DNA of 64,000 nucleotides. It comes from Verrucomicrobiota bacterium. Lineage in GTDB: Bacteria > Verrucomicrobiota > Verrucomicrobiia > Limisphaerales > AAA164-E04. This document shows, in pieces, positions 1 through 64,000 of the stretch (its first letter is position 1; each line of letters opens with the position of its first letter). The stretch is taken from contig CP170459.1 in assembly GCA_047947115.1 (NCBI GenBank), positions 576,001-640,000 of the forward strand. The letters run 5' to 3'. Under the pieces are notes generated by a model that worked only from the letters and a program-made list of their open reading frames with translations, was not told the origin of the DNA and searched no databases. A program made the translations under genes and the position numbers.

Positions 1-766
1 AGGACCAAAGCAAACCACGCCCCACGGCCAGCAAAAAGTTTTTGTCTCGGAATGTGGAATCGTTGTGACCGTAGGTCGTGCCGAAAATGCGAGTCCCCTC
101 AAAATCATTCACCCACATGACGGGATGTGCTTTGCCGTCCCGCTCGCTGATGCTGATCGTCAATGCCTGCGCACTCGGCCACAGTTTTTCGATGATGTAA
201 AGCTCGTCCTTGGGAGAAGTCCAATCTTCGGGGAATCCTTGCATGATCGGGTGATTCGGAGCCACCACCTGAACAGGATACTCGTCCTGATGATCATGCC
301 GGCGACTGGTGACGCCCAAAAACTGACGCCAGTCATCAAAAGGCGCCGAACGATAAGTATGCATTGCACAATGAATCACCACAGCCGGTACTCCTGATTT
401 ATGTGCTTCGGTAATGCTTTTGACGTATTCTTCGTCATTGGTGTCCGCAAAGCATTCGTTGTGAACCACCACATCAAATTTTTTGGCCCAGTCCGCATCC
501 TTATAGAGGTCGATTTGCCCGCGGGTACCATTCCCACCCTCATGAATCACCGTCCAGTCAATATCGGCATAAGGCTTCAAACCTTCTTGAAGAGCTTGAG
601 ATTGAACTGCGTAATTATGGCAACAACCACCCGTCACCAACAAAGCCTTGATCGGTTTGTCACCGGATTTGTGGTGATCGGCATGGAGTGGACCAGAAAA
701 ACAACATGCAACAGCCAAAACCGCTGACGCAATCGACAATAGCGAGGTGTAACCGGGAAATTTCAT
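1..766 (-). CDS. ThuA-like (trehalose-utilisation/glutamine amidotransferase-like) domain exported protein; 3' end runs off the window
   Basis: Not in the ORF track. Manual translation from ATG 766 gives MKFPGYTSLLSIASAVLAVACC...KPIKALLVTGGCCHNY...FDVVVHNECF...PAVVIHCAMHTYR...HPIMQGFP...DELY...RIFGTTYGHND, open to the window edge. Confidence 0.75.
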   Translation of the reverse strand, partial: MKFPGYTSLLSIASAVLAVACCFSGPLHADHHKSGDKPIKALLVTGGCCHNYAVQSQALQEGLKPYADIDWTVIHEGGNGTRGQIDLYKDADWAKKFDVVVHNECFADTNDEEYVKSITEAHKSGVPAVVIHCAMHTYRSAPFDDWRQFLGVTSRRHDHQDEYPVQVVAPNHPIMQGFPEDWTSPKDELYIIEKLWPSAQALTISISERDGKAHPVMWVNDFEGTRIFGTTYGHNDSTFRDKNFLLAVGRGLLWS

Positions 767-863
767 GGCGCTACCATGCAGGGATCGAATGGGAAAAACA
801 AGTCTCCATTCGTTGATCCCTGAACGGCCGACCAATGGAAAGGAGTTCATCTTCCATGCCTCC

Positions 864-893
864 TGTAACCAGCCAACCACTTGATAACGTCTA
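864..893 (+). promoter_or_regulatory. possible ECF-sigma promoter (TGTAAC-N18-CGTCTA) for the YHYH gene
   Basis: AAC/CGT cores typical of ECF promoters, about 70 bp upstream of ATG 965. The spacer is slightly long. Confidence 0.3.
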
Positions 894-964
894 ACGAAAC
901 ACCATTGCTGACTTCACCGAAACTGATGGTGAAGCAAAAATGAAAACACCAAAAAGGTTCCAGC

Positions 965-1945
965 ATGAAAACTTTCATTCAATCCACACAATTAACCGCC
1001 GCTATTCTACTGAGTTGCGCCAGCGGGTCAGTCGGAACAGTCTCCATCACCGCTCATGACGGTCATCCTTCCGGGGCATCCCATGTCGTGGCCAATCAAC
1101 TCCCGCCAGAGCCAGGAAGGGTTCAAATGGAAACCAACTCCACCCACCGTATCATCCGAAGCAACGGCATCCCAAACCACGGAGTGGGACAATTTCCAAA
1201 CCGTAGAAATCCAAACAGCATCCGCGCTCAAAATTATACGTTTCGCATACCTCTGAATCCACAAAAAGCGGCCCGCCCCGTTGAACTCAACAGACAACCC
1301 TGGGGCATCGCCATCAACGGAGTGTTGTTCGATCCAGGCACGGCTGAATACTGGCAAGGCGACCGTTCCGGGGACTGGAATTACGAAGCGCTCAGCGGAA
1401 AGGTGAACCTTGGTCTGGATTCAAACCATGCCCATGTGCAACCCAACGGAGCATATCACTATCACGGACTACCAACCGGCCTGTGGAAAACGCTCTCCAT
1501 GGGCAAACCCGGGATCCACCTCCTTGGTTGGGCGGCGGATGGGTTTCCCATCTACGGTCCCTATGCGTATCAGAGTCCGAATGATCCCGGCAGCCCATTG
1601 ATCAAAATGAAATCTTCCTACCACCTGAAACCCGCCCCACGAGCCAGTGGGCCTGGAGGCCAACCGGACGGCACCTTTACCGCGGACTACCAATACGCCC
1701 ATGGATCAGGAGATCTGGACGAATGCGGAGGTAGAACAGGCGTGACCCCCGAATATCCTCAAGGCACTTACTACTACGTTTTGACAGAGGATTACCCATT
1801 CATCCCGCGCTTTTTCCGCGGTGAACCCGACTCAAGCTTTCGGCGTCGGGGTCCTGGAGCTGTGCCACCACGCGGCCAACGCCAAGGACCACCCATTCGC
1901 GGCACCGGGCAAGGTCGTCGCGACCCAAGACGCCCAAGGCTCTGA
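965..1945 (+). CDS. YHYH-domain exported protein
   Basis: Signal-like N-terminus, HAHVQPNGAYHYHG, GWAADGFPIYG and GDLDECGG motifs. Confidence 0.85.
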   Translation: MKTFIQSTQLTAAILLSCASGSVGTVSITAHDGHPSGASHVVANQLPPEPGRVQMETNSTHRIIRSNGIPNHGVGQFPNRRNPNSIRAQNYTFRIPLNPQKAARPVELNRQPWGIAINGVLFDPGTAEYWQGDRSGDWNYEALSGKVNLGLDSNHAHVQPNGAYHYHGLPTGLWKTLSMGKPGIHLLGWAADGFPIYGPYAYQSPNDPGSPLIKMKSSYHLKPAPRASGPGGQPDGTFTADYQYAHGSGDLDECGGRTGVTPEYPQGTYYYVLTEDYPFIPRFFRGEPDSSFRRRGPGAVPPRGQRQGPPIRGTGQGRRDPRRPRL

Positions 1946-2003
1946 TGCGCCCCGAAAAGTCTTTAGGCTTTATTCTGAAAGCCCACATGCTTAAAATCCG
2001 TTC

Positions 2004-2618
2004 GTGATTGCGTTGATCGATTATGGAGCGGGGAATCTTCGAAGTGTCCACAAGGCGTTGCTGCATTTGGGAGTGAAGGTCCGACTTGTCAGGGAACCTT
2101 CGGAACTAAAGGGGTGCCCTGGCATTGTCCTGCCCGGCGTGGGAGCGTTTGATGACTGCTCCCAGGCATTGCAGGGGCAATCCTTGATGGAGGCAACCCG
2201 CGAACGCATTCAGGAAGGTGCATGGTTTCTGGGGATTTGCGTCGGTTATCAAATCCTGTTCGAACGCAGCGAGGAATTTCAAAGCACATCATCCGGATTT
2301 GGTTTGTTCAAGGGCTCCGTGGTGCGCTTCCCCGATAAACCCGGGCTCAAGGTCCCGCAGATCGGCTGGAATCAGGTGAAATACACCCAGGATGACTGTC
2401 CTATTTTCAAAGGCATTCCCGACAACAGCCACTTCTACTTTGTGCACAGCTATCATCCCAAACCGGAAGATGCTTCCATTATTGCGGGAGAAACGGACTA
2501 TGAAGTGACCTTCGCCTCGGCGGTGTGGAAAGACCGGGTTTTCGCCACCCAATTTCACCCTGAGAAAAGTCAGGCGATAGGGCTTCAACTGCTGAAGAAC
2601 TTTGTGGAGATGGTTTAG
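2004..2618 (+). CDS. hisH: imidazole glycerol phosphate synthase, glutamine amidotransferase subunit
   Basis: IDYGAGNLRSV, LPGVGAF, GICVG (catalytic Cys), FYFVHSY, QFHPEKS. Confidence 0.96.
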   Translation: MIALIDYGAGNLRSVHKALLHLGVKVRLVREPSELKGCPGIVLPGVGAFDDCSQALQGQSLMEATRERIQEGAWFLGICVGYQILFERSEEFQSTSSGFGLFKGSVVRFPDKPGLKVPQIGWNQVKYTQDDCPIFKGIPDNSHFYFVHSYHPKPEDASIIAGETDYEVTFASAVWKDRVFATQFHPEKSQAIGLQLLKNFVEMV

Positions 2619-2971
2619 CTGCCATTGTAAACACACCGGGCAGTGCAGGTCTCGGCAACTTCGATGGCTTTCAACATCGGCAGTTCCGGCTTGAGGCGTT
2701 TCCAGATCCAAATGGCGACATTCTCGCTGGTCGGATTCTCAAGTCCCTCAATTTCGTTCAGATAATAGTGATCGAGCTGCTCCCAGAGCGGACGAAAGGC
2801 TTTTGAAATATCTGCATAATCCATTACCCATCCGAATGCCGGATCCACTGGGCCTTCAACAACCACTTCCACCTGAAAGCTGTGTCCGTGCAGGCGGCGA
2901 CATTTGTGCGTCTCCGGCAAACCGGGCAACAGATGCGCCGCCTCAAATTGAAATGTCTTTCTAAGTTCCAT
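2615..2971 (-). CDS. queD: 6-carboxy-5,6,7,8-tetrahydropterin synthase
   Basis: FEAAH, HKCRRLHGHSF, LDHYYLN, NPTSEN, ETCT motifs. Confidence 0.93.
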   Translation of the reverse strand: MELRKTFQFEAAHLLPGLPETHKCRRLHGHSFQVEVVVEGPVDPAFGWVMDYADISKAFRPLWEQLDHYYLNEIEGLENPTSENVAIWIWKRLKPELPMLKAIEVAETCTARCVYNGS

Positions 2972-2987
2972 ATCTAAATTTCATCCA

Positions 2988-4349
2988 TCAAATTTCCCAA
3001 TCCACCCAGGTGACCAGATCGCCCAAAGCCGGGCGCCCGTCATGCCGCCACAACAACGGCGGTTTCTGCATGGCCCCCATCGCGCACACACGTGTCACGC
3101 CCCACCGCGCGAAGGTCTTGACCAATTCCGGTCCTTCGGTTGGAGATGCAGCCAAACCGATGGTGGACACCTTTCCATACACCTTTTCAAGACCCCCAAT
3201 CGCTTCGCGCAGTGTTTCGACTCGTTTCACATATATAAATCGATTCAAACAGGATAATTGAAACAATGGATCCTCTTCAAAAACAACCGTCCAGTCAGTC
3301 GAACCCTCACTCTTCCAAGTGACGGTGCCCGGAAGGTGCGCGGAGCGAATGTCGTAAAAGGAACGTCGTGAAGCAATCTGGGCGGCCTGTCGTGGATCGA
3401 GCGGACCGCGAGGTTCCTCAGCTTCGCGATCCTTGAGGTAATCAGCCAGTTTTTCGGCAAATTGGATCGGAGGAAGCTCAGGATTATCTTCCACATAAAT
3501 AACATGCGGCGAGAGGCAACCCAATTGATTCCAAGCCACGATGTCATCCACCGCCTTGTTCAACAAAGGACGAATTCCAAACCCCTGCAACGCACTCTTG
3601 GCGATATATCCAACGCTTACTTTGTGCCCATAACTCAAATAACGTGTCCCCTGTGGCAAACGATTCTGAATATCCGCAATGGTCTTATCGGATCCCATCG
3701 CTGTCACCAGATCCGTCTCTTCAAACACGGCCTGTTCCAAGTCATCATTCCCTCCCGCCCACTCGGCAATCTCAAGACATGCTCCCAACTTCGGATCGGT
3801 ATCATAAATCGAGTGCGCAAACATTCTGGGTAGAAAGGAGGCGCCGGATGTGCATTTGATCAACTGAGCCGACTTGGTCAGCAAACCGAGAATAATGTTG
3901 GTAAAAACACCATTCGGCAGCACCCCTCCTGAAATGTGAAGGATCAGTTCCGGTCCAACCGCCATACTCATGCGCTGCCCGGTCGGATCCGATTCGTTCG
4001 CGCAAGGTTCATCGAGTCGACGCAAATGCCCAAGGTCTTGTTCCACCAGTGCCTGCAGGTTTTCCTCGGTCACACCTTTCATGAAATCGAGCACACCCTT
4101 GATCAAGGTAGCACTTGGCAACCCCGTGGCCTGGGGACCGTGTTCAAAGGCGTATTGGCGGATGGGATAATTTTCATAACTCCAATGCTCGGCGACATTC
4201 GCAATCGTACGAATCAGACTGGCGGTTGTCCGTTCTTCCAGATACTTGCGCCGGTTGCGCTTCAAGGTCAGACACGCATCCGTGAGCATCTCCGGATTCA
4301 ACGGTTCTTCAGTTTTCAAGTCAGCTAGAAAATAATTGGGAAGATCCAT
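2988..4349 (-). CDS. LuxC-like acyl-CoA/acyl-protein reductase
   Basis: ALDH-like features: GPELILHI, AMGSDKTI, YGHKVS, NQLGCLSPH (catalytic Cys), and C-terminal HDGRPALGDLVTW. Confidence 0.85.
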   Translation of the reverse strand: MDLPNYFLADLKTEEPLNPEMLTDACLTLKRNRRKYLEERTTASLIRTIANVAEHWSYENYPIRQYAFEHGPQATGLPSATLIKGVLDFMKGVTEENLQALVEQDLGHLRRLDEPCANESDPTGQRMSMAVGPELILHISGGVLPNGVFTNIILGLLTKSAQLIKCTSGASFLPRMFAHSIYDTDPKLGACLEIAEWAGGNDDLEQAVFEETDLVTAMGSDKTIADIQNRLPQGTRYLSYGHKVSVGYIAKSALQGFGIRPLLNKAVDDIVAWNQLGCLSPHVIYVEDNPELPPIQFAEKLADYLKDREAEEPRGPLDPRQAAQIASRRSFYDIRSAHLPGTVTWKSEGSTDWTVVFEEDPLFQLSCLNRFIYVKRVETLREAIGGLEKVYGKVSTIGLAASPTEGPELVKTFARWGVTRVCAMGAMQKPPLLWRHDGRPALGDLVTWVDWEI

Positions 4350-4403
4350 GAGTCTTAATAAAAAGCACCTATAAGCCTGCTATGAGAAAAGCATCGGAAT
4401 CCA

Positions 4404-5564
4404 TCAGACAAAATCATCCGACATCAACGAACAACCGCGAGGTCCCGCATCCGCTGAACGCCCGATTACTTCAAAACCTTCCTTGTGACGGATGGCCACA
4501 TCCTCGGTCAGCACACTCAGGCAGGACCAAATGTTTGCAAGGTCAATGACGTGAATCATACCGGTCTCCCCGTAGCCCACTTCCAATCCCGTCTCAGGAG
4601 AAATCACCCGACAACGAGCCCAGGGCGGGAACTGGAACCGGCGTGGTGTTGCCCCGAAAGTACTCAAATTACCCGGATCAATTTGAGCATCGTAAGCTTG
4701 TGACGACAGTTCACTCATGCCGTATTCGCAGATAAAATGCCGCTTCTCCACTCCCAACTTGACAGCCAGTTGCTTGTAAAGATGTTCCTTGGGAATCTCA
4801 CGCGATTTACCTTTGTAGCCACCGGTCTCGAAAACCATCGATCCTTCGGGCAAGGACAACTGCTGCCCCTTGCTCTCCAAATAATCCAGCAAGTGTACAT
4901 ACAAAAAAGCGGTTCCAAAAAGACAGACAGGATGCTTCAATCCGTCCAGCTCTTGAATCGTCTGTTCCATGGGCAAGTCCCAGTTTCCATCCCGGCCCAA
5001 CTGACCGGCAAAACGATGGACAACCTCCTGCGGAAGATCCTTCGCAATGGTCGAGAACATATGAACCAGTGACGAATGTGGAACCCTGGAGGGTTCCGGA
5101 GTAAGGAACACACACTCCTTCACCAAGAACTGCTTCAAATTCCACGGAGGATGCTCGTGAAACCAGCGCAATAGAAGTTCCTCATAAAGCTCCAATGACG
5201 TATCACTGTGCCAATGCTTGCTGGTTTCAGAACCGGTGGTGCCGCTGGAATGAAATACTCTCGTGCGATCCGATGCAGGCAGACAAGTCCAATCCAGCGC
5301 CTTGAATGCGTGCGTCGAAATGGCCGGGATATTTTTCCAATGATACAACAGTGAACGACCCTGATTGGATTGTTCCACCTGTGCTGCAAAATGTGGATTT
5401 GCCTTACTCTGAAGTGAGGTCAATTCAAGGGACAAATCATTGAAGACATCGTCGCGCAACAGACAATGATCATCAGTCACGGCCCCCAGGCGATCATGCT
5501 CGGAGCGCACCATTTCGAGGAGACGTCTCTGAAAACCCCTCAACTGTTCAATCGGATCATTCAT
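4404..5564 (-). CDS. LuxE-like acyl-protein synthetase
   Basis: HSSGTTG P-loop, ETGGYKG, EYGMSELSSQ, DLAN, TED, and C-terminal RGCS acylation Cys. Confidence 0.87.
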   Translation of the reverse strand: MNDPIEQLRGFQRRLLEMVRSEHDRLGAVTDDHCLLRDDVFNDLSLELTSLQSKANPHFAAQVEQSNQGRSLLYHWKNIPAISTHAFKALDWTCLPASDRTRVFHSSGTTGSETSKHWHSDTSLELYEELLLRWFHEHPPWNLKQFLVKECVFLTPEPSRVPHSSLVHMFSTIAKDLPQEVVHRFAGQLGRDGNWDLPMEQTIQELDGLKHPVCLFGTAFLYVHLLDYLESKGQQLSLPEGSMVFETGGYKGKSREIPKEHLYKQLAVKLGVEKRHFICEYGMSELSSQAYDAQIDPGNLSTFGATPRRFQFPPWARCRVISPETGLEVGYGETGMIHVIDLANIWSCLSVLTEDVAIRHKEGFEVIGRSADAGPRGCSLMSDDFV

Positions 5565-5740
5565 GTGCGGTTTTATGTTTTACCCGGGGGAAATGGCTGG
5601 TTTTCCGCAACAGCCAAGCTCCACTGCTCCCGCGAGAGAACCACGAACAGTCCAAAGGGTCAAGATTAAGCCGACGCCATCAGAAGCCTTCCAATGTGCT
5701 GGAAGGAGGGAACTGATTTACTTGTCGTAAATCAATGGAA

Positions 5741-7216
5741 TCACAAGCGACCGGGCGACCGGGCCCCCGCACCTTCTGTCTTGGTCAGTGAATCCCCCAA
5801 GTCCAGGCGCATGGCCTGCGCCAATTCCTGCATCTCGGCCACAATCTCCGGATGCTGATCCTTTACATCGGTCGTTTCCCCGACATCTTTAGACAAATCG
5901 AACAGAGACAGCTCGATCCGGGACTGTTGGTAATCGGTCGGGATGCCGCCCGTACCGCCGGGATTACCTGCCATCGTGCGGTATCCATGTGGGAAATGAA
6001 GTTTCCATTTCCCCATACGCATGGCCTGCAACTCACGTCCGTAATACATGAAGTATGCTTTGTGAGGACTCTTGGCGCCAGGAACCCCCTTCAACAAGGA
6101 ACTGATGTCTTTTCCGTCGATCTTATGGCTCGGCAAGTCGGCTCCGATCAAACCGGCTACAGTAGGCAAAATATCAATTGTCATCGCTGGTTCCTTACAA
6201 AGCGTTCCTGCCGGAATGGTTCCAGGCCACCAGGCAATGGTGGATTCACGACAACCTCCATCGAACATCGTGCCTTTTCCTTCACGCAAAGGACCAGCTG
6301 TACCCGCGTGATCTCCATAGCTCAGCCAGGGACCATTATCCGAGGTGAACAAAACCAAGGTGTTTTTTTCAAGCTGATGCTTGCGGAGTGTTCCCAAAAT
6401 CTGCCCGACAGACCAATCCACTTCCATCATCACATCCCCAAACAATCCCACACCACTTTTGCCTTTGAACTTGTCGGAAACGTAAAGAGGCACGTGCACC
6501 ATGGAATGCGGTACGTAGAGAAAAAACGGACGATCCTTGTTTTTTTCGATAAAAGCAACCGCTCGTTCCGTGTATTGCGTCGTCAATTGCTCCTGATCTT
6601 TGGGATAAACCTCAGGATTGACGATCTCGTTCCTGTCGATCAATGGCAGATGCGGCCAACGCTTAATGCGTTCTTCCATCGACAAATGACGCACCCCCGG
6701 ATGGTAAGGCCACATGTCATTGGAGTAAGGAAGGCCAAAATAATCGTCAAACCCGTGTTGCATGGGTAAAAACTTCTCGTGATGTCCCAGATGCCATTTC
6801 CCATAAACGGCTGTAGCGTAGCCCTTTTGCTTGCAAATTTCAGCCAAAGTCACTTCGTTGTGATGAATCCCATGCGTCGCCCCTGGCCCAAGGGCCCCCA
6901 GGATGCCCACGCGCACGTTGTAGCATCCGGTCAGCAACCCAGCTCGACTGGCCGAACAAACTGCCTGGGTGACGTAAAAATCGGTAAACATGCGCCCTTC
7001 CCTGGCCATCCGGTCTAAATGAGGAGTCTGATAATCCTTGGCCCCAAAAGGGCCGATGTCTCCGTAACCCATGTCATCCATGAATATCACCACAATGTTG
7101 GGTTGCTTATCGGCAGCGGAAGCAGCGTGGCCCATCACCAGCGTAACAAAGGCCAAAGCAAGTGCGGTGGCGGAACGAAGCGAAGCAGATTTAAAAAATG
7201 TTGGAATGCTGTTCAT
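5741..7216 (-). CDS. arylsulfatase-family (formylglycine-dependent) sulfatase, exported
   Basis: [26 protein letters not shown] (CxxSR), GKWHLG, TSDNG. Signal peptide from probable start ATG 7216. Confidence 0.93.
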
Positions 7217-7323
7217 GGTATGAGCATGAAGCCTTCCAAAAAAATCTCCGAAAAGCAAGCGTGCAGCATCAAAAACCCATCTTCGTGCTTGACCTTACGT
7301 GACTTTTTGCTTGCATACGGAGG

Positions 7324-7707
7324 ATGAATTTCAAGTTTTTCCTATTTTGCGCGCTTCTGGCGATCATGTTGTCCGGAACAAGCGGGTGCTATTCCACCGC
7401 GGACGGTAACAAGCGGACGGGCATGCCCTTTCTGAAAGACTCGGTCGTAGGCCGCTACGAACGCCCCTTGGATCAAATCTACGAAGCCGCTGTCGAGGTG
7501 CTCCGCTTCAATGGCACCGTTGTCACCGAAAACCGCATCAACAACTCACTGACCGCCCGCGTGGACAACAAGACGGTCTGGGTGCGCGTGCAGGAGGAAA
7601 GCCCGACCATCACCCAATTGGAAGTGCAGGCCCGTGGCAGATGGGGTAGCCCTGATGTGGACCTGGCAAGTGAGATGGAAAAGCAGATCGCTCTCCAACT
7701 GCGATAA
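7324..7707 (+). CDS. DUF3568-like lipoprotein
   Basis: GGAGG RBS, lipobox TSGC, small alpha/beta domain typical of PVC DUF3568. Confidence 0.7.
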   Translation: MNFKFFLFCALLAIMLSGTSGCYSTADGNKRTGMPFLKDSVVGRYERPLDQIYEAAVEVLRFNGTVVTENRINNSLTARVDNKTVWVRVQEESPTITQLEVQARGRWGSPDVDLASEMEKQIALQLR

Positions 7708-7712
7708 ACCGA

Positions 7713-8906
7713 CTATTCCGTTTGGAAATTTTCAATCGAAGGGCCTGTCTCCATGGACCGGCCCTTCTTTGATTTACGGGCTTCCAACTTCAGGCGCTTC
7801 AACCTCTCACGCATGCGCACAGCATGCCCGTTCTCCGGAAATCGCTCGATGTATTCTTCCAAGGCCATTTTTGCGGCTTCCGAACTACCGGTAAAACGAC
7901 AGTAAACATCGGCGATTTGGTTATACCACCTCGCCAATTTTGCCGGGGATTGATGCGGCATCCGGGTCAATTCCCTGAGCTGATCGATCGCCCAATCAAT
8001 TTTCCCGTAATGTTCGGCGTAAAGCCAGGCAAGCTGCTCGCGCACATCGCTGTCCTGCGGATGCCTGGTCAGATGCTCGACCATCTGATGCGCCCTGGCT
8101 TCCTGGTTCTCTTTGGGCGCCTGTACAGCGCTGGAATCTTTCGCCAATCCCAGTTTGAGATTGTTTTTCTTTACCTCAAACTTTTTCGGTTCCCTGCGTT
8201 TGGTCAAAAAGTCGTCGTCCTGCAGGTGAGCAATGCGCTGAGCGGCTTTGTCTGCCTGCTCCGTACCCGGAAACTCATATTCAACACGTTGCAGACACTG
8301 CCTGGCCTTGGCAGGATCGTTGCGATACTTCAAATGAAAATCAGCAAGTCTGTTCAACACAAACGATCCGTTAACCACACCAGGATCACATTCACCGACA
8401 AAATACTCAAGCAACTCAACCGCCTCATCCACCTCTCCCTTGTGCTCGGCCAGAATTTCCGCAAGCAACATATGCCCCTGCATGTCGAAGGGAAAATCAG
8501 CCAATTGAACCCGAATATCAGCAATGGCTTCATCATATCGACCCCGCTTTTTCTTGGCTTCCGCCATGGCATAAAACGGCGTGGGGTCCGGCTCCACACT
8601 GCCGCCGTCAAATGTGTTCGTCAAAGGGGCGAACAGTGTTTTCCCGATAGTCGGCGCCCACATGATGCCCAGTATCAGACAAACAACCGCAGTAATCGGA
8701 ACCATGAAAAGCATGCCGGGTTTTCCGGCAAATTTGGCAAGCCCGAAAAGCCACCCCCCCATGAGGACAGCCGATATGACCCACTTCAACACCAAGGCAG
8801 CCGGTTCATCTGAACGCTTGAGCGAAGCATGAGCAATCCGCCAACCTAACCAGCTGAAAAAGCCCATGGCGCAAATTCCGATCAAGATATTTAATGCCAT
8901 TTCCAT
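7713..8906 (-). CDS. membrane-anchored tetratricopeptide-repeat protein
   Basis: Three N-terminal hydrophobic helices followed by TPR-like repeats (…EFPGTEQA, …ERFPENGHA). Confidence 0.7.
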   Translation of the reverse strand: MEMALNILIGICAMGFFSWLGWRIAHASLKRSDEPAALVLKWVISAVLMGGWLFGLAKFAGKPGMLFMVPITAVVCLILGIMWAPTIGKTLFAPLTNTFDGGSVEPDPTPFYAMAEAKKKRGRYDEAIADIRVQLADFPFDMQGHMLLAEILAEHKGEVDEAVELLEYFVGECDPGVVNGSFVLNRLADFHLKYRNDPAKARQCLQRVEYEFPGTEQADKAAQRIAHLQDDDFLTKRREPKKFEVKKNNLKLGLAKDSSAVQAPKENQEARAHQMVEHLTRHPQDSDVREQLAWLYAEHYGKIDWAIDQLRELTRMPHQSPAKLARWYNQIADVYCRFTGSSEAAKMALEEYIERFPENGHAVRMRERLKRLKLEARKSKKGRSMETGPSIENFQTE

Positions 8907-8997
8907 CGACGATATCCTTTCGTTTGTATGCCTCGTTGGGCAAACAAGTTGGGTGCTACGGGAAACTTAGACAGCGAATTTGAAAAAATGCACGTTT

Positions 8998-10029
8998 TTA
9001 TTTCGATTCGAAATTCAACACCACCGCATAAGACCCGGGATTGTGATAATCCCCACACTCAAAAGCATTCTGAAGAAACCGACCGGCGTGGATCACCTGC
9101 ACATCTTGGCAAAATGGCTCAATAAACTCCAACACTCGCGCAAGACTCAACCGATTCCAATGATACCCGTCCTTGGGTTCCACCAAATGATCGGCTCGAT
9201 CCGCCATATTGAAAAAACACAAGCACGCCATACCACGCGTCACCCGGCAGACCTCCCTGAGTCCCTGGTGCATGCCTTGAATCGAAAGATGTTCGAACAG
9301 GTCGTGCACAAAAAAGTAATCCACCGAATCGGTTTCCGCCTGTATTTCAAACACATTCCCCACCTCAAACCGAGCCTTGGGGAATTGTGCAAGGGCATTG
9401 GAAATATTCTTCGGGCAGATATCAAACCCCTGGTAATTCATGATTGCCGACATACCAAAAGCATCCATGTACCGATAGTCATTGGCGGAACCACAGGCTG
9501 CTTCCATCACGGAGATTGGAGCCATGTCCCATTGTTTAAAAACCTCGCGCCAACGGTTTTGAAAGCCGGTCAGCACTCTTGGATCCAACTCCGTCGCTCC
9601 AAGAGACTCAGTGCATCGCAGGGCCTGATCGATATAATGCTCAACCGGATCGGGACTGCTCCTCTGCAGTCGCCATGTTTCAATGAAGTAGGCAGGGATG
9701 GGAATGGATTGAAAAGAATCCATTCCACTCTCCAAAGCTTCCAGCAACAAGGCACGCGTCCTGGGGGCTGGACGGCGCTGAAGCACGCTGAGCACATAGC
9801 TCATGGAAATACCAAAACGATATTCCGACCAAATCAATTCCCGATACTTCTCCGGCTGAAGACGGTCCACCAACAACCCACGTGAGAGAATACTCGGAAA
9901 ATGAATACGGGGATCTTCCACGCTGGAAACGAGATAATCCTTCAGAAATCCATCTTCATGCCGCATCCATGCCTCACGCAGTGCATGCGATTCGGAACTC
10001 AAGTCGGTCTGATTATTCATGGTGGACAT
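8998..10029 (-). CDS. class I SAM-dependent methyltransferase
   Basis: VMEAACGSAND motif I, YQGFDI motif II, DLFEHL motif IV. Confidence 0.75.
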   Translation of the reverse strand: MSTMNNQTDLSSESHALREAWMRHEDGFLKDYLVSSVEDPRIHFPSILSRGLLVDRLQPEKYRELIWSEYRFGISMSYVLSVLQRRPAPRTRALLLEALESGMDSFQSIPIPAYFIETWRLQRSSPDPVEHYIDQALRCTESLGATELDPRVLTGFQNRWREVFKQWDMAPISVMEAACGSANDYRYMDAFGMSAIMNYQGFDICPKNISNALAQFPKARFEVGNVFEIQAETDSVDYFFVHDLFEHLSIQGMHQGLREVCRVTRGMACLCFFNMADRADHLVEPKDGYHWNRLSLARVLEFIEPFCQDVQVIHAGRFLQNAFECGDYHNPGSYAVVLNFESK

Positions 10030-10034
10030 TCAAG

Positions 10035-10062
10035 AAAAAAGGGCGACCCGTGGATCGCCCTT
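10035..10062 (-). terminator. rho-independent terminator after gap
   Basis: Minus strand AAGGGCGAT-CCACG-GGTCGCCC followed by a T-tract. Confidence 0.75.
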
Positions 10063-10090
10063 CTGAAATAACTCTAGGAAAACTGATACC

Positions 10091-11164
<1,074 letters not shown>

Positions 11165-11195
11165 TCAAATGCTCAGTTCAAAAAATGAGAGATGG

Positions 11196-11223
11196 ATACT
11201 AATCACCACCCGCCCCGCGTCAA
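11196..11223 (-). promoter_or_regulatory. sigma70-type promoter of gap (TTGACG-N16-TAGTAT)
   Basis: Near-consensus -35/-10 about 50 bp upstream of the gap start. Confidence 0.5.
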
Positions 11224-11437
11224 TGGCGAATTTACGGGCATCATTCGTCTTCGTCTATTCGTCCCATTGCGATTCGAAGTGGTGGGATATCGCTTTAATT
11301 TAGCATACGCTGCCGCGCGTCCTCCGCATTGCCTGGATGTAAACTGAAATCTGCCATTGTCTGATTGATCTGGCATACTGACTGCTTTAAAATGATTCTC
11401 AGATTCAAGAACAACACTCACCATTGGGTGTGTTCAG

Positions 11438-12334
11438 GTGAAACCCTTTTCCTCTCAGGAAAGTTCATTCATGCGTTTTTTTGAAACCAAGAGCGAGGTA
11501 ATCGAAGAAACAGAGTCGGTTATGCAGGCCCTGTGGCGTCGTGCGTACCCGAACAGGACGCCCGAATTGCCGATGAGAGCACTTGAAACGGTGCGCAAAG
11601 CTTTCTATGGGAACCATCCCGACTACGAAGCCAATGATGCCCGTTATCATGATCTGGAACACACCTTGAGAGCCAGCCTTTGCTGCATGCAACTCGTGGA
11701 GAAGAATATTCACTGTCCTGCTTTCATATCACTCACTCCGGAGATGGCTGAATTGGCCTGGATTGCCATCCTGTTTCATGACACAGGCTACCTGAAGGAC
11801 CAAGGCGACAAAGAAGGTTCGGGAGCCAAACATTCATTTGTGCATGTATCTAGAAGCCAGATTTTTGCGGCAAAATGGATGTCTCACCAAGGCTTGAATG
11901 AAACATCCATTCAAAGAGTGAATTCGATGATCTTATGCACGGAGTACCACCCACAGCGACCGGCCATCCATTTTGATAGCGAAGAACACCGATTGGCCGG
12001 GTGCATGGCAGGGACGGCTGATTGGCTGGCTCAGATGGCAGCACCGGATTACCTACTCAAATTACCGTTCCTTCATCAGGAAATGCTGGAAGCTCGAAAC
12101 GCTACACCCGACACACCTCACCCCATGTTCATACCTGATACGGATGCGGAACTGCTGGAATCAACACCTCGATTCTTCGATCAATTGGTGAAACCCAAAC
12201 TGGAACAGGAATTCGAGGGTGTGTTTCATCTGTTGAGCGATCCCTTTCCCAATGGCCCAAACCCATATCTCGACCGGATACTAAAGCACCTTGAAAACAT
12301 TAAACAGGACAGCAGGTTGATGTCAAAAGGCTGA
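11438..12334 (+). CDS. HD-domain metal-dependent phosphohydrolase
   Basis: YHDLEHT, LFHDTGY, TADWLAQM motifs. Start could be GTG 11438 or ATG 11471. Confidence 0.8.
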   Translation: MKPFSSQESSFMRFFETKSEVIEETESVMQALWRRAYPNRTPELPMRALETVRKAFYGNHPDYEANDARYHDLEHTLRASLCCMQLVEKNIHCPAFISLTPEMAELAWIAILFHDTGYLKDQGDKEGSGAKHSFVHVSRSQIFAAKWMSHQGLNETSIQRVNSMILCTEYHPQRPAIHFDSEEHRLAGCMAGTADWLAQMAAPDYLLKLPFLHQEMLEARNATPDTPHPMFIPDTDAELLESTPRFFDQLVKPKLEQEFEGVFHLLSDPFPNGPNPYLDRILKHLENIKQDSRLMSKG

Positions 12335-12365
12335 ACTCTTCCATCTACCCAAGACGACAGGCGGC

Positions 12366-13523
12366 TCAATGAATTTTGCTCAGACGACTTTCGGCCACTT
12401 CTCGCACATAAGCAAATTCAGAATGTCGGGCCGCGTCCAGGACGCTCTTTGAACCACCCAGCTTCAAGGGAATTCGATCAATGATGAGTCCCGCCATTTC
12501 ACGAATTTCTTTGTGATCATCGGTCAATAAATCCACCAGGTCGGCAAGGGCAGGCTCGGCGTAAGGAACCTTTGAATTGAGCAGTCGCAAAACAGCCAAT
12601 CGTACCCCTGGATCCGGATCCTTCAGCAGCGGGAACAGCAAGGCCGTGGTTTTCGCATCCACAAACCCCGCAGCCATGAGTGCATTGGCGGCTTCCTTCC
12701 TGACCTCCGAATCGGGATTTCGGAGGGCTGAGATAAACACATTCTGATGCGCATGCAACTGGCGCCCCAACGGAACCAGTGCACGCAAGATACGAGACTT
12801 ACCCTGTGCATCCGCCCCCCCCATGGCTTCAATCAGCGCGGCGACAGCCGGTTCGCCGATGCGACCAAACAACTCAAACAACACACCGTCCACGTTGAAT
12901 GATTTGCTCAACAACAATTGGATCAACGTTTCCAAAGCGGGTCGAGCTTCCGGCCCCAATAAATACATCCCATAAACCCCCGCATTACGAACACCCGGAT
13001 TCGGATCCCCTAGACTTTCCTCCAACAGCCCCAGCGAAACCGGCCCCATGTGCGCCAACCCCTTCGCGGCTTCCATTCGCAATCCCCTGTCTTCATCAAA
13101 CAGAGCCGACCTGAATGCATCCAGCTTTTCTCCCTCTCCCACATCCAGCACACTCAAAGCCAGAGCAGCCATGGACCGGGCATGGTATTTTTTCAACGGT
13201 GACTTGATCCCAAGCTTTCGCCCGATGACGGTGGAACCGTACTTGGATTGAAACTGATCCGTCCAATGCTCGATAGAGGAAGGTCCATTGGCCACCAGAT
13301 CGAGGCAATAGGGGCCAAACAAAGCCTGATGATCCACAACCAACTTCAAAGTTTCCGATCTGACATCCTTGTCACTTAGTTGCAATTTCAACAAATGCTC
13401 GGACAAGGGCAGATGGTTCAGTTCAGGTTCCCTGGATATCCCCCAGACAAACAAGAGCCCCCCAACCAACAGAACAACGGGAAGCAACACCAAAAGCCAT
13501 AACCAAGTTCTAAATCGGTGCAT
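12366..13523 (-). CDS. membrane-anchored HEAT-repeat protein
   Basis: N-terminal TM and repeated L.D.D..VR..A...L units. Confidence 0.85.
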   Translation of the reverse strand: MHRFRTWLWLLVLLPVVLLVGGLLFVWGISREPELNHLPLSEHLLKLQLSDKDVRSETLKLVVDHQALFGPYCLDLVANGPSSIEHWTDQFQSKYGSTVIGRKLGIKSPLKKYHARSMAALALSVLDVGEGEKLDAFRSALFDEDRGLRMEAAKGLAHMGPVSLGLLEESLGDPNPGVRNAGVYGMYLLGPEARPALETLIQLLLSKSFNVDGVLFELFGRIGEPAVAALIEAMGGADAQGKSRILRALVPLGRQLHAHQNVFISALRNPDSEVRKEAANALMAAGFVDAKTTALLFPLLKDPDPGVRLAVLRLLNSKVPYAEPALADLVDLLTDDHKEIREMAGLIIDRIPLKLGGSKSVLDAARHSEFAYVREVAESRLSKIH

Positions 13524-13544
13524 AGGGTTTGAACTGACGAGGAA

Positions 13545-14264
13545 TTACTTGATGCCTTCCAATCTTTCACTCCAGATACGATAAAGTTGATTGGTGGCGT
13601 AAACATCCCGAAGGCAGTACTCGGCAATTTCACGGTATCGCCCTTCTTCCACCAGTTGTCCCACATCCATACCGGAGACGCCAGCGCTTTTGGGCGATTC
13701 AATGCCGAACACTTTGCAATAGAAATCCAAATTAAACCGACGAGCCGCTCCATCCCGACCACTGACGTTGTAAAAGGTCAGCTGTTCTGCCAAATCACAA
13801 TGCGGCGTGGTCTGAAAACGGTAACCCAGCCAGTCCTTGCGTGAAATCGGAACATTCAGAATCGCCGACCTCAGGTAGACAAAAGGCACATCAAAGCTTC
13901 TACCGTTGAAACTGACGATGCGGTTGAATTTTGGAACTACTTTCCAGAATTCGACCAATAATTCATGCTCGTCCGGGAAAGGCAGAAACTGCACTCCCTC
14001 ATTGGCCGCTTCATCCACATCAAAATCATCCGCCAAATAAAGCACCTGCCCTTTTTCGGTCTCCGAGTTGATCATGGCGATGCACACGCACTGGGACGTC
14101 AATGGCCACAGGCTCATCATACGGGTCAAGTATTCGCGTTTTTCCTCGCGAGCTTGTTCGTCATCTATTTTCTGGAGGTCGCGAAACAAGTATTCCTGTT
14201 GCGTTTCATCGAAGGATTCAACCGGCAGCGCGGATGTTTCAATGTCAAATACCAAGGTCGCCAT
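13545..14264 (-). CDS. DnaQ-like (PolB-type) 3'-5' exonuclease
   Basis: ExoI VFDIET, ExoII FNGRSFD, ExoIII YCLRDV. Confidence 0.85.
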   Translation of the reverse strand: MATLVFDIETSALPVESFDETQQEYLFRDLQKIDDEQAREEKREYLTRMMSLWPLTSQCVCIAMINSETEKGQVLYLADDFDVDEAANEGVQFLPFPDEHELLVEFWKVVPKFNRIVSFNGRSFDVPFVYLRSAILNVPISRKDWLGYRFQTTPHCDLAEQLTFYNVSGRDGAARRFNLDFYCKVFGIESPKSAGVSGMDVGQLVEEGRYREIAEYCLRDVYATNQLYRIWSERLEGIK

Positions 14265-14334
14265 ATCACATTACTATTTATCGTTCCGTTTTGTTGCACA
14301 TCAGTATGTCAACATGAGGAACCAATCCAACCAG

Positions 14335-14377
14335 AAAAACGCCCGAATCCAAAGGCTTGGATTCGGGCGCTGTTTTT
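14335..14377. terminator. rho-independent terminator after ilvB (possibly bidirectional)
   Basis: Perfect 13-bp stem CGCCCGAATCCAA/TTGGATTCGGGCG, flanked by an A-tract and a T-tract. Confidence 0.8.
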
Positions 14378-14394
14378 AAAATGATTTGTGTGCA

Positions 14395-16281
14395 TCAGGA
14401 GATGATCATATCCGCCACGGTGTGTGCCGCCGGAATGAAGGGCAACACATGTTCGGTATAAGGGACAATCACATCCAAAACATAAGGTTGATCGGAATCG
14501 AGCATGCGCTGTATGGCTGCCTTTAAATCCTTACGAAACATCACCCGCTCACATGGCACATTGAATCCCTTCGCCATGGCCACGTAATCTGGATAGATGG
14601 CCTCCATATTGTCAGGATCACCCAGATAGGTGTTACCTCGGTTTCCTTTGTAAAACCGGTCTTCCCACTGAACTACCATTCCCAAGTGCTGATTGTTCAA
14701 CACGATGGCTTTGGCTGCGATCTTTTCAATGTGAGCAGTGGCAAGTTCCTGAATGTTCATCAAGAATGACCCGTCACCGTCAATGTCCACCACCTGGCGA
14801 TCAGGACAAGCGACCTTGGCTCCGAGAGCGGCCGGGTAACCAAATCCCATCGCTCCCAACCCGGCGCTGGTCAGCAATCGCCGTGGTTCCGGCGATTTAT
14901 AATACTGCCCGGCCCACATTTGGTGCTGCCCCACACCCGTCGTCACAATGGCTTCCCCCTGGGTGAGCTCATAAAGCATGTCAATGGCCATTTGAGGAAG
15001 AATGACTTGATCCTCCATCCCCTGCAGGTGGTCGCGCATGTGTTGCGACCGCATGACTTCTTCATTAACACTGTAACGAAACGCTCCACGTTCCTTCCAG
15101 TCGACAATACGACGGTGCCATGCATCGAATTTCGCCTGTATGGGACGCTTTTTAAACATCTCCACCAGGCGTCCCAATGCATATTTCACATCACTCACCA
15201 CGGGTAACTGCACCTTGCGGTTTTTGTTGTGCTCGGATTCATCGATGTCGACGTGGACAATGGTCCCTTTTTCACAGAACTTGTCCACTTTTCCGGTCAC
15301 TCGATCATCGAATCTAACGCCGAAAGCCAACAACAAATCAGCTCCGGGATGAATTTCGGTGACGCGCACCTGTCCTTCGGAATCAATCTCCTTCTTGAAT
15401 TCACCACTGACGGCCCAATTGGCAAACGCCGCGCCATGCATCCCGAGCCACCTCAATGAAAGCGGGTCGGTCTCAGAGAGCGCCCCGCAACCCATGATGG
15501 TGGAGGTGACTGGAATACCGGTCAACCGAACCAGTTCACGCAATTCTTCATGGGCATTTCCACTGATGATCCCACCACCCACATAAAGCACCGGGCGTTC
15601 GGATTTTTCGATCAATCCGACAATCTCATTCAAAGCCAGATCACTGGCATGCTTGACAGGATTGTAACCGCGGATATGGACCGATTTGGGAAAAACAGGT
15701 TGAGCCTTGGCCTGCTGAATGTTTTTGGGCAGGTCGATAATGACAGGTCCGGGACGTCCGGTGGTCGCTATGTGAAAAGCTTCCTTAACCACACGCGGGA
15801 TATCAGCGATGTCGGTGATCAAAAAACTATGCTTCACAATCGGCAAGGTCATGCCGAAAAAATCTGTTTCCTGAAAGGCGCCCTTGCCGATCATGGCCTG
15901 AGGCACCTGACCGGTGATGGCAACCATCGGGATAGAATCCATGAAAGCGTCGGCAATACCGGTAACCAGATTGGTTGCACCGGGACCACTGGTCGCCATG
16001 CAAACCCCGGGCCTGCCGGATGCGCGCGCATATCCTTCCGCGGCAAAGGCTCCTCCCTGCTCGTGGCGCGGCAGGATCACCCTGATTTTATCCGATCGGG
16101 TCAAGGCCTGGTGGAGTTCCATACTGGCTCCCCCTGGATAGGCAAAAATGGTATCAACATTCTCACGCTCCAAGGCGGCCACCAGAATATCACTGCCACT
16201 CATGGTAGGGCCTATTTCGGATTTGTCATTCGAACTGGAACGGTTGTCCGTTCGCGGATCTTTCACTTTCGTTTCACTCAT
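14395..16281 (-). CDS. ilvB: acetolactate synthase, large (catalytic) subunit
   Basis: [32 protein letters not shown] motif GDGSFLMN...NN. Confidence 0.96.
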
Positions 16282-16325
16282 TGCACTACAGTCATTCTAA
16301 AGGGCCGGCCGGGACGGGTCACAAC

Positions 16326-16357
16326 AAAAAACCCACGACCGTTGCCAGCCGTGGGTT
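16326..16357 (-). terminator. attenuator terminator hairpin upstream of ilvB
   Basis: mRNA AACCCACGGC-UGGCAACG-GUCGUGGGUU-UUUU, 45 nt before the ilvB start. Confidence 0.85.
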
Positions 16358-16375
16358 CTTGTCAAAAAGTTTGTC

Positions 16376-16471
16376 CTAACTTCGACAAGCCCAGGCGTCT
16401 CCCCATCCTACTACTACGCTTAGCAGCGGATAAACGAACACATTAACCATGACTTGTCGAACGAAATTCAT
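16376..16471 (-). CDS. ilvB attenuation leader peptide (31 aa, MNFVRQVMVNVFVYPLLSVVVGWGDAWACRS)
   Basis: 8 Val and 2 Leu codons including LLSVVV. Lies between a sigma70 promoter and a terminator directly upstream of ilvB. Confidence 0.8.
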   Translation of the reverse strand: MNFVRQVMVNVFVYPLLSVVVGWGDAWACRS

Positions 16472-16484
16472 ACCAGACGTGAAT

Positions 16485-16513
16485 AAGTTAAGGATACTGA
16501 AAGGTCAGGTCAA
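16485..16513 (-). promoter_or_regulatory. sigma70 promoter of the ilv leader (TTGACC-N17-TAACTT)
   Basis: Canonical spacing, 13 nt upstream of the leader ATG. Confidence 0.55.
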
Positions 16514-16546
16514 ATCCGAAATCGTAAAAATGCCACCGCCCATCAC

Positions 16547-17566
16547 CTAGCGAGAAGCTCGCGGATATAACATGATCACACCATCCTCCACTTCAACCCG
16601 GTCCAAAGACTTCACCAGATCTCGGAGACGTGAGTGCACATCAAACAGTTCATTGATCGCGAACAATTGAACCGGTTCGGCAAACATGTTCATTATCCCG
16701 TCGCCCTGAAAGGCCATCGATTCAAATACATCGCCGGTGGATGCCTTGGACAAGTTGAAGGTCGCCAAAATGGGCCGCATATCACCAGCAGTCCGTAATC
16801 CTTTTTCAACCAACAACTTCAACGGAACATTAACGAGCTTCTTCATGCCTGATTTGGCAAGTTCTCCCACCCCCATGTTGTGCACGTAGTGCAGCCACCG
16901 ATACATGCTGCGGTTGTTGATATTGAGTGATTCAATAGCCACTTTCAACTCGCCCGCATACAGACCAACGCGAAAAGTCCCCATTCCTTTCAATCGCCCT
17001 TCAGTCCCTCCAAAAAGGGACAATCCACCGAACTTGATATCAAATGCTGTCTGGATTCGACCATCTTTGATACGGGCGGTTATGGTGTCATGAAGCAGCC
17101 CCAGACGGGTGTCATGCTTTAAAATCGCATTCAGCTCACTTTCAGTAATCATCAAAGGCTGGGATGTTGCAGTGAGATCGGTCGAAGAAAAGGATTGGTG
17201 AAGCTTACCCTTGACCACTTTGAATTCATCATTTGCCAAACCGCGTTCCTCAGCAACCTTTAGAACGGAAAGCTGTTTTGTCACCCCACCTTGGTATATA
17301 TCCTTCGACGGGGTTGAAAAATGGGGCCACCTCACCATCATCGCGCCAAAAATGCCACAGACCACCAACACAGATAGGGCGCCCCCGCCAAACACGGACA
17401 GGAAAATCCATGGATTGAAGAACTTGGGCACTGGCCTCCGGATTTGCACATCCTGTTGGGCTGATCGTGGCAAGGACTCAAGTGAACCATAGACTGTGCC
17501 CCCTTGATCCTTCCAAGGATTCCAGGGCAACGTTTCCTTTAACTGTCTGCGGGCCTTTATCATCAT
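16547..17566 (-). CDS. hypothetical single-TM protein, possibly a tubular lipid-binding (LmeA/YpmS-like) fold
   Basis: 339-aa ORF with a TM segment; ITESELNAIL and LDRVEVEDGVIML patterns. Confidence 0.5.
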   Translation of the reverse strand: MMIKARRQLKETLPWNPWKDQGGTVYGSLESLPRSAQQDVQIRRPVPKFFNPWIFLSVFGGGALSVLVVCGIFGAMMVRWPHFSTPSKDIYQGGVTKQLSVLKVAEERGLANDEFKVVKGKLHQSFSSTDLTATSQPLMITESELNAILKHDTRLGLLHDTITARIKDGRIQTAFDIKFGGLSLFGGTEGRLKGMGTFRVGLYAGELKVAIESLNINNRSMYRWLHYVHNMGVGELAKSGMKKLVNVPLKLLVEKGLRTAGDMRPILATFNLSKASTGDVFESMAFQGDGIMNMFAEPVQLFAINELFDVHSRLRDLVKSLDRVEVEDGVIMLYPRASR

Positions 17567-17840
17567 AACTACGAAACCATGATAAGCACCTGGAATGCCA
17601 ACTCCGAAAAGAGGCCAAAAGACCTGTTAAAAACAGCAAAAACATGCTCTCGTTTCGCAAAAATGCAATACACCCGCCTTGGATCGCCGGCTCAATAAAG
17701 GATAGAGGATAACTTAAATAGCTTGTTAACAAACACTTGAAAAAGCAACCTGAAAAAGCATCACCAGAAGCCTGGATTCTTAACAATGCAATGCCACACA
17801 AACATTGCATGCAACGCGCATGCAACACGCAAAACCTATA

Positions 17841-19319
17841 TCACCTTGCAGAAACATCAGAACCCTTCTGCGAAGCCTCAACTGAACTGGTGAATTCCCC
17901 GTCAGACAAACGAGTCACTATCACACTCCCTGACTTCACATCCCTGACTGAACAAACCAGCTCGTCGGAGTCTGCCAATTGGGTAATGGAATATCCACGA
18001 CCAAGCACCTGCATGGGCCCCAGTAGCTGCAATTGGGACTTTGCCTGTTGCAATCGGGTTCTTTTTTTCTCCATTGACGCTTTAAGAATGGATACAAACT
18101 GCTCACCGGACCGGTCAAACCTGAGCCGCTCCTCACTGATTCTCCGCTCCGGGTGCACTGCCCCCAACCTATCCCGAATCCTTTCAAAACGATCCCCCAA
18201 CCTCTCAAGAAGAAGCCGGGTCATGCGCGCCACCGACTCACCCGCATCATCCACTCGTTGGGCATGGCGTTCGATAACTCGCTGCGGATGCAGATAATCA
18301 AGACGCTTCTGATGCTGCGACAAGTGAAAGTGCGCCCGCTCAAGGAAATCCTGAAGTTCGGATTTCATACGATGAGTGGCCGTTTCCAAAAAGGTTCGAG
18401 CGGTCATGATTGATTCAGTGACCCACTCCGCTGCGGCGCTCGGCGTCGCAGCCCGATGATCGGCAACAAAATCACTGATGGTAAAATCAATCTCATGTCC
18501 GACAGCCGAAACCACCGGCAACTCGGATCCGGCAATAGCCCTGGCGACCACTTCCTCGTTGAACGCCCAGAGATCCTCCAGACTTCCACCACCCCGGGTC
18601 ACCAAAATCAAATCCAATCCTTGTCCCCGGGGTTTCGATGCATGAAACTGATTCAGCGAACGTATGGATGCGGCAATTTCCTCCGCAGCCCCCTGTCCTT
18701 GCACCCGACACCCGGCCACCACCACCTGGAGCCCGGGATGCCGCCGTTCCAGAACATGAGCCACATCGCGCAAGGCCGCGCCCGTGGGAGAGGTGACAAC
18801 ACCAATACGACTGGGTCGCTCGGGCAAAGGTCGCTTTCGGTCTTCTTCAAACAACCCTTCGGCCTTCAGTTTCTGCTTCAGCCTTTCAAAAGCCAGCTGT
18901 AGCGCCCCAACTCCGTCCATTTCAATGCCTCGCACGATCAACTGATACTGACCACGGGGCATGTAAACGGATACATCTCCCCGCAAGATCAATTTCACCC
19001 CATGTTCCAGCTGTTCCCTGTGGGAAACATGTTCACCTCGAAACAAAACACAGGACAGTTGCGCGTCCCCATCTTTCAATGTGAAGTAGCAATGCCCCGA
19101 TGCCTGCGCACGGAAATTGCTCACTTCACCGCTCACTTTGACCAATTTGAACTCGCCTTCCAGCAAGGTCCGAATCTGGCGCGTCAATGCCCCGACAGAC
19201 CACACGGGAGGCACACTCACCTTGGGCGCTTCCTCCTCTGGTGTCGTTCCCGGTTCGGGTTCCGGATTCGCACTGAAAAGATCTTCAAATTCCCATTGAT
19301 TGGATTGCTTGCGTGGCAT
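17841..19319 (-). CDS. xseA: exodeoxyribonuclease VII large subunit
   Basis: GEVSNF...SGHCYFTLKD, GVVTSPTGAA, RGGGSLEDLWAFN, GHEIDFTISDFVAD, TPSAAAE, LGRGYSI. Confidence 0.96.
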   Translation of the reverse strand: MPRKQSNQWEFEDLFSANPEPEPGTTPEEEAPKVSVPPVWSVGALTRQIRTLLEGEFKLVKVSGEVSNFRAQASGHCYFTLKDGDAQLSCVLFRGEHVSHREQLEHGVKLILRGDVSVYMPRGQYQLIVRGIEMDGVGALQLAFERLKQKLKAEGLFEEDRKRPLPERPSRIGVVTSPTGAALRDVAHVLERRHPGLQVVVAGCRVQGQGAAEEIAASIRSLNQFHASKPRGQGLDLILVTRGGGSLEDLWAFNEEVVARAIAGSELPVVSAVGHEIDFTISDFVADHRAATPSAAAEWVTESIMTARTFLETATHRMKSELQDFLERAHFHLSQHQKRLDYLHPQRVIERHAQRVDDAGESVARMTRLLLERLGDRFERIRDRLGAVHPERRISEERLRFDRSGEQFVSILKASMEKKRTRLQQAKSQLQLLGPMQVLGRGYSITQLADSDELVCSVRDVKSGSVIVTRLSDGEFTSSVEASQKGSDVSAR

Positions 19320-19321
19320 GT

Positions 19322-21610
19322 TTAACGGTTGAGTAAATTGGCGAAAACATCAAGTTCTGTGGTGGGTTGCTGACAGACAAAGTGCTCGCATACAAAGGCG
19401 GTCGTTCTACCGCCAATGGGGTTTACCGATTCCATGAATGACTGATGCCTCCCCAAAAACGCCTGCCCTTTTCCACCGTCAGCCAACAATACAATTTTGC
19501 ACGGAATGAACTGTTGGTTCACCAACTGATGCATGGGCTTCAGACCCGGGTCGTCTGCACCGGCGGCAAACACAATTTGTTTAAAAGGATGCAAATGTGC
19601 GTCCAAAGCGACCATCATCTGCGGCATGGCAGAGGGTTGCTTTCTCATTTTTTCAGCAAACAACTTGAACCCATAATCCACCTTCTGAACCAAATCGGCT
19701 TTACCAAGCACTTGATGTAGACGGACCAAATTCATCAAGGCTATTGAATTGGCGGAGGGCTCGGCCCCGTCATAGTCGTCTTTCATGCGCAAAAGAATGT
19801 CATTCGATATACCTCCCGTGGCAAAATAGCCCCCCTGATCAGGATCCCAAAACAAACGATCCTGAATCGACTGCAAGGAAGCAGCCCACTCAATCCATTG
19901 AATATCAAAAGTCGTTTCGTAAAGGTCCAATAGCCCACGGATCAGAAATGCATAATCGTCCAGAAACCCTTCAATCTCGGACCTCTCACCACGAAAAACA
20001 CGATACAACTTGCCCCCAGAGGAATCGAAGAGCCTATCCCGTATGAATGAGGCCGCCTTGACCGCAGCTTGCGTGTAGCGATCACCATCAGGTAAAACCT
20101 GTCCGGCCTTTGAAAAAGCGGAAAGCATAAGCCCGTTCCAAGCAACGATCACTTTGTCATCCAGATGCGGACGAGGGCGCTTGTCGCGAATACCTTTCAG
20201 AGTGGCACGGGCATCTTGCATGGCCTTGCGCACTTTTTCAGGGTCGACACCAAATTGCTCGGCAATCTCGGCGGAGGTTTTGCGCTGGATCAGGATATTT
20301 TTCCCTTTGAACTCACCGTGTGGATCACTGCCAAGAGGGGCGTTGCCACCGGGTTGCACCCCATACATGACATTTAACCATCCAGCATGCTCTTTACCCA
20401 GAGCTTGTTCGATTTCATGCGATGTCCAGACGTAGAATGCCCCTTCGGCGTGATCCTTTTTTCCGTGCTCCAACAAACTGTCCGCATCCTCGGCGGAATA
20501 AAATCCCCCCTCACTCGAAGTCATATCCCGCAACACATAATCCAGAACATCACGCGCCACATCCGCATACCTTTTATCTCGCGTGATCTGATAAGCCTCC
20601 AGATAACTCACCGCCAACTGGGCTTGATCATACAACATTTTTTCAAAATGGGGCACATGCCAATACTGGTCGACCGCATATCGATGAAACCCACCACCCA
20701 GATGATCGTGTATTCCTCCTTCAGCAATCGCATCAAGGCTTTCCAGAGTCATGGACAAGGCCCTCGTTCCCACGTCCGTTTCCCGCCCCTTTCGGGACAT
20801 GTATCGCAGAAGAAAATTGAAATTCACCGGTCGTGGAAACTTGGGAGCCCGACCAAAACCCTTGTTTTCCTCATCAAAACCCGATTCAATGCGCGTATAA
20901 GCCAGATCCAGCAAGGAACTTGTCAGGGCCTCTGACCCACCGGGTTTTGCTGTGTAAATCTCCCTCAATCGTTTGACCACCTCATTCCCGCTGTCGATCA
21001 AACGCTGTGGATCGTCATTCCAGGCAGAAGCTATTTGTTTGCACACATCCGGAAAACCGGGCAATCCGCTCCGTTGCTCGGGAGGAAAATAGGTCCCCCC
21101 CACCACCGGCTTGAGATCGGGAGTCAACCAAACGCTCATCGGCCATCCCCCGCCACTCGTCGTAGCCTGAACAAAAGCCATATATACTTTGTCCACATCG
21201 GGCCGCTCCTCACGATCCACCTTCACGCAAACAAAATACTCGTTCATCACCTTGGCAATGTCGGCGTTTTCAAAGGATTCATGCGCCATGACATGGCACC
21301 AGTGGCAGGTGGAATATCCAATGGACAGGAAGATCATCTTGTCCTCCTTCCTGGCTTTTTCAAACGCCTCCTCGCCCCATGGATACCAATCCACTGGATT
21401 GTGAACATGCTGCAACAAATATGGGGATGTTTCCCCGGAAAGATGATTTGTAGGATTCATATCTTCAGAAGGAGTGGCTGCCTCGACTCTGTCCTTTTTC
21501 ATGGCATGAACACCGAGAAAAATGGTCGAAGAAACCAATACAAACGTTCCCAGAAGAATCTGAAAGGAGATCAAAGGATTGCCGGATGGTTGGGACGAAT
21601 GCGATTTCAT
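19322..21610 (-). CDS. thioredoxin-domain / six-hairpin glycosidase-like protein (YyaL/SSP411 family)
   Basis: [49 protein letters not shown]. Confidence 0.92.
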
Positions 21611-21733
21611 AGGTACGCAAGGTTGATGCGTAAGCAGACATTCCGGTCATTTCAATCGATGACTGACACGAATCATCTGCTTCGATGCTTGTTACGAAAG
21701 CCCGGACGGGCACATCGGCCCGTCTTCAAAAAA

Positions 21734-22561
21734 TCAATCTTCAAGAACCTTTAATTCCACTTTGCGGAATTCCACAGGATGGCTTTCAGATTGCAGGGAA
21801 ATACTCCCCCCAAACAGTCGCGCATCTCCGCCATTGGCCCCGATGAGCCATTTGGAATGAGCGTCCCCGTCGTCCAGAACAGGATGGTTCAATTCAAACA
21901 CCGTTTCACCATCCATGATGCATTTCATGGATTCATGGCCGCGGACTTCCACCTCCACCGTCACCCACTGCTCTCCATGATAGGTCTTGGAAGTGGAATT
22001 GACACAGTGTTGCTTGGTGAGTTTGCCTTTGAATTCGATGTGGGTTCCCGGGGTGCAAATGTTGGCGGTAGAGCGTTTGTTCTTACCGTCACCGCCCAGT
22101 AACTGCACTTCGATGGATGCCGGAAAATCCTGGTCCACATCCATGGTCTCAGGCAATTCACCATGCAGCATCAAACCGCTGTTGCGAATAGCCCAGCCCG
22201 GACCACCCTTGACCTGCTCGCCAACAAAGCGGTACTCGGCCCGCAAAATGTAATTCGTAAATGGCTGCTTGTAGAACAGGTGCCCGAACGTCTCTTTGAA
22301 TTCGGGGTAAGCCTGTTTATCATAACCAACCTTCAAAATGCCTCCTTCCACACGAAAAGTGTTCCCGTAATTCTCGCCCAAGGCATGATAACGAACCTTT
22401 GGCACCCACCCATCCAGGTTTTTCCCATTGAAAAGTTGGATCCATTCACCCTTGCCGGCGCCGTCAGCGGCAAGCATGCTGCTGGTGGTCAGGATCAGGA
22501 TTGAAATCCATTCAACCAGGGAGTTGACTGTGAACGCGGTCTTGTTATGGAGGAATCGCAT
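21734..22561 (-). CDS. DUF1080 (3-keto-disaccharide hydrolase-like) exported protein
   Basis: WIQLFNGKNLDGW, NSG, EVQL, LQSESHPVEFRKV. Confidence 0.9.
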   Translation of the reverse strand: MRFLHNKTAFTVNSLVEWISILILTTSSMLAADGAGKGEWIQLFNGKNLDGWVPKVRYHALGENYGNTFRVEGGILKVGYDKQAYPEFKETFGHLFYKQPFTNYILRAEYRFVGEQVKGGPGWAIRNSGLMLHGELPETMDVDQDFPASIEVQLLGGDGKNKRSTANICTPGTHIEFKGKLTKQHCVNSTSKTYHGEQWVTVEVEVRGHESMKCIMDGETVFELNHPVLDDGDAHSKWLIGANGGDARLFGGSISLQSESHPVEFRKVELKVLED

Positions 22562-22689
22562 GACCCAATTGAATCAAGTTCCGCGCCACGGTTCAAGCTT
22601 CGTGTCAAGATTCAAGATCCACCTTTACATTGGAATTCAACACGGAAACAGAAGCCACCGCAGACGTTCCGCAATATAGCCTTACTTAA

Positions 22690-23613
22690 TCATTTGCTGA
22701 CGGTTGAGGGAGGATCGACAGGCGTCTTGTTTTTCTTTTTCAACCAATCTCGGTGCACACGAGCGACCTCCCCCATGTATCCATTGCTTTTGTAATGCTG
22801 AGCGGCCTTGAGCATGTAATCGAAAGATTTATCCGCATCTCCCTTCGCTTCATGATAAAGCCCCAAATACAAGTGCGCATAAAAACTCTGCCGGATAAGC
22901 CCGCCATCAACCGCAGTTCCAGCATGAGCAGCCTTTAATACATCCTCTTCCGTTCCGTACCCCTTGAACAAGGCATACACCTGCATCATGGGAACCCTGG
23001 TATCCCCATCCAAACTAATCAAGGCCTTGCGGGCAGCTTCAAATCCTTCCAATTTGGAAACACATAAAAAGTGCCAGACGGCGTTTTCCACATCGTGACT
23101 GTTCACGTTTTGGTGAGATTCGAACAATTGGCGACCTTCCTGATGCTGCCCAGTGTAATAATAGGCGATGCCAAGCTGCCACAGGAAGGGTTTCTGTTCG
23201 GGACGAAACTCGGCATACTGCTCAAAATCAGCAACCGATTTCTCAAACTCACCCAAATTAAAATACTCAATCCCCCTCCGAAACCAGGCTTCATGCCTGG
23301 AGGAATCCAACTCGATCACTTTCGAAAAATCATCGACAGCAGCCTGATAGTTCCGCTCATACTGAAGAATATATCCTCTTGCCAGATAGGCAGGAATATA
23401 CTTGTCATCCTCTTTCAAAGCATCGGCAAACAGTGACTTGGCATCGTCAATGTTTCCAGCAGTGTAGGCACTGATGGCCCGTTGATGAAACTGCTCCGCC
23501 GCCAAGGTGTCAGCATAAGTGTTGACCACCATCAACAAACATATTAACCCACCTCCGCCCACTGCGGAAACCACTCTCCAAATCCATTGGAACTTGATTC
23601 TGTTAAACTGCAT
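22690..23613 (-). CDS. NlpI-like tetratricopeptide-repeat protein
   Basis: TPR repeats, LWQLGIAYYY, DVENAVW, FYAHLYLGLY. Start is uncertain (23613-23649). Confidence 0.8.
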   Translation of the reverse strand: MQFNRIKFQWIWRVVSAVGGGGLICLLMVVNTYADTLAAEQFHQRAISAYTAGNIDDAKSLFADALKEDDKYIPAYLARGYILQYERNYQAAVDDFSKVIELDSSRHEAWFRRGIEYFNLGEFEKSVADFEQYAEFRPEQKPFLWQLGIAYYYTGQHQEGRQLFESHQNVNSHDVENAVWHFLCVSKLEGFEAARKALISLDGDTRVPMMQVYALFKGYGTEEDVLKAAHAGTAVDGGLIRQSFYAHLYLGLYHEAKGDADKSFDYMLKAAQHYKSNGYMGEVARVHRDWLKKKNKTPVDPPSTVSK

Positions 23614-23766
23614 AAATCCAACCAATACGTTGACTGCATACAAGGTCAAATAAAAACCATTAGCAAAAGAATAAGATACAAAGCCATAAAACCGCCTCTG
23701 CTTGGATCACAACCGCCCCCCCATTTGGAGGATGAAGAAATTGACTTTCAATGGTAGGGTGGTTGC

Positions 23767-24492
23767 GTGAGTCATCCGACATTTCAGCAAACTAAACACC
23801 GGCCATGGCCCTTGCCCAACAGGAACTGGATTGGATGCCAAGTATGGCACGATTTGTTGTTTGTTCACTGGGAAGTGGATAAAGACTGGCTTCGCAAGCA
23901 GATTCCACCTCAATTGAGCCTGGACTTATTCGATGACAAGGCATGGATCGGAATCGTTCCATTCGATATGAAAGGAGTCAGATTCCGCGGGCTCCCAGCG
24001 CCGAGTTGGATATGTGATTTTCCTGAAGTAAATGTGCGCACCTACGTGCGCTATGAGGATAAACCCGGAGTGTGGTTCTTCAGTCTGGATGTCCCTAACC
24101 CATTGGCGGTATGGGTAGCCCGAAACTTCTACCATTTACCCTATTTCAAGGCCAAAATGCACATTCGGCAGCAAGGAAGGACTTACCATTACCATCATCA
24201 ACGCGGAGCGCTGCGATTTAATTCCACCTACAAACCTCTGGGCCGAATCGAAGTGCCAAACCACTCATTCGAGACATGGTCAACCGAGCGCTATTGCCTT
24301 TATACTCAAAAAAAGGGAAGCATTCTCTACCGTGCTCAAATCCATCATCCCAAATGGCCCTTGGAACGGGCGGCATTGGACATTCATCAAAACACCTTGC
24401 TCAACCAAATTCCGGTCGGAAGACAGCATCCGGCCATCCTGTTTTCGAAAAAAATCGACGTCGTCATTTATCCGCTCGAAAAACTCACTTAG
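23767..24492 (+). CDS. DUF2071 (YqjF-like) protein
   Basis: WHDLLFVHW, EVNVRTYV, GVWFFSLD, TERYCLY. Confidence 0.88.
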   Translation: MSHPTFQQTKHRPWPLPNRNWIGCQVWHDLLFVHWEVDKDWLRKQIPPQLSLDLFDDKAWIGIVPFDMKGVRFRGLPAPSWICDFPEVNVRTYVRYEDKPGVWFFSLDVPNPLAVWVARNFYHLPYFKAKMHIRQQGRTYHYHHQRGALRFNSTYKPLGRIEVPNHSFETWSTERYCLYTQKKGSILYRAQIHHPKWPLERAALDIHQNTLLNQIPVGRQHPAILFSKKIDVVIYPLEKLT

Positions 24493-24570
24493 ATAAAATA
24501 CGGCTCACACATTGAGTATGCTCAGCCGCATCTTATTGACTCCATACCCATTATCATCATCAGCTCACTC

Positions 24571-25293
24571 ATGAACGCTCAGAATACTGTTGGAAACATA
24601 TTGAAAGAACTCGGGAAACTGGGCACTCCCAGCACCAAACGCATGCTGATGAACAATCACGGCATTAAGGAACCTTGCTTTGGCGTAAAAATTGGGGATA
24701 TGAAGCCCATTGTCAAACGCATCAAGTCCGACTATCAGCTAGCTCTGGACCTGTATGCAACCGGAAACTACGATGCGATGTATTTGGCGGGACTGATCGC
24801 AGAAGACGAAAGAATGACAAAAAAGGACCTCCAACAATGGGCCAAGAAAGCTTACGGAGGCTCTTTACCGGGATACACAGTTGCATGGGTGGCGGCGGGC
24901 AGCAGGCACGGCTGGGAAATGGGATTAAAATGGATCGAATCCCCCAAAGCACATGTCGCGGCGGCTGGATGGAGCACCCTGGCATGCCTTATGGGAATGA
25001 ACCCAGATGAAGAAATTGACCTGCCCCATGTGAAAAAATTGATTGAGCGTATTATAAAAACCATTCATGAAGTAGCGGATTTGGTCCGGTACTTCATGAA
25101 CGGATTCCTGATTGCCGTTGGATGCGGAGTCTCATCCTTGACGGATACCATTAAAAAAGCAGCCCAAAAAATAGGTCCGGTGAAAGTTTATTTGGGAAAT
25201 AATCAATGCAAAACACCCTCAATCGAGGACTATATCCTTAAAGTGGAACAAAGGGGCGGTATCGGCAAAAAGAGAAAAAACATAAAATGTTGA
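24571..25293 (+). CDS. DNA alkylation repair (AlkD-like HEAT) protein
   Basis: FGVKIGDMK, YDAMYLAGLI, C-terminal GKKRKNIKC typical of this family. Confidence 0.8.
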   Translation: MNAQNTVGNILKELGKLGTPSTKRMLMNNHGIKEPCFGVKIGDMKPIVKRIKSDYQLALDLYATGNYDAMYLAGLIAEDERMTKKDLQQWAKKAYGGSLPGYTVAWVAAGSRHGWEMGLKWIESPKAHVAAAGWSTLACLMGMNPDEEIDLPHVKKLIERIIKTIHEVADLVRYFMNGFLIAVGCGVSSLTDTIKKAAQKIGPVKVYLGNNQCKTPSIEDYILKVEQRGGIGKKRKNIKC

Positions 25294-25353
25294 GCCGGCA
25301 CGAAGAGTTGCCAATGAGGCAAAAGTGTCAATAGTTGGGACTGACCCCCAAAC

Positions 25354-25381
25354 TTGACACATGGTCGTAAAACTCTATATT
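25354..25381 (+). promoter_or_regulatory. sigma70 promoter of kamA-nth (TTGACA-N16-TATATT)
   Basis: Perfect -35, with the -10 ending 8 nt before ATG 25390. The ORF track's TTG start at 25354 is probably this -35 box. Confidence 0.55.
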
Positions 25382-25389
25382 GCACGATA

Positions 25390-26640
25390 ATGGCTGACGA
25401 AACCTTTTCCGAGCAGGAGCTTTCCCGGGTTTCGGAGGAATTCCTATCGCTCAAGCGGTTCACCTCCGGAGGACGTGGACCTTGGCATGCCGTTCCGGAT
25501 TCCGATTGGAATGACTGGAAATGGCAACTTAAGCATCGCATCAACAACCTGGAACATCTGGAAGCGAATCTCACGTATCTTTCCGCCGAAGAAATCCAGG
25601 GCGCGGAGCTGGCCAACACCAAATTAGCCCTCGGAATCACTCCCTACTTTTTCAACCTGATGGACACGAGCAACCCCCGGTGTCCCATACGCCGCCAAGT
25701 CGTGCCACGGGTGGAAGAAACGCACCAAACCTCATGGGACATGTCAGATCCCTGCGGAGAGGATGACCATTCCCCGGTTCCCGGGTTGGTTCATCGCTAT
25801 CCAGATCGAGTACTGTTTCTGGTAACCGACCGATGTGCGGCCTATTGCCGATATTGCACCCGCTCGCGCCTGGTCAGCAATGCTTCCGGTTATGGTTTCA
25901 CTCCGGACTATCAACGACAAATCGACTATATCCGAAGGCATCCTGAAATCCGGGACGTGCTTCTCAGCGGAGGCGATCCTTTGTTGCTGAGCGACACCAA
26001 ACTGGAGTTCTTGCTCAAATCACTCCGCGACATCCCTCATTTGGAGTTTATCCGGATCGGCAGTCGCATACCCATTTTCCTCCCACAACGCATCACTCCT
26101 GATTTGTGCGAGATGCTCAAGCAATTCCACCCTCTTTTCATGAGCATTCACACGAACCACCCCAGAGAGTTAACCCTGGAAGTTAAGGAAGGATTGGAAC
26201 GGCTGGCTAATGCAGGCATTCCGCTGGGCAATCAGTCCGTTTTGTTGAGAGGGGTCAACGATTCCGTTCCGATCATGAAGGCTCTGATTCAAAAGCTGCT
26301 GATGTGTCGGGTCCGGCCTTACTACCTTTACCAATGCGACCTGATTTCAGGCTCCTCCCACCTGCGCACAAGCGTCAGGAAAGGCATTGAGATCATGCGG
26401 CAGCTTCGGGGGCACACCACCGGTTACGCAGTGCCTCAGTATGTGATTGACGCTCCGGGTGGCGGAGGGAAAGTCCCGATCAATCCGGAATACATACTCA
26501 GCCACAACAACGAACGCGTGGTGATCCGGAATTTCGAAGGCAAAGTGTTTGAGTACCCCGAGCAAGTCGATCTGCCCGAGACTCAAGAGGATTCCATTGC
26601 CTGCTGCAGCCAGACCGCTGAAGGCATTTCGCAAGACTGA
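25390..26640 (+). CDS. KamA-family radical SAM protein (lysine 2,3-aminomutase-like)
   Basis: HRYPDRVL, CAAYCRYC, SGGDPL, NQSVLLRGVND, DAPGGGGK (PLP Lys). Confidence 0.92.
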   Translation: MADETFSEQELSRVSEEFLSLKRFTSGGRGPWHAVPDSDWNDWKWQLKHRINNLEHLEANLTYLSAEEIQGAELANTKLALGITPYFFNLMDTSNPRCPIRRQVVPRVEETHQTSWDMSDPCGEDDHSPVPGLVHRYPDRVLFLVTDRCAAYCRYCTRSRLVSNASGYGFTPDYQRQIDYIRRHPEIRDVLLSGGDPLLLSDTKLEFLLKSLRDIPHLEFIRIGSRIPIFLPQRITPDLCEMLKQFHPLFMSIHTNHPRELTLEVKEGLERLANAGIPLGNQSVLLRGVNDSVPIMKALIQKLLMCRVRPYYLYQCDLISGSSHLRTSVRKGIEIMRQLRGHTTGYAVPQYVIDAPGGGGKVPINPEYILSHNNERVVIRNFEGKVFEYPEQVDLPETQEDSIACCSQTAEGISQD

Positions 26641-26660
26641 AAATCGCCTGAGCTTTCAAC

Positions 26661-27314
26661 ATGCCCAGAGAATCACTTCAGTCCAAACGTGATCGCATGG
26701 CAAGGGTCATCCAAGGATTGAGGCATACCTACCCGGATGCGCACTGTGAGTTGAACTACAGCAATCCGCTTCAGCTTTTGATCGCAACAATCCTCTCAGC
26801 TCAATGCACGGACAAGCAAGTCAACATCGTCACCGAATCCTTGTTCAAGAAATACCGTTCAGCTGATGATTATGCCGCAGCCTCGCAAGAGGCGTTGGAG
26901 TCGGACATTCGCCGCATAGGCCTATTTAGGAGCAAGGCCAGGAATATCCGCCTTTGCTGCCGAACTCTGGTGGAAGAACACCAGGGCAAAGTCCCGCCGC
27001 ACATGTCCTCCCTCATCCAACTGGCAGGAGTCGGCAGAAAAACCGCCAACGTCGTCCTTGGCAACGCGTTTGACATCAATGAAGGAATCGTGGTCGACAC
27101 CCATGTCAAACGCCTTTCAGAGCGACTGCGTTTCTCAAAAGCGACCCATCCGGAAAAAGTAGAAACAGATCTTCAAAAACTGGTACCAAAAGAAGAGTGG
27201 ACCCTGATCAGTCATTGGCTGATCTGGCATGGAAGGCGCCGGTGCCCGGCAAGAAAGCCTCAGTGCCAGGAATGCGAAATCAACAAACTCTGTCCGTCTG
27301 GTTTCCTTGCCTAG
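26661..27314 (+). CDS. nth: endonuclease III
   Basis: LSAQCTD, HhH LAGVGRKTANV, VDTHV, FeS motif C-x6-C-x2-C-x5-C. Confidence 0.96.
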   Translation: MPRESLQSKRDRMARVIQGLRHTYPDAHCELNYSNPLQLLIATILSAQCTDKQVNIVTESLFKKYRSADDYAAASQEALESDIRRIGLFRSKARNIRLCCRTLVEEHQGKVPPHMSSLIQLAGVGRKTANVVLGNAFDINEGIVVDTHVKRLSERLRFSKATHPEKVETDLQKLVPKEEWTLISHWLIWHGRRRCPARKPQCQECEINKLCPSGFLA

Positions 27315-27340
27315 CCCACGGGGGAAATTCCACACGGCAC

Positions 27341-27372
27341 AAAAAAACGCCCCAGGTTGATACCCAGGGCGT
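27341..27372 (-). terminator. rho-independent terminator of the prepilin-type gene
   Basis: Minus strand ACGCCCTGGG-TATCAA-CCTGGGGCGT followed by a T-tract. Confidence 0.75.
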
Positions 27373-27401
27373 GTGATGAGATTTAATTCGAAAACTTCGG
27401 A

Positions 27402-28175
27402 TCAACGACCACGGAAATCTTCGTCACCAGGAGCGGCAATTTGCACTTCGCTCAGCTGGGTGTCACGGATACCAACACGGAGTTTGGAATCGGTGAAACC
27501 CTGAACGGAACCGTCACCCAGAACCGTGTTACCGGAGGTATCATGGATGTTCTTGTCATAACCAGGAGAAGGTTCTGGCAAGGGTGGCGGATCATTGCGG
27601 CGAGCACGCATGCGGAAACGGAATACGATGCCGGAGCTGATGTCGGTGCGGTCCGAGTTGGTGATGTTACGATCACCGGACAGCAAGCTCTGAGGCAGTG
27701 TTTCGTCTGCTTCAAATCCAACGAAGTAACTGATGTTCTGGTTGGAGTTGAAGGCAGTCTGCACGTTGTCAGAGCTGGAACGGATACGATTGGTGTTCCA
27801 GGTGGAGGATTCCACACGTCCCAAACCGTCACTCGGGCAGAGGACGATCTTAGGCGTCTGCAATTCGTTTGAAAGCGAGAGGAAGTGTCTCCACACCAAT
27901 CCGGCTCCCGAACGAAGTTCCGCAGCACTGGATGATCCACCCTGATCATCAGGTACAGCCATGGGGTACAAATCCCCATTGTCCGTAGCGAAAATGCGGA
28001 AGGCCAACCCGACGTTCTTCAGGTTGCTCACACATTTGATTTTCTGCGCCTTTGCCTTGGCCTTGGCCAACGCCGGCAACAGCATGCCCGCCAAAATGGC
28101 GATGATTGCAATCACGACCAGCAGCTCGATGAGCGTGAATGCACCTAATTTGGTTTTACGCAAATGTTGGTTCAT
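27402..28175 (-). CDS. prepilin-type N-terminal cleavage/methylation protein (DUF1559-like, H-X9-DG C-terminal motif)
   Basis: [43 protein letters not shown]. Confidence 0.9.
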
Positions 28176-28320
28176 ACTAATTACGTTTGTTTATTATATG
28201 TCAATTTTTGGGTTGCTCAGGGGAAGCATGTACAAATCAACTCTGTGTTACTATCGGTGTTTGCACTAATAATATATCAGGGTTTACTTGTATCAACAAG
28301 CTGCGCGTCATGAAATCAAA

Positions 28321-29016
28321 TCACAAACTGCTCTTCCCCTCAACCCAGCGAACGGCAAACTGAATCAGCTCGGAGCGGGACTGGACATGCAATTTCTGAC
28401 GGATATGCGCCCGGTGAGTCTCGACTGTTTTGATACTCATATGCAATAGATTGGAAATATCCCGAGAAGTTCTTCCCCGCCCGATCTGGTCGAGCACTTC
28501 CAGTTCGCGATCCGTCAACTGATCCACCGGTGAAAAGGCGGAAGAGACCGCCCTGCCACTCAACCTGTCCAGCATGCGAACGTTCATTTCGGGACTCAGA
28601 TAGACAGCGCCTGAGAGCACCTTGACCACCGCTTCCACCAATACGGATGGAGGATGGGACTTCATCAAATACCCGCGTCCACCTGCGGTTAACACTCGTT
28701 CTGCATAGTAATGTTCCTCATGCATGGAGTAGACCAACACATTAAGTTCCGGGAGACGTCTGCGTGCTTCTTTGATAAACTCCAATCCGCTATGTCCCTC
28801 CAAAGTCAGATCGGCAATGACAAGGTCAGGAAGCAGAACCTGAACTTTCTCAAGCGCTTCATGCACATTATCAGCCTCGCCACAGATCCTGAACCCAGGC
28901 TCATCTTCCAGCAGATGCTTGATTCCGTGGCGCATCATGGGATGATCTTCCAACAGAAAAATCCTGTTGGATGCAGGCGGCAGCTTTGACTGAAGCTTGT
29001 CGGCGGTTTGATTCAT
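28321..29016 (-). CDS. NarL/LuxR-family response regulator
   Basis: LEDHPMMR, ADL, GYLMK, HTH LTDRELEV...KTVETHR. Start is probably ATG 29016. Confidence 0.92.
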   Translation of the reverse strand: MNQTADKLQSKLPPASNRIFLLEDHPMMRHGIKHLLEDEPGFRICGEADNVHEALEKVQVLLPDLVIADLTLEGHSGLEFIKEARRRLPELNVLVYSMHEEHYYAERVLTAGGRGYLMKSHPPSVLVEAVVKVLSGAVYLSPEMNVRMLDRLSGRAVSSAFSPVDQLTDRELEVLDQIGRGRTSRDISNLLHMSIKTVETHRAHIRQKLHVQSRSELIQFAVRWVEGKSSL

Positions 29017-29096
29017 GGCACTTCCCATCCTGGTGTGGGACACTCGAACCAAATGCAGGAGGATCGATTGATTGGCAATACTTTTATGCGCAAGGG

Positions 29097-30260
29097 ATGC
29101 ACAAAATGATTTTGGTTTTGGCAGATGATTTCTCGGGGGCAGCCGAATTAGCGGGCATCGCCCATCATCTTGGTTTTTCCGCGGAAGTCCAGACCCGCTT
29201 CGATGCCGGCAGCACTTCGGAAGTGGTCGCACTGGACACGCAAACACGCGCCCTTCCCAAAAAGGAAGCGGTAGATCGCCTGCAAAACATCCTGGATGCC
29301 ATCGAAAATCAACCCTATTCCTGGATCTACAAGAAAGTCGATTCGGTCATGCGCGGGCACGTACTGGCAGAGACGGAGACGATCATGTCAAAGGCGCGAT
29401 TGGAGCAGGCAGTCATCATTTCAGCCAACCCATCCAAAGGTAGGATTGTCCGTAACGGTCATTACTGGATCCACCAGACTCCGCTTCAGCAAACGTTATT
29501 TGCCAAAGACCCCACCTTTCCAGCGCTGACGTCCAATGTCCTTAAACTTTTGGGAGCAGCTTCGCAACAGGTCGTGCATTCGGTCACATCCTTCGAAAGC
29601 ACACTACCACCGGGTGTCCTGGTCCCGGATGTGGAACTCCCGAGGGATGTTGCAGGCTGGGCTAAATCGTTGCCATCATCCTGTCTCGCCGTTGGAGGTG
29701 TCGACTTCTTCAAAGCAATACTGAACCAAAGGCACCCGAAGAGAAAAGGCCCGTTAAACAGCAACCACCCCACTCGCCCGACGTCACGTATCCTAGTTTG
29801 CGGCAGTCTGGCTGCATGCCAATCAGGCAGGATGGATTTCTGGAGTCAGCGCTCCCTCCCTGTATTTCTGTTGCCTAAGGAGTGGCTGGCATCTCGAAAA
29901 GCAGACCTGCCGCCTTCTTGGGCAAAACCAGTGCTGGATTCCATCAAGGAGGGAGCTTTCTGCATGATCGGCATTGGGGAGCATGACTTGGAATGCGGCA
30001 TGGACACAGCTTTGCCTGCAAAACGTCTGGTGTTGGCCATTGACAAGCTGAACCGAGCCCATCCGATCAACCAAATTCTGGTGGAAGGGGGCGAAACGGC
30101 GATTCTCCTCATGCAATCACTGAGCCATCACCAGTTCTCTGTCATCCACAGTTCTCCGGAAGGTATCCCCGAACTGGTCCCCGTCGGGCACACCACCCCA
30201 CGCATCGTCCCCAAACCAGGCAGTTACCCCTGGCCGGATGAATTCCTTGATACCGATTAG
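29097..30260 (+). CDS. four-carbon acid sugar kinase family protein (DUF1537/DtnK-like)
   Basis: ADDFSGA, DTQTR, YKKVDSVMRG, VCGS, EGGETA, KPGS. Confidence 0.88.
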   Translation: MHKMILVLADDFSGAAELAGIAHHLGFSAEVQTRFDAGSTSEVVALDTQTRALPKKEAVDRLQNILDAIENQPYSWIYKKVDSVMRGHVLAETETIMSKARLEQAVIISANPSKGRIVRNGHYWIHQTPLQQTLFAKDPTFPALTSNVLKLLGAASQQVVHSVTSFESTLPPGVLVPDVELPRDVAGWAKSLPSSCLAVGGVDFFKAILNQRHPKRKGPLNSNHPTRPTSRILVCGSLAACQSGRMDFWSQRSLPVFLLPKEWLASRKADLPPSWAKPVLDSIKEGAFCMIGIGEHDLECGMDTALPAKRLVLAIDKLNRAHPINQILVEGGETAILLMQSLSHHQFSVIHSSPEGIPELVPVGHTTPRIVPKPGSYPWPDEFLDTD

Positions 30261-30281
30261 AGATGAGGTTTCAATAGCCGG

Positions 30282-31208
30282 ATGCATTTCAAGCTTCATC
30301 AGAACAGGAATGAATCTAGCCGGCTGCCTTGGTTGGTCACCGTCCTCCTGTCCATCATGATTCAAACGACCGCCCTCGCCCAACCCGCCACCATGGAAAT
30401 CGAAAAAGACATCACCTATGCCCATACGGGAACGCGCGCATTGAAGCTCGATCTTTACCATCCCAGCCAATCCGGCGACCAACCCTTGATTGTCTGGATT
30501 CACGGGGGCGCGTGGCGAGCAGGAGACAAGTCAAGCATGCCATTGAAATCACTGGTCGAAGATGGTTTTCAGATCGCCAGCATCGACTATCGATTAACAA
30601 CGGAGGCCCGATTTCCAGCCAACGTGCACGACATCAAGGCAGCCATTCGGTACTTGAGAGCCAACGGTGCCCAACACAAACTCAACACAAACACCATACT
30701 GATTGCGGGCGCATCGGCGGGCGGCCATCTTGCAGCCCTGGTGGGCGTCAGCAATGGTCAAGAAGCGCTGGAAGGAACATTGGGGAAACACACCACAACC
30801 TCTTCGGACGTACAAGGCATCGTGTCCTTTTATGGAGCCTCCAATCTGACAAGCATTCTCAACCAGTCCACACCCCATGGACTCGGCGTTCGCATCCCCG
30901 CCTTGCAACTCCTGCTGGGCGGACAACCCGGGGACAAAGTCGAGCTCGCCGAACTGGCCAGCCCGGTGTTTCATGTGGGGCCAAACGATCCTCCGCTCCT
31001 CCTCATCCATGGCGACCAGGACCCGCAAATGCCCATCAACCAATCCCACGAACTGGTCGGGGCATACAAACTGCACAACCTACCCGTGCACCTGGAAGTC
31101 ATCCACGGAGCTGCCCACGGTGGAGCAACTTTTTATGACACCCCACGAATGGAACTGCTGAAGGCATTTTTAAAAGAACACCGCTTGCATACTGCCGCTA
31201 AAGATTGA
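30282..31208 (+). CDS. exported alpha/beta hydrolase (esterase, BD-FAE-like)
   Basis: HGGAW, GASAGG nucleophile, HGDQD, GAAHG. Confidence 0.9.
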   Translation: MHFKLHQNRNESSRLPWLVTVLLSIMIQTTALAQPATMEIEKDITYAHTGTRALKLDLYHPSQSGDQPLIVWIHGGAWRAGDKSSMPLKSLVEDGFQIASIDYRLTTEARFPANVHDIKAAIRYLRANGAQHKLNTNTILIAGASAGGHLAALVGVSNGQEALEGTLGKHTTTSSDVQGIVSFYGASNLTSILNQSTPHGLGVRIPALQLLLGGQPGDKVELAELASPVFHVGPNDPPLLLIHGDQDPQMPINQSHELVGAYKLHNLPVHLEVIHGAAHGGATFYDTPRMELLKAFLKEHRLHTAAKD

Positions 31209-31233
31209 AGGATGACCCATCTTCGCACCGGGC

Positions 31234-33054
31234 ATGAAAACAGCCATCAAGTGGATCAGCACTCTCTGCGCCATCATAACCTGCCAGGCAGAGTCCCGGG
31301 CTCCTGATTGGAGTCGTGAGGCGGTGTGGTATCAGATCTTTCCCGAACGATTTGCAAACGGCGATCCCAGCAATGACCCGGTCCGGGAAAGCCTGTTCGG
31401 CACCTGGCCATACCTGGTCCCTGAGGATTGGGAAGTGTCCCCTTGGACTCAGGATTGGTATGAACAACAACCCTGGGAAAAAAACACCGGTAAGGACTTT
31501 TATTACACCGCTCAGTTGCGACGATTTGGTGGCGACATCCAGGGCATTCTCAACAAGCTCGATTACCTTCAGGATCTGGGCGTCAACACCCTCTATCTGA
31601 ATCCTGTATTCGACTCAGCTTCGCTGCACAAATACGGCGCCACCTACTTTCATCACGTCGATCGTCATTTTGGTCCCGACCCAATGGGTGACACGGCATT
31701 GTTTGCCAAGGAAAACCCGGTGGAGCCTTCCACATGGAAGTGGTCGGCCGCCGACCAGCTCTTTTTGAACCTGATCAATGAGGTCCATCGTCGCAGCATG
31801 CGCATTATTATTGATGGCGTTTTCAACCACGTCGGCATTCCTTTCTGGGCGTTTCAACACGCCATTGAAAACGGACCAGAGGGCCCTTACGCATCCTGGT
31901 TTCACATCGATCAGTGGGACGATCCCTCCACCGATGCAAATGAACTTGTTTACCATGGGTGGGTGGGTGTCCAGGACCTCCCTGAACTGCGCAAAAACGA
32001 AAACGGCCCCATGGACGACGTGCGCCAACACATCAAGGCAGTGGTGAATCGATGGATGGATCCCAATGGTGACGGAGATCCGTCCGACGGCGTGGATGGA
32101 TGGCGACTGGATGTGGCCGCAGAAGTTCCCTTGACCTTCTGGAAAGAATTCCGAACCTGGGTCAAAGCGATCCGTCCCGATGCCTATACAACTGGAGAAA
32201 TCTGGTGGGAAGATTATCAAAACCATGGTTACGCCAACGCCTCCCCATGGTTGCAAGGCGACGCCTTCGATGCGGTTATGAATTATCGTTTCGGGGACCT
32301 GGTGTATCGTTTTATGAACCAGGTTTCCTCCCCATTGGACGCCCAAAACTTTGCCATCGAATGGAACCGCATCAAGTCCGACTACGACTATCCCACCATG
32401 CTGGCACTTCAAAACCTCATGGGCAGTCATGACACCAGTCGCATCGGCTCCGCCGTTGTGAACCCGGATGCCCGGCAGGATCATGACGCCAACCTCCAGA
32501 ATCATCCCAATTACCTAGTCCGCGCTCCCAACTCGGAAGAGCTGACTGTTCAAAGATTGATGGTGGCCTATCAAATGTTCGCCCCCGGCGCGCCATTTGT
32601 TTATTACGGAGACGAAGCGGGTATGTGGGGTGCGGACGATCCCGATTGCCGCAAACCGATGGTGTGGCCCGACGTCCGCCATGCTAATGAAAAGACACAT
32701 CCCTTGGGATTGCGACGCACCACTGATAAGGTGACGTTCAACCACGACCTGCACACTTTTTACAAGCAAGCCATTCACATGCGGCGAAATGAACCCTGTC
32801 TGAATCAAGGCTCATTCGAGTTCCTCACCGCAGGCGAAAGCCAACGATGGATGGCTTGCCTGAGACGGCACGGAGACTGTGTCATCGTCGGCATTTTCAA
32901 TGCTCATCCGGAACCTTGCATCGTCGACCTGGAGCATTTGGGAATTCACAATACCAACGATGTCTGGGACTGCTTGTTGGGAGTCGCTCCCGAGAACAGT
33001 CCGGTCAGAATCCCTGCCAAATCGTTTTCCATCCTCAAAAGAACGGCTCGATGA
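31234..33054 (+). CDS. GH13 glycoside hydrolase (neopullulanase/cyclomaltodextrinase-like), exported
   Basis: YQIFPERF, DGVFNH, GWRLDVA, GEIW, SHD, YYGDE..MWG.DDPDCR. Confidence 0.93.
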   Translation: MKTAIKWISTLCAIITCQAESRAPDWSREAVWYQIFPERFANGDPSNDPVRESLFGTWPYLVPEDWEVSPWTQDWYEQQPWEKNTGKDFYYTAQLRRFGGDIQGILNKLDYLQDLGVNTLYLNPVFDSASLHKYGATYFHHVDRHFGPDPMGDTALFAKENPVEPSTWKWSAADQLFLNLINEVHRRSMRIIIDGVFNHVGIPFWAFQHAIENGPEGPYASWFHIDQWDDPSTDANELVYHGWVGVQDLPELRKNENGPMDDVRQHIKAVVNRWMDPNGDGDPSDGVDGWRLDVAAEVPLTFWKEFRTWVKAIRPDAYTTGEIWWEDYQNHGYANASPWLQGDAFDAVMNYRFGDLVYRFMNQVSSPLDAQNFAIEWNRIKSDYDYPTMLALQNLMGSHDTSRIGSAVVNPDARQDHDANLQNHPNYLVRAPNSEELTVQRLMVAYQMFAPGAPFVYYGDEAGMWGADDPDCRKPMVWPDVRHANEKTHPLGLRRTTDKVTFNHDLHTFYKQAIHMRRNEPCLNQGSFEFLTAGESQRWMACLRRHGDCVIVGIFNAHPEPCIVDLEHLGIHNTNDVWDCLLGVAPENSPVRIPAKSFSILKRTAR

Positions 33055-34181
33055 ACGATTTGCCCCATCAAATCAAGCGATCGTTTTACCGGCATCCATT
33101 ACACCTGCTGCCGTGCCTGATCATGGTCTTGCTTTCGGGATGCGGTCAGGAACAGTACCCCCCCCCTCAAGGTACCGGGCAGATCTCAAACCTTAATCAG
33201 TCCCCCTCCCTTACCGGCGATTCCACCTCGATGGAGGCATCCATCCAAGTGGACTACACGCTGAGGCACGCCGCCTACTACACTGGTTCCTGTGATGGAT
33301 CGGGAGCCGTAGCCTTGGACCATGATCTTTTTGCGGTCGTCAACGACGAGACAAGCCAGTTGCTGGTCTATGCCCGCCAAGCTCCAGGCGCCCCCGTAAA
33401 GACAATCAGTTTGCACAAAGCGCTTGATCTTAAAAAAGGTGAAGAGGCCGATCTGGAAGCCATGGCACGCATTGAAGATCGAATATATGTGCTGGGCTCG
33501 CACTCCCGGGATCGGGAAGGGAAGAAAGAAAAGGAACGCCGAAAACTCCTCGCGGTTCGATTCAAATCCACCACAACCGGCCCACAACTTACCCCCATTG
33601 GGAAGGCGTATGAAGATCTGATGGATGACCTCACGGATCACGCCGCATTCGATTCCCTCCACCTGAAGGAAGCGACAAAAAAATCAGGTGATGATCCTAA
33701 AGGATTCAATTTGGAAGGACTGTGTGCCGGCCGGAACGGATGCCTGTGGCTCTGCTTCCGTGGACCGCGAGTGAATGATAAGGCCCTCCTGATCCCATTG
33801 AACAACCCGAAAGACGTCACAGCCGGTGCAAGAGCCCGATTTGGCGACCACGTCTTGTTGAACCTCGATGGCAGATCCATCCGTGGAGTGGACAACATCG
33901 AAGGACACATTGTCATCATCGCAGACGATGATTTCAAAGGGAGATCACCTGCCATTTATTTATGGGATGAATCCCAGTCCACCCCCACGCAATTAAGCAT
34001 CCCGGACCTGAACACATTCGATCCCGAATCCATCATCCTCTACCCGGACACCGGTCTGCAGGAACTACAAATACTCAGCGACGACGGCGGGCGCAGGCTT
34101 CTGAATAAGGACTGCAAAGACGAACCCAACCCGATCCTCAAACGCTTCCGAAGCGCCACCTACACCTGGCGCGGCAACTGA
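33051..34181 (+). CDS. DUF3616-like beta-propeller lipoprotein
   Basis: Lipobox LSGC, DLEA, GSHSR, FNLEGL, LSDDG. ATGA overlap with the GH13 stop. Confidence 0.75.
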   Translation: MNDLPHQIKRSFYRHPLHLLPCLIMVLLSGCGQEQYPPPQGTGQISNLNQSPSLTGDSTSMEASIQVDYTLRHAAYYTGSCDGSGAVALDHDLFAVVNDETSQLLVYARQAPGAPVKTISLHKALDLKKGEEADLEAMARIEDRIYVLGSHSRDREGKKEKERRKLLAVRFKSTTTGPQLTPIGKAYEDLMDDLTDHAAFDSLHLKEATKKSGDDPKGFNLEGLCAGRNGCLWLCFRGPRVNDKALLIPLNNPKDVTAGARARFGDHVLLNLDGRSIRGVDNIEGHIVIIADDDFKGRSPAIYLWDESQSTPTQLSIPDLNTFDPESIILYPDTGLQELQILSDDGGRRLLNKDCKDEPNPILKRFRSATYTWRGN

Positions 34182-34377
34182 ATCGACGCCTTTCAGTACT
34201 CAGGATGATTCACAGTTTATTATCCGCGGATGGGCGCAGATTTATTTACCAAAACCCATGTCCCAAATTCAGAATGCACTGTCATGATGGCTGCCACAAT
34301 CCCGGCAAAGCCTCAGGATCTCTATCTCCATCTGCGTTCATCCACAACATCTGCGGATAATCACCTAATCGAATTCG

Positions 34378-34701
34378 TCAAGGATTCCCTGCCCGCAACA
34401 AGCTCGGATCAGCAACCCTCCCCACGCGTCTCCTGCCTTTGGCTTGAACAACTCGATCACCCAGCACAGGACGAATCGCTTGTGCCTCCTTAAACAATCG
34501 TTCGACGACTTCGGGATGATTGGCCGCGACATTTTTCGTTTCCCCGATGTCGGCTTTCAAATCAAAAAACATCAGCGGAGATTCCGGTTCGTGTTTGCCC
34601 CAGTTGCGTTGCTTCGGGGTCATTGGGAGGTGGAGTTTCCAGCGCTCATCCCGAAGGGCCTGTGAATCAGGATACCCAAATACGAAAGCCCCCACCCACA
34701 C
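34378..34701 (-). pseudogene. C-terminal remnant of a sulfatase
   Basis: QALRDERWKLHLP...FDLKADIGETKNVAANHPEVVERL matches the C-terminus of the intact sulfatase at 5741-7216. No N-terminal or catalytic part is present. Confidence 0.75.
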
Positions 34702-34743
34702 TCAAAGTGCAGATGGGGGCCACAGGATGATTAGGCGTCTGGA

Positions 34744-36435
34744 CTAATCTTGTGTAGAAATGATGCGATAAAATCGCTGGCTGCGATCAGTAATGGAATC
34801 GCTCCACTGCATGGATTGTTGACCGTCTTCTGCCTGAAGGAGTCCATTAGCTGCATTCTTCCAATCCGACAAATCGTCCGAATACTGCACCTGGTATTGG
34901 TTGCCGGAACTGACCTCCCAAGCGATCTCGATCTGATTCACCCCTTCCAGGAAAGTGATGCCCGTCAAACGGAAAGAGCTGGTCTGACTCATATGCAGTA
35001 GCGCCTTGGCTCTGTCCTCACTATAACCCAACGCGGCAAAATCCAATCGACCCTGGTCTCCATGACAGTCGATGCACGACAAGGCATCTTCTTTTGGCGC
35101 AACCATATGGTTTTGGATCCAGAACATTTCCGTCTCCACATAGCCAACAGGCCCCTGGAACTCACGTCCTACGGCTGCCATACCAGCTTTCAGGGAAAGT
35201 TCCCAATCGTAAGATTTCCAGTAAGCGTTTGCATCGCTTCCGAACAAATGCGGCTGAGCCAAGGTACCGGCGCCCGCATCGAAAGGTTGGATGCCGGTGA
35301 ATCTTTTGACAGGGAAAATCCTTGCATTGGGATCCTCTATGCCGCCATGCAGTTTGTTGATGGAAACAAGTTGCCCTTCGCTGACGGCATCATCCAGCGT
35401 CACATAGGTAACCCCTCCATTGAACCAGACATACTCCGGCACCACATTCTCTTCCCATATAAACGAACCTTTTTTCGTGTCATAGGTAGGATTTCCATTT
35501 TCATCTTTCGTGACGATCGCAGATCCGTCCTCGTTCTTTTGACCAGCGGTCGTCCAATCCCAAAACATCTTGGTTGCTTTGCCACCTCGAGCATATTCAG
35601 GAATATGACATGTCTGACAGGCCAACCGCGCCGTGTGAGCGTCCAGGCGTTCGTGTTCGTGAGGAGCGTCGGAGTGACACGATTGGCACATTTGATTATC
35701 CGTTACAGAAGAAGGGTATCGCGTACCAGGGATTTGATGGTCTTCTGTGCGGTGGCAATTGGAGCATTGGAAATTCATGCCATCCTCAGCCATGTGAACG
35801 TCCAACGATCGATCCGGATGCAACAGGCTCGTATCCATATCACCATGCTTCACAGCATCCCCACCACCACCTTTGAAATGGCAGGCGCCACAAGTGGCAC
35901 GGCTGGTAGATCCGGCATTTTGAGCGATCATCGTAAGATCGGGAGGGAGCCACATATTACCGGAACCAGGAGGAAATTCTTTAGGCTCGGTCACGGGATG
36001 CCCCGCGCCTGTCGGAAATTTTTGATACGTTCCAGTCGTATCGTGACAGACAAGACAATCCACTTTTGATGCATCCATGAAGTCAAAGTTCTGGTCGGAA
36101 TACCCCACACCAACATGACAACTCGTGCAACGGGGTTCGTTGGAAGCAACAGAGATACAGTAGTTGTTAATCACATTTCGTTTCCCTAACACTTGCCCGG
36201 ACTCAGTATCCTCATGGTGCCAGGTCCAATGGGTCGTATCCATGACCTCTGATGCGGCCTTGGAATGGCACATGCTGCAGGTTTCGGCACCCTCATACGA
36301 GGTAATCAATTGATGCATGCGGGGTACAGCCGCTTGTGCACACACAATCAGGGAGCCAATAAGAGCCAAAAAAACGAGACGAACCAAGAGGATTGATGTG
36401 AGGGAATCCGATTTACATATACAAGAGTGCTTCAT
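34744..36435 (-). CDS. octaheme c-type cytochrome, tetrathionate reductase (OTR) family, with an extra C-terminal domain
   Basis: Signal peptide and 8 CxxCH motifs (CSMCH, CTSCH, CLVCH, CGACH, CSNCH, CQSCH, CQTCH, CIDCH). OTR-type GKRNVINNYC, GGGGDAVKHGD, HMVAPKEDAL. Confidence 0.88.
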   Translation of the reverse strand: MKHSCICKSDSLTSILLVRLVFLALIGSLIVCAQAAVPRMHQLITSYEGAETCSMCHSKAASEVMDTTHWTWHHEDTESGQVLGKRNVINNYCISVASNEPRCTSCHVGVGYSDQNFDFMDASKVDCLVCHDTTGTYQKFPTGAGHPVTEPKEFPPGSGNMWLPPDLTMIAQNAGSTSRATCGACHFKGGGGDAVKHGDMDTSLLHPDRSLDVHMAEDGMNFQCSNCHRTEDHQIPGTRYPSSVTDNQMCQSCHSDAPHEHERLDAHTARLACQTCHIPEYARGGKATKMFWDWTTAGQKNEDGSAIVTKDENGNPTYDTKKGSFIWEENVVPEYVWFNGGVTYVTLDDAVSEGQLVSINKLHGGIEDPNARIFPVKRFTGIQPFDAGAGTLAQPHLFGSDANAYWKSYDWELSLKAGMAAVGREFQGPVGYVETEMFWIQNHMVAPKEDALSCIDCHGDQGRLDFAALGYSEDRAKALLHMSQTSSFRLTGITFLEGVNQIEIAWEVSSGNQYQVQYSDDLSDWKNAANGLLQAEDGQQSMQWSDSITDRSQRFYRIISTQD

Positions 36436-36612
36436 GACATTATCCAGTTTTAATTCTACCCACCTAATCTCGCATGCTCACATGCTCATGCATTGCTTTT
36501 TTTACCAAAAAAAAAACACCACATCGCAACTGCGTGTCGATGAAAGTGTTTCAGGGGTTTCGGCAATCGTTCTTGAACAAAGTGATCTAGCTGCTCATCA
36601 TATTGTCTTCAT

Positions 36613-37404
36613 ATGCTTTCGTACCAAACTAATGCCATTGACCAGGAAAAACTTTCGGTTCGTATTGCCGAACTTCTGGACCTCTCGCGCCAATTGGGCG
36701 ATGCCTCAAGATCTTTGTGCATCCTCGGTGAAGGCAACACATCGGCGGCCATCGACGATGCCTGCCTGGCGGTCAAAGCAAGTGGCTCCGTGCTCGGATC
36801 GCTATCGGAATCAGACCTCACCGTCTGCGAACGCGCCCCTCTGACGGATGCTCTCGCCAATCGAAATTTGACCGATGCGGAAATGAAGGAACTCCTTCAA
36901 TCGGTCAAATGCGATCCAAAAGCCAAGAAGCCAAGCATCGAAACGATCTTCCATGCATGGTTGTTGACATTACCGAGCGTTGAGTATGTCGGGCATACCC
37001 ATTCATTGGACGCCAACAAAGTGCTTTGTTCACCCAGAGCCCGAGACTTTGCCGAGCGCCGTCTGTTCCCCGATGAAGTCGTGTTTTGTGGTGCCGCATC
37101 GGTGTTTGTTCCCTACACGGATCCAGGTTTACCCCTGGCACGTGAGATCCGGGATCGCGTCAAATCCTTCATCCAACATCAGGGCTACACTCCCAAGCTG
37201 ATCCTCCTGCAGAACCACGGCATCATCGCCATGGGACCGACCCCGGATTCTGTCATGGCCTGCACCTTGATGGCAGACAAAGCCGCAGCCATTTTCAGTG
37301 GCGCGGCAGCGATGGGCGGACCCAATTTCCTGACGCCTCAACATGTCGAACGCATCGCCACTCGTCCGGACGAACATGAACGACAAAAGCATCTGAACAC
37401 ATAA
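36613..37404 (+). CDS. class II aldolase/adducin family protein (probable rhamnulose/fuculose-1-P aldolase)
   Basis: GEGNTS, KASG, PSIET..H, HTH, LQNHG. Adjacent to rhamnulokinase. Confidence 0.85.
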   Translation: MLSYQTNAIDQEKLSVRIAELLDLSRQLGDASRSLCILGEGNTSAAIDDACLAVKASGSVLGSLSESDLTVCERAPLTDALANRNLTDAEMKELLQSVKCDPKAKKPSIETIFHAWLLTLPSVEYVGHTHSLDANKVLCSPRARDFAERRLFPDEVVFCGAASVFVPYTDPGLPLAREIRDRVKSFIQHQGYTPKLILLQNHGIIAMGPTPDSVMACTLMADKAAAIFSGAAAMGGPNFLTPQHVERIATRPDEHERQKHLNT

Positions 37405-37414
37405 GCAATTCATC

Positions 37415-38881
37415 ATGAGCCAACATCGTTACCTCGCATGCGATCTGGGCGCGGAAAGTGGCCGATTGATCCTTGGCATCCTGGAAGACGGTCGCCTCAG
37501 ACTGGAAGAAATCCATCGCTTTGCTAATACACCGATCCAATCAGGCGATTCCCTGCATTGGAACATCGACCAACTTCAATTGGAAATCGAAACAGGTCTC
37601 AAAAAAGCAGGCCGGTTGAACAAACAGTTCGAAAGCATCAGTTGCGATTCCTGGGGCGTCGACTACGTACTCTATGACCGGGAGGGCAAGCGCATGCAGC
37701 CAACCTATCATTACCGGGATCCCCGCACCGCGCTTGGAGTCGATACCATCATCCAACGCCTGCCTTGGGAAACCATCTTCAAGGAATCCGGCATTCAATT
37801 CATGCCGCTTAACGCACTGTTCCAGTTGGGCGCCGAAAAGCCTGAACGCCTGAGTTCGGCAAAAACCCTGGTCGGTATCGGAGATGCATTCAATCATTGG
37901 TTTGGAGGAAGGGCCGTTCTGGAACTATCCATGGCGAGCACCTTTCAACTTTACAATCCCAACACAAAAGATTGGTCTGACAAACTCGTAAAGGCTGCCG
38001 GTCTGAGCAAAGATCAACTCCCGGATATCGTTCAACCCGGAACACCGATCGGATCGTTGTCTGAGGCACTGATTGCACGGACAGGTTTGAATCGCATGCA
38101 AGTCGTTGCAAGCTGTTCCCACGACACTGGAGCAGCAGTGGCGGCAGTGCCGGCTCAAGGAGAAAACTGGGCGTACCTCAGTTCAGGCACCTGGTCTTTG
38201 ATGGGGGTGGAACGAAGAGATCCGGTCATCAACGATCAATCACTCCAACTGAACTACACCAATGAAATCGGCTATGGAGGTTCCATTCGTCTGCTTAAAA
38301 ACATCATTGGCATGTGGCTGATTCAGGAATGCCGACGCGCCTGGGAAATGGAAGGTGAAACACTGGACTACGAAACCATCACACGTATGGCGGGCGAAGC
38401 ACACGCCTTTCAATCATTGATTGACCCGACCGATCCACGATTTGTCCCTCCGGGAGGCATGCCCCGGCGCATCGCCGATTATTGCCGCGAGACCGGCCAA
38501 CCCGTTCCTGAAACCAAAGGAGCCATCATCCGTTGCGCTCTGGAGAGCCTGGCTTTGTTGTATCGCCAAACCCTGATCGATATCGAATCAATGACCGGCA
38601 ATCGCATCGACACCCTCCACATTGTCGGAGGCGGAAGCCGCAATCATTTATTGAATCAATGGACCGCCAACGCACTGGATCGCAAGGTCGTCGCAGGCCC
38701 AGTCGAAGCCACCGCCGCCGGCAATATTCTCATCCAGGCCCTGGCTCTCGGCCATCTGGACTCACTTGCATCGGCAAGAAAAGTTGTGTCCAACTCATTC
38801 CCCACCGAAACGTTCCACGCAACGGACCAAACACAATGGAATCAAGCGTTTGAAACTTTCAAACAACTGAGAGCAAGGTAA
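37415..38881 (+). CDS. rhaB: rhamnulokinase (FGGY family)
   Basis: ACDLGAESGR, DSWGVDY, HDTGAAV, SSGTWSLMG, LKNIIGMW, GPVEATAAGN. Confidence 0.9.
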   Translation: MSQHRYLACDLGAESGRLILGILEDGRLRLEEIHRFANTPIQSGDSLHWNIDQLQLEIETGLKKAGRLNKQFESISCDSWGVDYVLYDREGKRMQPTYHYRDPRTALGVDTIIQRLPWETIFKESGIQFMPLNALFQLGAEKPERLSSAKTLVGIGDAFNHWFGGRAVLELSMASTFQLYNPNTKDWSDKLVKAAGLSKDQLPDIVQPGTPIGSLSEALIARTGLNRMQVVASCSHDTGAAVAAVPAQGENWAYLSSGTWSLMGVERRDPVINDQSLQLNYTNEIGYGGSIRLLKNIIGMWLIQECRRAWEMEGETLDYETITRMAGEAHAFQSLIDPTDPRFVPPGGMPRRIADYCRETGQPVPETKGAIIRCALESLALLYRQTLIDIESMTGNRIDTLHIVGGGSRNHLLNQWTANALDRKVVAGPVEATAAGNILIQALALGHLDSLASARKVVSNSFPTETFHATDQTQWNQAFETFKQLRAR

Positions 38882-39037
38882 CACTTCATCTTTGTGCCTG
38901 ATCGTTCGGGTAATGGGTTGTCGTGGGATCGAATGTTGACGGCTTACTGACTGTATCCAGAGCGAAGCTGAACACGGCAGCAAAGCGTGTTTGTATCAGG
39001 CCCATTCCTTGAGCAGATTGCGAAGCATCGAAAATCC

Positions 39038-40009
39038 TCAACTTTTCGTCGACCGACGTTTCTTGGGGTGAAGGGATTTTCCAAGAATGTGGTCCGACCG
39101 GTCAATGACGTGGGAACTGGAGCCAACAATCAAGGGATCGGGAGGCCGGACGACGTGTTCATCCTTGTCCTTGTAAGGGAGCTCATTCAAAAAATGCAAC
39201 ATGCAGTTCAATCTGGCACGTTTTTTATCATCGGATTTGACGATCGTCCAAGGTGCATCGGCAATATCCGTGTAGAAAAACATGGCTTCCTTCGCTTCGG
39301 TGTATTCCGCCCATTTATCCAACGAAGCATTGTCGATCTGAGAGAGTTTCCATTGCTTCAAGGGATCCCTCCTGCGAGAGGAGAAACGACGACGTTGCTC
39401 CTCTTGCGTCACCGAAAACCAATACTTAAACAAACGAATTCCTGATCGGACAAGCATGCGTTCCAAGTCGGGGCATTGCCGCATGAATTCGAGGTATTGC
39501 TGCGGTGAACAAAAATCCATCACACGCTCCACTCCTGCCCGATTGTACCAAGAACGATCAAAGAAAACAATTTCACCGGCGGATGGTAAATGCTGGATAT
39601 AACGTTGAAAAAACCACTGGGACTTCTCGCGATCACTGGGCTTGTTCAAGGCAACCACCCGTGCCTTGCGGGGATTCAAGTGCTCCATGAAACGCTTAAT
39701 CGTTCCCCCTTTACCTGCGGCGTCTCTTCCCTCAAAGAGAACCACCACCTTTTCCCCTGTCTGCTCCACCCACTGTTGAAGCTTCAGAAGTTCCACTTGA
39801 AGCGCTGCCTTGTTCTTTTCATAGATGGCTCGCTTCAGTTTTGTCTGGTAGGGATATTCACCACTTTCAAATGCATACCTGATCTGGGCGGGGTCATGTC
39901 GCATCTTGCCCAATTGATGCAGCCGTTCCCCGGCACTGCGGTTTGTCTTTTTACTTACCTTTTTTCCAGCGCCAGCCGCAGAGGCTCCATTACTTTCTGA
40001 ATCACTCAT
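39038..40009 (-). CDS. ppk2: polyphosphate kinase 2
   Basis: FEGRDAAGKGG, FDRSWYNRAGVE, SDDKKRARLN. Start is probably ATG 40009. Confidence 0.95.
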   Translation of the reverse strand: MSDSESNGASAAGAGKKVSKKTNRSAGERLHQLGKMRHDPAQIRYAFESGEYPYQTKLKRAIYEKNKAALQVELLKLQQWVEQTGEKVVVLFEGRDAAGKGGTIKRFMEHLNPRKARVVALNKPSDREKSQWFFQRYIQHLPSAGEIVFFDRSWYNRAGVERVMDFCSPQQYLEFMRQCPDLERMLVRSGIRLFKYWFSVTQEEQRRRFSSRRRDPLKQWKLSQIDNASLDKWAEYTEAKEAMFFYTDIADAPWTIVKSDDKKRARLNCMLHFLNELPYKDKDEHVVRPPDPLIVGSSSHVIDRSDHILGKSLHPKKRRSTKS

Positions 40010-40208
40010 TACATCGAATGCATCGGTTCGAAATACTTTTAACTGTTGCGGACCCCCCTCATTGAGACCTATAAAACCCACAAATGCAACAAAAAGACAT
40101 GCCGACTGCTATTGCATTGGACTGGCCACCTCTGAGAGCTTCGTCATCTTCGATCCCATGTTGAAGGGGTGGTCTGCTGCTGAACCCGGATTGAAGTGGA
40201 TATCACTC

Positions 40209-41519
40209 TCAACAATCTCCACTCGTCACCAATTCCAGATCACGGACGATATATTTTTCGAATTCGTGATGGCATTGAGGCGGGATGCGCACTTTAAACA
40301 GGGCGTCGTTGCCTTCAAACTTCCTTTCCTCGACCTGTCCGATCTTGTACAAGCGGGACATCACCTGTGATTGTTCAAGCGGTATCTTGAGTTCGATGAA
40401 TTGTCGAATAGGTTTGAGCTGACGACCCAGTTCGGCGTAGAAGGCATCGAATCCTTGTTGGGTTTTGGCGGAGATGGCCACGGAAGGCTGATAGGTATCG
40501 AGATAATGATCCAACACACCGGGACTTTCCAGTTGATCGATCTTATTAAAGACCATCATGCATGGTTTTTCATGAGCCTTGATTTCTTCCAACACCGTGT
40601 TGACCGCTTGAATCTGCTCATCGACCTGCGGGTGACTGAGGTCGGTGACATGGATCAGCAAGTCAGCCTCCACCACTTCCTCAAGGGTTGCCTTGAACGC
40701 TTCAACCAGTCGATGCGGCAATTTCCGGATAAAACCCACCGTATCGGAGATGAGCACATTTTGGTTGGTCGGCAATCGCAGACGCCGGGTGGTAGGGTCC
40801 AATGTCGCAAACAACTTGTCCTCGGCCATTACTTCAGAGCCGGTCAGTGCGTTGAGCAGGGTGGATTTACCCGCGTTTGTGTAACCGACGATGGAAGCCA
40901 AGGGCCAGAGGTTGCGTTTCCGACCGGAGCGTTGCACTTCGCGTTGCTTGCGCACCAGTTCCAACTCTACCAGCAGACGCGCAATGCGCTCGGAAACTTT
41001 ACGGCGGTCGACTTCCAACTGAGATTCACCATCACCTCCGCGCATGCCGATGCCGCCTTTTTGTCGGGACAAGTGCGTCCAAAAGCGGGTAAGGCGGGGA
41101 AGCAAATACTTCAACTGTGCGAGTTCGACCTGAAGTTTACCTTCCTTGGTCTGGGCGCGTTGCGCAAAGATGTCGAGAATCAACGAGGTGCGATCAAGGA
41201 TTTTGCACTCAAATATTCTTTCCAGATTTCGTGCCTGGCCGGGAGAAAGTTCATCGTCGAAGATGACTGTGTCAATTTTGTCGATACGACATTCCTCCGC
41301 AAAGTCCTTGGCTTTGCCTGTTCCAATGAAGGTTCCGGCATTGGGTGCTTCGAGTTTCTGGAATCCTTGACCAACGATGGTTGCACCCGCAGTGCTTGCC
41401 AACTGGGAAAGTTCCGCCAGGGAATCCTGGATTTCCCAGGAGGTATGGGATTTGAACTGCGCTCCTATCAGGAAGGCGCGTTCAGTTGTTTTTCCAATGT
41501 TATCGAGTAATGCTTTCAA
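40209..41519 (-). CDS. hflX: GTPase HflX
   Basis: GYTNAGKST, LFATLDPT, DTVGF, NKID. Confidence 0.96.
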   Translation of the reverse strand: MKALLDNIGKTTERAFLIGAQFKSHTSWEIQDSLAELSQLASTAGATIVGQGFQKLEAPNAGTFIGTGKAKDFAEECRIDKIDTVIFDDELSPGQARNLERIFECKILDRTSLILDIFAQRAQTKEGKLQVELAQLKYLLPRLTRFWTHLSRQKGGIGMRGGDGESQLEVDRRKVSERIARLLVELELVRKQREVQRSGRKRNLWPLASIVGYTNAGKSTLLNALTGSEVMAEDKLFATLDPTTRRLRLPTNQNVLISDTVGFIRKLPHRLVEAFKATLEEVVEADLLIHVTDLSHPQVDEQIQAVNTVLEEIKAHEKPCMMVFNKIDQLESPGVLDHYLDTYQPSVAISAKTQQGFDAFYAELGRQLKPIRQFIELKIPLEQSQVMSRLYKIGQVEERKFEGNDALFKVRIPPQCHHEFEKYIVRDLELVTSGDC

Positions 41520-41607
41520 ATGAAATTAGGCTGCTGTTGTAAAAAACCAGGAGGCTTTTACCCTTTTTACCAGAGTGGACAATATGGGTAAACCATCAAA
41601 GGTTGAA

Positions 41608-41967
41608 TTATTGGTCGAGGATCTGGAGTTTGGAGTCCACCGACTTCACATGTTCCACGCCTGAAGCAATTTTAACGGCGCGTTGTTCAAGTGCTTTTGT
41701 TTCCACGTGACCATTGAGAGTGACCACTCCATCGAAAGTGTCCACATTGATCTCAAATGCCTTTATTTGTTCATCGGCGACAAAACGCGTCTTCACCCTG
41801 GTGGTGATGCCGGCGTCTCGGGCAACCGTGCCGGCAGAACGTTCGTCCTTGCCAATCGCATAACCAGCAGCTCCCGCCCCTCCGACCGCCAACCAGAAGC
41901 AGCCTGTTGAAGAGGCCAGCATAAAAATCAGCACCACAAAAGCACACATTGTTTTCATATTTGCCAT
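41608..41967 (-). CDS. BON-domain (OsmY-like) lipoprotein
   Basis: Lipobox STGC, DAGITTRVK, INVDTFDGVVTLNG, GVEHVKSV. Confidence 0.85.
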   Translation of the reverse strand: MANMKTMCAFVVLIFMLASSTGCFWLAVGGAGAAGYAIGKDERSAGTVARDAGITTRVKTRFVADEQIKAFEINVDTFDGVVTLNGHVETKALEQRAVKIASGVEHVKSVDSKLQILDQ

Positions 41968-41979
41968 ATTGACCGTGTG

Positions 41980-41994
41980 GCAAGTTTTATGCCA
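41980..41994 (-). promoter_or_regulatory. sigma-54 (-24/-12) promoter of the BON gene
   Basis: TGGCATAAAACTTGC (GG-N10-GC), 12 nt upstream of ATG 41967. Confidence 0.6.
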
Positions 41995-43438
41995 GCAGCT
42001 TTTCAACGACATTGCCATGTATATCCGTCAATCTGAAATCTCTCCCTTTGAATCGAAACGTCAGTCGCAGGTGATCCAGTCCCAGACAATGAAGTATGGT
42101 CGCCTGCAGGTCATGCACATGCACGGGATCTTTGACGACATGGTAACCCAGCTCATCCGTTTCACCGAGCGTCTGTCCCTTGCGTATGCCGCCGCCCGCC
42201 ATCCACATGGTAAATGCCGCAGGATGATGATCACGCCCATTGACTCGCCCCAGAGTGGCGTTGGATTCGACCATGGCGGTACGCCCGAATTCGCCTCCCC
42301 AGACAACAAGCGTGTCTTCCAGCAAACCACGCTGCTTGAGATCCCTTAACAAGGCGGCGCTGGCTTGGTCGGTTTGTTTGCATTGACTCTTCAGACCACC
42401 CACAACGTTTGAATGATGATCCCATCCTTCATGATACAGCTGAATAAAGCGCACGCCCCGCTCGACCAGGCGTCGTGCCAACAGACAGTTGTTTGCGAAC
42501 GATTCCTTGCCCGGCTCTGCGCCGTACATATTCATCGTCGCCTCGGTTTCCCCGGACAGATCCATGAGTTCAGGAGCGCTGGACTGCATCCGATAGGCCA
42601 TTTCGTAATTGTCAATGCGAGTTTGAATTTCCGGATCCTTCCAATCGGCCAGAGTCTGCTCATTCAAGGCATTGATCAATCCAATGGACCTTTCCTGAAT
42701 CGATCGATCAACCCCATGCGGACTGGACACGTTCAAAATGGGATCCCCTTTCGAACGAAAAGGAACACCGGCATGAACGGAAGGCAGAAACCCCGAACTC
42801 CAATTGGCAGCGCCCCCGCTGATCCCTCCGGCGGATTTCAACACCACGAAACCGGGCAAATCCGCGGACTCACTGCCCAGTCCGTAGGTGGCCCACGCTC
42901 CCATGGCGGGTCGGCCCGAAAGCGGGCTTCCGGTGTTCAGAAAGATTTGAGCAGGCGCATGATTGAACTGGTCTGTGTTCACCGATTTGATGATGCTGAT
43001 TTCGTCCACCATTTCACCTAGATGCGGCAGTATTTCGGACAGTTCGGCTTGGGATTGCCCATACCTGGCAAAGGAAAACTGGGGACCAAGAACCCCGGCA
43101 TCCGGCTCAATAAAAGCAAATCGCTGCTCCCCTACGATGGATTTGGGCAAAGGTTTCCCTTCGAGTTTTTTCAACTCGGGCTTGTAATCAAACAGATCCA
43201 ACTGACTCGGCGCACCCGCCATAAACAGGTAGATAACACGTTTGGCTTTCGGCGGAAAATGGGTCGGCTTGGGAGCGAGCGGATCCGGTGTGGTTTCCGC
43301 ACCAAGCAAACCATGGGGTTTCAACAATGACGCCAACGCCACCGAACCCAGTCCGACACCACAGTCCTGAAAAAAGTGACGCCGTGTTCGGTGCCTGAGT
43401 CGGTTCTGACGGCTTTGGAATGGATGATTCGAATACAT
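41987..43438 (-). CDS. DUF1501 protein (Tat-exported)
   Basis: [47 protein letters not shown]. Confidence 0.93.
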
Positions 43439-43445
43439 GATCTTA

Positions 43446-46400
43446 TTAGCTTTTGGTGATGACTTCATCCAGATTGAGCAGCACGCGACATGTGAGTGTC
43501 CAAGCCGCCAGGCGTACTGTGGCATCGGTGACTTGTTTGACACCTGTCAACTGTTTCACCGTTTCGGGAGCTTGACTAAGCTTTACTGCTTCACCTTGCA
43601 GGTAATTCAATATCTGTTGCCTGGCAGCGGAGGATACGGGATGGCCTACAAGTCGCATCCAGGCTTCACCAACTCTTTCTTCATCCGATAAGGTCTGATC
43701 GTTTAACAAACGCTTAGCCAAAGAACTGGCGGCTTCCACATAAACCTCATCATTCAACAGGGTCAACGCCTGCAGAGGCGTGTTGCTGCGGATGCGACGG
43801 GCACATGTGCGTTCGGGGTTGGGGGCGTCGAAGGTCATGAAGCCCGGATAAGGCACAGCTCGTTTCCAGTAGGTATAAAGACCACGACGATAACGATCCG
43901 CGCCCTCGCTTTCCTTGTAGCCGGGGCCTCCGTATGCCAGGTCGCCCACTCCGGCAGGTTGTGGCGGAAAGACACTCGGTCCCCCGATTGTTTGTTCCAA
44001 CAGACCGCTGGCGTGCAAGGCAATGTCGCGCACCGTTTCAGCGTCCACCCGAAAGCGGGGCCCTCTGGCCAACCACCGGTTTTCCGGATCTTTTTCAAGC
44101 AATGCCTCGGAGAGTTTTGAGGATTGACGGTAGGTCGCCGAATGCACGATCAATCGATGCATGTGCTTCATGTCCCACCCGCTTTGCTCAAATTCAACCG
44201 CCAACCAATCCAGCACATCCGGTTGTGTGGGCATGGCTCCCTGCAAACCGAAGTCTTCTGGTGTGGTCACAATGCCCTTGCCGAAGAATGCCTGCCAGGT
44301 TCGGTTCATCACCACACGGGCCGTCAAGGGATTGCCCGGCTCAAACAACCAACGAGCAAAAGTCAGACGATTGACCGGTCGCCCTTCAGGCCAGTCATGA
44401 AACATATCGGGCACACCCGGCCCCACCTCTTCACGGGGTTTTAGAAACTCGCCTCGATGTCGACGAAATGTGGTGCGTGTGTGCTCAGGTTTTCGCTCCA
44501 GCATAACCATGGTGGTGGGGAAGGATGGCAGTTTCCTGCGCAAGGTGATGATTTCCTTTCTCGCACCTTCCAGTTCGGGAGCTTCCCGATGGAATTGACC
44601 TTCCAACAAGGCCATGTCTGTCGCTTCCCACTCCTTGGCCCCTCCTGCCAACAATGCCTCCAAATCCGCAGGCATACCGCTTGCTTCAGGACGATCATCC
44701 CCTGTTGCGGACAAACGAAACCTCCCGATGGTTACTTGATGGATAAAAGATTGATCCAATGTGATTCGAACACGTATCGGCTCGCCATCACGTTGAATGG
44801 CTTCCTTCAAGGCAAACACAGCCTGATGATCCTCGCCTGTTCGCCCCCCTATCTGCCATCCGGTATCAAGCAAACCATCCAGTGATTTGGAGGCTTCGTG
44901 CTTATCTTTGTGATGGGAATCGGTGGCCTTGTCGAATGCATGCCGGACCCAGCCACCCTGATCATCGGGCGTTTCGACAATGAATTCCGACAAGAGAAAA
45001 TCACCTGTCTGGAAAAAGTGTGCACGTCCCGGCCCACCATCCGGTAATGAAGGATGCGCCAAGGCCTCCAATCGAAACCCGGTGATGAAAGGCAGATCGC
45101 AAGTGAGTTCAATCGTATAAATATCTCGATTGGGCTTGTCCCCGGACGCAAGCACAGATTGATCCGGGAGAGTGGTCAAGGTGGCGTGAAATTTTGAATG
45201 TAAGCTTCCAGGCTTTAACACGGTCCACCCGACCGCCCTGCCCACTGCGCTTTCCAGCCATTGATCAAAGCGTTGTTGATAATATTGCCCCTCGGCAAAC
45301 TGCGTTCCGATCGCTTCCTCCTGATCGCCGGGCTGGTTCGGAAACTGATTCTTCAGGGATTTGGTCAGTTGCTGAATCTTTGATTGGATTTGTGCGCGTT
45401 GGTCCGCAATGACCGGATCGTGCAAATCGATTTCGGGTTCATCCGCATTATTGAATATTGCGAATAACTGCCAATACTCGGTATGAGAAACAGGATCAAA
45501 CTTGTGTCCATGACACTGGGCGCACCCCATGGCCAATCCCATCCAGGTGGTTCCGGTCGTGTTGACGCGATCCACGATCGATTCGAAGCGAAACTCCTCA
45601 ATATCTATTCCTCCTTCCTCATTCATCATCGTGTTGCGATGAAACCCGGTGGCGACCCGGTCCGCCTCGGTGGCATTCGGAAGCATGTCACCTGCCAGTT
45701 GTTTGATGGAAAATTCATCAAATGGCATACCCTCATTCAATGCATTGATCACCCAATCACGGAAAGGCCAGATGCTGCGGTATCGATCTTTTTCATATCC
45801 GTTCGTATCCGCAAAACGCGCCAGATCCAACCAATGCCTGGCCCACCTTTCACCATATGCGGGCGACATCAACAATTCGTTGACCAAATGTTCATAACGG
45901 TTCGGACGATGATCCTGGATGTACTGCTCGATTTGATCTGGGGTTGGGGGCAATCCGATCAAATCAAGATAGACACGTCGTAATAAAACATACGGATCAG
46001 CCTCGGGTGATGGTTGCAATCCTTCATGCTCCATGTTCGCCAGCACATGCAAGTCAATGGCGGTTCGGCTCCATTCTTTGCTTTGAACGACAGGAGATTC
46101 AGGACGCCTGGGCGGCTTATAAGCCCAATGCTCTTCATACCCGGCTCCTTGGTCAATCCATTTCCTGAGCAGATCCTTTTCGGCTGCACTCAATGGATTG
46201 TCCTTTTCGGGAGGAGGCATGAGAGCTTCCGGATCGTCGGTAAAAATGCGATCCACCACGAGGCTGGCTTCCGCCTGGTGTGGAACAATCGCTCGGTCGC
46301 CTGATTCCAAAGTACGATAGGCGGACTCGGCCTCGTCCAGACGCAACCCTGCTTTTTGTTGGTCCGGACCGTGGCATGCAAAACATTTGTTTGCCAGAAT

Positions 46401-46514
46401 GGGTTTGATTGATTGAGTGAAACCAATGCTCTGTTCCGTCTGGGCCCGCAATAAGCAAACGTCCGCAGAGAAATGAACACCTAAAGCAATGAAAATGGAT
46501 GTTCCGCGCTTCAT
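43446..46514 (-). CDS. PSD1/planctomycete cytochrome c protein (PSCyt1 + DUF1549 + DUF1553)
   Basis: [42 protein letters not shown]. Confidence 0.93.
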
Positions 46515-46730
46515 TTTCTGGAATATAAAGGTGTATCATAGCGTTGAATTCAAGGCGTGTCCATGATGCAAAATCCATCGATTTGAATCATTGGCACATG
46601 TAAGCAATCTGTAAAACTTATGATTACAACTGCCCTTGAAAACGCAACAACGAGGGGATTACAGATGGCTGCCGCCGTTCCAGGTCTTTTGCTGACAGAT
46701 GTCGCCCGTTGTCCGGGAAGGAGGTTGGCG

Positions 46731-49583
46731 CTATGACTGAGACCCGGCTGCTTCACTTAGAATTTTTATTAATTCCTGCCGCTGTATGGGTTTACTGAGG
46801 AAGCCATCCATTCCAGCATCAATGCAATGCTGTCGCTCTTCCTCTCGAAGGGCTGCTGTATAAGCGTAAATCCTGACAGACTTATGCCGTTCAGATTGTC
46901 GAATGCGGCGCGTGGCTTCGTACCCATCCATTACCGGCATCTGGCAGTCCATGAAAATCAAATCGAAATCAGTATCATCTAACAGCTTGAGCAAAGCCTG
47001 ACCATCAGCTGCCAGAACACATTGATGACCTATGCTTTCAAGTTGTGCCTTGATCACTTTCTGGTTGATGAGACTATCCTCGGCCACCAGTACGGTCAGG
47101 CGATCCGGTGACGTTGCCGGTTGCTCAAGGGAGGCATCCAATGCTTCCGCCTGATTTCCAAGTGTCTCGAATGTCTTGGTCAGTTCATTCAAGCGCAAAG
47201 GATACCTGAGTATTTGAACCCCAACCGGAAAGTCGATCGGCTGCATCGTGGCATGGCGTCGCCGCATCAGGTAAATCCGGAGCAACGGCGCGCGGTCTTG
47301 TTCATCGAGAATATGCTGAGTCAGCGGCTCATTCGCACACCACAATTCGACGGAAGCAAACAAAATAACGGCATGGTCCTTTTGAAGGTTATTGCGGATG
47401 ATGTCGACCAGGTCACTGTTCCATTCGGCATGTATATGGCCAACTCGAAGTTCCTTCAGATACTGTATCAAACTAAGATCTGAATTATTTTCGTCTCCGA
47501 CAATGATTGCCAACAAGGGAATTTGACCGGAAGGTTTTGCCGTGTCAGGCGCAGGGACAATCACAGACAAAGGAATGGAAAAAAGAAACTCGGAACCTTT
47601 GCCCAGCTCTGACTTCACCTGTAACTCTCCATTCATGGCAGAAACAAGCTTTTTGCAAATACTCAATCCCAACCCTGTTCCGCCGAAACGTCGAGTCGTT
47701 GAACTGTCCCCCTGTGAAAATGGATGGAAAGCGTTATCCGTCTGGTCAGGGGTCATGCCAATCCCGGTATCTTTGACCAGGACATCCACTCGAGCAACAT
47801 CCCCTCCAGTGGATGCTACCTCGATGGCCACCTTGCCCTTGGGGGTAAACTTGATGGCATTGCCCAGGAGATTCAAAAGGATCTGGCGTATCCGCAATTC
47901 ATCCCCCAGGACCTTCGCCGGCAAACCGGGCGATGCGTAGAATGAGAAACACAATCCTTTGGCGGCGGCCTGCGGATCCAATGATTCAACCACGTGTTCC
48001 AACATGACCCGAAAGTCAAAGGGCCGGTTCTCAAGATTCAGGTAATTGGCCTCAATTTTGGAATAATCAAGAATATCATTGATCACTGCAAGCAAGGTTC
48101 TTCCCGAATGCCGGATTGCTTCCACAAACTCCCGCTGATCCACATTCAGAGGACTGTCACCAAGGAGGTCAGCCATACCAATGACAGCGTTCATGGGGGT
48201 GCGAATTTCATGACTCATATTGGCAAGGAAATACCCTTTCGCTTTATCAGCGGCCTCGGCCTTTTGTTTGGCTTCGAGCAATTCCTGCACCTGCAACCTC
48301 ACTTGATGCCGCAAATGCGCGTTCCAAACCCAAAACATGATCGCGACAAATCCGACCAACGCAGCCATCACCGCCACATGCCAGACCTTTACCAATGGAG
48401 GATGCTTCAAAACGTCTATCGCAGAAGGATCCGCCAAAACCAACCGAATACCCGTCGGATTCCCGACCCCATCGTAACTTGCGAGATATATGACATCGAC
48501 CGCGAGATCCGTCCCGACCTTGAAGGTGGGAATTCCCGCAGGAGTCTCAACGGGAACAATGCTGTTTCCACAAAGCAGATGAAAGGCGGATGAAAATACC
48601 GCCGGAATGGTCGGCAAGATAAAACTCACCAGGCCGACTTTGGTATGTCACCACACCCTGTATGACACTACGTTTACCAAAAACAACATCATGCCCCTGT
48701 CGGATGGCCTGAATGGGGGTAACGGCTGGACCAAATGGATCATTATCGCGTGCTTGCTCTATACGGACTAACTCAGGACCGGAAACCAGTAAATCAATGT
48801 CAGATAAAAGATCATTGTTCACTCGCGAACGAGTACAAACCCCGGAAATGCTGCACAAAGCTTCCACCCACACATCACTTAATGCTTCGGCAGCTCCTTT
48901 TACCCGGCACACAACGGTTCCACTGGGATCATGCAGATGCACCTCCAACGTCTCAGCATCGATTTTTTTACATTCCGTAACAATACCGAGCACCTTGATA
49001 AGCTGACCGTTGAGATTGCCCAAGGATAAATACCTCGCGGAAACGTCGGGATGTTCGGGTAGGATTCCGGGGGATTGAAGTAACACAGTCAGCACTCTCG
49101 GCTGGCTCAGAGCATTTCCCCCACCGATTTCCACCAGAACCTCCACCCAGTCGGAGAACATCATTTGCGAGCTGGAGGATGTCCAGGCCACTCTGGCCGC
49201 GCCTGTAGTGTCTTGCAGGAAATAGATGTACGTATCTTCATGCGGCTCTACTCCTGTCACCACACCACGCACACGCCGTTGGATAGAATGATCTTTATGG
49301 ATGGCATGCAAGGAATGTAACTCATCAAGACGAGCCCAAGATTGATCCCAGGGCTGTGATTGAATGCCTGTGCGATCCACGAAATAATCTCGAAAACAGC
49401 ATTCCTGAGCAATAGCCGCTCTTCCTGTCGCTCCACGAAAACCGACAACTGAATCGTTGCCCCCATGGTCAGTTGTTTGTTTTGCCAAATGGGTATGACC
49501 ATCTCTCCTGTCGAATCCTGAAGGATCAGCCTCTTGGCCGGTTCGTGCTCTTTAACGCGCCCTTCGAGCTGATACGACCATAT
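46731..49583 (-). pseudogene. hybrid sensor histidine kinase, 5'-truncated and frameshifted; kinase and receiver core (46731-~48590) still open
   Basis: Core has FLANMSHEIRTP, NAIKFT, DTGIG, GGTGLGL and a REC domain (FMDCQMP). The repetitive sensor region is spread over three frames (ORFs 49257-49502, 48547-49488, 46731-48629). Confidence 0.75.
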
Positions 49584-49598
49584 TCAGAACCTTCCTGA

Positions 49599-50225
49599 AG
49601 GGCCTATGGACTGCTTAACATTCAGCTGCCCGAATCCAAAGAGGCCATTACATCCGAGACATTTTCATGGACTCTGAATTGGAAAAAATATCGAGAAGTT
49701 TATCGCCGAGAAGGTCGATACCTGCTCCGCAGCAACCTTGAGGGAAGCGATCCTGCAAAACTCTGGGAATACTACATCCAACTGACACAGGTTGAGGAAG
49801 CGTTTAAGAACCTCAAAGGCGATTTAGCCATTCGTCCGATTCACCACCGACTGGAAGAACGCATCGAAGCTCACATCTTTATTGCATTCCTCGCTTATTG
49901 TCTTCACGTAACCCCGGGAAAACGATGTCGGCAGAGAGCAACTGGATTGACTCCACGCAGTGTCCTTGAACAACTCAAAACCATGCAAATGATCGATGTT
50001 TCAATTCCAACCGTTGATGGGCGCTGGCTCCAAATGGCCCGATATACCCAACCGGACAAAGCTCAACAATTACTGCTGGCACAACTGGGAATGGAACTTC
50101 CACCACAGCCATCACCCAAGATCACCTTGGAACAAATTAATCCCCAATGTAGTGAAGACCCAGGCCCCAAATAGTCCAAATTTTCAACGTTTTGAGATTT
50201 TAATGGGCGAATAGCGAAAGTCGGG
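49599..50225 (+). mobile_element. IS1634-family insertion sequence remnant (3' part of transposase plus right end)
   Basis: Open frame 49599-50174 without an early start reads ...REGRYLLRSNL...LWEYYIQLTQVEEAFKNLKGDLAIRPIHHRLEERIEAHIFIAFLAY... Candidate terminal repeat CGAAAGTCGGG at 50215-50225. Confidence 0.85.
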
Positions 50226-50492
50226 TTAGAAAGAAGATGACAGACATTCTATTAACCCAACAAACAGGATCATTGATACATGGCAAATACCCGTGCCTCA
50301 TTGGTTCCAACGGCACCTGAAAACGGTAGCGCGAATTTGGATTGCGGCGCGCAGCACCGGTCTGGATACCTCAAGCAGACGGCTGAGCAATCTCCTCCCC
50401 TAACCTTTACGTTTTCTAAAACGGCATACTATAGGTATCGGAAGTGTTGGCGGGGGGATATGTTGCTCCGTCGGGATGTTTGGGTGTGTATT

Positions 50493-51173
50493 TCATTTCA
50501 ATGCAAGTCTGAACTCGGTGATGATTCCGTCCCGTGGAATTGGCTCCAGTGTTAGGGCAAACGCTTTTTCAGAAATCAGATTGGCTTCCAGGGGATCCGT
50601 TTGCCGTAAGGGCACATTGTTGGTCTGCTGTTTCTCTATAATCGGCATTTTGAACACACCGTCCGTTATGGATATCTTCCCGGATGGAAAGGAGTGAGCT
50701 GTTGCCGAAAAAGTTCCTTCAATCCAGCCCTCTTTCAAATCCAGATAATAGATCGTCACTTTAAGCTGCGGGATGGAACCGTCCACCGAAGTTCCGAAAT
50801 GATCGGCCGAATTCGATGACAACATGGAGCGGGAATATTTCAGACGCATGGCCCGTTTATTGCGCAGGTTATAAGTTCCTTTTTTAAACTTGGGCAACGT
50901 TATTGAAAGATGTTCTCCGGTCTTGAACGCATCACACACAACTCGGATCTCAAGGTCGCCTTCCTTGCCTATGTAAGCCTGCAGGTGATCCTGGAACTGT
51001 ATCTCCCGGCCTTCGATGATACATTGAAGCAAAGGCGGCCCCTTCGGGATGGGCGAGTTATCGGCACACGCCGCCAAGATGCATATCAACATAACTGACA
51101 ATGACATCATCTTTGAAGCAGCATGGATCTGAAATGAACGAAAGGAACATCGAAACCGACGATGTTTAAACAT
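50493..51173 (-). CDS. hypothetical lipoprotein
   Basis: Lipobox LAAC and a beta-rich domain ending IEGTFSATA...ITDGVF. Start is uncertain (51110 or 51173). Confidence 0.55.
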   Translation of the reverse strand: MFKHRRFRCSFRSFQIHAASKMMSLSVMLICILAACADNSPIPKGPPLLQCIIEGREIQFQDHLQAYIGKEGDLEIRVVCDAFKTGEHLSITLPKFKKGTYNLRNKRAMRLKYSRSMLSSNSADHFGTSVDGSIPQLKVTIYYLDLKEGWIEGTFSATAHSFPSGKISITDGVFKMPIIEKQQTNNVPLRQTDPLEANLISEKAFALTLEPIPRDGIITEFRLALK

Positions 51174-51337
51174 CGCATTACCAAAACATGTCTTCACATC
51201 TATCATCTTATTATCGCAGTGTCGGTTATCCCTCAAGACGACACTTCCCCATCCTGTATCACCCTGCAAGAAAAGAAATTGCTTTCGATACAATTCCACT
51301 TACGCTTCCTGGAACCTCTTAAATTAAGCCAGACCTC

Positions 51338-52147
51338 ATGCGTGCCTCCATCCAAACACAACGAATCATCCGCCCCATGAACCGCGGTTTCACCCTGATC
51401 GAACTGTTGGTGGTCATCGCCATCATTGCCATCCTGGCGGGTATGCTGCTTCCCGCGTTGTCGAAAGCCAAATCCAAGGCCAAGGCGGCGCTTTGCCTCA
51501 GCAACCTGCGACAGATAACATTGGCCACACGTTTTTATGCGGATGACAACAATGACCATGTTCCGCCAGTGGCTCATGCCGTGGGAGAATATTGGTTTCA
51601 CCAGATCGCCCCTTACATGGGAGCCGATGATTACAAGAAAAACCCGCACGAACTGGCCGACGGGGTAATGCGCATCCTTACCTGCCCCTCCACCAAAAGT
51701 GCCAAACCCGATCCCAAACCCAGTGATAGCTGGTGGGGCACCGCGACCACCACTTGGCGTTCACTGCAGTCGGAAGGGAGTTACGGCATGAACCTGTGGC
51801 TGGACAACCAGGGAGTATACATCAACGACTTCCCGGCGAACCAATACTACAGCCAATATTCGACGGCACCCGCCGAAGTTCCGGCGTATGGCGATTCCGT
51901 CTGGGTAGGCTCCTGGCCCGACGGCGGCGACACCATGCCGGGCGATTTGAAAGGTGACGGCTACGGCAACGGCAGCTTTCCCCACAGTAAAGGACGATTC
52001 ATGGGACGTTTTGCTCTGGAACGTCATGGCAACGGCATCAATGTCGGATTTGTGGACGGACATACCGAACGAGTCTCGGTCCAAGGACTCTGGATGCTGA
52101 ATTGGCACAAGGAAAACGTTCCGAACCCAAACATCGAATTGCGCTAG
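51338..52147 (+). CDS. prepilin-type N-terminal cleavage/methylation protein (DUF1559-like, H-X9-DG)
   Basis: [50 protein letters not shown]. Start is 51338 or 51377. Confidence 0.9.
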
Positions 52148-52179
52148 TCATCCGCCCGGTTTCGGGCTATAAGGTTCGC

Positions 52180-53157
52180 ATGTATTCACAAGTCAACATG
52201 CGTCTTATTGGAACACTTTTGGTGACTGCTTCTCTGTGCCTGAATTCACTAAGAGGCGAGGAAGATCCCTTCGTTAAAATCGATCCCCCGGCATTGACCG
52301 GCAGCTGGGATTGCACCGTGCAGGATGGTGATCTGACCTATCCTTCCTGGTTTCATGTGGAGTTGTCCGGTTACCGCACGCTGGTCGGATCCTACGTCGG
52401 CCAGTTTGGCAGCGCCCGCCCCATCTCAAACGTCGCCTTCAACGCCGAAACCGGCGGATTTCGATTTGAACTGCCACCCCAATGGGAAAAGCGCACCAAG
52501 AACGTGGTGGTCGAAGGCACCCTGAAAGATGGTTCCATCAAAGGCGTCACCTTCAACGACGAAGGCAAAGTCATTTCATTTCAAGCCAATCGGGCCCCAT
52601 CATTGGAACGCGAAGGCAAAACCAAGTGGGGGAAAACCATCAAGCTTTTCAATGGCGAAAATCTCAACGGTTGGATTCCACGCCATGCCGACATCCCCAA
52701 TGGTTGGGTGGTCAGGGATGGATTGCTGATCAACGAAACACCCGGTAACGACATCATGACCAAAAAGAAATTCACCGATTTCAAATTGGAAGCGGAATTT
52801 CGCTATCCGGAGGGAAGTAACAGCGGCATCTACCTGCGAGGCCGTCATGAAGTTCAAATCGAAGACAATTACGGAATGGAAATCAACAGCCATCGCATCG
52901 GCGGCGTATACGGCTTCCTGACTCCCTATCTGAACGCCGCAAAGAAACCGGGCAAATGGCAGCGCCTGGAAATCACGTTGATCGGCCGCTTGGTAACCAT
53001 CGAGCTGAACGGCAAGAAAATCATCGAACGTCAAAATATCCCCGGCATCACCGGTGGCGCCTTGGATAGTGACGAAGGCGCACCCGGCCCCATTCTGGTG
53101 CAGGGGGATCATGGACCGGTCGAGTTCCGCAAGTTGGAACTCACCCCGGCCAAATAA
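52180..53157 (+). CDS. DUF1080 exported protein with an N-terminal beta domain
   Basis: LFNGENLNGW, NSGIYLRG, EVQI, QGDHGPVEFRK. Confidence 0.9.
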   Translation: MYSQVNMRLIGTLLVTASLCLNSLRGEEDPFVKIDPPALTGSWDCTVQDGDLTYPSWFHVELSGYRTLVGSYVGQFGSARPISNVAFNAETGGFRFELPPQWEKRTKNVVVEGTLKDGSIKGVTFNDEGKVISFQANRAPSLEREGKTKWGKTIKLFNGENLNGWIPRHADIPNGWVVRDGLLINETPGNDIMTKKKFTDFKLEAEFRYPEGSNSGIYLRGRHEVQIEDNYGMEINSHRIGGVYGFLTPYLNAAKKPGKWQRLEITLIGRLVTIELNGKKIIERQNIPGITGGALDSDEGAPGPILVQGDHGPVEFRKLELTPAK

Positions 53158-53339
53158 ATTAAGCCTGTTTATTTGTTGAACCGCACCACCGCAGTGGCGG
53201 GATCTTCGAGATGGCGCAGATTGACGCAAATGATGAGTTTCATCTTTTGTATTCACCCATGCAAAATGAATCGCCGCGCATGTGCGATGGATATTGCGGT
53301 TGACTGGACTTGAAAGCGGAAAAGGAAGGCGAACAACTC

Positions 53340-54200
53340 ATGGCATCACAACCAACACACTCCAAGCCTCTCGAGTCCGCCGCCCTGCCTCCGGCGAATC
53401 TGGTTCCGGAATCCCTTGGCTTTGTTCATCTAGGTCGCCGGATCATTCGATCACTGGAAACACTGCACGAATTGATCGCCTTCACCTTGATCACTCTCAG
53501 TGTCACGGTCTTCAAAATTGGCAGATCCCGGTCGGTGGTGCACCCACTGATCCGACGACAGATATTTCAGGCAGGCATCCGATTGCTCCCCTTGGTAAGC
53601 CTGGTTGCCTTGATCACCGGATTCATTGTCGTCGGCCAGATGATTTCCCTGTTCAGCATGGTCGGTGCTGGACGCTACACCGGACTGGTAATGGTCATCG
53701 CGGTGTTCCGAGAACTCGGCCCACTGATGACCGCCATGATGGTACTGGCGCGTGTCGGCACTTCAACGGTAATTGATCTGGGCACCAAGCGCGCTTTGGG
53801 CGAGGTGGAAGCCATGGAAGCCCTAGGCATTGATTCGATCCACTACCTGGTGGTTCCACGCGTGCTCGGTCTGGCCTTGTCGATTGTTTCACTCACCATT
53901 TATTTCATCCTCATCTCAATGGTCAGCGCGTATTTCTTTGTATTCCTCCAGGACATTCCGATGAAACCACTGGCATTCGTCAACCAAATCACAGAAGCGC
54001 TCCACATTTCCGATTTTCTGGTATTGATTCTGAAATCCTGTTTCTTCGGAGGTGTCATCGCAGTAGTGACCTGTTACGAAGGATTGGCACGTCCGATTCG
54101 ACTGGAACAAATCTCGGTAGCAGCCACCCGGGCGGTGATGAAAGCCATCATCTTGTGCGGTTTGTTGGATGCGGTGTTTCTTCTCTATTGGATGATATGA
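53340..54200 (+). CDS. MlaE-family ABC transporter permease
   Basis: RELGPLMTA..V.ARVG, EVEAMEALGI...LVVPR, ATRAV. Confidence 0.88.
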   Translation: MASQPTHSKPLESAALPPANLVPESLGFVHLGRRIIRSLETLHELIAFTLITLSVTVFKIGRSRSVVHPLIRRQIFQAGIRLLPLVSLVALITGFIVVGQMISLFSMVGAGRYTGLVMVIAVFRELGPLMTAMMVLARVGTSTVIDLGTKRALGEVEAMEALGIDSIHYLVVPRVLGLALSIVSLTIYFILISMVSAYFFVFLQDIPMKPLAFVNQITEALHISDFLVLILKSCFFGGVIAVVTCYEGLARPIRLEQISVAATRAVMKAIILCGLLDAVFLLYWMI

Positions 54201-54985
54201 CGGTATCCGATCCATCAATCGACGAAAAGGACATCCTCATTGAACTGAGAGACGTCACCGTTCGTTCCGTCACCCAGCCGCATTTGGATTGGATCCGCAA
54301 CTGGGACTGGACCATTAAAAGTGGAGAGCGCTGGCTGGTGGGAGCCAAACCGGATTCCGGCAAAACATCACTTTTGTCTGTAGCTGCAGGACTCGTGCAT
54401 GCCCACCGGGGAACCGTTCGCATCTTCGATCGCGAAGTCCAAGATCTGGAACCGGAATCATGGCTGGACGAAAAACTGCGCATGGGGATGGTCTTTGAAG
54501 ACGGAGGCAAGGTGTTTCAGGAACTGACTGTCTTTGAAAATCTCATGTTGCCTCTCAATTACCACGAACGATTGACGCCTGATGAAAGAAGGGCCCATGT
54601 CCAATCCATCCTGGAAAGCACAGAGATGGATCATATCGCAGGGCGATCAGCGGCTGGCTTGAGCCGAAATTGGAAACAACGACTGGGACTGGCACGTGCG
54701 CTGGTGTTGCAGCCGGAAGTCCTCTTTCTTGACAATCCTCTGGGAGCAGTGGACGCCCATCATGGCCTGTGGTGGTTGAAATTTCTGGATCGTCTTATGA
54801 CCGGGCGGTGGGAGTGGCAACCCAAGGCGCTGGTGGTCTCGGCGAATGATCTGACACCCTGGATGTCACGCATCAATCGCCTGGCCTTGATAAATGACAA
54901 AAATTGGGTAGAGATAGATCCGGGCGACCGAAACACTCTCGAAAGCGATCCATTGATCCAGTCGCTCATGACAGCAAAAATATAG
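54197..54985 (+). CDS. MlaF-like ABC ATP-binding protein with degenerate motifs
   Basis: ABC fold (SGKT, LTVFEN, ARALVLQPEVLFLD), located between mlaE-like and mlaD-like genes. Confidence 0.8.
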   Translation: MTVSDPSIDEKDILIELRDVTVRSVTQPHLDWIRNWDWTIKSGERWLVGAKPDSGKTSLLSVAAGLVHAHRGTVRIFDREVQDLEPESWLDEKLRMGMVFEDGGKVFQELTVFENLMLPLNYHERLTPDERRAHVQSILESTEMDHIAGRSAAGLSRNWKQRLGLARALVLQPEVLFLDNPLGAVDAHHGLWWLKFLDRLMTGRWEWQPKALVVSANDLTPWMSRINRLALINDKNWVEIDPGDRNTLESDPLIQSLMTAKI

Positions 54986-55001
54986 AAACCAAGAAAGCAT
55001 C

Positions 55002-56030
55002 ATGCCACTACAAGACCTGACACCCCAGATTCGCACTCGGCTCAACCGGGCCGAACGATTCGTCGGACTTTTTGTCGGGCTTGCGCTAATGGGATTGATT
55101 GGCGCATTTGGATATTTCATTTTTCATACAGCCAAACAAAAAGGGTGGTTTCTGACACAGGCGCGTTATTTTACCTATCTTCAAAGCGCTAATGGTATTT
55201 CCTTGGGAGACAAGGTCAAACTTATGGGTTTTGAAGTAGGGGAGATCACATCGATCGAAGCCATGCCGGCAAGTGATTGGCTTTATAACGTTTATGTGGA
55301 ATTCGTGGTGCGCAGTCCCTACCACGGTTATCTTTGGAAGGATTCCACCGTTAAGTTTGTGTCAGGAGATTTTCTAGGTAACCGCTATTTGGAGGTCACC
55401 AAGGGCTATGACGGAGAAGTTCTCTATAAGGAAGAAAACGGCAAAATTGTAGAATGGTGGGACGGAACAGAATACCTTCCATTCGAAAAGACCACTAAAC
55501 CGGTCTGGATCCGAGCTATCGAATCCAATGGGCTGAACAATCAGATCGAAGACATCCTGAAAGTGGTTCAGGAACAGCTTCCTAACGTTTTTGCGCTCAC
55601 AAACCAGCTGTCCATGACGCTCGACCACGCGAATCAGATGAGCACCAACGTCAACAACCTGCTCATCGAAACTCAGGCGGCCTCAAAGAACCTCGTAACC
55701 ATCACTGAAAACCTGAAGGATCCGAATGGTTCATTGGGACGCTGGTTGTTACCCGAGGATTTGAATCAGGACATTCATCACACCCTGCTTTCCGTGACAA
55801 ACACCCTCAGTTCAGCCGATACGAATATGACTCTTGCGGTGTCCAGCCTGAATATCAGCCTGAACCAACTCGCCACTCTCACCAGCAACTTCAACGCTCA
55901 GGTCCAGGCAAACACCAATATCCTTGGTGAAATATCTTCTCTAGTGGTCACCGCCAACGATTTCATGGAAAGCCTGCGTGATCACTGGCTTCTTCGATCT
56001 GCCTTCAAAGAAGACAAAAAGAAAAAGTAG
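55002..56030 (+). CDS. MlaD/MCE-domain protein
   Basis: TM, ANGISLGDKVKLMGFEVGEI, FLGNRYLEV, long helical tail, GSLG motif. Confidence 0.88.
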   Translation: MPLQDLTPQIRTRLNRAERFVGLFVGLALMGLIGAFGYFIFHTAKQKGWFLTQARYFTYLQSANGISLGDKVKLMGFEVGEITSIEAMPASDWLYNVYVEFVVRSPYHGYLWKDSTVKFVSGDFLGNRYLEVTKGYDGEVLYKEENGKIVEWWDGTEYLPFEKTTKPVWIRAIESNGLNNQIEDILKVVQEQLPNVFALTNQLSMTLDHANQMSTNVNNLLIETQAASKNLVTITENLKDPNGSLGRWLLPEDLNQDIHHTLLSVTNTLSSADTNMTLAVSSLNISLNQLATLTSNFNAQVQANTNILGEISSLVVTANDFMESLRDHWLLRSAFKEDKKKK

Positions 56031-56071
56031 TCTGAACCGGGTTCGCAGAGCATTCCCCCAACGCAATCACC

Positions 56072-56286
56072 AGGTAGCTCGGGTCGTCTCGACGCGAATC
56101 CTCAGGGCATCCATGTTACTCACTCATCTTCCAAAGGAACACCCAAGGATTCCCAAAAACCCACAACCACATCTCATCCGCCGGCGGGTTGAGTTGGGGT
56201 GTTGGATGCCCTGGCGTCTTCCTTCTCACGTCTTTTGCAGACATGATCGCCACAAGGGTTGCGCGGCGGGACGCCACACTCTACCT
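56072..56286. repeat. REPIN/MITE-like nested inverted-repeat element
   Basis: Imperfect 25-bp outer arms (AGGTAG.../...CTACCT), perfect 11-bp inner arms CAGGGCATCCA (56103-56113) / TGGATGCCCTG (56203-56213), and an internal CCGCCGGCGG palindrome. Confidence 0.55.
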
Positions 56287-56294
56287 TTGTGCTG

Positions 56295-59200
56295 TCATCG
56301 GGCGATGATCAGGCGGTTGTCCAGGGTCCATACATATATACGACTGGTCAGCGTTGGACTGACATTTGCCGAGTCCTGCATGACGATCCACCCCCGGATG
56401 TTTTCAGACTCCATACTCTCGAGCAACGCCGGATCTATTCCTGGTTCCAGACCAGGATCCAGGACCAGGATTTCAATGAAGTTGTGATGCCCCGGATAGT
56501 AAGTTTGCGAAAAGGTCGAACTCAGGGAAAATTCACCGTAACCTGCAAAATCCAACAGAATATCCTCCCACTCCTGCAACACGGGTGTTTTGAGAATCCA
56601 AGGAGTCTCACCTCGAATTTTGTACGAGCCAATGTAAAAATCACTAGTTACAGACAACCCACTTGATTTCGAATTGACGTTGCGCTTCCACGAAAAGTTT
56701 GGGAATCCACCGCCCAAGTTGACTGGATCTATGTCAGCCAAAGTGACCGAATCCTCGTGTGTGGTCCCGAAGTTTTCTCTGAACAAATCTATTTTCGGTT
56801 GAGCCGTGGCGTAACGGGCCGTCAACTCAATCTCGGCATCTCCAAGATTGAGGAACGGCGTGGTGCGTCGGCGAAGGTCGTAGAGAAAATTGAAGTGTAA
56901 CTGGTAGTCCACTCGCAAAGCATCTTCGCCCCAATACCAATCCACTTTCAAATCACGGCCGGACATGGTCACCTCAGCACCCGGAAGGTCGCTCATCAAT
57001 CCGTCATAATGAACGATCTTCCGGTTATGAACAAATTCCAGATCCACGTTCAAAAGGCCCGCAGGGTCATCCGGCAATTCATCCCCCACCAGCCCCCAAC
57101 TATGAAACTTCCACACCGACTTCAGGCGGTGACGCGCCATCATGTCACCGAACTCACCCTGCACCACCTCAAACGCATCCACATCGCTGAATGCAATGGG
57201 CAATGCCACCCCATCTAATGGTGAGACGGGAATCGCGCGAATCTGTTTCAACACGATGTTTCCGGGAGCCATTTTTTTGTATTCGAAATCCAGCAGCACT
57301 TCGGTTTTTGATTCAAAGTGATCCAGGTAAGCCCCGGACGCCTGAAGCATGAGTTCCGTGAGCAAACGGTAATCATCATGCCATTCCATAACCGTCGCCC
57401 CCAACTGCACCAAAGCGCTCCCCTGCACCAGTTCAAACTCCATTTCAACGGCGTTTGAAATTCCCACTCGCACGATCTCGGGCAGAGCAGAACGATCCGG
57501 ATTAGCCACGGAGACGGCCTCTTTTTGAGTGACGAGACTCCCTTCGACCAATACCGGCACACCATTCTCCCCGCGAGACACGCGCAAGGTAGCAACACCG
57601 TTCGCCCATTCGCCTTCATCTGGAAAACTGTGGTGAGCCAGGACAGCCATTCCGACCTCGCTCTCCTCCACGCCACGTCTCAGACGTTCAATGAAGGCGT
57701 TCTCATTGTAGAAACTCGCATACACTTTTTGGATGGCACGAAACACGCCTCGTTCCTTGTCCTTCGTTGGATCACAGTTACTGGGCCCCTCAGTATCCTC
57801 GTCCAAATCATCCGCCACGCAGCCACTGAAACTGTCATATAATCCCGCGCCGACAAATTGCTCACTGTCCTCCACATTGGTGGAACTGCGAAAACGGATT
57901 TTTTGATCACTGCTCATCGTTGACAGAGCATTCAGAATGGCTGTTTGCTGATCGGCACTGAATCGGGCTTTCTTTTCGATCAAATCACGTATCTCTCCCA
58001 AAGCAACCGCCAGCTCTCCCGGATTCTGAAGCGGAAATCGGAAACCCATTAATTTGGCATCAATGGTTGCCTTCAGGGATTCACCGCTTGCGAGGAGTTG
58101 CGACATGAAATCGTTCCACAGATCAAAAGTAAACGCAACCGCTTCTCCCGGGGAATGATCCGGTATGGATCTGAGCAAAAGACCAAGATTCGCCGCCTTG
58201 CCCCCGACTTTCCCGATGTCCCCGGGACTTAACTCGGAAACGGGCAAAGCTATTTCGCCTGCCAATTGAACCGGATTGTAGGCAAGAGGAGGCAACCGTT
58301 TCAAATCAAGTAATTGTGTCTTCTGATCCTCGCTCAATTGATTCCCAACTTTAAGTATTCGCACGTTCACACTCTTTTCATTCCGGCCGGCGATCAACAA
58401 GACATCCTCACCGACCCATTGCCTGATCTGAACCTGACGCGCGGTGTCAGCCAGGTATGCAAACGGCACACCAAATGATTGAGCCAAGATGGCGACATGC
58501 GAATTGGAGGTTGCCGGAGAAAGGGACAGGATGCCGGACACAGGTGGCACCTCTGCCGGAACATCATCGAGCACCAAAATGTCCGACGTTTTCAAATCAC
58601 CGTTGGCAAAAGCCTCCTCAAGATCTCCGGATGCCAGATATACCAATCTTCCCAAGGCCCAACCTTCGGCATAAAGCCCGTCCTGCGTCACCCAACGGGC
58701 CGGCGAGTCGACGACAACGCCGTTTGATACAAAAAGATCTGCAGCCGCACGAGTGGCTGCTGCCTGCTCGAAGGTCGGCATGTAAATCAAGCGAACACCT
58801 TCACCCAGTCGCACACGCATGGCCACCAGGTCCAGCCATTCAAGGACGGACTCCACAGGAAACGCTTCCCGACCGACAAACTGCACACCGACTTCCCGAA
58901 TGGATGGATCATCCGGAAACAACAAGCCCCCCAGCAACAACTCCTGAGTATCGGGCATCAAAGTCACCCGCTCAAACTCACCGGGTTCCATTTCGGCATA
59001 GGATGGCAGATGGGCTTTTGCAAAATCATAGTGAAAGGGAAATGTCCGGCTGTCCTGAAAATAAATGTGCCCGCCCCGATCCAATGCCATCGCAAATTTC
59101 ACCCACCCCAAATCACCGGCATGACGCGGCAAAGCCAGGAAAGGGGAGACATCCGGCCCCAATTGATTGGTCCAGTCAGAAGCCCGATCATCGGATGTTA

Positions 59201-59483
59201 AGCGAAAGAACCGTTGTTTCTGATTCCTTGCCTGAAGATCGGTATACGTATCGAAAGCTCCCCATGACCTGGCCCAATCCTGCCAACTTTGCAGATCAAC
59301 GGAGGATTCAAGCAGATAGTTTTTAACGTCGCCTCCTTCCTGATGAATGGTAATGGAGGCGTCATCAGGGCCAGGGTGAATGCGGAGCAATGGGGCTTTT
59401 TGAGCGAACAGAGCGGGCAAACAGACCAACCAAAGGTATCCAAAAATTCCAACGTGATGATGAAGTAAAAAATAACGATTCAT
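56295..59483 (-). CDS. putative exported PEP-synthase/water-dikinase-like protein (phospho-His domain plus PPDK_N ATP-grasp domain)
   Basis: Signal-like N-terminus (…LWLVCLPALFA|Q), SNSHVAILAQSFGVP, VGGKAANLG, RFRSSTNVED..FVGAGLYDS, VYASFYN, GMAVL, DFEY, KQIR. Confidence 0.8.
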   Translation of the reverse strand: MNRYFLLHHHVGIFGYLWLVCLPALFAQKAPLLRIHPGPDDASITIHQEGGDVKNYLLESSVDLQSWQDWARSWGAFDTYTDLQARNQKQRFFRLTSDDRASDWTNQLGPDVSPFLALPRHAGDLGWVKFAMALDRGGHIYFQDSRTFPFHYDFAKAHLPSYAEMEPGEFERVTLMPDTQELLLGGLLFPDDPSIREVGVQFVGREAFPVESVLEWLDLVAMRVRLGEGVRLIYMPTFEQAAATRAAADLFVSNGVVVDSPARWVTQDGLYAEGWALGRLVYLASGDLEEAFANGDLKTSDILVLDDVPAEVPPVSGILSLSPATSNSHVAILAQSFGVPFAYLADTARQVQIRQWVGEDVLLIAGRNEKSVNVRILKVGNQLSEDQKTQLLDLKRLPPLAYNPVQLAGEIALPVSELSPGDIGKVGGKAANLGLLLRSIPDHSPGEAVAFTFDLWNDFMSQLLASGESLKATIDAKLMGFRFPLQNPGELAVALGEIRDLIEKKARFSADQQTAILNALSTMSSDQKIRFRSSTNVEDSEQFVGAGLYDSFSGCVADDLDEDTEGPSNCDPTKDKERGVFRAIQKVYASFYNENAFIERLRRGVEESEVGMAVLAHHSFPDEGEWANGVATLRVSRGENGVPVLVEGSLVTQKEAVSVANPDRSALPEIVRVGISNAVEMEFELVQGSALVQLGATVMEWHDDYRLLTELMLQASGAYLDHFESKTEVLLDFEYKKMAPGNIVLKQIRAIPVSPLDGVALPIAFSDVDAFEVVQGEFGDMMARHRLKSVWKFHSWGLVGDELPDDPAGLLNVDLEFVHNRKIVHYDGLMSDLPGAEVTMSGRDLKVDWYWGEDALRVDYQLHFNFLYDLRRRTTPFLNLGDAEIELTARYATAQPKIDLFRENFGTTHEDSVTLADIDPVNLGGGFPNFSWKRNVNSKSSGLSVTSDFYIGSYKIRGETPWILKTPVLQEWEDILLDFAGYGEFSLSSTFSQTYYPGHHNFIEILVLDPGLEPGIDPALLESMESENIRGWIVMQDSANVSPTLTSRIYVWTLDNRLIIAR

Positions 59484-59525
59484 TTAACTGTATTAGCAAA
59501 CCAATACAGCCAACAACATCGATTG

Positions 59526-60764
59526 TCAAGCGGCGGAACTTAATGCATCGGTGGGTGGTTGGGATGAGTTGTCTTTGGCAGCCGAAGATTTGAGTGTGAA
59601 GAAGAAGGTGGATCCTTTTCCCAACTCGCTTTCAACCCATACACGCCCTCCCAGAGTTTGGGCAATGTGCTTGACGATGGACAATCCGAGCCCGGTGCCT
59701 CCCTGTGATCGCGAACGCGCTTTGTCGACTCTGAAGAACCGTTCAAAAATGCGGTCCGTTGCTTCTGAAGGAATACCCGGACCGTCATCTGAAATACTGA
59801 CACAGACCTGATCGTTACCGTTGCGCATCGCCCGAACCTCCACCTTGCCACCTGACTTTCCATACTTCACTGCATTGTCGATGAGGTTCAGCAGAATTTG
59901 CTCCAGGAGGTCGGCATCGGCTTTGACGAACATGTCCTTGGGCACGGAATAACTGACTTCGATATTTCTTTTCTCCGCGCTGCGTTGGAGATCCCCCACC
60001 ACACGGGAAATTTCAAGACACAGTCGCAGTTCCCGAAGATTGACGGTTGCCTGTCCGGATTCCAACTTTGAAATGGTCAAGAGGTCTTCGATCAGAAGAG
60101 CCAGTCGATCGGAATGCTTCTGCACTTTGCCAAGAAAACTGGTCAATGTTTCTTGATCCATGGAGGGATGGTCAATCACTGTTTCGACAAAGCCTTTGAT
60201 CATGGAAAGCGGTGTTCTCAACTCATGACTTACGTTGGCCACGAAATCTCGCCGGGCGCTTTCCAGTTCTTTCAGGCGGGTAAAATCATGGAATATCAAG
60301 AGGACGCCTTCCGGTTTGCCGGATGCATCGTGCACGACCACGGCATTGAGCATGAGGTGTTTGGATTCCAGTGCAGATGGATTCAATTCCACTCCCATGG
60401 TGCGGCCATTTTTGACGGTTCGCTCAAACACTTCATGCACCTCATGCAGACGAAGGGCTTCCAGTAATGTGATCCCATCAGGCACATTCTCCGGAATACG
60501 AAACAATTGCCGGATGGCCCGATTCATAAACACCACCTTTCCTGATAACTCGCAAAGCATGACCCCTTCTGCCATGGCGTCGAACACGGCATCGCGATGA
60601 TGCTCCATGTCGGCCCGGGTGGATACCAACTGTTCCCGGAGCATGGCCGCTTTTTCCTGGAAGGATTTTCCTTCCCTGCGAATGCGCACAATCAAAGCAC
60701 CCCACAATCCGGAAACAACCAACGCCGTCAGGGCCGCTACTGCAAATATCTGAAAACCACTCAC
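59526..60764 (-). CDS. phoR: PAS-domain sensor histidine kinase, PhoR-like
   Basis: TM, PAS, RRDFVANVSHELRTP, NAVKY, ERFFRVDKARSR..GGTGLGLSIVKH. Confidence 0.8.
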   Translation of the reverse strand: MSGFQIFAVAALTALVVSGLWGALIVRIRREGKSFQEKAAMLREQLVSTRADMEHHRDAVFDAMAEGVMLCELSGKVVFMNRAIRQLFRIPENVPDGITLLEALRLHEVHEVFERTVKNGRTMGVELNPSALESKHLMLNAVVVHDASGKPEGVLLIFHDFTRLKELESARRDFVANVSHELRTPLSMIKGFVETVIDHPSMDQETLTSFLGKVQKHSDRLALLIEDLLTISKLESGQATVNLRELRLCLEISRVVGDLQRSAEKRNIEVSYSVPKDMFVKADADLLEQILLNLIDNAVKYGKSGGKVEVRAMRNGNDQVCVSISDDGPGIPSEATDRIFERFFRVDKARSRSQGGTGLGLSIVKHIAQTLGGRVWVESELGKGSTFFFTLKSSAAKDNSSQPPTDALSSAA

Positions 60765-60797
60765 TCCTGTTATTCGTCTGGATTGAACGTACCTGTT

Positions 60798-61487
60798 TCA
60801 ATCGGTCGGTTCGACAAGTCGATATCCCACGCCTCTGACCGTTCCGATGTGGTTGGAAGCTTTTCCCAGTTTTTCACGCAGCCGTCGAACGTGGGTATCA
60901 ACAGTACGTGTATCAATCAATTGATCGTATCCCCACACGTCCTGCAACAACTGGTCTCTGGACTGAACACGGCCTTTACGTTCCATCAGAATCTGAAGGA
61001 GCCGAAACTCTGTGGGTGTCAGATCGACCACCTTACCCTCGACTCTGGCTTCGTGGCAGGGGATATTGATTTCCAAATCCCGCACCTGCAATCGCTCCAC
61101 CTCGCCTTCTGGTTCATCCTGGCGTTTGAGCAGATTTCGTATGCGCAGGATGAGCTCACGCGGACTGAATGGCTTGGTCACATAATCGTCCGCGCCAAAT
61201 TCAAGCCCCAATACCCTGTCAATTTCCGAAGCTTTGGCGGTTAACATCACCACCGGCAGTTTCGCGGTGGCAGGATCACGGCGTAAGATCTTGCAAACTT
61301 CCAGGCCGTCAATCTCTGGTAACATCACGTCCAGCAGAATCAAATCCGGCGAAAATTTACGCGCTTTTAACAAAGCCTCCTCACCATCTTCGGCCGTAAT
61401 CACATCGTAACCTGACGCCTTCAAATTGAAACGAATCAACTCAATGGAATCGGGCTCATCGTCCACAACTAGTATTCTTGCACTCAC
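60798..61487 (-). CDS. phoB: OmpR-family response regulator, PhoB/PhoP-like
   Basis: VVDDE, LDVMLP, MLTAK, GADDYVTKPFSPREL, RTVDTHVRRLR, TVRGVGY. Confidence 0.8.
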   Translation of the reverse strand: MSARILVVDDEPDSIELIRFNLKASGYDVITAEDGEEALLKARKFSPDLILLDVMLPEIDGLEVCKILRRDPATAKLPVVMLTAKASEIDRVLGLEFGADDYVTKPFSPRELILRIRNLLKRQDEPEGEVERLQVRDLEINIPCHEARVEGKVVDLTPTEFRLLQILMERKGRVQSRDQLLQDVWGYDQLIDTRTVDTHVRRLREKLGKASNHIGTVRGVGYRLVEPTD

Positions 61488-61522
61488 CGACTGTAAACTG
61501 CCACCGACGCGGTGGCCCTAAG

Positions 61523-61551
61523 GTGACGGAATTGTAACAAATGCGAAACAT
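61523..61551 (-). promoter_or_regulatory. Pho-box-like direct repeats
   Basis: Minus strand ATGTTTC-GCAT-TTGTTAC-AATT-CCGTCAC: 7-bp units at an 11-bp period resembling CTGTCAT, 35 bp upstream of the regulator start. Confidence 0.6.
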
Positions 61552-61605
61552 TAAATCCATTCAAGAAATCTGGACGAATGATGCAGTCCAGCTATAATCC
61601 TCTCC

Positions 61606-62946
61606 ATGAATCCCCGTCCCAACATGAATCGTCGCCGTTTTCTGGCATCGAGTGCACTGGCCGGAACCACTCTGGCCTTTCCGTGGATCTCCGTTCGCAA
61701 TGTTTTAGGCGCCAACAACAGGCTCAACATCGCGGCCATCGGAGCCGGAGGCAAAGGGGGTGTGGATATTGGTTATTGTGCGGGCGAAAACGTGGTGGCG
61801 TTGTGCGACGTGGACACCAACAAGGCGGCGGGAAGCATCAAAAAGTTCTCCAAAGCCAAGGTTTATCAGGATTTTCGGAACATGCTGGAGAAGGAGGAGA
61901 AGCACATCGATGCCGTCACCATTTCGACTCCGGACCACACCCATGCCCACCCCGCCATCCTGGCCATGAAAGCCGGCAAGCACGTATATTGCCAGAAACC
62001 ACTTACACATACGGTCGAGGAAGCGCGCATTCTGACACGCATCGCAAAGGAAACCGGCGTGGTCACCCAAATGGGAAATCAGGGACATTGTCATTCCGAC
62101 AGCCGACGGTTGGTTGAATTGATCCGGGCCGGTGTGATAGGAGAGGTCAAAGAAGCTCATATCTGGACCGATCGCCCCATCTGGCCACAAGGACTGACAC
62201 GCCCCGTGGAAGTTCAGACACCACCCGACACAATCGATTGGGATCTGTGGCTCGGACCGGCACCGGAACGTCCTTACCATGCTTCCTATGCTCCTTTCAA
62301 CTGGCGTGGTTGGTGGGATTTTGGCACCGGAGCGCTCGGAGACATGGGATGCCATAACATGGACGTGGCCTTTTTCGCTCTGGATCTGAAAAACCCGACC
62401 GAAATTTCAGGCGAGGGCGAGGGCATGACAGAGGAATCTCCCCCCAAATCCGCGACGGTTCACTGGAAATTCCCGGCCAACAAAGACCGGGGGCCAGTCG
62501 CATTAACCTGGTATGACGGCGGTCGCAAACCGGATCCATCACTGGTTTCATTGAAGGAACTCCCGGGCAACGGGTGCATTTTGATGGGCACCAAGGACAC
62601 CATGTATGTCCCAAGCTACTGGGGTGATGCCAACTTTTTATCCGGCGCCAAGACGAGTGATTTTGATCAAATCGACACCACATTGCCCCGATGGCCGGGT
62701 GGCGCTCAGGACAACGACAAAGCCCATCATCACGAATGGATAGCAGCATGCAAAGGGGAAGCCAGAGCTCTTTCGCACTTCGATTATGCAGGTCCCATGA
62801 CCGAAGCCGTACTGCTGGGGAATGTGGCGTTGAGAGCCGGCAAAAAAGTGGAATGGGATGCACACCGAATGAAGATCACCAACGATCCCCACTCAAACCA
62901 ATACATTTACAAAGCTTATCGCAAAGGATGGGAATTACCGTTGTAA
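61606..62946 (+). CDS. Tat-exported Gfo/Idh/MocA oxidoreductase
   Basis: NRRRFL, IGAGGKG, STPDHTH, YCQKPL, WDLWLGPAP, GDMGCH. Confidence 0.93.
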   Translation: MNPRPNMNRRRFLASSALAGTTLAFPWISVRNVLGANNRLNIAAIGAGGKGGVDIGYCAGENVVALCDVDTNKAAGSIKKFSKAKVYQDFRNMLEKEEKHIDAVTISTPDHTHAHPAILAMKAGKHVYCQKPLTHTVEEARILTRIAKETGVVTQMGNQGHCHSDSRRLVELIRAGVIGEVKEAHIWTDRPIWPQGLTRPVEVQTPPDTIDWDLWLGPAPERPYHASYAPFNWRGWWDFGTGALGDMGCHNMDVAFFALDLKNPTEISGEGEGMTEESPPKSATVHWKFPANKDRGPVALTWYDGGRKPDPSLVSLKELPGNGCILMGTKDTMYVPSYWGDANFLSGAKTSDFDQIDTTLPRWPGGAQDNDKAHHHEWIAACKGEARALSHFDYAGPMTEAVLLGNVALRAGKKVEWDAHRMKITNDPHSNQYIYKAYRKGWELPL

Positions 62947-62949
62947 CTC

Positions 62950-63234
62950 CTAGAAAATGTTAAGGTAATACTTGATGAACAAGGCGATCAACAAAACCGC
63001 CACGATGGTCCATGCCCATTGCATGGGGGATTTTCGTCGGGATTTTCCGCCCCCAAACTCTTCATCAACAAACGAATCGTAATCGAAGGCATCATCGTAA
63101 TCCACGTCGATCCGCTCGTACTTTGCCTTTTCCGACCAACCTGTTTCTTCGCAGGAGCCACACTGTGGACAAGCCTTGGCATCCGAAGGAACCTCCGCGC
63201 CACAGTTTGGACAATAGCCGTCTTGAGCAGACAT
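62950..63234 (-). CDS. zinc-ribbon membrane protein
   Basis: CPNCG-x8-CPQCG and a C-terminal TM. Confidence 0.75.
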   Translation of the reverse strand: MSAQDGYCPNCGAEVPSDAKACPQCGSCEETGWSEKAKYERIDVDYDDAFDYDSFVDEEFGGGKSRRKSPMQWAWTIVAVLLIALFIKYYLNIF

Positions 63235-63259
63235 GGTGGAATGTTTTCCGAGCAGTGGA

Positions 63260-63865
63260 TCACCCGCCAACGCCGGCGTACTCGATGTCAGTCGTTAGAT
63301 GAATGCCCATTAAAAGGTAATCATGGTGTTTACCCTGCATGTCCATGACGTACTTGGGAAAGCAGGCCAGATCACTGAATCCCAACATGGCAAAGACACG
63401 CATGGCTCTTTGCTGCTCAGCCACAAACTCCGCTTCCAATTTTTCCAATCCGAGCTGGCGTGAGACGCCAATGATCTCACCACCAAGGGAATAGGCCAGT
63501 CCACGACGGCGGAAATCGACATGCACAAAAACACTGATCCGGCCAATATGCCGCTTCCAACCGTATCCATTCTGATGAAGGGTGCAAGAAGCCAGAATTC
63601 GGCCCTCACTGTTGATGGCGATCAGAGGGAAATTCTTTTCTAAATCAATGTGACGACACCACCCTTCGATCACTTCCCGTTCCTGAACTTTGTGCTTTAT
63701 AAACAAACGCTCGTTCTCAGGAACGACTTGGAAAAATTCGAACAGCGCCTCGCTATCGCCGGACTCCAGGGGACGGACAGTCACCTGCAAGCCGTCTTTG
63801 AGAGTGATGTCTTTGGGAAAAGCATCAACAATCCCGTCTAATGGTGGAAAAAGGTCGGTCATCAT
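63260..63865 (-). CDS. GNAT-family N-acetyltransferase
   Basis: TLKDG..VTVRPL, VHVDFRRRGLA (acetyl-CoA motif A), LGF. Confidence 0.85.
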   Translation of the reverse strand: MMTDLFPPLDGIVDAFPKDITLKDGLQVTVRPLESGDSEALFEFFQVVPENERLFIKHKVQEREVIEGWCRHIDLEKNFPLIAINSEGRILASCTLHQNGYGWKRHIGRISVFVHVDFRRRGLAYSLGGEIIGVSRQLGLEKLEAEFVAEQQRAMRVFAMLGFSDLACFPKYVMDMQGKHHDYLLMGIHLTTDIEYAGVGG

Positions 63866-63910
63866 GAATCTTATGCTAAGAACCCGCTCCGATTCGGGGC
63901 AACGACAAAA

Positions 63911-64000
63911 CTACCCCACTTGAAGTCGGTCCATCTCTCCGGTCAAACCAAACTCGGACGCAAAATCCTTGGGTTCAACGCGCAACGGATCCAGACTCCA
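63911..64000 (-). CDS. 3' end of a gene entering from beyond the window
   Basis: Open frame WSLDPLRVEPKDFASEFGLTGEMDRLQVG* ending 46 bp before the GNAT start. Confidence 0.4.
   Translation of the reverse strand, partial: WSLDPLRVEPKDFASEFGLTGEMDRLQVG

Follow-up and report, generated by a model that had tools for sequence, protein, structure and literature searches.

Organization of the phoB-phoR locus and its predicted dikinase gene

The window analyzed here, the whole stretch of 64,000 nucleotides, carries on its minus strand a Pho box, a phoB-like gene, a phoR-like gene and a gene for a predicted exported dikinase of the swivel-histidine type, hereafter P0001 (Table 1). ORF calls reproduced the 1062-aa ORF that the initial annotation had placed after the two regulatory genes, together with the 42-bp spacing on the same strand (59484-59525), and a terminator scan of this spacer was empty. 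The phoB-like protein gave its top NCBIfam score with PhoB (TIGR02154; 265.9 bits, below the cut-off of 296.2), and the phoR-like protein scored highest with PnpS and PhoR (360.4 and 292 bits, both below their cut-offs of 400 and 334.2). A canonical PPDK is encoded separately in the same genome.

Table 1. Features of the locus, with positions in the window
Feature	Position	Strand	Basis
phoB upstream Pho box, a pair of heptamer repeats with 11-bp spacing	61523..61539	minus	near-identical 17-mer before pstS
phoB-like response regulator, 229 aa	60798..61487	minus	Response_reg + Trans_reg_C; PhoB top NCBIfam match
phoR-like sensor kinase, 412 aa (PAS, HisKA, HATPase_c)	59526..60764	minus	Pfam, NCBIfam
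Spacer element, TTGACA + palindrome	59488..59529	minus	own locus and, by match, 4/5 orthologous genomes
Swivel-His dikinase gene P0001, predicted exported, 1062 aa	56295..59483	minus	ATG start, ORF call
N-terminus resembling a signal peptide (residues 1-27; cleavage predicted after A27)	59403..59483	minus	strict heuristic passed
Accessory module, small and beta-rich, with LESS.DL..W motif, residues ~28-98	59190..59402	minus	DSSP of model
Universal N-domain, residues 98-270, predicted acceptor-binding	58674..59192	minus	pLDDT 93; K129, H151, G185, P236
Swivel phospho-His domain, residues 267-387	58323..58685	minus	Z 8-10 to EI/PPDK carrier domains
H329 codon	58497-58499	minus	H in 350/351 aligned rows
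ATP-grasp domain, PEP-synthase/RPH type, residues 408-755	57219..58262	minus	PPDK_N; fold match to RPH
Optional beta-rich C-terminal domain, residues 758-1060, HRLK + HHNF motifs	56304..57212	minus	DSSP; split forms

The Pho-box-like repeats noted earlier before phoB are real, the 17-mer being common to the phoB and pstS upstream regions. These two regions hold the sole exact sites genome-wide for the pattern TGT(A/T)ACAATTCCGTCAC, four sites being found at two mismatches, and a matching tandem lies upstream of phoB in all five orthologous loci. RNA contigs, which carry no strand and of which one does not equal a single transcript, joined phoR and the dikinase gene in two of six runs (X2, 57544-61416; X5, 59069-60916); those of X1, X3 and X4 ended at or near the phoR spacer, and X7 was fragmentary. 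Positions 61513-61619 were uncovered by the listed contigs of X2-X5, and contigs of X1, X4 and X5 ended at 61508-61512, weakly hinting at genuine RNA and at a phoB start at this point. In this genus, the dikinase gene is likely cotranscribed with phoBR from the Pho-box promoter.

The spacer between phoR and the dikinase gene holds an element that had been overlooked, in which TTGACA overlaps the phoR stop codon and is followed by a 22-nt palindrome (59488-59509) ending 4 nt before the dikinase ATG. It is recognizable by eye in the fifth orthologous genome, whereas none of the remaining loci among L001-L110 gave a match. The element is possibly an internal promoter or an operator or hairpin, and the dikinase gene may have a promoter of its own inside the spacer. 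A role of the palindrome as the operator of a regulon was rejected, only seven sites being present genome-wide at one mismatch, two of them intergenic.

Association with phoBR was seen in one genus only

The initial annotation had linked the dikinase to phosphate starvation and proposed a survey of homolog neighborhoods for phoBR and pst. Within the genus, phoBR adjoined the dikinase gene in five of seven genomes. Outside these genus-level orthologs, the adjacency was found at none of 77 other GTDB loci (60 with at least 2.5 kb upstream), and no Pho-box-like tandem preceded any of 74 dikinase gene starts. PstS, PstC, PhoU and VTC had no matches in 122 loci. As a general property, the linkage is unsupported, and the predicted phosphate control of the dikinase gene, as judged from these loci, is a local arrangement and no family trait. 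In the same genome, simpler exported phosphoesterase-type genes (metallophosphoesterase and EEP) carry Pho-box-like sites.

Domain architecture and conserved residues of P0001

The sequence motifs reported for P0001, namely SNSHVAILAQSFGVP (H329), GGKAANLG (K429), RSSTNVED, AGLYDS and QIR, were all recovered. Pfam placed PPDK_N at residues 425-751 (E 2.6e-15, over the cut-off), and the predicted model of the ATP-grasp domain aligned with RPH 5hv1 (Z 27.9, rmsd 2.6, 289 aligned) and HpeI (Z 21.8). For the His region, the Pfam PEP-utilizers match (residues 324-350, E 0.03) was under the cut-off; the predicted fold nevertheless aligned with PEP-utilizer mobile domains, as had been supposed, including EI-Ntr 5t12 (Z 10.2, rmsd 3.9, 101 aligned) and the PPDK carrier domain 2fm4 (Z 8.2, rmsd 3.5, 104 aligned). 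The H329 domain precedes the ATP domain, the order known from GWD, and throughout the family the His motif came before the RSS motif in 374/374 proteins having both. No pyruvate-binding barrel was matched by Pfam, the C-terminal domain consisting mostly of strands. A viral fold search returned ATP-grasp matches only, and a plasmid search found no match to P0001.

Key residues of the ATP-grasp domain are K429, R532, S551, E734, Q747 and R749, together with a conserved cysteine pair. Across 362 sequences, conservation was near complete for H329 (350/351), K429 (354/354), R532 (356/360), E734 (354/354) and R749 (354/359), as well as for C555 (354/355) and C570 (349/354), the only cysteines of the mature chain. 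RPH Lys22 and Arg117 position ATP and are required for resistance, according to PMC4844700; the equivalents of RPH Lys22, Arg117 and Glu297, matched by motif and not by superposition, are K429, R532 and E734.

A conserved domain of ~170 aa at residues ~98-270 was absent from the initial annotation. Its K129, H151, G185 and P236 were invariant in 11/11 rows covering the long, short and Streptomyces clades. Foldseek returned nothing for this N-domain at E up to 0.001, and its top fold match was XisH (Z 5.6). Although PD-(D/E)XK nuclease-like folds dominate the VIA list, their Z of 3-5.6 is within background and gives no ground for a nuclease assignment. Since there is no clear fold match, the predicted role in acceptor binding derives from position. 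The N-domain lies ahead of the His domain, the place taken in GWD by the central domain on the acceptor side (PMC13553574). Comparison of N-termini indicated that Verrucomicrobiota members have the accessory module at residues ~28-98, which is substituted in Myxococcota and Planctomycetota members.

The C-terminal ~300 aa had been singled out as the unrecognized part of the protein. P0001 had no Pfam match there, no Pfam family was common to two of 87 members, a profile of the domain had no match in the PDB, and a search with it gave eight shorter matches, mostly fragments. The domain is, however, optional: it is missing or encoded separately in many homologs, including five genomes in which it forms a separate signal-peptide gene, and the universally conserved part without a clear fold match is the N-domain.

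Predicted export of the dikinase family

Signal peptides were called with our own loose and strict heuristics. The strict heuristic was positive for 139/243 long and 96/118 short homologs, compared with 6/3719 internal windows, and missed 104 of the 243 long homologs. The loose heuristic was positive for 0/26 canonical PPS/PPDK, although it is unspecific, calling 100/243 and 117/243 internal windows and 1946/4429 genome ORFs. By these heuristics, Sec or lipoprotein signals occur among homologs of three phyla, with a lipoprotein-type Cys in Sorangium/Polyangium homologs. LamG, beta-helix, LTD, BACON, Kazal, RTX, Fn3 or dockerin domains were found in 13 of 22 long homologs picked for extra length, and four of the five separate C-domain genes passed the strict heuristic. 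The conservation of C555 and C570, with no other Cys in the mature chain, was counted in favor of export as well. Taken together, the signals in three phyla, the extracellular-type fusions and the signal-bearing split genes agree with the export originally claimed, and make secretion of P0001 via Sec a well-supported prediction.

Family distribution and gene neighborhoods

P0001 is, by sequence, a member of a large family of over a thousand sequences, whose hosts include Verrucomicrobiota, Planctomycetota, Myxococcota and, among genera, Sorangium. Clustering of 867 neighborhood ORFs revealed no conserved neighbor of the dikinase gene, Pfam searches of 95/111 flanking ORFs and one other (17 probable non-genes excluded) identified no conserved partner, and across loci no conserved neighbor naming a substrate was found. 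A Streptomyces clade has the same three domains in 668-670 aa without a signal peptide, sharing 24% identity with the exported forms over the His/ATP part, and its genes lie in operons that also encode an ATP-grasp ligase and an MFS protein. In a quick tree of 29 rows, the exported forms made up their own branch (SH-aLRT 96), and monophyly of the Streptomyces clade with them was not rejected (p-AU 0.83). The ligase/exporter operons of this cytoplasmic clade hint at a peptide-like acceptor.

A proposed extracytoplasmic phosphoryl transfer

Our preferred reading, to which we assign a probability of about 0.5, is that P0001 is an exported ATP:acceptor dikinase acting outside the cytoplasm on an organic acceptor bound by the N-domain. 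The beta-phosphate of ATP would be transferred to His329 with release of AMP and Pi, and phospho-His329 would then swing to the acceptor on the N-domain, which would provide a second active site with K129/H151. The acceptor may be a peptide or an envelope protein or polymer, a guess drawn from the cytoplasmic clade, in which the same three domains sit in amino-acid-ligase and exporter operons. Extracellular ATP is reported as nanomolar, under the Km of Lig E, in bioRxiv 10.64898/2026.03.22.713542, which counts against an exported ATP-using dikinase.

Several other functions were considered. The ATP stripping for phosphate suggested in the initial annotation is possible but less likely: as a PhoB-controlled ATP diphosphatase, the enzyme would pass its phospho-His to water and scavenge two phosphates per ATP, in line with the position of the gene behind Pho-box-controlled phoBR in its own genome and its same-genus relatives, and with RPH variants that keep the first half-reaction when no acceptor is present (PMC4844700). 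The lack of phoBR at the 77 other loci and of Pho-box-like tandems at the 74 starts argues against it, the genome already has the simpler exported metallophosphoesterase and EEP genes with Pho-box-like sites, and hydrolysis needs no conserved extra domain with invariant Lys/His; we consider this function unlikely. Distinctly unlikely, too, is a bacterial glucan or polysaccharide water dikinase that loosens insoluble polysaccharide as GWD does on starch. The invariable His-before-ATP order, as described for GWD, fusions to LamG, beta-helix and dockerin in some members, and hosts such as Verrucomicrobiota, Planctomycetota and Sorangium would fit such a role; P0001 has, however, no carbohydrate-binding Pfam family, no GWD was among its fold matches, its neighbors are not consistently glycan genes, and the cytoplasmic clade adjoins peptide ligases.

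The enzyme could also run in reverse: with a high-energy phosphoryl donor bound to the N-domain, it would convert AMP and Pi to extracytoplasmic ATP and so feed other exported kinases. CotH is an atypical kinase, with 30 matches in this genome, and CotH genes flank a dikinase homolog in L021, L094 and L096. However, no phosphoryl donor was found, VTC had no match in 122 loci, and water dikinases that phosphorylate ordinary hydroxyl acceptors in practice work in one direction. Swivel dikinases such as PPDK do run in the ATP-forming direction; even so, we regard reverse use as very unlikely. Least probable, by a small chance, is that P0001 is no active exported enzyme at all, being instead either a kinase that stays in the cytoplasm despite its N-terminus or a surface protein that binds nucleotides. 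The low ATP supply outside the cell would suit this, as would the PEP synthase equivalog scores of 35.8 and 35.1 bits, far below the cut-offs of 598 and 739.75, but the His and ATP-site residues are almost wholly conserved, and several independent export signal types occur alongside extracellular fusions.

Beyond the preferred dikinase reading lies a broader and doubtful one, in which P0001 would be the long form of a widespread, so far undescribed class of extracytoplasmic phospho-His dikinases with a new acceptor fold. These would mark envelope peptides or proteins with high-energy phosphate or, in reverse, make periplasmic ATP for the many exported CotH kinases, and the class would be PhoB-controlled in this genus. 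The combination of export signals and an intact set of catalytic residues in one family implies that Verrucomicrobiota, Planctomycetota and Myxococcota use ATP to drive phosphoryl transfer beyond the cytoplasm. Through this family, the use of ATP in the periplasm becomes open to direct testing, and a domain of ~170 aa, conserved but without a clear fold match, comes into view. For the chemistry itself, easy entry is given by the Streptomyces clade, which is cytoplasmic and whose neighboring ligase suggests a candidate substrate.

Comparison with known systems

In the literature searched, with thin coverage of subscription journals, an exported dikinase with the His domain before the ATP domain was nowhere described; what came closest was a brief remark on giant proteins carrying PPDK_N domains. 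The characterized swivel-His dikinases reviewed (PEP synthase, PPDK, RPH, HpeHI, GWD and TalE) are found inside cells or plastids. PEP synthase and PPDK share PPDK_N, swivel His domains and the GGK and RSS motifs with P0001, but their order is ATP domain, His domain and pyruvate barrel, whereas P0001 has the reverse order and no barrel. RPH and HpeHI/PpsAB/CreHI, likewise with a swivel His domain and no barrel, have the closest ATP-grasp fold, and their ATP to AMP + Pi chemistry is probable for P0001. In RPH, the His domain is C-terminal (PMC4844700), in contrast to its position ahead of the ATP domain in P0001, which also differs from RPH-type enzymes by its signal peptide and its small alpha/beta presumed acceptor domain without a clear match. 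The RIF/phenol-binding domain was not among the N-domain fold matches, the Atlas lead Rph_4th standing at only 0.88.

Like P0001, GWD1/PWD (EC 2.7.9.4/5) have an acceptor-side domain, a His domain and then the ATP domain, according to PMC13553574; P0001 differs in being bacterial, predicted exported and equipped with an optional C-domain after the ATP domain. No carbohydrate-binding module was detected in P0001 by Pfam at E up to 0.1, no sequence or fold match to GWD was found, and GWD was not listed among the N-domain fold matches from a library that may not contain it. Lig E is a precedent for an ATP-dependent enzyme with a signal peptide, and CotH, abundant in this genome, is listed as an exported ATP user; the ligase chemistry of the former and the chemistry of the latter are unrelated to P0001.

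TalE (GenBank MK644118) of the phosphoramidon cluster is a PEP-synthase-like phosphoramidate kinase of 79 kDa that acts on a dipeptide (PMC6482885). P0001 differs from it by its signal peptide and the lack of a ligase neighbor, and the Streptomyces operons L163 and L164 are, unlike the TalE cluster, without an annotated glycosyltransferase. Compared by description and size only, the primers having given uninformative gene ends, TalE has genes for an ATP-grasp ligase and an MFS protein as neighbors, and so does the similarly sized dikinase of the Streptomyces clade.

The predicted dikinase locus and its Pho link

The initial annotation described three minus-strand ORFs, a phoB/phoR-like pair followed by a gene for a dikinase-like enzyme; these were recovered at the same coordinates, all motifs quoted for the 1062-aa protein (P0001) were found in its translation, and a scan listed no terminator-like site within the 42-bp phoR-dikinase spacer, as had been stated. 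The dikinase gene is single-copy in its own genome (6.08 Mb, one contig), where a canonical PPDK is encoded separately. The Pho box proposed before phoB was borne out as a 17-mer located 52 bp upstream of this gene. A one-base variant of it lies 71 bp ahead of the pstS start as called, and the genome has no further exact site. Of 130 sites matching a looser pattern, 39 lay outside ORFs (non-ORF DNA being 9% of the genome), and the looser sites included positions before a metallophosphoesterase gene and an EEP-family gene. Given the 17-mer common to phoB and pstS and the looser sites before phosphoesterase-type genes, the two-component pair is very likely PhoBR, though it scores below NCBIfam cut-offs.

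Contigs from RNA libraries, which carry no strand information and do not equal single transcripts, spanned the phoR-dikinase junction in X2 and X5. In X1, X3, and X4 they broke off at the spacer or close to it, and in X7 they were fragmentary. Orthologues conserve both the spacer palindrome and a TTGACA that overlaps the stop codon of phoR, so an internal promoter is possible; the palindrome is a candidate operator or translational hairpin.

The proposed Pho operon shrank to a genus-level arrangement. Adjacency of phoBR and the dikinase gene was found in 5 of 7 same-genus genomes only, with PhoB/PhoR at at least 35% identity in 0/77 other loci (60 with at least 2.5 kb upstream), PstS, PstC, PhoU, or VTC in 0/122 loci, and a Pho-box-like tandem at 0/74 gene starts. 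A second dikinase copy in a related genome (G001, locus L005) lies away from phoBR. No neighbor was conserved across the whole family in a flanking-gene survey of homologue loci; minor recurrent neighbors were an EEP-family gene and, in L046, L062, and L077, a CN-hydrolase gene. In another relative (G005, L085/L162), phoR and the dikinase gene start both seem frameshifted, through assembly error or decay.

Features of the dikinase locus, its genome, and homologue loci (window positions unless a contig, C1 of the source genome G000, or a homologue locus, L, is named)
Feature	Position	Strand	Remark
phoB-like	60798-61487	-	ORF
phoR-like	59526-60764	-	ORF
Dikinase gene, 1062 aa	56295-59483	-	ORF
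Palindrome	59488-59509		In spacer; ends 4 nt before dikinase start codon, at RBS position
X2 RNA contig	57544-61416		Spans junction
X5 RNA contig	59069-60916		Spans junction
mlaE/mlaF/mlaD-type ABC operon	53310-56030		Converges on dikinase gene; otherwise present only at closest orthologue
pstSCAB-phoU operon	G000:C1:5337082-5346602 (L178)		Preceded by PHO4/PiT-family transporter and TonB-dependent receptor gene
VTC-domain genes	C1:4095200-4096776, 5927473-5928889		Each beside small membrane-protein gene; neither near dikinase
Weak Pho-box-like site	C1:4410737		Upstream of one of the CotH matches
EEP-family gene	L005:11138-12040, L159:9197-10066		Flanks homologue in two genomes
Streptomyces cluster	L163:4157-8837, L164:4070-8897, L165-L171		Conserved; divergent PAS regulator, BacD-like ATP-grasp ligase, His-before-ATP dikinase, MFS

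Domain Architecture and Predicted Export

Pfam matched PPDK_N at residues 425-751 of P0001 (E 2.6e-15) and PEP-utilizers, sub-threshold, at 324-350. PEP synthase/PPDK identity was rejected, as P0001 scored 26-36 bits against PEP synthase and RPH (rifampin phosphotransferase) models with cut-offs of 598-999 and carries its His before the RSS motif. [quoted passage not shown] The His region (267-387) is predicted to fold like a PEP-utilizer mobile domain, as anticipated (EI-Ntr, Z 10.2; PPDK, Z 8.2). The N-domain (98-270), modeled in isolation at pLDDT 93, gave no clear fold match (top XisH, Z 5.6; none by Foldseek at E up to 0.001). The C-domain (758-1060), chiefly strands in the prediction, had no Pfam match in P0001 and no PDB match with a profile.

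Signal peptides were judged by two custom heuristics, with 22 of 265 long forms dropped as partial or non-Met starts. The loose heuristic passed 200/243 long forms, 114/118 short forms, and 0/26 canonical PEP synthases/PPDKs; it is weak because it also fires on many internal windows (100/243 and 117/243 at two of the four positions, 2/243 and 7/243 at the remaining two). The strict heuristic passed P0001, 139/243 long forms, and 96/118 short forms, against 6/3719 internal windows and 1090/4429 genome ORFs. Sorangium and Polyangium homologues have N-termini with a lipoprotein-type Cys, extracellular modules (LamG, beta-helix, LTD, BACON, Kazal, RTX, Fn3, dockerin) occur in 13/22 longer homologues scanned, 4/5 split C-domain genes carry strict-heuristic signal peptides, and the mature chain's sole Cys residues form one conserved pair. 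Together these support the earlier claim of an apparently exported enzyme, and export of the dikinase is predicted with high probability.

Family Distribution and a Cytoplasmic Streptomyces Clade

A His/ATP core search retained 1474 proteins of 7993 scored candidates, a further one matched 506 clusters at 50% identity with E up to 1e-30, and the best 80 GTDB loci were labeled mostly Verrucomicrobiota, Planctomycetota, and Myxococcota. Of 41 related genomes, 26 gave matches; 17 of these encode the long form, whereas the other 9 encode only the 650-750-aa short form, which lacks the C-domain. The N-domain profile matched 4/201 genomes evenly sampled across the phylum, own genome counted; the family is therefore patchy. 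The His motif was N-terminal to RSS in 374/374 proteins with both detected. The C-domain is optional, 33/265 proteins stopping at most 30 residues past QxR, and is encoded as the following gene in 5 genomes. P0165, P0175, P0238, and P0252 carry a lamin-tail domain between the His and ATP-grasp domains, extending their spacing from ~200 to ~360 residues where measured. L175 and L176 (Polyangium, Sorangium) each hold a second, short-form lipoprotein paralogue directly after the same lipoprotein gene.

The short-form search also recovered three Streptomyces plasmid proteins matching over the His/ATP part; six metagenome loci hold further relatives. The clade retains the N-domain (K129, H151, G185, and P236 invariant in 11/11 aligned rows spanning long, short, and Streptomyces forms), and a heuristic scan found no signal peptide on its proteins. 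A quick tree built from 29 ATP-grasp domains placed all 18 exported rows on one side (SH-aLRT 96); a grouping of these with the Streptomyces rows was compatible with the data (p-AU 0.83) rather than demonstrated. Two annotated Streptomyces records place a BacD-like ATP-grasp ligase, the dikinase, and an MFS exporter in one operon, and the cluster is a candidate for making a phosphorylated small peptide. As a lead, the operon resembles the tal cluster, in which PEP-synthase-like TalE (79 kDa), compared here by description rather than sequence, N-phosphorylates a dipeptide from TalD (PMC6482885).

Proposed Mechanism and Comparison with Known Systems

If the enzyme follows the RPH mechanism (PMC4844700), H329 would first receive a pyrophosphoryl group from ATP; loss of the gamma-phosphate as Pi would follow, after which the His domain would swing to a second site. 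The domain ahead of the His domain in GWD (glucan water dikinase; PMC13553574) suggests the N-domain as the natural second site, a role that its invariant Lys and His would fit. Across 362 long-form sequences, with aligned rows as denominators, conservation was 340/341 for K129 and 343/343 for H151 in the N-domain, 350/351 for H329, and 354/354 (K429), 356/360 (R532), 354/354 (E734), and 354/359 (R749) for ATP-grasp residues.

We favor an organic acceptor, at a probability of roughly one half, our best guess being a peptide or an envelope protein or polymer. Pure ATP hydrolysis is unlikely, a glucan substrate marginally more so, operation in reverse as an ATP synthesis reaction improbable, and an inactive or cytoplasmic protein very improbable. 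ATP supply is the weak spot of the exported-dikinase reading: extracellular ATP is reported to be nanomolar. The same paper provides Lig E as a precedent for an exported ATP-using enzyme (bioRxiv 10.64898/2026.03.22.713542). The 30 CotH kinase domain (PF08757) matches in the genome, a large expansion with many in 900-2900-aa open frames, suggest a large set of exported kinase-like proteins in this bacterium.

In the literature searched, we found no description of an exported His-before-ATP dikinase, and the family, with an N-domain lacking a clear fold match, is both surprising and testable. P0001 likely works like RPH, the aromatic dikinase HpeHI, and GWD, but differs from them in domain order or CBMs.
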